Shown: positions 1-29,577 of the stretch, piece after piece
Numbering within the stretch: position 1 is the stretch's first letter
How the letters are laid out: every line of letters begins with the position of its first letter
The notes under the pieces: generated by a model
What the model was told of the DNA's origin: nothing
What the model saw: the letters and a program-made list of their open reading frames with translations, nothing else
Database searches by the model: none
NCBI GenBank assembly: GCA_021399395.1
Contig: JAAFKJ010000102.1
Coordinates: forward strand, 1-29,577
DNA: 29,577 bases
Direction of reading: 5' to 3'
From: Candidatus Heimdallarchaeota archaeon
GTDB taxonomy: Archaea > Asgardarchaeota > Heimdallarchaeia > Heimdallarchaeales > Heimdallarchaeaceae
Position numbers and translations under genes: made by a program

Positions 1-24
1 TGATACACAGTTTTCAATTTGATT

Positions 25-41
25 GGGATATGTGCTATCCC
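25..41 (-). terminator. Putative hairpin downstream of the TPR gene
   Basis: GGGATA-TGTGC-TATCCC inverted repeat 7 nt past the stop of the minus-strand TPR gene. Confidence 0.35.
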
Positions 42-48
42 TAAATCT

Positions 49-954
49 CTACTCTTTTCCAAGTTCGTTTTTTACAGCACTAAAACTCTCTTGTAATTCT
101 TTATTATTAGGATCTAATTCCACAGCTTTTTCATAATATTCAAGAGATTCTTCTAGATTACCTTTTTGTGCATAAGCGTCACCTAAACTATGCCAGGTGT
201 TCCCCATTTCAGGAAAAATGTCAATGGATTTTCGGATATGTTCTATTGCTTCATCTACTTGATCTAATTTTAGTAAAACAACACCCATATTGTTAAGACT
301 CAAATAATCTTGAGGATCTATCCTAAGAACCTCTACAAGGCAGTCTTTAGTTTCTCTAAATTCATTTCTATCATAATGAAGTTCTGCCAATCTTATCCAG
401 ATTGCAAAAGCATCAGGAATATTTTCAACAATCTTATTGTAATAGCTAATTGCTTCTGGTATTCGTTCTAGTTCTTCAAGAGTGTCACAAATCATGATAA
501 GAATCTCAGCATCAGAAGGATCAACTTGTTCTCCCTTTTGAAATATTTCAAGAGCTTTTTCGAAGTCTTCCTGTTTTCTATAAATGAGCCCCATATTGTA
601 TATGGTGTCAATACTATCTGGTTCTATTGACATAACCTTCTGAAAATATTTTAACGCTTCTTCATCATCGCCTTGTTCATAAAAAACATTCCCCATTATA
701 TGTAAAGCCTCATTATCCTCAGGATTTATATCAAGAGCTTTCTTACTATTAGCCATCGCTTCTTCAAATTTTTCTAACTCCAGATAGGTATCAGCTAAAG
801 CACGATATGCTTCTGAATCTGTAGGATCTGCCTTATTCGCTTTAAGAAATGACTCTACTGCTTCTTCGTATTTCTCTTCTTCAAAGAGCTTATCCCCTTG
901 TTCAATCAGCTCTATGTACTCCTTTGATTTAACTTCTTCATTCATTTGCTTCAC
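49..954 (-). CDS. Tetratricopeptide repeat (TPR) protein, about 8 repeats
   Basis: Repeated ~34-aa units with A..Y..LG/MG...Y....G..EEA...Y.KA..(I/L)(D/N)P consensus across the whole protein; start GTG 954 or ATG 945. Confidence 0.92.
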   Translation of the reverse strand: MKQMNEEVKSKEYIELIEQGDKLFEEEKYEEAVESFLKANKADPTDSEAYRALADTYLELEKFEEAMANSKKALDINPEDNEALHIMGNVFYEQGDDEEALKYFQKVMSIEPDSIDTIYNMGLIYRKQEDFEKALEIFQKGEQVDPSDAEILIMICDTLEELERIPEAISYYNKIVENIPDAFAIWIRLAELHYDRNEFRETKDCLVEVLRIDPQDYLSLNNMGVVLLKLDQVDEAIEHIRKSIDIFPEMGNTWHSLGDAYAQKGNLEESLEYYEKAVELDPNNKELQESFSAVKNELGKE

Positions 955-983
955 ACATCGTTTGAAACATCTATTTAGAAATC

Positions 984-1018
984 TTTATATATGTGGCATA
1001 CTATATATGGTATAGTAT
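984..1018 (+). promoter_or_regulatory. TATA box plus palindromic operator of the PadR operon
   Basis: TTTATATA at 984-991, followed by the perfect inverted repeat ATACTATA-N5-TATAGTAT at 998-1018. Confidence 0.7.
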
Positions 1019-1068
1019 AATTGGATTAGTAAGCCACGAATACTAACAAAGAAACAAAAGGTGTAAAA

Positions 1069-1590
1069 ATGTTCAGAAACATCAAAACATATCGTCCTGA
1101 AGCTCTGATTGAAACAGCAAGGTTTAGATCTTATGTTGAAAGCTTTGAATCAGAACTACTTAGAGGGATTTCTACACTATCTGCTTTGGCAATAATTCAA
1201 CGACATCCAGAGGAAGGAGTTTACGGTTATCAGTTACTCAAAGAACTTGAACAAGAGACTCAAAAAACTCTTGTAATTGAAGAAGGAACTCTATATCCAA
1301 TTCTCCGCAAACTTGAGAGAGACGGTCTGCTTGTTTCCGAAAGAAAGGAATCAAGTGGTCGTCCTCGCAAGTACTATAAGCTTACTGAAGATGGCCAAAA
1401 ATTGCATAACCATATGATTGGATTCTTCTCCAAACTATTGGAAGCAATTGGTCCATTAATTGAAGTTGATATTAAACTCCCTGAGAAAAAGTATGTTTAT
1501 TGTCCAAATTGTACAAACAAAATTCCTCAGAGCACAGATGTACGATTTTGTAACATCTGCGGATTGAATATTGAAGGATTATCAAAATAA
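1069..1590 (+). CDS. PadR-family transcriptional regulator with C-terminal zinc ribbon
   Basis: YGYQLLKEL, EEGTLYPILRKLERDGL and GRPRKYYKLTEDG PadR motifs; C-terminal CPNC...FCNICG. Confidence 0.92.
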   Translation: MFRNIKTYRPEALIETARFRSYVESFESELLRGISTLSALAIIQRHPEEGVYGYQLLKELEQETQKTLVIEEGTLYPILRKLERDGLLVSERKESSGRPRKYYKLTEDGQKLHNHMIGFFSKLLEAIGPLIEVDIKLPEKKYVYCPNCTNKIPQSTDVRFCNICGLNIEGLSK

Positions 1591-1600
1591 GGTGAAAGAA

Positions 1601-2698
1601 ATGAATTATCAAAATGAATCAAAAGAATTGATTGAAGCATTCAAAGAAGAGGTAAAAAAGAAAGTACCTATTTGGCTAAAGACTCAAGTAACAGAGTTGA
1701 AAGACTTTCTAGATGAACTAGAAGATCATATTTGGGATAAGGCTACTGAATACGCTAATGGTAGAGATCCTGAGATTACGCATGTTAGAGAAGCTATTAT
1801 TTCCATGGGTAGTCCAAGAAAAATAACTAAAGAATTTAAAACAAGAGGAAATCCAAAATTCTTTATTACTGAAGAATTGTGGCCTAGTTACTACAAAAGT
1901 TTGATTTTTGGAGCAGTTATTGTTCTATTCATCAATATGCTAACCATGGGGTTTGATTTAGCTAAACCTGAGGCAAATATTGGTGCAACTATTGGTCAAG
2001 CTTTTGAGGGAACATTTGCAGGTTTTGCTTATGTTTTCGTAGGCATGACACTGATGTTTGTTCAACTGTCTTATCATGGGTATCTTCCTGAAGATTTCAG
2101 AAAGATGGCTGAGGCACGAGAAAAGAAAGAACTACTCAAAAAAGAAGCAAGAAGAGTAGGCAAAACTGTTAGACCTGAAAGAACTAAGAAACCAAAGAGA
2201 GAGAAATCAGTTATTCCTTCATCAGGAAGCTATCTCTTTGAAGGAATTATGGCATTCATTGGAGGTGGAGTTTTAGTATTCTATCCATTCATAGATATCA
2301 ATAGAGTGTATATTGAATACTGGATGCCTGCTCTCCCAGGTTGGTTAAAGCTGGTTGGTGGTGTCATGTTAATTTCTGGTGTCATCAGATTTTCTCAAGC
2401 TTTAATTGGAAAAAATCGAAGATTACAACAATTTTTCCTAGCATTGGGCATCATACCTATGTGTTTGAGTCTTGCTCTTTGGTTACAAGTACATTTCAAT
2501 CCTGATTTGGTTACAAATGTACTGAGCAGTAGATTTCCAGCTACCAATATCCCACAAATAATTCTTGCGATTGTAGTTGTATTGTCAATCCTCCAAATTT
2601 TTGGAATGATTGATGAGATCAGAAAGATTGTAAAATTAGAGATTAAGGGATTTGAGAAAAAAGAATCTAAATATGAGAAATTAATGAATAATCATTAG
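1601..2698 (+). CDS. Multi-pass membrane protein with N-terminal HAAS-like helical domain (PadR partner)
   Basis: ELEDHIWD...EAIISMGSPRKI resembles the HAAS signature (EL..H....A...LG.P..IA); about 6 hydrophobic segments; GGTGA at 1591-1595 precedes ATG 1601 (ORF track starts at 1571). Confidence 0.75.
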   Translation: MNYQNESKELIEAFKEEVKKKVPIWLKTQVTELKDFLDELEDHIWDKATEYANGRDPEITHVREAIISMGSPRKITKEFKTRGNPKFFITEELWPSYYKSLIFGAVIVLFINMLTMGFDLAKPEANIGATIGQAFEGTFAGFAYVFVGMTLMFVQLSYHGYLPEDFRKMAEAREKKELLKKEARRVGKTVRPERTKKPKREKSVIPSSGSYLFEGIMAFIGGGVLVFYPFIDINRVYIEYWMPALPGWLKLVGGVMLISGVIRFSQALIGKNRRLQQFFLALGIIPMCLSLALWLQVHFNPDLVTNVLSSRFPATNIPQIILAIVVVLSILQIFGMIDEIRKIVKLEIKGFEKKESKYEKLMNNH

Positions 2699-2718
2699 TT
2701 CTCTTTTCTCTTTTTTTC
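2699..2718 (+). terminator. Archaeal T-rich terminator
   Basis: TTCTCTTTTCTCTTTTTTTC immediately after the stop codon. Confidence 0.55.
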
Positions 2719-2774
2719 ATTTAACACTTTGAACAATAATATATAGTAGAATAGTCTCTATATTCTTGGGTTCT

Positions 2775-4352
2775 ATGTTTATCGAAGTCACCGTTGGTAC
2801 GTTCATTTTCGGAATACTAGCAGAAGCTGTAAAACGATTAGGGGGACAAACTGCTGGAGAATTTTTGTACAAAAGGATTAGAACAAAATTCAAGAAGAAT
2901 CACAATAAAGACATCGAACAAGAGCTAGTTAATGCTGAAACTTTGGATGAATTTAGAGATATACTCAAAGAAGAATTAGGTCCCTATGGTGTGAAAAACA
3001 AAGAAATTGATATTATGATATTGAAAGGAGTTCAGAAGCTTTCGAATGATCATGATATAATCATTGACAAAATAGACAGAATTGAAGGTCTTATTATCAA
3101 ACTCTCAACTAACATTCTATATGAAGCACAAATCTCAGGTTCTGAAGTACCAGTAGAATTAAATGAGAATCTTTTTGAGAATTTTCTACTAAAAGACGAA
3201 AAATCAGAAAACAAGATTAACGAATATATCAAAGATGGTCATTATTCACCAACTCTTGAACAGACTCTAACGAAATATGAACCCTTCAGACAAGCTTACT
3301 CACATGAAATTTTGCTTGTGGAAAGATTTCTAAGACATTTTGAAGAAAATAAAAATCAAATGAACCAATTAGCTATGCTGTCTGATTTATGGTCTATTCT
3401 GGGTTCAAAAAGTCTCTCCAGCAATATGATGGTTAGTGAAATAATCATAGAAATCCTAACAAAGAAAGACGTTTCAGAAGAATTGAGTTTAGTCAATTTA
3501 CTTCGATTCTTACATTTACTTGATACATCTGATGCGCTTGATCAAATTGATGAAGAAGTAAGGAAAGAAATAGAAAGATCTCTAAGTTCAGAAATAGAAA
3601 AAGCTCCTTATTATACACAACTCGAATTGGCTTATTTTCTTATGAAATTAGATAATTCAAATGTACAGGTTCTAGAGTATGTAGAAAAAGCTCTTACAGA
3701 GCTCTCAAATCAAAAGTACTCAGACCAATTTGTTAAAGAAAGTATTTCGATAAACAAGAAGATACTCACTTTTTTCCATAATGAAACAGAACTCAATATA
3801 AACAGGTCTACAAAAGCAATAGGTAGTCTCACAAAGAGATTCAAAGTCCGAAAGTTTGCCAAAAGTACTGTTCTTCTAGAAGGACAACTAACTAGAACAC
3901 TTTCCGAAACTAATCTTATTGCTTCGAATATACCTGATGTTCTTGATAAAGAAAGCTTAATATCTTTAAAACAGACCATATCAGATTTAACAGATACTCT
4001 AGTTCAGAATATAGACAAAGACGCTCTAACTGACAAAATTAGAACTCAGATATGGAAAATCATTGATAACTGTGTGTATATCGTTAATAAAATATCGATT
4101 ACCAATACTAAACAAATTCTAGAAAATTTTGAAGTTGATATTGCAAAGAAGCAAGGGGTATATTCTGAAGATTGGGGAGAATATAAAAGAAAATCAACAG
4201 AAGAAATTAAGAGAACATTGAAAGAAATCAAGCTCTCTAAATCATTTTTTAAGAAGGTTGAAACAGAGAAAATGTTAAAAGATATTAAGGGGCTTCCCGA
4301 ACCTCCGAAAATGAAAGAGAAAGAAGAAAATAAAAGGAAAGAAAATATGTAG
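2775..4352 (+). CDS. Hypothetical large alpha-helical protein
   Basis: 528-aa open frame from TTG 2766 (first ATG 2775), rich in L/E/K/I, no recognisable catalytic motif. Confidence 0.75.
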   Translation: MFIEVTVGTFIFGILAEAVKRLGGQTAGEFLYKRIRTKFKKNHNKDIEQELVNAETLDEFRDILKEELGPYGVKNKEIDIMILKGVQKLSNDHDIIIDKIDRIEGLIIKLSTNILYEAQISGSEVPVELNENLFENFLLKDEKSENKINEYIKDGHYSPTLEQTLTKYEPFRQAYSHEILLVERFLRHFEENKNQMNQLAMLSDLWSILGSKSLSSNMMVSEIIIEILTKKDVSEELSLVNLLRFLHLLDTSDALDQIDEEVRKEIERSLSSEIEKAPYYTQLELAYFLMKLDNSNVQVLEYVEKALTELSNQKYSDQFVKESISINKKILTFFHNETELNINRSTKAIGSLTKRFKVRKFAKSTVLLEGQLTRTLSETNLIASNIPDVLDKESLISLKQTISDLTDTLVQNIDKDALTDKIRTQIWKIIDNCVYIVNKISITNTKQILENFEVDIAKKQGVYSEDWGEYKRKSTEEIKRTLKEIKLSKSFFKKVETEKMLKDIKGLPEPPKMKEKEENKRKENM

Positions 4353-4353
4353 A

Positions 4354-5220
4354 TTATTCTTCAAGAACTGGAGCAATAGTTGCTGTTACGGCCCATTTTC
4401 CTGCAGTCAATGCCATTGTGGGAGGCATATTCCAATAGAAGACTTCTTTAATTTTTCTGACTTTTTTGATTTCTTCAGCATATACTTTTGCAAAATCTTT
4501 GTTTATGGCATCAGCCATGAAGAGATTGTATTCTTTATCAGGTTCTGTTCTTTCTTCAATCTCTGCAATCATTTTCTTTAAAGCACTCTTATAACTTAAA
4601 CCTGCGCCAAATGCTGTAAAACCATCTTCTACGGTACAATGAGCTATAGGTTTCATCTTAAGTAAAGAAACCATTACTCCTTTCATTGACCCTCGACTTA
4701 CTTTTCCTGTTTTGAAAAGAGTCTCAATATCTACAGTTGTACCTATAGTGTAAATTTTATGTTTGATAGTGTCAAGATATTCCATGATTTCCTCTGCTGA
4801 TTTTCCTTTCTTCAGGAGCTTCAAAGTGTTATAAACCATTGCACCTTGAGAGCCTACAGTTAGCTCCGTTGGATAAATATGAAGTTTTAGATTTTTCTTA
4901 ACGGTTCTAGATGCTAGCCTAACTACATTCATTTGGCTAGAAATTTTTGGAGTTATCCCCAGATAAAGTGCTTCTTTGTAACCTTCATCTATCGTTTTCT
5001 TGAGGATATTCATAGTATCTTCAGGCGTTGCTTGACTACTTGTAGGATATGGGTCTAAATCATGAAGACTGTTAACAAAATCATCAAAATTCAGTTCTGT
5101 CAATTCTCTATGATCCTTCCCATCAATAATTAAAATAGATTCAAAGAAACCGATATTTTCCTTTTCCATCATCTCTTTAGGAAGTAAACAAGAAGCATCG
5201 GTAAGTAACTTAATCTTCAT
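4354..5220 (-). CDS. degV: DegV/FakB-family fatty-acid-binding protein
   Basis: IKLLTDASCLLP start, PTSSQAT motif, ISSQMN, L.KTGKVS and LLKMKPI motifs; 288 aa is typical. Confidence 0.88.
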   Translation of the reverse strand: MKIKLLTDASCLLPKEMMEKENIGFFESILIIDGKDHRELTELNFDDFVNSLHDLDPYPTSSQATPEDTMNILKKTIDEGYKEALYLGITPKISSQMNVVRLASRTVKKNLKLHIYPTELTVGSQGAMVYNTLKLLKKGKSAEEIMEYLDTIKHKIYTIGTTVDIETLFKTGKVSRGSMKGVMVSLLKMKPIAHCTVEDGFTAFGAGLSYKSALKKMIAEIEERTEPDKEYNLFMADAINKDFAKVYAEEIKKVRKIKEVFYWNMPPTMALTAGKWAVTATIAPVLEE

Positions 5221-5318
5221 AATTTCTCACTCTGCAGCTAATATAAAAAGAATTGCTCTTTTTTTAAATAACCAATCAAATATATATAGAAGCGTAAAAA
5301 ACATTACTTGGTGCAGAG

Positions 5319-6161
5319 ATGAGAAGGAAGTTTAAGTTTGAACCATTAGTTGCAAAATATGAAGAATTAGCGGAAGAGATACATATCACTGTAAGCGATG
5401 GTACAACAGTTAGAACCTATTACACAACGGCACCAGAAAAAACGAAAAATGGATTCACACTCTTTTTTATACCTGGGTGGGCAACAATTGTTCCTTCATG
5501 GGATGAAGTATTATTAGAAGCAATGATTTATTTCGATGTAGTTTACTTTGAATCACGAGAGAAAGATTCGAGTGTATTAAACAAAAAAACAAAGAACACC
5601 CTTGACAGAGTTTCTGAAGATGTAATAGATGTCATTAACCATCTTAACTTGGACGAAAAAAAACTTATACCTCTAGCTTCTTCTTGGGGTGCAATACTTC
5701 TTGCAGATGCTCTAGCTAAGAAGAAATTTGATCCGTATTTGGTTGCGTTTGTAGGTGCAACTTCTAAAATTGCTTTACCAAAAGGTACCAAGTATATTAT
5801 CCCTTTCACCCCTCCTTTTGTATTAACTGTTATCAAACCTCTTCTTCGTTCATGGTTAATAAACAAGAAATCTGAAAGTGAGGAACACGCTAAGAGATAT
5901 CTAAGACTGTTAGAAGAAGCAAATGCTAAGAAATGGAAAAATGTAGCTAAGTGTTCCTTGGGAGAACATTGGCATTTATATGAACGGATAGAACAAAATA
6001 CAATTATTTTTGGAGCAGAACAGGATAAAATGCACAATATAGCGGAAACCAGAAAAATTGTTAAGTTAGTTAAGAAGTCGATATATATTGATATGAAAAC
6101 TAACAAGAATACTCACTCTTCAAATGTAATAGATGAATTAAGAAGACAGCTAGAAACATAG
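5319..6161 (+). CDS. Alpha/beta-fold hydrolase (putative esterase/lipase), copy 1
   Basis: FFIPGW oxyanion motif, ASSWG nucleophile elbow, GAEQD acid and KNTH His. Confidence 0.8.
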   Translation: MRRKFKFEPLVAKYEELAEEIHITVSDGTTVRTYYTTAPEKTKNGFTLFFIPGWATIVPSWDEVLLEAMIYFDVVYFESREKDSSVLNKKTKNTLDRVSEDVIDVINHLNLDEKKLIPLASSWGAILLADALAKKKFDPYLVAFVGATSKIALPKGTKYIIPFTPPFVLTVIKPLLRSWLINKKSESEEHAKRYLRLLEEANAKKWKNVAKCSLGEHWHLYERIEQNTIIFGAEQDKMHNIAETRKIVKLVKKSIYIDMKTNKNTHSSNVIDELRRQLET

Positions 6162-6166
6162 CAAAA

Positions 6167-6186
6167 GAACAAGGACTTCTTTGTTC
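6167..6186 (+). terminator. Putative hairpin between the hydrolase paralogs
   Basis: GAACAAGG-ACTT-CTTTGTTC, an 8-bp stem with one G-U pair, just after the stop. Confidence 0.35.
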
Positions 6187-6272
6187 ATTAAAAGAGAATT
6201 TAATTGGCTTAATTGTAATTACATAGTTTTGGTAAGGTGAATAATTTTTTAAACAAGTTGTAAAAACATGAC

Positions 6273-7130
6273 TTGAATGGGATGAGAACGAAGAAACTCA
6301 GATTTGAACCATTAATCGCGAAATATGAGGAGATAGCAGAAGAAGCTTTCATCCCAGTGAGTGATGGTACAATACTCAGGGTACTACGGACAAAAGCACC
6401 AGAAGAAACAAGAAATGACTTTACGCTTTTCTTAATACCAGGATGGTCTACAGCGGTTATTTCATGGGATAAAGTTCTCTCAGAAGCCATGAAGTTTTTT
6501 GACATCGTTTACTTTGAATCAAGAGAAAAACACTCAAGTACATTGAATATGAAAACAAAAAATACTCTAGATAGAATTTCTGAAGATGTTAAAGAAGTTG
6601 TTAGACATCTAGAATTGGATGAAAAATCTATGGTTATATTAGCTTCTTCATGGGGTGCGATTTTCCTAGCTGATGCACTAGCAAAGAAGAAAATTAATCC
6701 TCATTTGGTAGCATTGAGTGGTACAACAGCTAAACTCACACTCCCTAAAGGTACAAGACACATAATTCCTTTCACACCTCCCTTTATTTTTACAGCTCTT
6801 AAACCAATTCTACGAGCTTGGTTAGCAAATAGAAAATCTGAAGATGAAGAACAAGCAAGAAAAATTCTGAGAAATCTTGAAGAAGCAGATGCACGGAAAT
6901 GGAAAAAAGTTGTCAAGTATTCTATGATGGATTGTTGGGATCTATATGAACAAATAGAGCAAAATACTATTATTTTTGGTGCAGAATTGGATAAAATGCA
7001 TAATTTTGAAGAAACGAGAAGGATTGTAAGATTAGTAAAGAATTCAACATATGTGGATATGAAGACCAATAAAAATTCACATACAAAAAATGTTGTTACA
7101 GAATTGAGAAACCACCTAAAAACCATGTAA
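6273..7130 (+). CDS. Alpha/beta-fold hydrolase, copy 2 (tandem paralog)
   Basis: Collinear with copy 1 (IPGW, VYFESREK, ASSWG, IPFTPPF, DMKTNKN.H); true start may be ATG 6282. Confidence 0.8.
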   Translation: MNGMRTKKLRFEPLIAKYEEIAEEAFIPVSDGTILRVLRTKAPEETRNDFTLFLIPGWSTAVISWDKVLSEAMKFFDIVYFESREKHSSTLNMKTKNTLDRISEDVKEVVRHLELDEKSMVILASSWGAIFLADALAKKKINPHLVALSGTTAKLTLPKGTRHIIPFTPPFIFTALKPILRAWLANRKSEDEEQARKILRNLEEADARKWKKVVKYSMMDCWDLYEQIEQNTIIFGAELDKMHNFEETRRIVRLVKNSTYVDMKTNKNSHTKNVVTELRNHLKTM

Positions 7131-7181
7131 TTGAGGGGGAGAGACGAATTTTGAGCGATACAAGTTCATCTAGATTTCAAC

Positions 7182-7961
7182 TTACAAAACGTATTTGTGT
7201 CGTTTGCCTTTCTTAAAACTGTAAAGAGTGTCAATATCCAATTCTTTCCAATGTACATCTTTGATAAGTGGTTCTGAAGCTACGATGCATATTTGTACAT
7301 CTTGACCTTTTACAAACAAGGTGAACCATAATTGATTATTCTCACCAATGATATTGGTTTCGTGAGGAGGGCGAATCTCAGTGTAGTAAAGGGTTTTGTA
7401 ACCGGAATAGTAGGCATAAAGTATTTCGCTATCGGAAAGAAGAAAATTCAGACCTCCTTGTTTTGCTAACTCTTCTGCTGTTTTATCTATTTGTTTGGCA
7501 ATTTCTTTATCAGCAGCTAATCGTCCTAAAGCCTTGACATCACCTAGAATTGAGCAGAAAGCTTCTTCAGAATCTGTTTCTCCTTTAGGTTTAAGATAGT
7601 CTGATCTTTCAAGGATATGTCTGTACATTCTCAGATGACCAGCATGAGAAAATAACCATTTTCTTTCAAAAAGCTCTTGGGTAAATGGATGAGTATTTTC
7701 TAGTGTTTTTCTTCCTTTAGAAGCAAATCGTATATGCGAGATAAGAAAATTACTAAAAAAATTCGCTGGAAAACGCAAAGAAAATTCCTTTTTATCGAAC
7801 TTATTTTCCTCAAACGGTTCTTTATCAACTAGCCAATAATCATTTTTAGAGTAAGCATAACCCCAGCCACTAGGATCTTTTTCCCCTATACCAGCTGAGC
7901 CTTTAAAAGCAAAATCGACTTCTATTTCATCTTCACTGCAAATCCCCAAGAGTTGAGCCAA
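7182..7961 (-). CDS. Class II glutamine amidotransferase-like protein (YafJ/EgtC family), probably catalytically inactive
   Basis: GWG, SHIRFAS.G, ENTHPF and GETDSE motifs; likely TTG start at 7961 after GGTGG gives MAQLLG (family consensus MC.LLG); ORF track extends to 8000. Confidence 0.85.
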   Translation of the reverse strand: MAQLLGICSEDEIEVDFAFKGSAGIGEKDPSGWGYAYSKNDYWLVDKEPFEENKFDKKEFSLRFPANFFSNFLISHIRFASKGRKTLENTHPFTQELFERKWLFSHAGHLRMYRHILERSDYLKPKGETDSEEAFCSILGDVKALGRLAADKEIAKQIDKTAEELAKQGGLNFLLSDSEILYAYYSGYKTLYYTEIRPPHETNIIGENNQLWFTLFVKGQDVQICIVASEPLIKDVHWKELDIDTLYSFKKGKRHKYVL

Positions 7962-8005
7962 CAAACCACCTATAATACAATGGCAATCATCACTTATCAA
8001 GCTAT

Positions 8006-8338
8006 CTAATTTTTTGAGGAGAACAGCAATTCTTTATCTGGCCAAACACCTGTTACTTGACATACACTAAAAATATGTGAACAGATTCCTCTATGTTTGA
8101 AAAAAGGACATGAACACTCATAGAGTCCTTGATTATATCTAACCCAATATTTACCATATTTAGTAGAGATAATCATATACTTGAAAGAAATCCACTCGTT
8201 TTGATCATCTTTTTCCCCTTTCATGTATTGGATTCTTTTGGGGTGACTCATATACTTGTGACTTATCTTGAATTTGTTTCGCACTAATCTATCTTTTTGT
8301 ATCCACTCTTTAATCCAATCAGGTATATCGGAAGTCAT
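8006..8338 (-). CDS. SWIM zinc-finger protein
   Basis: YECSCPFFKHRGICSHI matches the CxCx(n)CxH SWIM motif. Confidence 0.85.
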   Translation of the reverse strand: MTSDIPDWIKEWIQKDRLVRNKFKISHKYMSHPKRIQYMKGEKDDQNEWISFKYMIISTKYGKYWVRYNQGLYECSCPFFKHRGICSHIFSVCQVTGVWPDKELLFSSKN

Positions 8339-8456
8339 GATTATTTCAATAAATTATCATTTTTAGATTATTCTTAAAGTATTATATTTGTATTAAATAA
8401 TATTTAAAAACAAGCTAAGAAGCAACAGTAATAACATTAAATGAACAGTGTTTATT

Positions 8457-8867
8457 ATGTCAGCAAAATTTCCAAGTAGAGAATGGATAGAGAGATTTAT
8501 GGGGGTTCTTAATAACTCCGCAGATTACAAGGAAGCGGCTAAAACGTGGGAAGGCGACTTTCTATTTGTAATCGAACCAGATGATAAACTAGATAAACAA
8601 CACACATTTTATCTAGATCTTTGGCATGGCGATTGTAGAAGCGTAGATTATATTGAGGAAGGACAAAAAGGACCTAAAACTGAATTTGAGTATATAGGTA
8701 CCTATTCTAATTGGTTAAAAGTAATTAATGGAGACTTAGATCCTATCAAAGGAATCCTAACTAGAAAATTCAAGCTTGTTGGTGATAAAGGAAAAGTCAT
8801 GCGAGCAACCAAAGCTGCAAAAGAATTAGTTAATTCAGCACAAAAAGTTCCAACAGAATTTCTATAA
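8457..8867 (+). CDS. SCP2 (sterol carrier protein 2) domain lipid-binding protein
   Basis: KFPSREW start, GTYSNWLKVINGDLDPIKGILTRKFKLVGD C-terminal SCP2 signature; ORF track start 8448. Confidence 0.85.
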   Translation: MSAKFPSREWIERFMGVLNNSADYKEAAKTWEGDFLFVIEPDDKLDKQHTFYLDLWHGDCRSVDYIEEGQKGPKTEFEYIGTYSNWLKVINGDLDPIKGILTRKFKLVGDKGKVMRATKAAKELVNSAQKVPTEFL

Positions 8868-8890
8868 CATTTTTATTCTACCTTTTTTTA

Positions 8891-11800
8891 ATGTTTATTA
8901 TGTGGTTTTATTGTGCTCCACGAAAAATAGTTTTTGGAGAAGATTCACTAGATGAATTAAAAGAAATTAAGGGTAAAAGTGCACTTATTGTAACTGATAA
9001 AGTTCTTCTAGACTTAGGTATTCCTCAAAAAGCAATTAGTCTTTTAGAAGAAAACGAATTCAAAATAACAATATTCGATCAAGTTGACTATGAGCCATCA
9101 ATACCTATGGCAAAAGCTGGAGCAGAAATCGCTCGGAGAGAAGAAGTTGATTGGATAGTAGCAATAGGTGGTGGGTCTGTGATTGATTGTGCAAAATCCA
9201 TCTGGGTTTTCTATGAGAATCCTGACATGAGTATTGATAGTGTTTTTCCAGAAGATCCCTTACCTCTACGAGATAAGGCGCGATTGATAACAATCCCTAC
9301 AACTAGTGGGACAGGTTCAGATGCTAACTGGGCTATTGTTATTTCTGATCCGGAAACCAAACAAAAACTAAGTGTTGGTCATAGAGACCTGATACCAGAT
9401 ATCGACATTGTAGACCCTTCTCTAACTCTGAAGCTTCCTCCTCATTTAACTGCATCAACAGGGATGGATGTTTTAGCACACGCTATTGAAGCTTATACAA
9501 TAGATTGGAAGAATGACTTTGCTGATGCTATGGCAATACAAGCAATCAAGCTAGTTTTCGAATTTCTCCCTAAAGCTGTAAAGGAAGGAGAAAACATAGA
9601 ATATAGAGAAAAGATGCACAATGCAGCAACCATGGCAGGAATTGCAATTGGAAACAGCCAAATTGGTGGTGCTCATGCCTTAGCTCATTCCGCGGGAGCA
9701 GTTTTAAATCTACCACATGGAGAAATTATCGCTCTTGCGCTACCTCATATGATGAGATATTGTCTAGAAGAAGATAAGACAGTTCAACATTATTCGGAGA
9801 TAGCTCATACAATAGGTATCAAGTTTGAAACACCAAAAGAAGGAGCAGAGAAACTTATTGAAAGAATTGAAGCGTTAATTTTGGATTTAGGATTAAAAAC
9901 CACTCTTAAGGAATTTGGAATCACTCATAATCAGCTCCAAGAGAATATGGAGCTTCTACGTGACTTCGCACTTAATGATACGGGTTCCTTGATTAATCCT
10001 CGAGAATTAACTAACGAATCTATCGAGAACTTATACTATGATATGGCTGGTTTTGTTAGGGGAGGATATCGTAATGCAGTACTCAAAGTTGATTTATCAA
10101 GTCAAATACACTCTGTTGAACCCTTGGATTTGGAAGCAGCTAAGAATTTCGTTGGAGGGAGTGGATTAGGTGCTTATTATTATTTTAAATTCCTGAACAC
10201 TAAAAATGTTAGTGCTCTCTCCCCTGAAAATATCTTAATCTTTATGACTGGACCATTAACAGGTTTACCCACTTCTTGTGCAGGAAGGTTTACAGTTTGT
10301 TCACGTTCACCTTTAACAGGATTCTGGGGTGAAGCTAACTCAGGTGGAAATTTTGGACCTGAATTAAAATTTGCAGGATACGATAGCATAGTCCTTGAAG
10401 GAGCGTCAGATAAACCTGTTTATCTTCTGATTGACGATGATAAGGTAGAGATTAGAGATGCGTCACATCTGTGGGGATTAGGAACATTCGCAACTCATGA
10501 AAAGATTCTCGATGAGCTTGGAGATAAAAAATTCAAGATAGCTTGTATAGGGCAAGCTGGAGAAAATCTTGTCAAATATGCATCTATAATGAATGATGAA
10601 GGTAGAGCTGCTGGAAGAACTGGTTTGGGAGCCGTAATGGGTTCGAAGAAACTAAAAGCAATAGTGGTAAAGGGATCAAACAAAGAATTTCTTCTACCTA
10701 AAGAGTTTAAAGAAAAATCAAGAGAGGCTTATGATTCAATAAAAGAAGATTTCATGGTAGAACTTACTAAAGAACTTGGTACTGCTGGTTATCTAGATGT
10801 CGCAATAGACATGTACGGTGATTTACCAATACGTAATTGGTCTGAATCAAAATTTGAAGAAGCAGCTAATCTTTCAGGGGTTACAATGAAAGAAACAATT
10901 CTTGTAGGAAGATACGCATGTTATCGTTGTCCGATAGGTTGTGGCAGAGTCATAGAGATACCTGAAGGGAAATATAAACTTCCTCGAACTAAAGGTCCTG
11001 AATATGAGACATTAGGAGCATTTGGGACAAATCTGAAAATAGGAGATTTAGAAGCTTTATCGTTTGCGAATTACAAAGCAAATGATTATGGTATGGATAC
11101 AATTTCTTCTGGTACAACTATAGGAGTATTACTTGACCTCGTATCCAAAAACTTCATACCTCCTGAAGCATTACCAGAAGGAATAGATTTGAGTTTTGGA
11201 AATGTTGATACCTTACTTACCCTTCTAGATATGATAACTAAGCGAGAGGGAATAGGTAATTTGTTAGCAGAAGGTAGCAAGGTTTTAGCAGAAAATTATC
11301 TTTACACAGCACTAGCTCCCCAAATTGCAGGTTTAGAGGCACCTTTCCATGACCCAAGAGCGTTTAGTGGCTGGGCTATTCAGTATCTCACAAGTCCAAG
11401 AGGAGCGTGTCACAATAACGGAGATGCTTACATGATACAACAAGGAACAACCTTTCCTGAATTAGAGATTGATGATTTACCAGATAGTAGATTCGAAAAT
11501 AGTGGAATAGCTAAACAAATGGCTAGACTTCAAAGTTACAGACAATTATACAACGCAATGTCTATTTGTGTTTTCTATAATCCACCTGCACCCCTTGTAT
11601 CTGATTTATTGGGGATGGCTGTAAATCAATCTTATACACCAGAAGATCTAATTCTCTTGGGAGATAGAATTTATGCTCTCAAAAGAATCATCAATCTAAG
11701 ACTAGGGTGGAAACCTGAACTTCAAGTCTTACCTAATGTTATGCGACAAAGATTAGACGGACCAACTGAAGGAAATACACCCGATGTAGAGACACAACTA

Positions 11801-11914
11801 AGAGAATGGTATGAGTATAGAAACTATAGTCAAGAATCAGGATGTCCAAAAGGTGAAGAACTGGAAAGATTAGATCTGAAAGAAATACTTTCTTTCTGTA
11901 ACTTTGGTGATTAA
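8891..11914 (+). CDS. aor: Fusion of iron-containing alcohol dehydrogenase (aa ~1-385) and tungsten-type aldehyde:ferredoxin oxidoreductase (aa ~390-1007)
   Basis: ADH: GGGSVID, PTTSGTGS, DVLAHAIE, AHALAH, LPHG. AOR: GGY..VLKVDLS, RSPLTG, ANSGG.FG, GRAAGRTGLGAVMGSKKLKAI, CYRCPIGC, PEYET, GMDTIS, DPR, RGACH. No stop between the domains; start ATG 8891 or 8900. Confidence 0.93.
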   Translation: MFIMWFYCAPRKIVFGEDSLDELKEIKGKSALIVTDKVLLDLGIPQKAISLLEENEFKITIFDQVDYEPSIPMAKAGAEIARREEVDWIVAIGGGSVIDCAKSIWVFYENPDMSIDSVFPEDPLPLRDKARLITIPTTSGTGSDANWAIVISDPETKQKLSVGHRDLIPDIDIVDPSLTLKLPPHLTASTGMDVLAHAIEAYTIDWKNDFADAMAIQAIKLVFEFLPKAVKEGENIEYREKMHNAATMAGIAIGNSQIGGAHALAHSAGAVLNLPHGEIIALALPHMMRYCLEEDKTVQHYSEIAHTIGIKFETPKEGAEKLIERIEALILDLGLKTTLKEFGITHNQLQENMELLRDFALNDTGSLINPRELTNESIENLYYDMAGFVRGGYRNAVLKVDLSSQIHSVEPLDLEAAKNFVGGSGLGAYYYFKFLNTKNVSALSPENILIFMTGPLTGLPTSCAGRFTVCSRSPLTGFWGEANSGGNFGPELKFAGYDSIVLEGASDKPVYLLIDDDKVEIRDASHLWGLGTFATHEKILDELGDKKFKIACIGQAGENLVKYASIMNDEGRAAGRTGLGAVMGSKKLKAIVVKGSNKEFLLPKEFKEKSREAYDSIKEDFMVELTKELGTAGYLDVAIDMYGDLPIRNWSESKFEEAANLSGVTMKETILVGRYACYRCPIGCGRVIEIPEGKYKLPRTKGPEYETLGAFGTNLKIGDLEALSFANYKANDYGMDTISSGTTIGVLLDLVSKNFIPPEALPEGIDLSFGNVDTLLTLLDMITKREGIGNLLAEGSKVLAENYLYTALAPQIAGLEAPFHDPRAFSGWAIQYLTSPRGACHNNGDAYMIQQGTTFPELEIDDLPDSRFENSGIAKQMARLQSYRQLYNAMSICVFYNPPAPLVSDLLGMAVNQSYTPEDLILLGDRIYALKRIINLRLGWKPELQVLPNVMRQRLDGPTEGNTPDVETQLREWYEYRNYSQESGCPKGEELERLDLKEILSFCNFGD

Positions 11915-11945
11915 AAACATCTAAATACTATGATATAAAACAAGA

Positions 11946-12800
11946 ATGTACATAGAGTTGATTTCAATGTCTCAAGATTCTACCATAGAGGAAGCAATGT
12001 TTAATGCTCTATCTAATCCTCTTAGGAGAAAGATTATTGAGTTCATAGATGAGATAGGGGGAGCAACTTATACTGACCTAACAGAAAATTTTGAGTTGAA
12101 ATCTGGTCCATTGTATTATCATCTACGTCAAATGAAACAATTTGTACATCAAGGGGATAGTAAGAAATATCTCCTAACTGAAGACGGTGTAAAGGCACTT
12201 AATCTCTTTAGAGGAAAAAAGGAACCTGAATATGAGGTATTTGAGGAGCCAGAAAAACCTAAAGTCTTCAGTATGTGGAAATTCAGTTTAGTTCCACTCG
12301 TAAAGTTTTTTGCTAGAAACCCTATTCACTCTCTAATAGAATTTGTAATTCTTGCTGGAGTAAGTGTATTTATTGGATGGAGGAGTAACATGTTTATTGT
12401 TGGCAATTTCGTCATATCATATGAAGTTCCCCTTTGGCTTGGGTATATCAGCCTTCTAGCTAGTTGGATTTTCATTGCTGGTTTTTCAGAAATTCTCAGC
12501 CGATTTGTCTATAAGAAGAAGAAAAATTCTCTCGAGTTAATAAATGTTATAAATCTCATCTTCCTACCTTCATTTCTATTTACAATAATCCTTGGAATAA
12601 TAGGTTGGGCTAGCGGGACAATATTAATTGTTCCATCAATAGTTTTGCTTATTCTCCATGGAGTATTCCAGATATGGAGTTTTCTGATAATCATAACCGC
12701 AATCGGAGAGGTAAAGGAGCTGACAATTGAGAGATCAGCTATAATTGCCATGGTTGTAAGTTATGCTCAAATTTTCACATTAATTTTCATTCTATTGTAA
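11946..12800 (+). CDS. Membrane-anchored ArsR-like winged-helix transcriptional regulator
   Basis: FNALSNPLRRKII...SGPLYYHLRQM...YLLTEDG wHTH, followed by about 5 transmembrane segments; start may be ATG 11967. Confidence 0.85.
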   Translation: MYIELISMSQDSTIEEAMFNALSNPLRRKIIEFIDEIGGATYTDLTENFELKSGPLYYHLRQMKQFVHQGDSKKYLLTEDGVKALNLFRGKKEPEYEVFEEPEKPKVFSMWKFSLVPLVKFFARNPIHSLIEFVILAGVSVFIGWRSNMFIVGNFVISYEVPLWLGYISLLASWIFIAGFSEILSRFVYKKKKNSLELINVINLIFLPSFLFTIILGIIGWASGTILIVPSIVLLILHGVFQIWSFLIIITAIGEVKELTIERSAIIAMVVSYAQIFTLIFILL

Positions 12801-12842
12801 GCTTAGCTTCAGAATATTATTTGGCCGGCTCTAAATCCAAAG

Positions 12843-12920
12843 CTACAGAAAATTGTAGGAAAATTTATACTGTTTTATAGCAAAAACTACAATTCGGAAT
12901 AAGTTAAGCTATTTATCAAC
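12843..12920 (+). promoter_or_regulatory. Phased operator array plus BRE/TATA upstream of acidic surface protein 1
   Basis: Perfect CTACA-N6-TGTAG at 12843-12858, further half-sites every 11 bp up to 12891, then ATAAGTTAAGCTATTTATCAAC. Confidence 0.7.
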
Positions 12921-12962
12921 CCGGGCAGAAGTCTAAACCACAAGAAAAATGGTGTCAAAACA

Positions 12963-13994
12963 ATGAAAACACAACTAAAAGTCAAACAGAAGCTGGTTTT
13001 GGGCAGCTTAGTTGCAATACTAGTCATCTCATCTTTCATGTACATGCCTGCGTTAGCAGATAGTGGAGAAGATGAAGATGATGATGGAATAGATGATGAA
13101 GTAGAAGATGAAAACGAAAGAGAAGTTCACGTAGAATATTCTGAAAATGAGGTACAGATAGAATCTTCAATATCAAATAATGGAATAGAGAACGAATTTC
13201 AAGTTAAAGTTTCTACAGAATCTGATGGTCTTAAATTTAAACTAGAATTTGAAGAAGAAAATGAAACTTTAGAAACAGAAATAGAATTTCAAGTAGTTTT
13301 CAGTGAAATTATTGAGTTCAGAGATCTTAACGCAGATGGAATTTATAATGATTCAGATGAAGTAATTCAAGTGCTAAAATTAGATGATTTCAAACCAATA
13401 GTCTACACTGTTGAATCAATTAACAATGCAACTGTTCATGTTCTATTTGTTGAAACCGCAGATGAGATCTTCACTGCTACACTTTATGCTACTGGTGAAT
13501 TTGCAGACATAGAGGGTGTTGTAGTAGCTCCAACACAAGTTAAAATAGATGTTGGAATTCATAATTTCAATTACACTGAACTTGATACTCAACTAGCTCT
13601 CAAAGTTGAATTGCATTCTGAACTTGAAGTAGATTATGAAGATGACGAAGAAACTGAAGATGAAGAATATGGTCATGCAGAAGATGAACATGAAGTTGAA
13701 ATAAGTCTAAACGAATATAGTGCATTCTTCTCCTGGATTGAAACTGCAATGGTCGATGGTGTTGAAGTAGATGTTAAAGTCACTCCCCTAGAAATGGATT
13801 TAGAAGAAAACAAAATGTATCTAAATTATCCAAGAGGAATTGAAATCATACACGATCCAAAAGTTGGTGTATCAAATCTTCTAATAGTTAATACTTCCTT
13901 CTTAGGAGATAATAACTTCTTATTCATTACAGCAGCAGCAGTACTAACACTAACAGGTCTAGTTTTAGTCTTCCGTAAAAGATTCAAGAGATAA
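12963..13994 (+). CDS. Very acidic secreted, C-terminally membrane-anchored surface protein, copy 1
   Basis: Basic/hydrophobic signal peptide ending ALA; DDDDGIDD and DLNADG..ND Ca-binding-like loops; NYPRG..I.HDPK.G motif; C-terminal TM plus RKRFKR. Confidence 0.82.
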   Translation: MKTQLKVKQKLVLGSLVAILVISSFMYMPALADSGEDEDDDGIDDEVEDENEREVHVEYSENEVQIESSISNNGIENEFQVKVSTESDGLKFKLEFEEENETLETEIEFQVVFSEIIEFRDLNADGIYNDSDEVIQVLKLDDFKPIVYTVESINNATVHVLFVETADEIFTATLYATGEFADIEGVVVAPTQVKIDVGIHNFNYTELDTQLALKVELHSELEVDYEDDEETEDEEYGHAEDEHEVEISLNEYSAFFSWIETAMVDGVEVDVKVTPLEMDLEENKMYLNYPRGIEIIHDPKVGVSNLLIVNTSFLGDNNFLFITAAAVLTLTGLVLVFRKRFKR

Positions 13995-14020
13995 TCTCTT
14001 TTTCTTTTTTCTTTTTATTT
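13995..14020 (+). terminator. Archaeal T-rich terminator
   Basis: Long run of T-tracts (TCTCTTTTTCTTTTT...) directly after the stop. Confidence 0.6.
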
Positions 14021-14040
14021 TAAGGCTTTAAAGAATGATT

Positions 14041-14097
14041 CTACATAAAATTATAGTAGAAAACTACAGAAAGTTATAAGCTAAGCTATTTATTAAC
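14041..14097 (+). promoter_or_regulatory. Operator array plus BRE/TATA upstream of acidic surface protein 2
   Basis: CTACA-N6-TATAG-N7-CTACA-N7-ATAAGCTAAGCTATTTATTAAC, matching the promoter of copy 1. Confidence 0.7.
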
Positions 14098-14136
14098 TGT
14101 AAATAGAATATAATTAGACAAAAGGGTGATATTAAA

Positions 14137-15207
14137 ATGAAATCAAAACTAATAACCAAACAAAGATTGTTTCTAGGCGGATTATTAGTTATATTAGTGG
14201 CCACTTCCTTTCTTTACATACCTGTAAATGCATCAGGTGATGAAGACGATGAAGATGGCATAGATGACGATTATGAACATGAAAATGAGAGGGATGTAGA
14301 TGTAGAATATTCACCTTATGAGGTTCAAATATCATCATCAATTAGCAATAATGGTATAGAAAATGAGTTCCAGATTCAAGTAAAAGTTGGATCAGATGGG
14401 CTCAGACTTGAACTAGAGTACGAGGAAGACAATGAAACAATTGAAACAGAAATCGATTTTGATGTAAGTTTCACTGAAATAATTGAATTCACGGATCTTA
14501 GTGGAGAAGGAGCTTATAATGATACTGACGATGTTGAACAAACTCTAACACTAGAGAATTTCAAACCTATTGATTATTCAGTCGAAACTATTGACAACAC
14601 ATCAGTTCATGTTCTATTTGTTGAAACTGAAGATGAGGTTTTCAGTTCAACACTTTACATATCTAGTGAGTTTGTGAATGTCAGTGGAGTTATAGTAGCT
14701 CCAACACAGATGAAGATAGACATAGGAATCCATAATTTCAATTACACTGAACTTGATACTCAACTAGCTCTTCAAGTGGAATTAGATTCTGAAAGTGAAG
14801 TAGATTATGAAGAAGATGAAGATACTGAAGATGAAGAATTTGGCCACGCAGATGATGAATATGAAATCAATATAAATCTCGATGATTATAGTGGATTCTT
14901 CTCATGGGCTGAAGTAGTTTTAGTTGATGATGTAGAACACAATGTTACTATTACTCCCTTTGAATCAGGTTCAGAAGACCATATAATGTTTATTAACTAT
15001 CCAAGAGGAACAGAAATCATTCACGACCCAAAAATTGGTATTGAAGGGATATTAACTGAGATTGATTACACAAACCCAGATACATTTCTAATTCCATGGG
15101 TACAACTTCTCAATCCTACCCAAATTGAATTGTTGATAGTTTCAGCAATAAGTTTCCTTATATTGACAAGTTTAGTTTTGGTCTTTAGAAAACAGAAAGT
15201 CGCATAA
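14137..15207 (+). CDS. Very acidic membrane-anchored surface protein, copy 2 (tandem paralog)
   Basis: Collinear with 12963..13994 (ISNNGIENEFQ, APTQ.KID.GIHNFNYTELDTQLAL, YPRG.EIIHDPK); GGTGA RBS upstream. Confidence 0.82.
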   Translation: MKSKLITKQRLFLGGLLVILVATSFLYIPVNASGDEDDEDGIDDDYEHENERDVDVEYSPYEVQISSSISNNGIENEFQIQVKVGSDGLRLELEYEEDNETIETEIDFDVSFTEIIEFTDLSGEGAYNDTDDVEQTLTLENFKPIDYSVETIDNTSVHVLFVETEDEVFSSTLYISSEFVNVSGVIVAPTQMKIDIGIHNFNYTELDTQLALQVELDSESEVDYEEDEDTEDEEFGHADDEYEININLDDYSGFFSWAEVVLVDDVEHNVTITPFESGSEDHIMFINYPRGTEIIHDPKIGIEGILTEIDYTNPDTFLIPWVQLLNPTQIELLIVSAISFLILTSLVLVFRKQKVA

Positions 15208-15222
15208 CTATGAGAGTTATGC
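15202..15222. terminator. Hairpin between convergent genes
   Basis: GCATAACT-ATGAG-AGTTATGC perfect 8-bp inverted repeat overlapping the stop codon. Confidence 0.35.
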
Positions 15223-15239
15223 ACTCTTATACTACTCAC

Positions 15240-16103
15240 TTATTTTTTATTTTTTTGTTTTTCACAGCAGATGTTCAGTATTGAATGAGAATGACCACCA
15301 TCTATAGGAGATTCCTTCCAAACATGTTCTGTTTTACTAATGATTACAAAATCACTTTCTTCAATGAGTGTTTCCATTGGATCTAACCAAAAAACAGATC
15401 TTTTACATTGATCGCCTTCAGGATCTCTTGAGACAGGAGTTGAAATGATTAGTTGTCCATTTTTATCTAACATATGATGTAAAAATTTTAAAGAAATCCT
15501 TACTGAATAATCGTTTAATTTTTTCATAATCTGAAAGAATCCCTCACTATTCTTCTGGAAACGCGGGCAATATTTAATGAAAATAGGCATAAGATAGAAG
15601 TCCATTAGCCCCAGATGTGTTATGAAATCGTACTTTCTATTGGTGTCCCGGGAATTAGGATATTCAATTTCTTTAGGTAATTCTAAAGTGTCAAGATATT
15701 CTAGAAGTTTTTTCTCTGTGAATTCTTCTTCTTCGAGTTTATGGAAACCATCCAGTATTTCGTCTATAAATCCACAAGTATTATCGAACTTTTGAACATC
15801 CACATTTGGGAATTCATATACAGAAGATAAATGAATTCTAGCTCGTTTCAAGGCTTCATCATTTATATCCAATAAGGTGATCTTTGAGATTCGATTCAGT
15901 ATCCGAGAATCAACTTCGGGTATTGTATTTGTAACACCTATAAAACCCCAATGACTGACTCTATGAGGTAAACATGAGTGAATAAAATTCCTTATTTGCT
16001 CATAATGAGAATCCCACTCTTCCTTATACAAAGAATAATTCTTCTCGTAATCATCCATCCATTCTTTATTCATGAAATCCTGCATTAAATGAGAAATATT
16101 CAA
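15240..16103 (-). CDS. Class I SAM-dependent methyltransferase-like protein
   Basis: KITLLDIN..AL..A (motif II), KYDFI, and LDKNGQLII (post-motif); motif I is degenerate (GFIGVTN); start uncertain. Confidence 0.55.
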   Translation of the reverse strand: MNISHLMQDFMNKEWMDDYEKNYSLYKEEWDSHYEQIRNFIHSCLPHRVSHWGFIGVTNTIPEVDSRILNRISKITLLDINDEALKRARIHLSSVYEFPNVDVQKFDNTCGFIDEILDGFHKLEEEEFTEKKLLEYLDTLELPKEIEYPNSRDTNRKYDFITHLGLMDFYLMPIFIKYCPRFQKNSEGFFQIMKKLNDYSVRISLKFLHHMLDKNGQLIISTPVSRDPEGDQCKRSVFWLDPMETLIEESDFVIISKTEHVWKESPIDGGHSHSILNICCEKQKNKK

Positions 16104-16141
16104 GTAATATAATATTCTTTCGTCCAGATAGAAGAAATTTT

Positions 16142-16759
16142 GTGAATAAAATGGATGTTTATATTATCAGGCACGGAGAAACAGCTTTCAATGAAGGAGA
16201 AGAGAGAATTAGAGGAAGAAAAGATGTACCTTTATCTAAACTTGGACTAAAACATGTTGAAGAGGTTGGTAAAGCATTATCTGAAGTTCCTATTGAAACT
16301 ATTTATCATAGCCAACTATCACGTACCAAGGATACAGCAGCTGGAATAAAAAACTATCAAGATAGTTCACTATTATTAGAAGAACCTTATCTCCTAGACA
16401 TATCTTTTGGAGACTGGGAAGGTAAAACAGGAAAGGAGGTTTTTCAAGGAGAACTACATGACAAGTGGAGAAACAATCCCCATGATGTCCTGATTCCTGG
16501 TGGTGAGACGTTCTTCCAAGTTTTGGATAGAATTCATAGATTATTCATTAGATTAAGAGAACAAAAAGAGAAAAGTGTTGTTTTAGTAAGTCATGGAGCA
16601 GTTATTAATCTAATATTTGTATATTTGACAGAAACACATCCTTCACATTATTGGGATTTTTATGTTAAACCATGCTCAATATCTCATGTAAAACTATATC
16701 CTAACGGAAAGATAAACATTGTCAAATTCAATGATTTTAGCCACTTATCTCAAGAATAA
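16142..16759 (+). CDS. Histidine phosphatase / phosphoglycerate mutase family protein
   Basis: IRHGET, FGDWEG, PGGE and VSHG motifs; start may be ATG 16151. Confidence 0.92.
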   Translation: MNKMDVYIIRHGETAFNEGEERIRGRKDVPLSKLGLKHVEEVGKALSEVPIETIYHSQLSRTKDTAAGIKNYQDSSLLLEEPYLLDISFGDWEGKTGKEVFQGELHDKWRNNPHDVLIPGGETFFQVLDRIHRLFIRLREQKEKSVVLVSHGAVINLIFVYLTETHPSHYWDFYVKPCSISHVKLYPNGKINIVKFNDFSHLSQE

Positions 16760-16864
16760 GTACCTCGACAATAAATTCCTTTACCATAAGATCTTTTTCT
16801 TTCTTTTTTTAACCTTATATACGTTCAGTAATTCTTAAAGAACCTCAAAATGGATATCGATTGA

Positions 16865-17296
16865 ATGACCGATATTATACAAGAAACCAGAAAATATTGG
16901 GGAAATGACTATAATTGTTCAAGAGCAGCCGCAAGAGGAATATTGGACTATTTTGATCATAAGGAACTATCTGAAACAATAGACAAAGCCCTATATGCAT
17001 TTGGAGGAGGGATTGGAGAAGGATCTATCTGTGGAGCAGTGACTGGTGCTTTAGCAGCATTAAGCACCATTATGGTAGAAAAGGACATCGATGATGAGAA
17101 TAAGAGAGAAGTATTTAGAAAATTTAAAGATATTTTTATTGAGAAGAATGACACTCTTTATTGTAAAGAAATCTTGAAGAATTTCTTCTTATCTGATGGT
17201 TCAGTAGATTATGATCATCCAGAAAGAAGGCAGAAGTGTGACCACGCTGTTGAATCAGCTGTTCTCATTGCAAAAGAGTTAATAGAAAAAATGTAA
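16865..17296 (+). CDS. C-GCAxxG-C-C family putative redox protein
   Basis: YNCSRA, FGGGIG.GSICGAVTG, LYCKEI and KC..AV cysteine pattern. Confidence 0.88.
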   Translation: MTDIIQETRKYWGNDYNCSRAAARGILDYFDHKELSETIDKALYAFGGGIGEGSICGAVTGALAALSTIMVEKDIDDENKREVFRKFKDIFIEKNDTLYCKEILKNFFLSDGSVDYDHPERRQKCDHAVESAVLIAKELIEKM

Positions 17297-17304
17297 AATA
17301 AGTA

Positions 17305-17328
17305 AAAGGGAGCAAATCCCTTTCTTTT
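17305..17328. terminator. Bidirectional hairpin terminator between convergent genes
   Basis: AAAGGGA-GCAAA-TCCCTTT flanked by A-rich (left) and T-rich (right) tracts. Confidence 0.55.
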
Positions 17329-18526
17329 AAACTACTTCTACACTACCTGTACCAGTGTCAAGCATTAATGTATAGGTGTTTTCAGCTGTATCATAGTTCA
17401 GTGATTCATAATCATTTTCAGAACCGAAAATATCTGTTGAACCGGTTCCAACTTCAGCTGTAACACTAAGACCTATTGAAGCATCCAAGGTTATGGCTAC
17501 ATCAATTGTTCCTGTTCCAGATTCAGCTATTATCAAAGTCTCATATTCAAAAGACTGTACTACATTCTGAACTATATCGATATTTATAGAACCTGTTCCT
17601 GTATCCAAATACCAAGTAATATCATCTGAAACTATCAAATCTTCATATGCAAAGGTGATTGTCCCAGTTCCAGTTTTCATTAGAACATCAGTTTCATTCA
17701 AACTTGTAAAAATACCTAAATTAACATTTATACTACCTGTGCCAGTTTCTAAGTACATCGACTGAATAGAAGTATTCAATGAACTAGCCATATTAAGAAA
17801 AAGGCTACCAGTTCCTGAATCCATGTATAGACCATCAATATCAAGATAATCTATGGCATTTGTATCCAGAGTAATTGATCCAGTTCCAGCGTCCAATATG
17901 AAGTCTACTTCAGCAGATGGATGGATATAGAGTACTATATCATAATTGAAAGTTGTTTTATCCCAATACCAAATGCTTCTATCTCCTGAATCAAAACTCA
18001 CTGTAATTGCACCAGCCGTTTCATTCGATAGCTCAAAGTTTACCGCATCAGCGATATTAGCCTCGGGTCTTCCCCAAACATCTAGAGTTGCTTCAACTAG
18101 ATTTGTAACTGTCAGGTCATAATAAATTTCAAGAGATCCAACATCAAGGTTAATATCGAGAATGACGTTTGTTTCAGCAAATGAATCAACCTCAAAATCT
18201 AGAGTTCCTATTAAATGCAAATTCAAAGAGCCAAGTATTGCAAAAACTATGAAAGGCACACCAATTAGGAAAATTATTCCAATAGCATAACCAATTATCT
18301 TTGGTCGTTGTTTGATAGGTCTATGGCCTTTAGAAGGGGCATAATAAGTTTGACCTGGTGCGCCTGGTTGTGCTTGAGCGACATATTCTCCTGGATGAGG
18401 ATCTGTCTTCATAGGCATTGCTGCAGGAACACCGTTTACCATTTCAATTTTTGAGCCACAATTATTACAAAAATCGGCTTCTTCCGATAATCTCGCACCG
18501 CAGTGCGTACAAAATCCTTTACTCAT
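17327..18526 (-). CDS. Zinc-ribbon / single-TM / DUF4097-like beta-repeat membrane protein
   Basis: N-terminal CTHCG...FCNNCG, P/Q/G-rich linker, TM (IIGYAIGIIFLIGVPFIVFAIL), eight (T/S/A/V)GTG(S/T) repeats. Confidence 0.8.
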   Translation of the reverse strand: MSKGFCTHCGARLSEEADFCNNCGSKIEMVNGVPAAMPMKTDPHPGEYVAQAQPGAPGQTYYAPSKGHRPIKQRPKIIGYAIGIIFLIGVPFIVFAILGSLNLHLIGTLDFEVDSFAETNVILDINLDVGSLEIYYDLTVTNLVEATLDVWGRPEANIADAVNFELSNETAGAITVSFDSGDRSIWYWDKTTFNYDIVLYIHPSAEVDFILDAGTGSITLDTNAIDYLDIDGLYMDSGTGSLFLNMASSLNTSIQSMYLETGTGSINVNLGIFTSLNETDVLMKTGTGTITFAYEDLIVSDDITWYLDTGTGSINIDIVQNVVQSFEYETLIIAESGTGTIDVAITLDASIGLSVTAEVGTGSTDIFGSENDYESLNYDTAENTYTLMLDTGTGSVEVV

Positions 18527-18600
18527 ACATAATCACTTTATACTAAATTCTAAAGTTTCATTTAGCAAGAACAATTATAAATATATGCAATTAAAGAGAT

Positions 18601-18879
18601 TTACGTACCTTGCATTTTTAAAAGTAGTTCCCTTAATTCACTTATTCTTTTATTACACTTAGCTCGTTCTCTATTAAGTTCGTTAACTGGTCCAAGTTGA
18701 CCTTCTCTAATTAACCTTTCAGCAAGCTTTTGATATTCACGAGATTGGAATTCCAACTCTCTTAATTCAAGGGAGTGTCTAAAATAATGTCCTTTAAGAT
18801 GTGTATCAGTATCACTCTCTGATGAGTCATCTCGTCTATAATCAGGTTGAGTGGTTTTTTTAAAGAACATATCCGACAA
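18601..18879 (-). CDS. Small hypothetical helical-hairpin/coiled-coil protein
   Basis: 92-aa ORF filling the intergenic gap, E/R/L-rich heptads, GGAG upstream. Confidence 0.6.
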   Translation of the reverse strand: MSDMFFKKTTQPDYRRDDSSESDTDTHLKGHYFRHSLELRELEFQSREYQKLAERLIREGQLGPVNELNRERAKCNKRISELRELLLKMQGT

Positions 18880-18944
18880 AATACATGTACTCCTAACACT
18901 TAATTACTTTTCTAATACACTGCAAAAGAAAGAATTTACTAAAC

Positions 18945-20315
18945 TCATCCATTCTTCTTATTCATTGGTTCTTTCAGAAATAGAAAACCAAATGCTGCTA
19001 GGAATCGTGCACCAGCGATAATCCACAAGAATATGATAATGGTCATATATTCACCTATATAGTTTTCAACTAAATCTGCTAGAAGACCTGAAATTAGTGA
19101 TCCGAAGAAAGTAGAAAATCCTAGAAAGAAATAGAATAACCCTGTATAGGTTCCTTTCTCTTTTTCAGGAGCACAGTCTAAAGCATAACTACTTTCTGCT
19201 ACAAAATAGAAAGAGTTACCAAAACCACTAATCCCCGCACCAATTGCCATAAACCACCATGTTGGTAGATACATCGCGGTTAATGCTAAATTTATTGGAA
19301 TGATAAACATTAAACACCTACCAATATACAAAGCCCATTTACGTTTCATTTTATCTATGAAAGGTCGAGTTATCAACAAGGTAAGCATCATTACTACACT
19401 AAAAGTAGCCCAAATCCAGGTATTTTCTTGAGCGGTGGCATAATTTACTCTAACAAATGGAAAAATAGGCCATCCAAGAGACATCACAAAACCCATTATC
19501 GAGCCAACTATAACAAAACGTCTGAAACGCTTATTTTCTCTTACTGGAGTAAAGGAAAGTACAGTTCTTTCAGTTAATTTTTCTGTTGGAGGATCTGTTA
19601 GTAGAAAACTTATGATTCCAGTTACAACAAATAAACATGCAGCTAAATAAAGAACCATAGAGTATTGGTTATGTTGGAACAAGCTTAAGAAATTAGATTC
19701 TAAACCAGAGCTGAATTTTGTAACAGATAGCAGTATTGAGCCCATAGATGTAAAATCTAAGTAATTATAGGTTGTTAAATGAGGTTGAACTAAATTGCTT
19801 AATTCCCCAACTGAAAGGAGCCCAATAAAAGAAGCGAGGGAACCTACAAGAGTAAGAAGACTAAACAATCCTGCTCTATTTTCTTTTTTTGTTAAGTCTC
19901 CAATTAATGCAGTAAAAGATGGATTATAGATAGCAAAACAAAGCGAAAAGAAGAAAACGCCTACAACCAAAACCCACTGGTTTCGAATAAATGGGAACAA
20001 GGCTAGTGATATACCTCCTCCAAATAAACCAATCAGTATTAGCAGTTTTCTTCCTAAGAAATCCGATATCCTTCCAAAAGAAGACTGAAAAGCAAGTGTA
20101 ATCAGATTTCTAATTGAAGTAATTAAAGAAATAGCTGTCTTGGACGAACCTATTACAACAGCGTACATCTCTACAAACATTCTTCCTATCATCCTAGCAG
20201 CTGTTCCAAAAGTTGAAATCAATAGAAGAACAATCTTTTGTTTGTGAGTGATTACAGGTAGCGAAAGAATATCCTCGTCAACTAAAATTGTACTTTCAGT
20301 TACAGAATCATTCAT
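18945..20315 (-). CDS. MFS transporter
   Basis: GRISDFLGRK motif A; about 12 TM segments; PEKEKGTYTG second-half motif. Confidence 0.92.
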   Translation of the reverse strand: MNDSVTESTILVDEDILSLPVITHKQKIVLLLISTFGTAARMIGRMFVEMYAVVIGSSKTAISLITSIRNLITLAFQSSFGRISDFLGRKLLILIGLFGGGISLALFPFIRNQWVLVVGVFFFSLCFAIYNPSFTALIGDLTKKENRAGLFSLLTLVGSLASFIGLLSVGELSNLVQPHLTTYNYLDFTSMGSILLSVTKFSSGLESNFLSLFQHNQYSMVLYLAACLFVVTGIISFLLTDPPTEKLTERTVLSFTPVRENKRFRRFVIVGSIMGFVMSLGWPIFPFVRVNYATAQENTWIWATFSVVMMLTLLITRPFIDKMKRKWALYIGRCLMFIIPINLALTAMYLPTWWFMAIGAGISGFGNSFYFVAESSYALDCAPEKEKGTYTGLFYFFLGFSTFFGSLISGLLADLVENYIGEYMTIIIFLWIIAGARFLAAFGFLFLKEPMNKKNG

Positions 20316-20388
20316 TTTCTTCGCCTTTAATTAGAATAAGATAGATGGAGATAAAACGTTTAACAAATAACTCTTTTGGAAGAGGGAT

Positions 20389-21069
20389 TTACAAAGGATG
20401 AAGTTGTTCGATCAAACCTTCTAAGGTTTCCTTAAGTAGACCACAACTGACCAAATATTCTATAATCCCGCCCAATTTATCTATCTCATCTACAATAAAC
20501 TCAATATCTTCACCTTGAGTAAATTCATCTGTTGCGAGATAATCTTGTATGATATTAGGTTCTGGAGCGTTAAGCAATAATAAAATCAAACTCGACAGAA
20601 CTCCTGTTCTATCCCGTCCTGCATGACAATGTATAACTGTTGCAAGATTTTCAGAACGAGAAAGAATGTTGAATACTTTTCTAATTTGAACCTTATTATA
20701 GAAAAGAGTATACCAGCAAAATTGTTTGTAAAATGAAAGATCATTTATTCCTTCTCTTAACAAAACATCGGGAGGCATAGAGATATCGATATGGACCCAA
20801 TAGTAGTTGAAATTATTCAAAAAATCATCCTCATATGTAGAATGACCTATCTCTATAGCTGACCTCAAATCGATTATGCTTTTGATTCCAAGATCTTTAA
20901 ATTCCTGAAGAAGTTCTGGAGACTGATGAGGTATTGGTGAAGAGGAGCGATAGATGATATTTTGACGGATATAGCTTTGGTTGAAAATAGCTAAATCTCT
21001 AAAATTACCAACCTTGCCTTGAACTTTAGATAATAGTTCATACTTGTCCAAATGAAGCTCCTCAGCCAA
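20389..21069 (-). CDS. Cys-based protein-tyrosine phosphatase family (IphP/Y_phosphatase3 type)
   Basis: NFRDL, IYRSS, IIDLRS, P-loop HCHAGRDRTG, I.QDYLAT. Confidence 0.9.
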   Translation of the reverse strand: MAEELHLDKYELLSKVQGKVGNFRDLAIFNQSYIRQNIIYRSSSPIPHQSPELLQEFKDLGIKSIIDLRSAIEIGHSTYEDDFLNNFNYYWVHIDISMPPDVLLREGINDLSFYKQFCWYTLFYNKVQIRKVFNILSRSENLATVIHCHAGRDRTGVLSSLILLLLNAPEPNIIQDYLATDEFTQGEDIEFIVDEIDKLGGIIEYLVSCGLLKETLEGLIEQLHPL

Positions 21070-21130
21070 TTGTATTGTAGTTCTTAATTATTTGTATACT
21101 AGGAGTTACAAATATAAATAATTGTATAGG

Positions 21131-21160
21131 AAAAAAGAAAAAAGAGAAAGAAAGAAGAAA
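21131..21160 (-). terminator. Archaeal T-rich terminator (minus strand)
   Basis: A-rich run on the plus strand gives TTTCTTCTTTCTTTCTCTTTTTTC... after the DUF3160 stop. Confidence 0.55.
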
Positions 21161-23347
21161 TTAGTCCTCTTTTCTTGCAAAGAAAATCAGCGATGGTGAG
21201 CCATTAACTAAAGGTAATGAACTTAACATCCATTCAGGTAATGGTGGAGGATTGGTATCTAACATCTCTTGCCAACCTTCATCAGTTAATCTATCAACCA
21301 TTGGGTGATGGAACTCATAATAAGAGAATGTTCCACCTCGGGCTAATCGTAATTTTCCATCCTCATCTTGAACAACCACGTAGATTACGAAAGGATCACC
21401 ACTAGCAACTTCTAGAACATTTCCTGTATTAGGATCAGTATGAACATCAGCTATTACAGCCATCCTATCATCAGCTTCACTTACCCATTCTTCTGCATCA
21501 GGGTCATTGAAGCTTGCTGCTTCTTCGATTAAAGTAGCGACAGTATTGATATAGTAAATTTCATCAAGTGTAAATGGAATATTTTCGAGTTCCTTTATAC
21601 TTAGCTCGACAAGATTATCAAATATATCCGCAATAGCGACTAGTTTGCTACTGAAACTTCCAAAGAACAACCCTCTCTCATCTAATCCTGATTCCATCAA
21701 TCTAACCAAACTTGCTAGTCTTGCATAAACTTCAGGATAAGGTTCGACGTATCCTTTCATAATTTCTGGCATACTAGTCTCATAAGTGTAAGATTGTTTA
21801 GCATAAAGGATTGTATCATGTCTTAATTCAGCCCATGAAGCTGAAGCAGTCATAAGAGCCTTATCTGACCAAGCATTACTTAACATAAAACCAGGAAATC
21901 CTAAAGATGCAGGTTCTAATAGTGGAAACAGCGAGTAAAGCCACATCCAGTATAGATTTTGTGTCCAATCATATTCTGTCAGATTACCAAATTCTTCTCT
22001 TAATTTAAAGATTTGATCATCATAGTCTGGAAAGCTTACATTTTCATTAGCCATATAATAATCTGCTCTGGGACTTCCGAAAACTGAGAAAACATCCAAT
22101 CCTGTAGGCATAAGTCTTCCACCTACTTTGGTATGAACTAATTGCTGAAAGACATAAGAATCTGGGATAAATCTTTGTCCCATCAATCGGAATCCTTGAG
22201 TAACATTTTCATGATCCTCTGTTTCAAATACAAACATAGAATTAATCAAAGGTTTGCGGTATGTTTTCGCCTCTTCAATGAAATCTTCAATGTAGCTTTC
22301 AGCAGCCAAACCATCACCTTCAATACCACCTAGATCTTGCCAGATTTGATAATATTCAGCAGGTGTAAGATCATCTGCAGATCCAACATAGAATACTGTA
22401 GGTTCGTAAATTCTATCCCAATAATCCCAAACAGTATCAGAAGAGATTGAAGTGTTAAAACTGGATAGCATGAGAATAGCCATTCGTGTATGATCTATCC
22501 CCATCGCAGGATCACCAAATGGACTTTGAAGTAGGAAACCCATTCTTCCTGCATACATCATAGCTCTGAAGTAATTAGCAAGAATCTCGTTGCGAGTGTA
22601 ATGTCCGCGAACGATATATTGAGTATAGTCTTCCTCATAACCAAATATAGCAGAATATGCACGCTCAGTTGAGTTAATCAAGTCAAGTTCTGCTTGAGTA
22701 AGAGATTCAACTGCAGCAGGAATGGTATTTGTTTCATTGATCAAATAAAGCATAACTGAGAGATAGGCTACATTTCTGTTAATTGCATCGTGAACTATAG
22801 GTTCAGACACTGTACCATTTAAAGAAATTTGGGCATCTCTGAGGGTCGTTAGCATTGTTTCAAAATCATAAAAGAATCTTTCTCCTTCTAATACTCTCAA
22901 ACTAATATCATAGAGAACATGATATGCGTGCAAGCATAAATCAGTAGTTATGAATTTTGGAGTTTCTAAATCTGCATAGATATCATATATATCTTCATAT
23001 CCCTCATCAACCATGGCAAATCCATAGGTTGCAAGCATTTCTTTAATTTCGGATGAAATTTGTAAACCCTGTAAGTTGACATTTGATAGACCAGCTGCAA
23101 TCTCAGTAGGAATGATAGATGGATTGTAATCTAAATCAGCTGGTACATAAGAGCCAAATGATGTACTTACAGTATTCTTAACATCAAAAGTTGAAGCAGT
23201 TCCCTCAAGTAGAGGATCAGGATCCCAGTCACTATTATAATTTGGACCAGTAAGCTGAGGTAAGAATATTGCAAGGTTCGTTGCTATTATAACAACTATG
23301 ATGGAGGAGCTGATAATCATCAATTTCTTATTTCGTAATATCTTCAT
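21161..23347 (-). CDS. DUF3160-family membrane-anchored extracellular protein
   Basis: FITTD..LHAYH, EDYTQY..RGHYTR...L..YFRAMMY.GR, FRLMGQRFIPDS, SWAELRHDTILYAKQ, GYVEP, IADVHTDP, RLTDEGW; N-terminal TM/signal. Confidence 0.88.
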   Translation of the reverse strand: MKILRNKKLMIISSSIIVVIIATNLAIFLPQLTGPNYNSDWDPDPLLEGTASTFDVKNTVSTSFGSYVPADLDYNPSIIPTEIAAGLSNVNLQGLQISSEIKEMLATYGFAMVDEGYEDIYDIYADLETPKFITTDLCLHAYHVLYDISLRVLEGERFFYDFETMLTTLRDAQISLNGTVSEPIVHDAINRNVAYLSVMLYLINETNTIPAAVESLTQAELDLINSTERAYSAIFGYEEDYTQYIVRGHYTRNEILANYFRAMMYAGRMGFLLQSPFGDPAMGIDHTRMAILMLSSFNTSISSDTVWDYWDRIYEPTVFYVGSADDLTPAEYYQIWQDLGGIEGDGLAAESYIEDFIEEAKTYRKPLINSMFVFETEDHENVTQGFRLMGQRFIPDSYVFQQLVHTKVGGRLMPTGLDVFSVFGSPRADYYMANENVSFPDYDDQIFKLREEFGNLTEYDWTQNLYWMWLYSLFPLLEPASLGFPGFMLSNAWSDKALMTASASWAELRHDTILYAKQSYTYETSMPEIMKGYVEPYPEVYARLASLVRLMESGLDERGLFFGSFSSKLVAIADIFDNLVELSIKELENIPFTLDEIYYINTVATLIEEAASFNDPDAEEWVSEADDRMAVIADVHTDPNTGNVLEVASGDPFVIYVVVQDEDGKLRLARGGTFSYYEFHHPMVDRLTDEGWQEMLDTNPPPLPEWMLSSLPLVNGSPSLIFFARKED

Positions 23348-23387
23348 TATATATCACAATAGTTTTTGTTTAAGTTAACGTTTAGAT

Positions 23388-23421
23388 AGTATTAATACTT
23401 GTTGTGTCAAACTAGACACAA
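23388..23421 (-). promoter_or_regulatory. Inverted repeat plus TATA-like element upstream of the DUF3160 gene
   Basis: TTGTGTC-N6-GACACAA at 23402-23421 adjacent to AGTATTAATACT at 23388-23399. Confidence 0.5.
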
Positions 23422-23428
23422 TAGCACC

Positions 23429-24256
23429 TTACTGTTTTACAGCAATAGTTTTTGTTTCATCTAAGTGAAACGAGTTGTCGGAAGAATTATCAAGAACAAG
23501 AGCTATGAAATCTTTAATTTCTGTGATTATCTGCTCATGAAATTTGGAGTTCATTATAACGTGACGCCCCCCTTTTACAATTACTCCCTTCTTTATTCTC
23601 GAACTCGCTTTCTTTATGTAATATGATAAAGACCTTCTACTGGATGAGGGATCTTCTGAGCCATTTATGATTAACAGCGGGGTAGCAATTTTACTTGCAT
23701 GTTGCTTGAAATTCTTAGATTGTCGCACCGCATTTACAAAAACATCCATTGGCATTTTGGAAAAATTCTCCTCTTTCCAAAGCAAATACTCATCATCAAA
23801 ATATTCTTCACTAAAGTCATCTAGGGGATTGTAGGGGACAAACCTGATTCTAATGAATCGAGAAATGAAAGTAAATATCTTCATACCTATTGAAAATATA
23901 CCGGTAGTACTGATCCCAATGAAAGCATCAGCCATGGGTTTAGTTACTTCTGAGACGTATGTAAGTGCTGCTCCGATAGAAATACCAATGAGGATCAGTT
24001 TTGAATATTTTCCGCGTTTTTCTTCTATTATTTTTTGTCCCCAAGCGAAAAATTCCTCTAAATTGATTTCTGCTAGATGTTCGAAGTCAACACCATGGTT
24101 TGGTAGCAAAGGAACATAAACATCGTACTGTTCTTCAACTAAATGCTCAGCAAGATTTTTCATATCGAGTGTAGTGCCTGTAAAACCATGAAAAATTAGA
24201 ACACATGTATCAGAGCTGTTTTTGTATTCCAAATCTTTAGCATATTTATTACTCAT
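23429..24256 (-). CDS. Carboxylesterase (Est30/YvaK-like alpha/beta hydrolase)
   Basis: HGFTG, LPNHG, GISIG nucleophile elbow, GSED acid, GGRH His; GGTGA before ATG 24256 (ORF track start 24268). Confidence 0.88.
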   Translation of the reverse strand: MSNKYAKDLEYKNSSDTCVLIFHGFTGTTLDMKNLAEHLVEEQYDVYVPLLPNHGVDFEHLAEINLEEFFAWGQKIIEEKRGKYSKLILIGISIGAALTYVSEVTKPMADAFIGISTTGIFSIGMKIFTFISRFIRIRFVPYNPLDDFSEEYFDDEYLLWKEENFSKMPMDVFVNAVRQSKNFKQHASKIATPLLIINGSEDPSSSRRSLSYYIKKASSRIKKGVIVKGGRHVIMNSKFHEQIITEIKDFIALVLDNSSDNSFHLDETKTIAVKQ

Positions 24257-24470
24257 TAATCTCACCAAACCTGGGACATGAATAGTTCAAATGCAGCTGA
24301 ATATCCTGAAATTAAGCCAATTTTTATCCAAAATGACTTTGATTTATTGCGTAACACACGTCCAAATGGCATCAAGTGTTTTTAAGATTTTAGCACATCA
24401 TTCTAATCTTGCCACAAACACTTTTAAAGAGTATATTTTAGATATGCTTTAACTCTAAGAGGAATCAAAA

Positions 24471-25277
24471 ATGAAATCTGAAATTTCATCACAAAAAATC
24501 ATTCAATTTCAAGAAAAAATTTTTGTCTGGTGGGAGAAAAATAAGAGAGGATTTCCTTGGAGAAAAACAGCTGATCCGTACAAAATATTAGTTTCGGAAA
24601 TAATGTTACAACAAACTCAAGCTTCTAGGGTTAGTGAAAAATTCATTGAATTCATTCGTAAGTATCCAAATCCACAATCACTGTCTGAAGCACAAAAGAC
24701 AGATTTGCTTTCTATCTGGTCAGGTTTAGGATATAATAGACGAGTTTTATGGTTACAGGAAGCTGCTCAAAAAATCATAGAACTAGAAGAATTTCCCAAA
24801 ACACCAAAAGAGCTCCAGAAACTTAAAGGGATTGGTAAATACTCCGCAAATTCCATATTAATTTTCGCTTTTAATCTTGATCTAGCAACAGTTGACACAA
24901 ATATTAGGAGAATTCTAATAGCAGAGGGATTTGCAGATGAAGATACGACTGAAAAAGAACTCTTTCAAATCGCAGAACAAGTTCTCCCAAAAGGAAGATC
25001 CAGAGAGTGGCATAATGCACTAATGGATTATGGTGCAATTCATCTAACAGTGTCTGCAACTGGAATAAGACCCAACTCTAAACCAAGCAAGTTTAAAGGT
25101 TCTGACAGAGAAAAAAGAGGCAAAATTCTCAGGTATCTTCTGGACAATGAAGAAGCTACAATAAAAGAATTGCTTGATGAAGTCAAATGTGCTCAAGACT
25201 TACTAGATGCTATTTTAGTGAAGATGGAAAAGGATGGTTTGATATCAAAAAATGGAGATATCTATCATATTGAATAG
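24471..25277 (+). CDS. mutY: MutY-like A/G-specific adenine glycosylase (HhH-GPD) without Fe-S cluster motif
   Basis: R.FPWR, PYKILVSEIMLQQT, WSGLGYNRR, LKGIGKYSA HhH, VDTNIRR, ALMDYGA. Confidence 0.85.
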   Translation: MKSEISSQKIIQFQEKIFVWWEKNKRGFPWRKTADPYKILVSEIMLQQTQASRVSEKFIEFIRKYPNPQSLSEAQKTDLLSIWSGLGYNRRVLWLQEAAQKIIELEEFPKTPKELQKLKGIGKYSANSILIFAFNLDLATVDTNIRRILIAEGFADEDTTEKELFQIAEQVLPKGRSREWHNALMDYGAIHLTVSATGIRPNSKPSKFKGSDREKRGKILRYLLDNEEATIKELLDEVKCAQDLLDAILVKMEKDGLISKNGDIYHIE

Positions 25278-25333
25278 GAAACAATTACCCTTAGCAAAAA
25301 CATATATTATCGAATAGTTTAGATTATTATGAA

Positions 25334-25882
25334 ATGAGAGCTTTGTATCTAGGTCGTTTTAACCCCCCGCATAAAGGACATATCCATGCAATTGAGCACA
25401 TTCTTGAACAACCTGACATAGACGAAATCATAATTCTGATTGGTAGTGGAGAAAAAGCATATTCTATCAAAAACCCATTCACAGGTGGAGAAAGGTTGGA
25501 AATGCTTACTACACTTGTACGTAAGAGATTCGACATCACTAAATTTTATATCGCTTCAATACCAGATGTCAATAGGAATACCATTTGGCCTGCTAATGTT
25601 ATAGATTTGGTACCATCTTTTGATGTTGTTTTTACTAACAATCCACTGGTAATAGAGTTATTTGCTAAACTTGCACATAAAGAAGTAAGAGAGGTTCCTC
25701 TTGCTAGCCGATCTGACTTTAAAGGTAAAGAAATAAGAAAACAGATGATAAAAGGAGGGAATTGGGAAAAAAGTGTTCCAGAGGAAGTAGTAAAGCTTAT
25801 TTCCAAATTTGATGGGGTAAAAAGAATCAAAACTGTTAATCTAACTGATGAAGTAGAAGAGATAGAACACAATAAAACTTGA
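25334..25882 (+). CDS. nadM: Nicotinamide-nucleotide adenylyltransferase (archaeal NMNAT)
   Basis: YLGRFNPPHKGH, IGS, NPFTGGER, NNPLV, G.EIR..M..G..WEKSVP motifs. Confidence 0.92.
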   Translation: MRALYLGRFNPPHKGHIHAIEHILEQPDIDEIIILIGSGEKAYSIKNPFTGGERLEMLTTLVRKRFDITKFYIASIPDVNRNTIWPANVIDLVPSFDVVFTNNPLVIELFAKLAHKEVREVPLASRSDFKGKEIRKQMIKGGNWEKSVPEEVVKLISKFDGVKRIKTVNLTDEVEEIEHNKT

Positions 25883-25935
25883 TAACAAGATTTTTTTCAG
25901 CAAACTTTTTTATTCTTCAATCTTATTTCAGTACT

Positions 25936-26550
25936 ATGGAAATTGATGAAGCAATAAAGAATAGAAGATCAATTAGAAAGTATAAAGATAAACCACTATC
26001 AAAGGAGCAGATTATGCAGATTTTGGATGCAGGAAATCGAGCACCTTCAGCTAAGAGTAGAGTTCAATGGAGATTTCATATTTTTCAAGATAAAGCAAAA
26101 GATAGACTTGTTCAAGCTTGTAGAGATACAATAGACAAACTTCCTAAAATACCTTTGATGGCATCAACACACAATTCTTACAATATCATGGACAATGCAC
26201 CTGTTGTTATCTTAGTTACACAAACATGTGAATGGGGAGGGATTGCCCCAGAAATTCAATCTGTGTCTGCAGCAATTCAGAATATGTTATTGAAAGCACA
26301 CAGTATGGGATTAGGAACAGTTTGGATAAATGATGTTCTTTTTGTTGAACCAGCGATACTTCAAATTCTAGATATAAAATCAGAGGAATCAGAACTTAAA
26401 GATGCACTTATAGAATTTGGTAGCCAAGCAGGTATAGACATAGGTTATTCCGGTCCTTTGATTGCAGCAATTGCTCTTGGATATCCTGATGAACAACCAG
26501 AAAGAGAACCAAGATTTACTGTTGAAGAAGTAACTAAATGGTATGAATGA
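25936..26550 (+). CDS. Nitroreductase-family flavoprotein
   Basis: RRSIRKY, APSA...QW.F, AAIQNMLLKAHSMGLGTVW, ALGYP; ATG 25936 preferred over ORF-track TTG 25879. Confidence 0.92.
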   Translation: MEIDEAIKNRRSIRKYKDKPLSKEQIMQILDAGNRAPSAKSRVQWRFHIFQDKAKDRLVQACRDTIDKLPKIPLMASTHNSYNIMDNAPVVILVTQTCEWGGIAPEIQSVSAAIQNMLLKAHSMGLGTVWINDVLFVEPAILQILDIKSEESELKDALIEFGSQAGIDIGYSGPLIAAIALGYPDEQPEREPRFTVEEVTKWYE

Positions 26551-26579
26551 AAAGAAAATGAAAAATGATAGAGATTATT

Positions 26580-28061
26580 CTACCAGTTTCTTAAAACATC
26601 AAGGATAACACGAACAGCTGGTCCTTTGCTTCCTTTTGGATTATAATGCTTATCACTACTCTGTTCCATAGCTCCTGCAATATCTAAATGAGCCCATGGC
26701 ACATCAAGTGTAAACTGACTAAGGAATCTCGCTGCAGTAATAGATCCCCCTGGTCTACCGCCAGTATGCTTGAAGTCAGCAACATCACTTTTGAGCTGTT
26801 CATCATAGACTTCCCACAAAGGCATTCTCCAGACTCTTTCTCCACTTGTGTTTGATGCTTCTTCAAGCTTATCTACAACAAAATCATGATTGGAGAAGTA
26901 ACCAATTGCGTGTTCTCCCAAAGCAATCATCATTGCACCAGTTAATGTAGCAAAATCAAACATAGCTTTTGGTTTGTAATGTTTAGCAGCATATGTTAAA
27001 GCATCATTGAGTATCATTCTTCCTTCTGCATCAGTATTAATTACTTCTATAGTTATACCACTATAACTAGTAATTATATCTCCTGGATGATATGCTGTTC
27101 CAGATGGCATATTATCTGTCGCGGGAACAATACCTACTATATGTAAATCAAGATCAAGTTTAGCAACAGCTTCCATTACAGCAACAACAACCGCACCACC
27201 AGTCATATCAGCTTTCATTTTTTCCATGTTTTGACCAGGTTTGATACTAATACCACCGCTATCAAAAGTGATAGCTTTTCCAATTAGTGCTACTGTCTCC
27301 ACTCCTTCTTTATCAGCACCATGTTCCATGATGATGAATTTTGGAGGTTCCTTAGTTCCTTGAGCGACTGCTAGGAAACTTGTTAGACCTATTTCTTTTG
27401 CTTGTTCTCTTTCGAAAACTGTAGTTTTAATACCTAAGTCCTTCTCAAGTCGAAGAGCTTCATTAGCGAGTTTGGTAGGTGTAATATAGTTTGCAGGTCC
27501 CCAAGCTAGTTCTCTGCAGAAATTAACTGCATCAGCTATAATCTTACCACTTTCAACACCTTGTTTCAAAACAATTTCATCTGTATCAGGACTAAAAATA
27601 ATTAATTCCTCGATTTTCTTATATTTTTCTAGATTTTTAGTTCTATATGCAATATTCTGAAAACTTCCCATAATAATGCCTTGGACTAATGCTTCAGTAG
27701 TTTCTGTCAATTCTAATTTATCTCGTGCAAAGGAATCAAGATAGATACCTAGTTTCTTAACGTCTAAATCACGAGCTTTTCTGGATGCATTACCAACGAC
27801 TTTTCTAACAGTTTCTACTGTAAGTTTTTCTTGTTTTCCTAAACCAATTAAAAGAAGTCTCTTTGGAGATATAGTTCCTTTTGTATAAATTAGAGAGAGA
27901 TCACCATTCTTTCCCTTAAAATCCCCTAATTCAACTACATTTCCAGCTTCTTCGTTTATATCAGAAATAAAAACATCACCTTTTGCTTCTTCTAGTACTC
28001 CAACTAGAACTAAAGGGATGTTAAATTCATTAATTTGAATCTTCTTGAAATCAACATTCAT
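26580..28061 (-). CDS. pepA: Leucyl aminopeptidase (M17)
   Basis: GKAITFDSGGISIK, MKADM.G, NTDAEGR, ATLTGA, WAHLDIAG; ORF track start 28070. Confidence 0.96.
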   Translation of the reverse strand: MNVDFKKIQINEFNIPLVLVGVLEEAKGDVFISDINEEAGNVVELGDFKGKNGDLSLIYTKGTISPKRLLLIGLGKQEKLTVETVRKVVGNASRKARDLDVKKLGIYLDSFARDKLELTETTEALVQGIIMGSFQNIAYRTKNLEKYKKIEELIIFSPDTDEIVLKQGVESGKIIADAVNFCRELAWGPANYITPTKLANEALRLEKDLGIKTTVFEREQAKEIGLTSFLAVAQGTKEPPKFIIMEHGADKEGVETVALIGKAITFDSGGISIKPGQNMEKMKADMTGGAVVVAVMEAVAKLDLDLHIVGIVPATDNMPSGTAYHPGDIITSYSGITIEVINTDAEGRMILNDALTYAAKHYKPKAMFDFATLTGAMMIALGEHAIGYFSNHDFVVDKLEEASNTSGERVWRMPLWEVYDEQLKSDVADFKHTGGRPGGSITAARFLSQFTLDVPWAHLDIAGAMEQSSDKHYNPKGSKGPAVRVILDVLRNW

Positions 28062-28157
28062 GTAAATCACGTTCGATAGAAAAAAGGAAGAACCAATTAA
28101 AACAGTTTTTATCTAACTATTTCTTGAGAATAGAACAAAAAAGTCGAAGTGTTCAAG

Positions 28158-28192
28158 GTTTTGTACAACATTTTTTAATGGCCGTACAAAAC
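28158..28192 (+). promoter_or_regulatory. Inverted repeat, candidate operator
   Basis: GTTTTGTAC-N17-GTACAAAAC in the divergent intergenic region, just upstream of the AT-rich element TTAAAA. Confidence 0.5.
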
Positions 28193-28256
28193 ATTTCATT
28201 AAAAGTGTCTTTGTGCAAGTATCTTCTGAAGTTAAAGAAACTTCGGTGAAAACAAA

Positions 28257-28955
28257 ATGAGTGAAGAAAAATTATTAGGAAAAACAATCTCTAAAGGACT
28301 TAGAGGTAGTTTCATGAAGTGGTTTGCAATAGGTCTTGGAGCTGCAATAGTTATAGGATCTGTTGTAGGAGTAAGTGTTTACTTTACTTTACCAGATGGA
28401 ACCACACCACCTGATGGAGATCCTTCTGAACCATATTCAAGTAGATTAGCAACATCATTACTAGGTGCAATACCTAATGTAATGTATATGGAAATAGGAG
28501 GAAATGCTTCAGGTTTCATCGATGAACGAATGATTTGGTCATCATTTGAGCGTATTGGAACAGCTGAAGATTACTACTGGAATACAACAGCAACATTAAT
28601 TGATCCATATGAAGAAATAACCTTCACAATTTCTAAAGAAGAAGTAGGTGAAGTTGCATTAGCTATGTTCGACTCCATTAATAATACAGAACGTTTAGGA
28701 ACTTGGGGACAATCTCCATATGAATCAGGAGGAGAACTCCCAAACATGAAATGGGTAACTGAATTATACTTAGAAAATGGAACTGCTATATTCCTTTATG
28801 TTAATATGGAATCATTAATCCTATTCCAAACTACAACTTGGACAGGGAATTTTGATGCTAATATAAACATGATTGGTGCTGCAGTATTATCTCCTGAAAG
28901 TGCTTTCGATGATTATGTTCAAGCTATGGCCTTATTATTCGACCCCCACACATAG
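28257..28955 (+). CDS. Hypothetical N-terminally anchored extracellular protein
   Basis: Basic N-terminus, TM (WFAIGLGAAIVIGSVVGVSVYF), P/T/D linker, several NxT/S sequons; GGTGA RBS. Confidence 0.75.
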   Translation: MSEEKLLGKTISKGLRGSFMKWFAIGLGAAIVIGSVVGVSVYFTLPDGTTPPDGDPSEPYSSRLATSLLGAIPNVMYMEIGGNASGFIDERMIWSSFERIGTAEDYYWNTTATLIDPYEEITFTISKEEVGEVALAMFDSINNTERLGTWGQSPYESGGELPNMKWVTELYLENGTAIFLYVNMESLILFQTTTWTGNFDANINMIGAAVLSPESAFDDYVQAMALLFDPHT

Positions 28956-28964
28956 AAGGTATAA

Positions 28965-29438
28965 ATGATGACTGAACAAACTGAAGATATAATCTCCGCT
29001 TTGACTGGAACTGCATTAAGAGTATTTGTTTATTCTCTTAAGAAAGGGAAAGACATTGGTGTAAGAGAATCACATAGAGAGCTAGGCTTGAAAACTGCTA
29101 GTCATGCTCAATATCATCTTCAAAGATTGGAACAGTTGGGATTATTAGGACGAGATAAGAACAACAAGTATTTCATTGAAGAAGAATATGAAAGTCTTCG
29201 TAGTTTGAAGATAGGTATATTGACTGAGATTTATGTCTTCAGAGGCTGGTTAATCCCCTCTCTAGGACTTGCTTCAGGCTTTGTTGCCATGAGTTTAGTC
29301 ATCACTTTACTTTTCTTCTTTTTGATATCAGAAGCAGTAGCAGCGTATTTTGCTATAGCTGTGATGTTTTTAGCTGTGATATTTACAGGATTTAGAGCAA
29401 CACAAATAATTGGATCATTTAAACAACAGGAAGAATGA
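28965..29438 (+). CDS. Winged-helix protein with two C-terminal TM helices (membrane-bound regulator)
   Basis: LTGTALRVFVY...IGVRESHRELGLKTASHAQYHLQRLEQLGL wHTH followed by two hydrophobic segments. Confidence 0.82.
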   Translation: MMTEQTEDIISALTGTALRVFVYSLKKGKDIGVRESHRELGLKTASHAQYHLQRLEQLGLLGRDKNNKYFIEEEYESLRSLKIGILTEIYVFRGWLIPSLGLASGFVAMSLVITLLFFFLISEAVAAYFAIAVMFLAVIFTGFRATQIIGSFKQQEE

Positions 29439-29444
29439 AATAGA

Positions 29445-29576
29445 TTATTCTTCTAAGAATTTTTTTACATATTCTAATGCTTTTTTATTATCTTCCCAAT
29501 GAAGTAACTTTATTGCTTCATCATATGAACACCATTTCCATTCAGTGTGTTCAAATGAATCGATACTTGGAAGATC
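29445..29576 (-). CDS. C-terminal part of a NUDIX hydrolase (partial, runs off the window)
   Basis: Manual translation DLPSIDSFEHTEWKWCSYDEAIKLLHWEDNKKALEYVKKFLEE* matches the EH....W....EA...L.W..N..AL tail of NudB/Ap4A-type NUDIX enzymes; not in the ORF track. Confidence 0.75.
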   Translation of the reverse strand, partial: DLPSIDSFEHTEWKWCSYDEAIKLLHWEDNKKALEYVKKFLEE

Positions 29577-29577
29577 A

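Follow-up and report, generated by a model that had tools for sequence, protein, structure and literature searches.

The tungsten aldehyde:ferredoxin oxidoreductase (AOR) of Pyrococcus furiosus is a stand-alone homodimer. In AdhE, a two-step enzyme, a CoA-acylating aldehyde dehydrogenase (ALDH) lies N-terminal to an Fe-alcohol dehydrogenase (Fe-ADH) module, the two steps have an aldehyde in common and NAD(H) is used in both. In eukaryotes the SCP2 module is tied to enzymes for hydrophobic substrates, as in SCPx (thiolase-SCP2) and MFE-2 (dehydrogenase-hydratase-SCP2), where it is fused to enzymes of CoA-dependent β-oxidation. An acid-to-alcohol route in which two families, AOR and ADH, act in series on acid, aldehyde and alcohol is described in excerpts of one published account (PMC10816221). 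In the acetogens and thermophilic anaerobes with this route the two enzymes are separate polypeptides.

The window, by which we mean the whole stretch of 29,577 nucleotides analyzed here, comes instead from an archaeal host and encodes both enzymes on one chain, in a cluster that also includes an SCP2 gene. Unlike the P. furiosus AOR, the AOR found here has an Fe-ADH covalently joined to its N-terminus. The fusion resembles AdhE in its Fe-ADH module and in its presumed two steps with a shared aldehyde, but the partner of the dehydrogenase is a ferredoxin-linked AOR in C-terminal position and the predicted product is a free acid. SCPx and MFE-2 offer an analogy only, SCP2 being here a separate small gene beside CoA-independent enzymes. 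Our literature searches yielded no example of a characterised ADH-AOR fusion, in line with what an earlier note on this DNA had stated, and the fusion is a real one-chain version of an already known two-enzyme route.

Gene structure, conserved residues and predicted fold

The fused Fe-ADH::AOR gene (nt 8891..11914, + strand) is a single ORF, identified through Pfam, orthologues and junction-spanning contigs, and the ORF listing has no stop within its 1007-aa frame. Both the gene callers and the alignment with the N-termini of relatives place the start at the second or third Met; the start codon is likely the one at nt 8900 (MWF...), for a predicted product of 1004 aa. The Fe-ADH module (residues 10-383; nt 8918..10039, + strand) consists of the Pfam domains Fe-ADH (residues 10-176; E 2.6e-44; 151.2 bits, cut-off 31.3; profile 1-168 of 168) and ADH_Fe_C (residues 187-383; E 1.5e-51; 175.3 bits, cut-off 27; profile 1-191 of 194). 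The AOR module (nt 10076..11878, + strand), delimited by Pfam and the alignment with 1AOR, consists of AFOR_N (residues 396-595; E 8.7e-81; 270.9 bits; profile 2-198 of 199) and AFOR_C (residues 611-996; E 5.4e-99; 332.4 bits; profile 4-385 of 385). Full-length matches above the gathering score thus place the first half in the Fe-ADH family (PF00465 and PF25137) and the second in the AOR family (PF02730 and PF01314). The joint between the modules amounts to about 6 residues, and alignment and codon view assign the linker to residues 385-391 (nt 10043..10063, + strand). The uninterrupted frame and the linker of a few residues claimed in the earlier note are therefore both borne out, with four near-full-profile Pfam domains in the stop-free ORF.

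Among solved structures the ADH half comes closest to the ADH domain of AdhE (3ZDR, E 1.2e-74); AdhE spirosome structures are also available (6AHC, 6TQH). Among NCBIfam models the top match of this half is PRK13805 (AdhE), which it covers over profile positions 457-862 of 872 at 314.5 bits, below the cut-off of 951, and Pfam finds no CoA-acylating ALDH domain in the fused protein. The fusion is therefore not an AdhE, a distinction that the earlier note had also drawn. Since no NCBIfam equivalog cut-off is reached by the ADH half, no specific ADH substrate can be assigned, and its closest relatives (the AdhE ADH domain) give no firm pointer to chain length. The AOR half and the P. furiosus tungsten AOR (1AOR) align over their whole length (E 9.7e-122; query 7-608, chain 8-603). 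Other solved AORs are 9MQX, 9G7J and 8C0Z.

Every cofactor or catalytic residue that we checked is kept in all 16 fused sequences, and the motifs named in the earlier note are present in both halves. In the ADH half these are GGGS (residues 93-96), VTD (34-36) and the metal ligands D193, H197, H262 and H276, the metal and dinucleotide residues being equated, as we presume, with FucO numbering. Among 43 stand-alone ADH relatives, GGGS, D193, H262 and H276 are found in all and H197 in 40. The Asp of VTD (D36) is invariant in 16/16 fused sequences; assuming for it the role in coenzyme preference known from FucO, this fits a preference for NAD.

In the AOR half, the motifs CYRCPIGC (677-684) and RGACH (837-841) hold three of the four [4Fe-4S] cysteines (C677, C680, C684 and C893) and the catalytic H841; the second catalytic residue is E706. 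In the alignment with 1AOR these correspond to C288, C291, C295, C494, H448 and E313 of P. furiosus, all of them conserved, and none of the six varies among the 16 fused, 36 bacterial fused and 42 unfused sequences. Of the two motifs D-x-x-G-L-(D/C), which we take to define pterin binding in AORs, the fused protein retains the G and D/C positions (G734, D736, C893). In place of the first Asp of each motif (P. furiosus D338 and D489), by contrast, it has Asn (N731 and N888), as do 34 and 36, respectively, of 42 unfused Asgard AORs.

In seven pairs, some of them with unsaturated dS (0.23-0.6), the ADH half had a dN/dS of 0.04-0.13 and the AOR half one of 0.05-0.16. Both halves are thus under purifying selection, and the comparison of residues supports two intact active sites. 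The AlphaFold model has a mean pLDDT of 93.9 and a pTM of 0.80, with a pLDDT of 88-96 in the linker. Complex prediction from two chains, one for each half, gave no answer (score 0.01).

The junction and the origin of the fusion

The source genome, which was assembled from a metagenome, is fragmented (201 contigs) and 81.8% complete, and the nearest outgroups carry a stop at exactly the junction site. Both facts would suit an artefact, be it a misassembly, a sequencing error that deleted the stop or a chimeric contig. The earlier note had proposed read mapping across nt 10020-10080, and contigs from two runs of an independent study (9767-10700 and 9886-10644) were found to cover the junction without any difference; contigs of a third sequencing run break at 10001-10058. 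Within the genus of the window (g1), the gene or a fragment of it occurs in 17 of 25 genomes, as a full-length open gene in 9 (the window's included), as contig-cut copies that cross the junction open in 5 more and as fragments that stop short of the junction in 3. The linker sequences differ among the 14 genomes with an open junction, and in close pairs the linker is under selection. Moreover, the genus-level clade holds 16 fused protein clusters from several sources, the window's and 15 further ones. Given the multiple fused clusters, the open junctions in the genus and the independent contigs, we rejected the artefact as extremely improbable; the fusion is, as judged from these sequences, a genuine single polypeptide. 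It is missing from 8 of the 25 genomes of the genus (those 86-92% complete) and would therefore be dispensable.

The split forms nearest to the fusion are found in the sister genus g2 (2 of 2 genomes) and in one further genome (G073), where adh and aor lie in the same frame and are separated by one TAG, followed either by GTG or by GGAGG and TTG. In codon view, the split form reads ...TAG GTG... and the fused relatives read ATG TTA GGT GAA; the remnant TTAGGTGA persists in the fused genus in a shifted frame, where it is read as Leu-Gly-Glu. Because the TAG stop of the split forms falls on G387 (nt 10049-10051) in the alignment, the linker can be recognized as the former stop/Shine-Dalgarno/start region.

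A FastTree phylogeny of AORs unites the fused copies in a single clade (support 92) that lies among split and unfused Heimdallarchaeial AORs. A 621-aa unfused AOR call (P0019) is placed inside this clade, which may reflect either truncation in gene calling or a secondary split. In a search of the phylum outside the window's family (f1), about 90 of the 150 matches listed span both halves with an internal stop (a hand count); they include one genome (G078) from another family of the class (f7). In all 20 Asgard loci sampled, adh and aor abut in this order. On this comparison the fused state is derived, with adh and aor as abutting separate genes elsewhere in the phylum. Because most relatives have two abutting genes, the fusion is a late welding of an old and widespread gene pair and not a new pathway. 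The earlier note had raised the case that relatives always encode two genes; this is so for most of them, but fused copies occur also in the genus and in bacteria.

We propose that the fusion goes back to the ancestor of one Heimdallarchaeial genus, in which an ancient, translationally coupled adh-aor pair became one gene. The adh stop, a TAG that overlaps with the ribosome-binding site of aor, would have been lost from the reading frame by a small frame slip, and a few intergenic codons would have turned into the 6-residue linker. As split, TAG-separated and fused stages are all present in living relatives, this offers a clean case of stop loss leading to a bifunctional enzyme.

In g2 and G073, as well as in a distant paralogous pair, the stop at the junction is TAG. 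Recoding or read-through of TAG (e.g. as pyrrolysine) was considered and dropped: this TAG is part of a Shine-Dalgarno-like TAGGTG or TAGGAG, after which comes GTG, TTG or ATG; at other junctions in the phylum the stop may be TAA, TGA or TAG; and GGTG-type motifs precede 8 of 29 ORFs in the window against a background of 14%.

The architecture is not singular. Besides the 15 further clusters of the same genus, there are at least 64 bacterial clusters of fused Fe-ADH::AOR of Clostridia type (P0131 family), both halves being present in 64 of 120 proteins listed, and one protein has the reversed order AOR::Fe-ADH (P0225). All have the same four Pfam domains on one chain, at only 33-36% identity to the window protein. 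The AOR halves of the bacterial fusions form a separate, fully supported clade with Clostridia AORs in the FastTree phylogeny, which makes these fusions independent in origin; their few named sources are MAGs of Oscillospiraceae, Anaerovoracaceae and Clostridiales. Among 80 bacterial loci, 3 were fused, 27 had adjacent adh and aor in this order and 22 had them adjacent in the order aor-adh. Adjacent genes are frequent in Clostridia, cultured Desulfosporosinus species included.

Predicted reaction and cofactor supply

The gene, its domains and residues, selection, origin and linkage are documented by the sequences, while activity, direction, substrate and channelling are predictions. The protein is probably a bifunctional enzyme, fused in the ancestor of the genus, in which an NAD(H)-linked Fe-ADH and a ferredoxin-dependent pterin/[4Fe-4S] AOR share one aldehyde. 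It would interconvert alcohol, aldehyde and carboxylic acid on one chain and without a CoA ester, and in neither direction would the aldehyde be released between the ADH and AOR sites. Standard redox potentials are near -580 mV for acid/aldehyde and near -200 mV for aldehyde/alcohol. One step would thus be uphill in either direction, and the reaction would run only at very low free aldehyde, so that joining the two sites may both speed the net reaction and keep reactive aldehyde from leaking out. The aldehyde might be channelled, perhaps through a tunnel between the domains. Since no flavin is present, NAD(H) and ferredoxin would not be directly coupled and the enzyme would not be a bifurcating one.

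Another possibility, which we regard as unlikely, is that the two halves pass no intermediate between them and both take aldehydes from elsewhere, e.g. from 2-keto-acid oxidoreductases in the course of amino-acid fermentation. The protein would then act as a redox valve, turning aldehyde into acid with gain of reduced ferredoxin, or into alcohol at the expense of NADH, according to the redox state of the cell. This would suit a genome with six AOR-family genes. In excerpts of published work, Asgard genomes are described as those of peptide fermenters with AOR, VOR and IOR, and AORs are discussed both as aldehyde sinks and as sources of reduced ferredoxin in Asgards; hydrophobic aldehydes derived from amino acids would also be compatible with an SCP2 helper. 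However, tight translational coupling brings little benefit to two enzymes with no more than a substrate pool in common, and the abutting genes in every sampled Asgard locus and 27 bacterial loci, the two or more independent fusions and the one of reverse order form a pattern more typical of consecutive steps. The natural fusion provides "Rosetta-stone" evidence for a common aldehyde of these ADH and AOR paralogues, and it makes a long-assumed pairing testable as a single protein. It is also a possible compact catalyst for ATP- and CoA-independent reduction of acids to alcohols, or for the opposite reaction, of interest for syngas and acid-upgrading biotechnology.

In contrast to that of the P. 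furiosus AOR, the host lineage of the fusion has no detectable pterin synthesis genes. Searches for MoaC, MoeA_N and MoaE gave no match in the 25 genomes of g1, the 2 of g2 and the 11 of g17, and matches in only 2 of the 22 of g14. The MoaA C-domain and WtpA were not found in the five genomes checked, two of which are 96-99% complete and among which g1 is represented by the window's genome (81.8% complete) and one other (G023). The fused and related lineages thus appear to be without the genes for pterin-cofactor synthesis, which is a puzzle for an AOR half expected to need tungsto- or molybdopterin; literature searches found nothing relevant on pterin synthesis in Asgards. If confirmed, the absence of pterin genes beside many AOR genes bears on the dependence of these archaea on partner organisms.

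One conceivable explanation is that one half is non-catalytic, the AOR being a scaffold or redox-sensing [4Fe-4S] domain, or the ADH an NAD(H) sensor like the ErcA-like Fe-ADH regulators. The missing pterin genes would agree with the former, and the ErcA model is the second-best NCBIfam match of the ADH half, at 269.7 bits far under its cut-off of 550. We nevertheless hold this to be highly improbable, as neither half shows a change at any catalytic or cofactor residue in the 16 fused sequences and dN/dS in both is as low as in ordinary enzymes. Furthermore, 2-8 AOR genes per genome are retained in the same lineages, which argues that the cofactor is somehow obtained.

Neighbouring genes

A gene for a 139-aa SCP2-family protein, a putative carrier of hydrophobic substrates, lies 23 nt upstream of the fused gene (nt 8448..8867, + strand). 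It matches Pfam SCP2 (PF02036) with E 1.1e-8 and 35.7 bits against a cut-off of 21.3, and its best solved relative is the Thermus SCP2 protein (1WFR/2CX7, E about 1e-14; 1.1e-14 for 2CX7). An SCP2 gene is located directly upstream of fused, split and AOR-only orthologues in 20 loci and is linked to the adh-aor pair in 11 loci of genus g14; the linkage spans three families of the class. No SCP2 match was found in the 80 bacterial adh/aor loci, and a literature search found nothing relevant on an association of SCP2 with AOR.

This conserved neighbour suggests hydrophobic substrates, i.e. medium-/long-chain or aromatic alcohols, aldehydes and acids, and points to an unrecognised lipid-type substrate in Heimdallarchaeia. 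A more far-reaching proposal, which we make with considerable doubt, is that SCP2, Fe-ADH and AOR constitute a dedicated, CoA-independent machine of Heimdallarchaeia for hydrophobic (fatty or isoprenoid/aromatic) alcohols, aldehydes and acids. In this genus the welded parts would retain a water-insoluble, reactive aldehyde, SCP2 would ferry the lipid in and out, and tungsto- or molybdopterin, which the cell would be unable to make, would come from neighbouring organisms.

Downstream of the fused gene, Pfam identifies a winged-helix (DUF7347/HTH_20) protein with a multi-pass membrane C-terminus (nt 11946..12800, + strand). The protein is a possible regulator of uncertain membership in the unit; its gene does not occur in the split-form loci and is kept downstream of the fusion in 9 further loci of genus g1.

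The fused gene and its conservation

The fused gene (8891..11914, forward strand) is a single stop-free ORF of 1007 aa, in which four Pfam domains are matched over essentially the whole profile: Fe-ADH (residues 10-176) and ADH_Fe_C (187-383) in the alcohol dehydrogenase (ADH) half, AFOR_N (396-595) and AFOR_C (611-996) in the aldehyde:ferredoxin oxidoreductase (AOR) half. The ORF list and these domains bear out the uninterrupted frame described in the earlier note, and its linker of only a few residues is confirmed: the Pfam boundaries leave a gap of 12 residues, and alignment to stand-alone enzymes narrows the linker to about 6 (385-391, nt 10043-10063). The protein probably starts at MWF... 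(nt 8900) and has 1004 aa, because this is where gene callers begin it and where its relatives have their N-termini. No NCBIfam equivalog cut-off is reached; the best match, PRK13805 (AdhE), covers just the ADH part of that profile (positions 457-862; 314 bits with a cut-off of 951). An ALDH domain is absent by Pfam and NCBIfam, so that the protein indeed lacks the N-terminal CoA-acylating ALDH of AdhE.

An assembly artefact is ruled out, since independent contigs cross the junction and the junction is open in 14 genomes of the window's genus (g1). In two cold-seep metagenome runs of a different study, contigs span 9767-10700 and 9886-10644 with 0 differences and give no sign of the stop, frameshift or misassembly that the earlier note had wished to see checked. 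The whole region is covered by contigs of one run, possibly the source of this DNA, and in one further run the contigs break near the junction and are uninformative for the open frame. Among 83 genomes of the class Heimdallarchaeia, with every locus checked frame by frame, the fused gene is present in 17 of the 25 g1 genomes when fragments are counted: nine full-length open copies including that of the window, five contig-cut copies with the junction crossed open, and three fragments stopping short of it. The remaining 8 g1 genomes (86-92% complete) gave paralogues only. A collection of 5.8 billion proteins holds 15 more clusters with all domains (996-1007 aa, 70-83% identity) and two truncated ones; their few named sources are Heimdallarchaeaceae or 'Asgard group'. 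The fusion is thus real and well conserved.

Residues were mapped through the printed 1AOR alignment for the AOR half and through Fe-ADH motifs for the ADH half. D36, GGGS 93-96, D193, H197, H262 and H276 of the ADH half, and C677, C680, C684, C893, E706 and H841 of the AOR half, are kept in all 16 fused sequences, in agreement with the metal and NAD motifs and the four [4Fe-4S] cysteines recognized earlier. In both pterin motifs the leading Asp is replaced by Asn; the same replacement occurs in 34/42 and 36/42 unfused Asgard AORs and therefore appears to be a trait of the clade, not decay. Nei-Gojobori dN/dS for seven pairs, two of them with unsaturated dS, ranged over 0.04-0.13 in the ADH half and 0.05-0.16 in the AOR half. 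Judged by sequence, both halves look functional. An AlphaFold2 model from a 137-row alignment (mean pLDDT 93.9, pTM 0.80, linker 88-96) would fit a defined arrangement of the domains.

Origin from an adh-aor gene pair

The adh-aor gene pair is old and widespread. In a phylum-wide search of 400 genomes the fused state was confined to g1 at E <= 1e-150, and by hand count about 90 of the 150 listed rows outside the window's own family have a single frame over both halves with at least one internal stop. All 20 phylum loci fetched are abutting pairs with adh ahead of aor, the ADH ending in ...DF, a spacer of 4-13 codons and the AOR starting with M..GY.GK. There are also hints of stand-alone 383-aa ADHs (55-67% identity) on the same contigs as AOR relatives, since the longest contigs of the two have matching lengths. 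The supposition that related genomes always encode two separate genes, named in the earlier note as a refutation, does not hold: the genes are separate elsewhere in the phylum and fused in the 14 g1 copies that cross the junction.

The sister genus (g2, both genomes) and G073, a genome from a different family, have adh and aor in one frame with a single TAG between them, followed by GTG or by GGAGG and TTG; gene callers start the split-form AORs P0020 and P0021 at that GTG. Gly387 of the fused genus aligns with this stop. Four fused members read ATG TTA GGT GAA and a fifth CTA GGT GAA, and the old TAG and GGTG ribosome-binding motif persist as TTAGGTGA, one base out of register, which points to a small frame slip. 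Together with a compensating indel downstream, a step that we infer, this slip would have produced the fusion. GGTG-type motifs precede 8 of the 29 ORFs in the window vs. 14% background, and the junction stop is TAG because such a motif overlaps it; recoding at the TAG is not needed to account for it.

In a FastTree phylogeny of 93 AOR domains (SH-like supports only), the fused AORs form one clade (support 92) with the unfused call P0019 nested within. This clade adjoins g2 and P0022 (support 97), and both fall within a larger clade, fully supported, of 31 Heimdall AORs, to which the split form and the SCP2-AOR forms also belong. P0019 is a 621-aa AOR call, 76% identical, that begins with the conserved Met in the C-terminus of the ADH; it could be a shortened gene call or a secondary split. 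Stand-alone Asgard ADHs outside the class (loci L137-L156) have a conserved ...EGK.(V/I)DF tail; ADHs of the clade of the window's family and f7, another family of the class (L017, L018, L022), end about 8 residues earlier, in ...EML/TMF, and these termini suggest that loss of the tail preceded the fusion.

A distant paralogous pair in L033 (G078:C199, family f7), and also in G074:C37 and G075:C55, joins a 440-aa Fe-ADH with a 790-aa AOR that is extended at its C-terminus by about 170 aa; the two are in one frame and separated by TAG, a Shine-Dalgarno motif and ATG. Genomes G063 and G064 have AOR frames of 1162-1235 aa.

Fusions and gene pairs in bacteria

The earlier note knew of no characterised example of this architecture; uncharacterised ones do occur, with at least 64 bacterial fused clusters and one protein of reversed order. 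Scoring the fused protein against 1.84 billion representatives gave three further fused representatives, confirmed by Pfam: P0131 (1026 aa), P0162 (1029 aa) and P0225 (977 aa), the last with AOR ahead of ADH. Both halves occur in 64 of 120 proteins among the listed matches to P0131; the few named sources of this type belong to Oscillospiraceae and Anaerovoracaceae, with the closest unfused AORs coming from Desulfosporosinus and other Clostridia. With FastTree, the AOR halves of the bacterial fusions group apart from the archaeal ones, in a clade with full support where unfused bacterial AORs are interspersed; the bacterial fusion is therefore independent of the archaeal one, and may itself have happened several times.

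Classification of 80 bacterial loci from species-representative genomes by arrangement gave adh-aor fused in 3 (all MAGs), adh followed by an adjacent aor in 27 (including the cultured Desulfosporosinus fructosivorans, D. lacus DSM 15449, D. sp. I2 and Clostridium sp. Cult2), aor followed by an adjacent adh in 22, AOR alone in 23, and a flank too short to classify in 5. In the aor-adh gap of four loci (L107, L109, L088 and L116; ~5900-7000) there is a MoaD/ThiS-like ORF of ~85-105 aa with a GG end. A CxxCxxCxxxCP-type ferredoxin-like ORF comes next in L107, L109 and L088, continuing in-frame into the Fe-ADH N-terminus in L107, and was not seen in the gap of L116. Two other proteins, P0124 and P0187, are AORs fused at the C-terminus to a GNAT acetyltransferase (776 aa in all) and to an OMP-decarboxylase/HUMPS-like barrel (832 aa).

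The fusion was not described in the literature found, which excludes subscription journals; two Asgard papers, in their matching passages, mention many AOR genes and not the fusion. It is a known two-enzyme route in a new single-chain form, uncharacterised and not unique.

Proposed reaction, pterin cofactor and SCP2 partner

Among solved structures, P. furiosus AOR (1AOR, E 9.7e-122) is closest to the AOR half and the AdhE ADH domain (3ZDR, E 1.2e-74) to the ADH half; no solved chain is common to the two match lists. The ADH half would interconvert alcohol and aldehyde with NAD(H), and the AOR half aldehyde and acid with ferredoxin. Acid/aldehyde has a standard potential of about -580 mV and aldehyde/alcohol one of about -200 mV; NAD is at about -320 mV and ferredoxin at -400 to -500 mV. 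With these values the net four-electron reaction would be near equilibrium, and either direction would include one uphill step needing very low aldehyde, which may be the general reason for repeated adjacency and fusion. Flavin is absent, and electron bifurcation by the fused enzyme is therefore not expected.

Besides an unusually clear evolutionary path, the fusion has an unexpected SCP2 partner; this link and a cofactor puzzle are the features likeliest to surprise specialists. MoaC, MoeA_N and MoaE were each found in 0/25 g1 (that of the window among them), 0/2 g2 and 0/11 g17 genomes and in 2/22 genomes of g14 (g14 and g17 being other genera of the class), the same two g14 genomes being positive for all three; other families of the class have them (E 1e-17 to 1e-50). 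Neither the MoaA C-domain nor WtpA turned up in any of 5 genomes checked, among them a 96%-complete genome in one contig and a 99%-complete one. Yet these AOR-rich lineages keep 2-8 AOR-family matches each. Cofactor salvage, an unrecognised pathway, or AORs unlike the textbook enzyme are possible; we found no paper on this Asgard pterin-synthesis gap.

The SCP2-family protein (139 aa; 8448..8867, forward strand) is encoded 23 nt ahead of the fused gene, and its gene is directly upstream in all 20 matching loci. It precedes 14 fused-genus loci (12 with the fused junction and the contig-cut ADH-half fragments L023 and L032) and three split loci (g2 and G073). Where AOR occurs without ADH in g17, SCP2 is directly upstream in 5 of 6 loci; in 11 g14 loci AOR is divergent from SCP2 followed by ADH (~40% identity), and three more loci are contig-cut. 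Outside the class SCP2 is upstream in only 2 of 20 sampled loci, and the 80 bacterial loci gave no match. This linkage is the main hint that the putative SCP2 partner may point to a hydrophobic substrate.

The gene 31 nt downstream of the fused one (11946-12800, +) encodes a winged-helix (DUF7347/HTH_20) protein whose C-terminal half is of the multi-pass membrane type and which may be a membrane-tethered regulator; this gene is kept downstream in 9 further loci, of g1 only. A DegV-family (fatty-acid-binding) protein and two alpha/beta-hydrolases are encoded in the window at 4354-5220 (-), 6273-7130 (+) and 23429-24268 (-), and weakly hint at lipid handling nearby. At 21161-23347 (-) lies the gene of a 728-aa DUF3160 protein, matched over its full length (E 3e-179).
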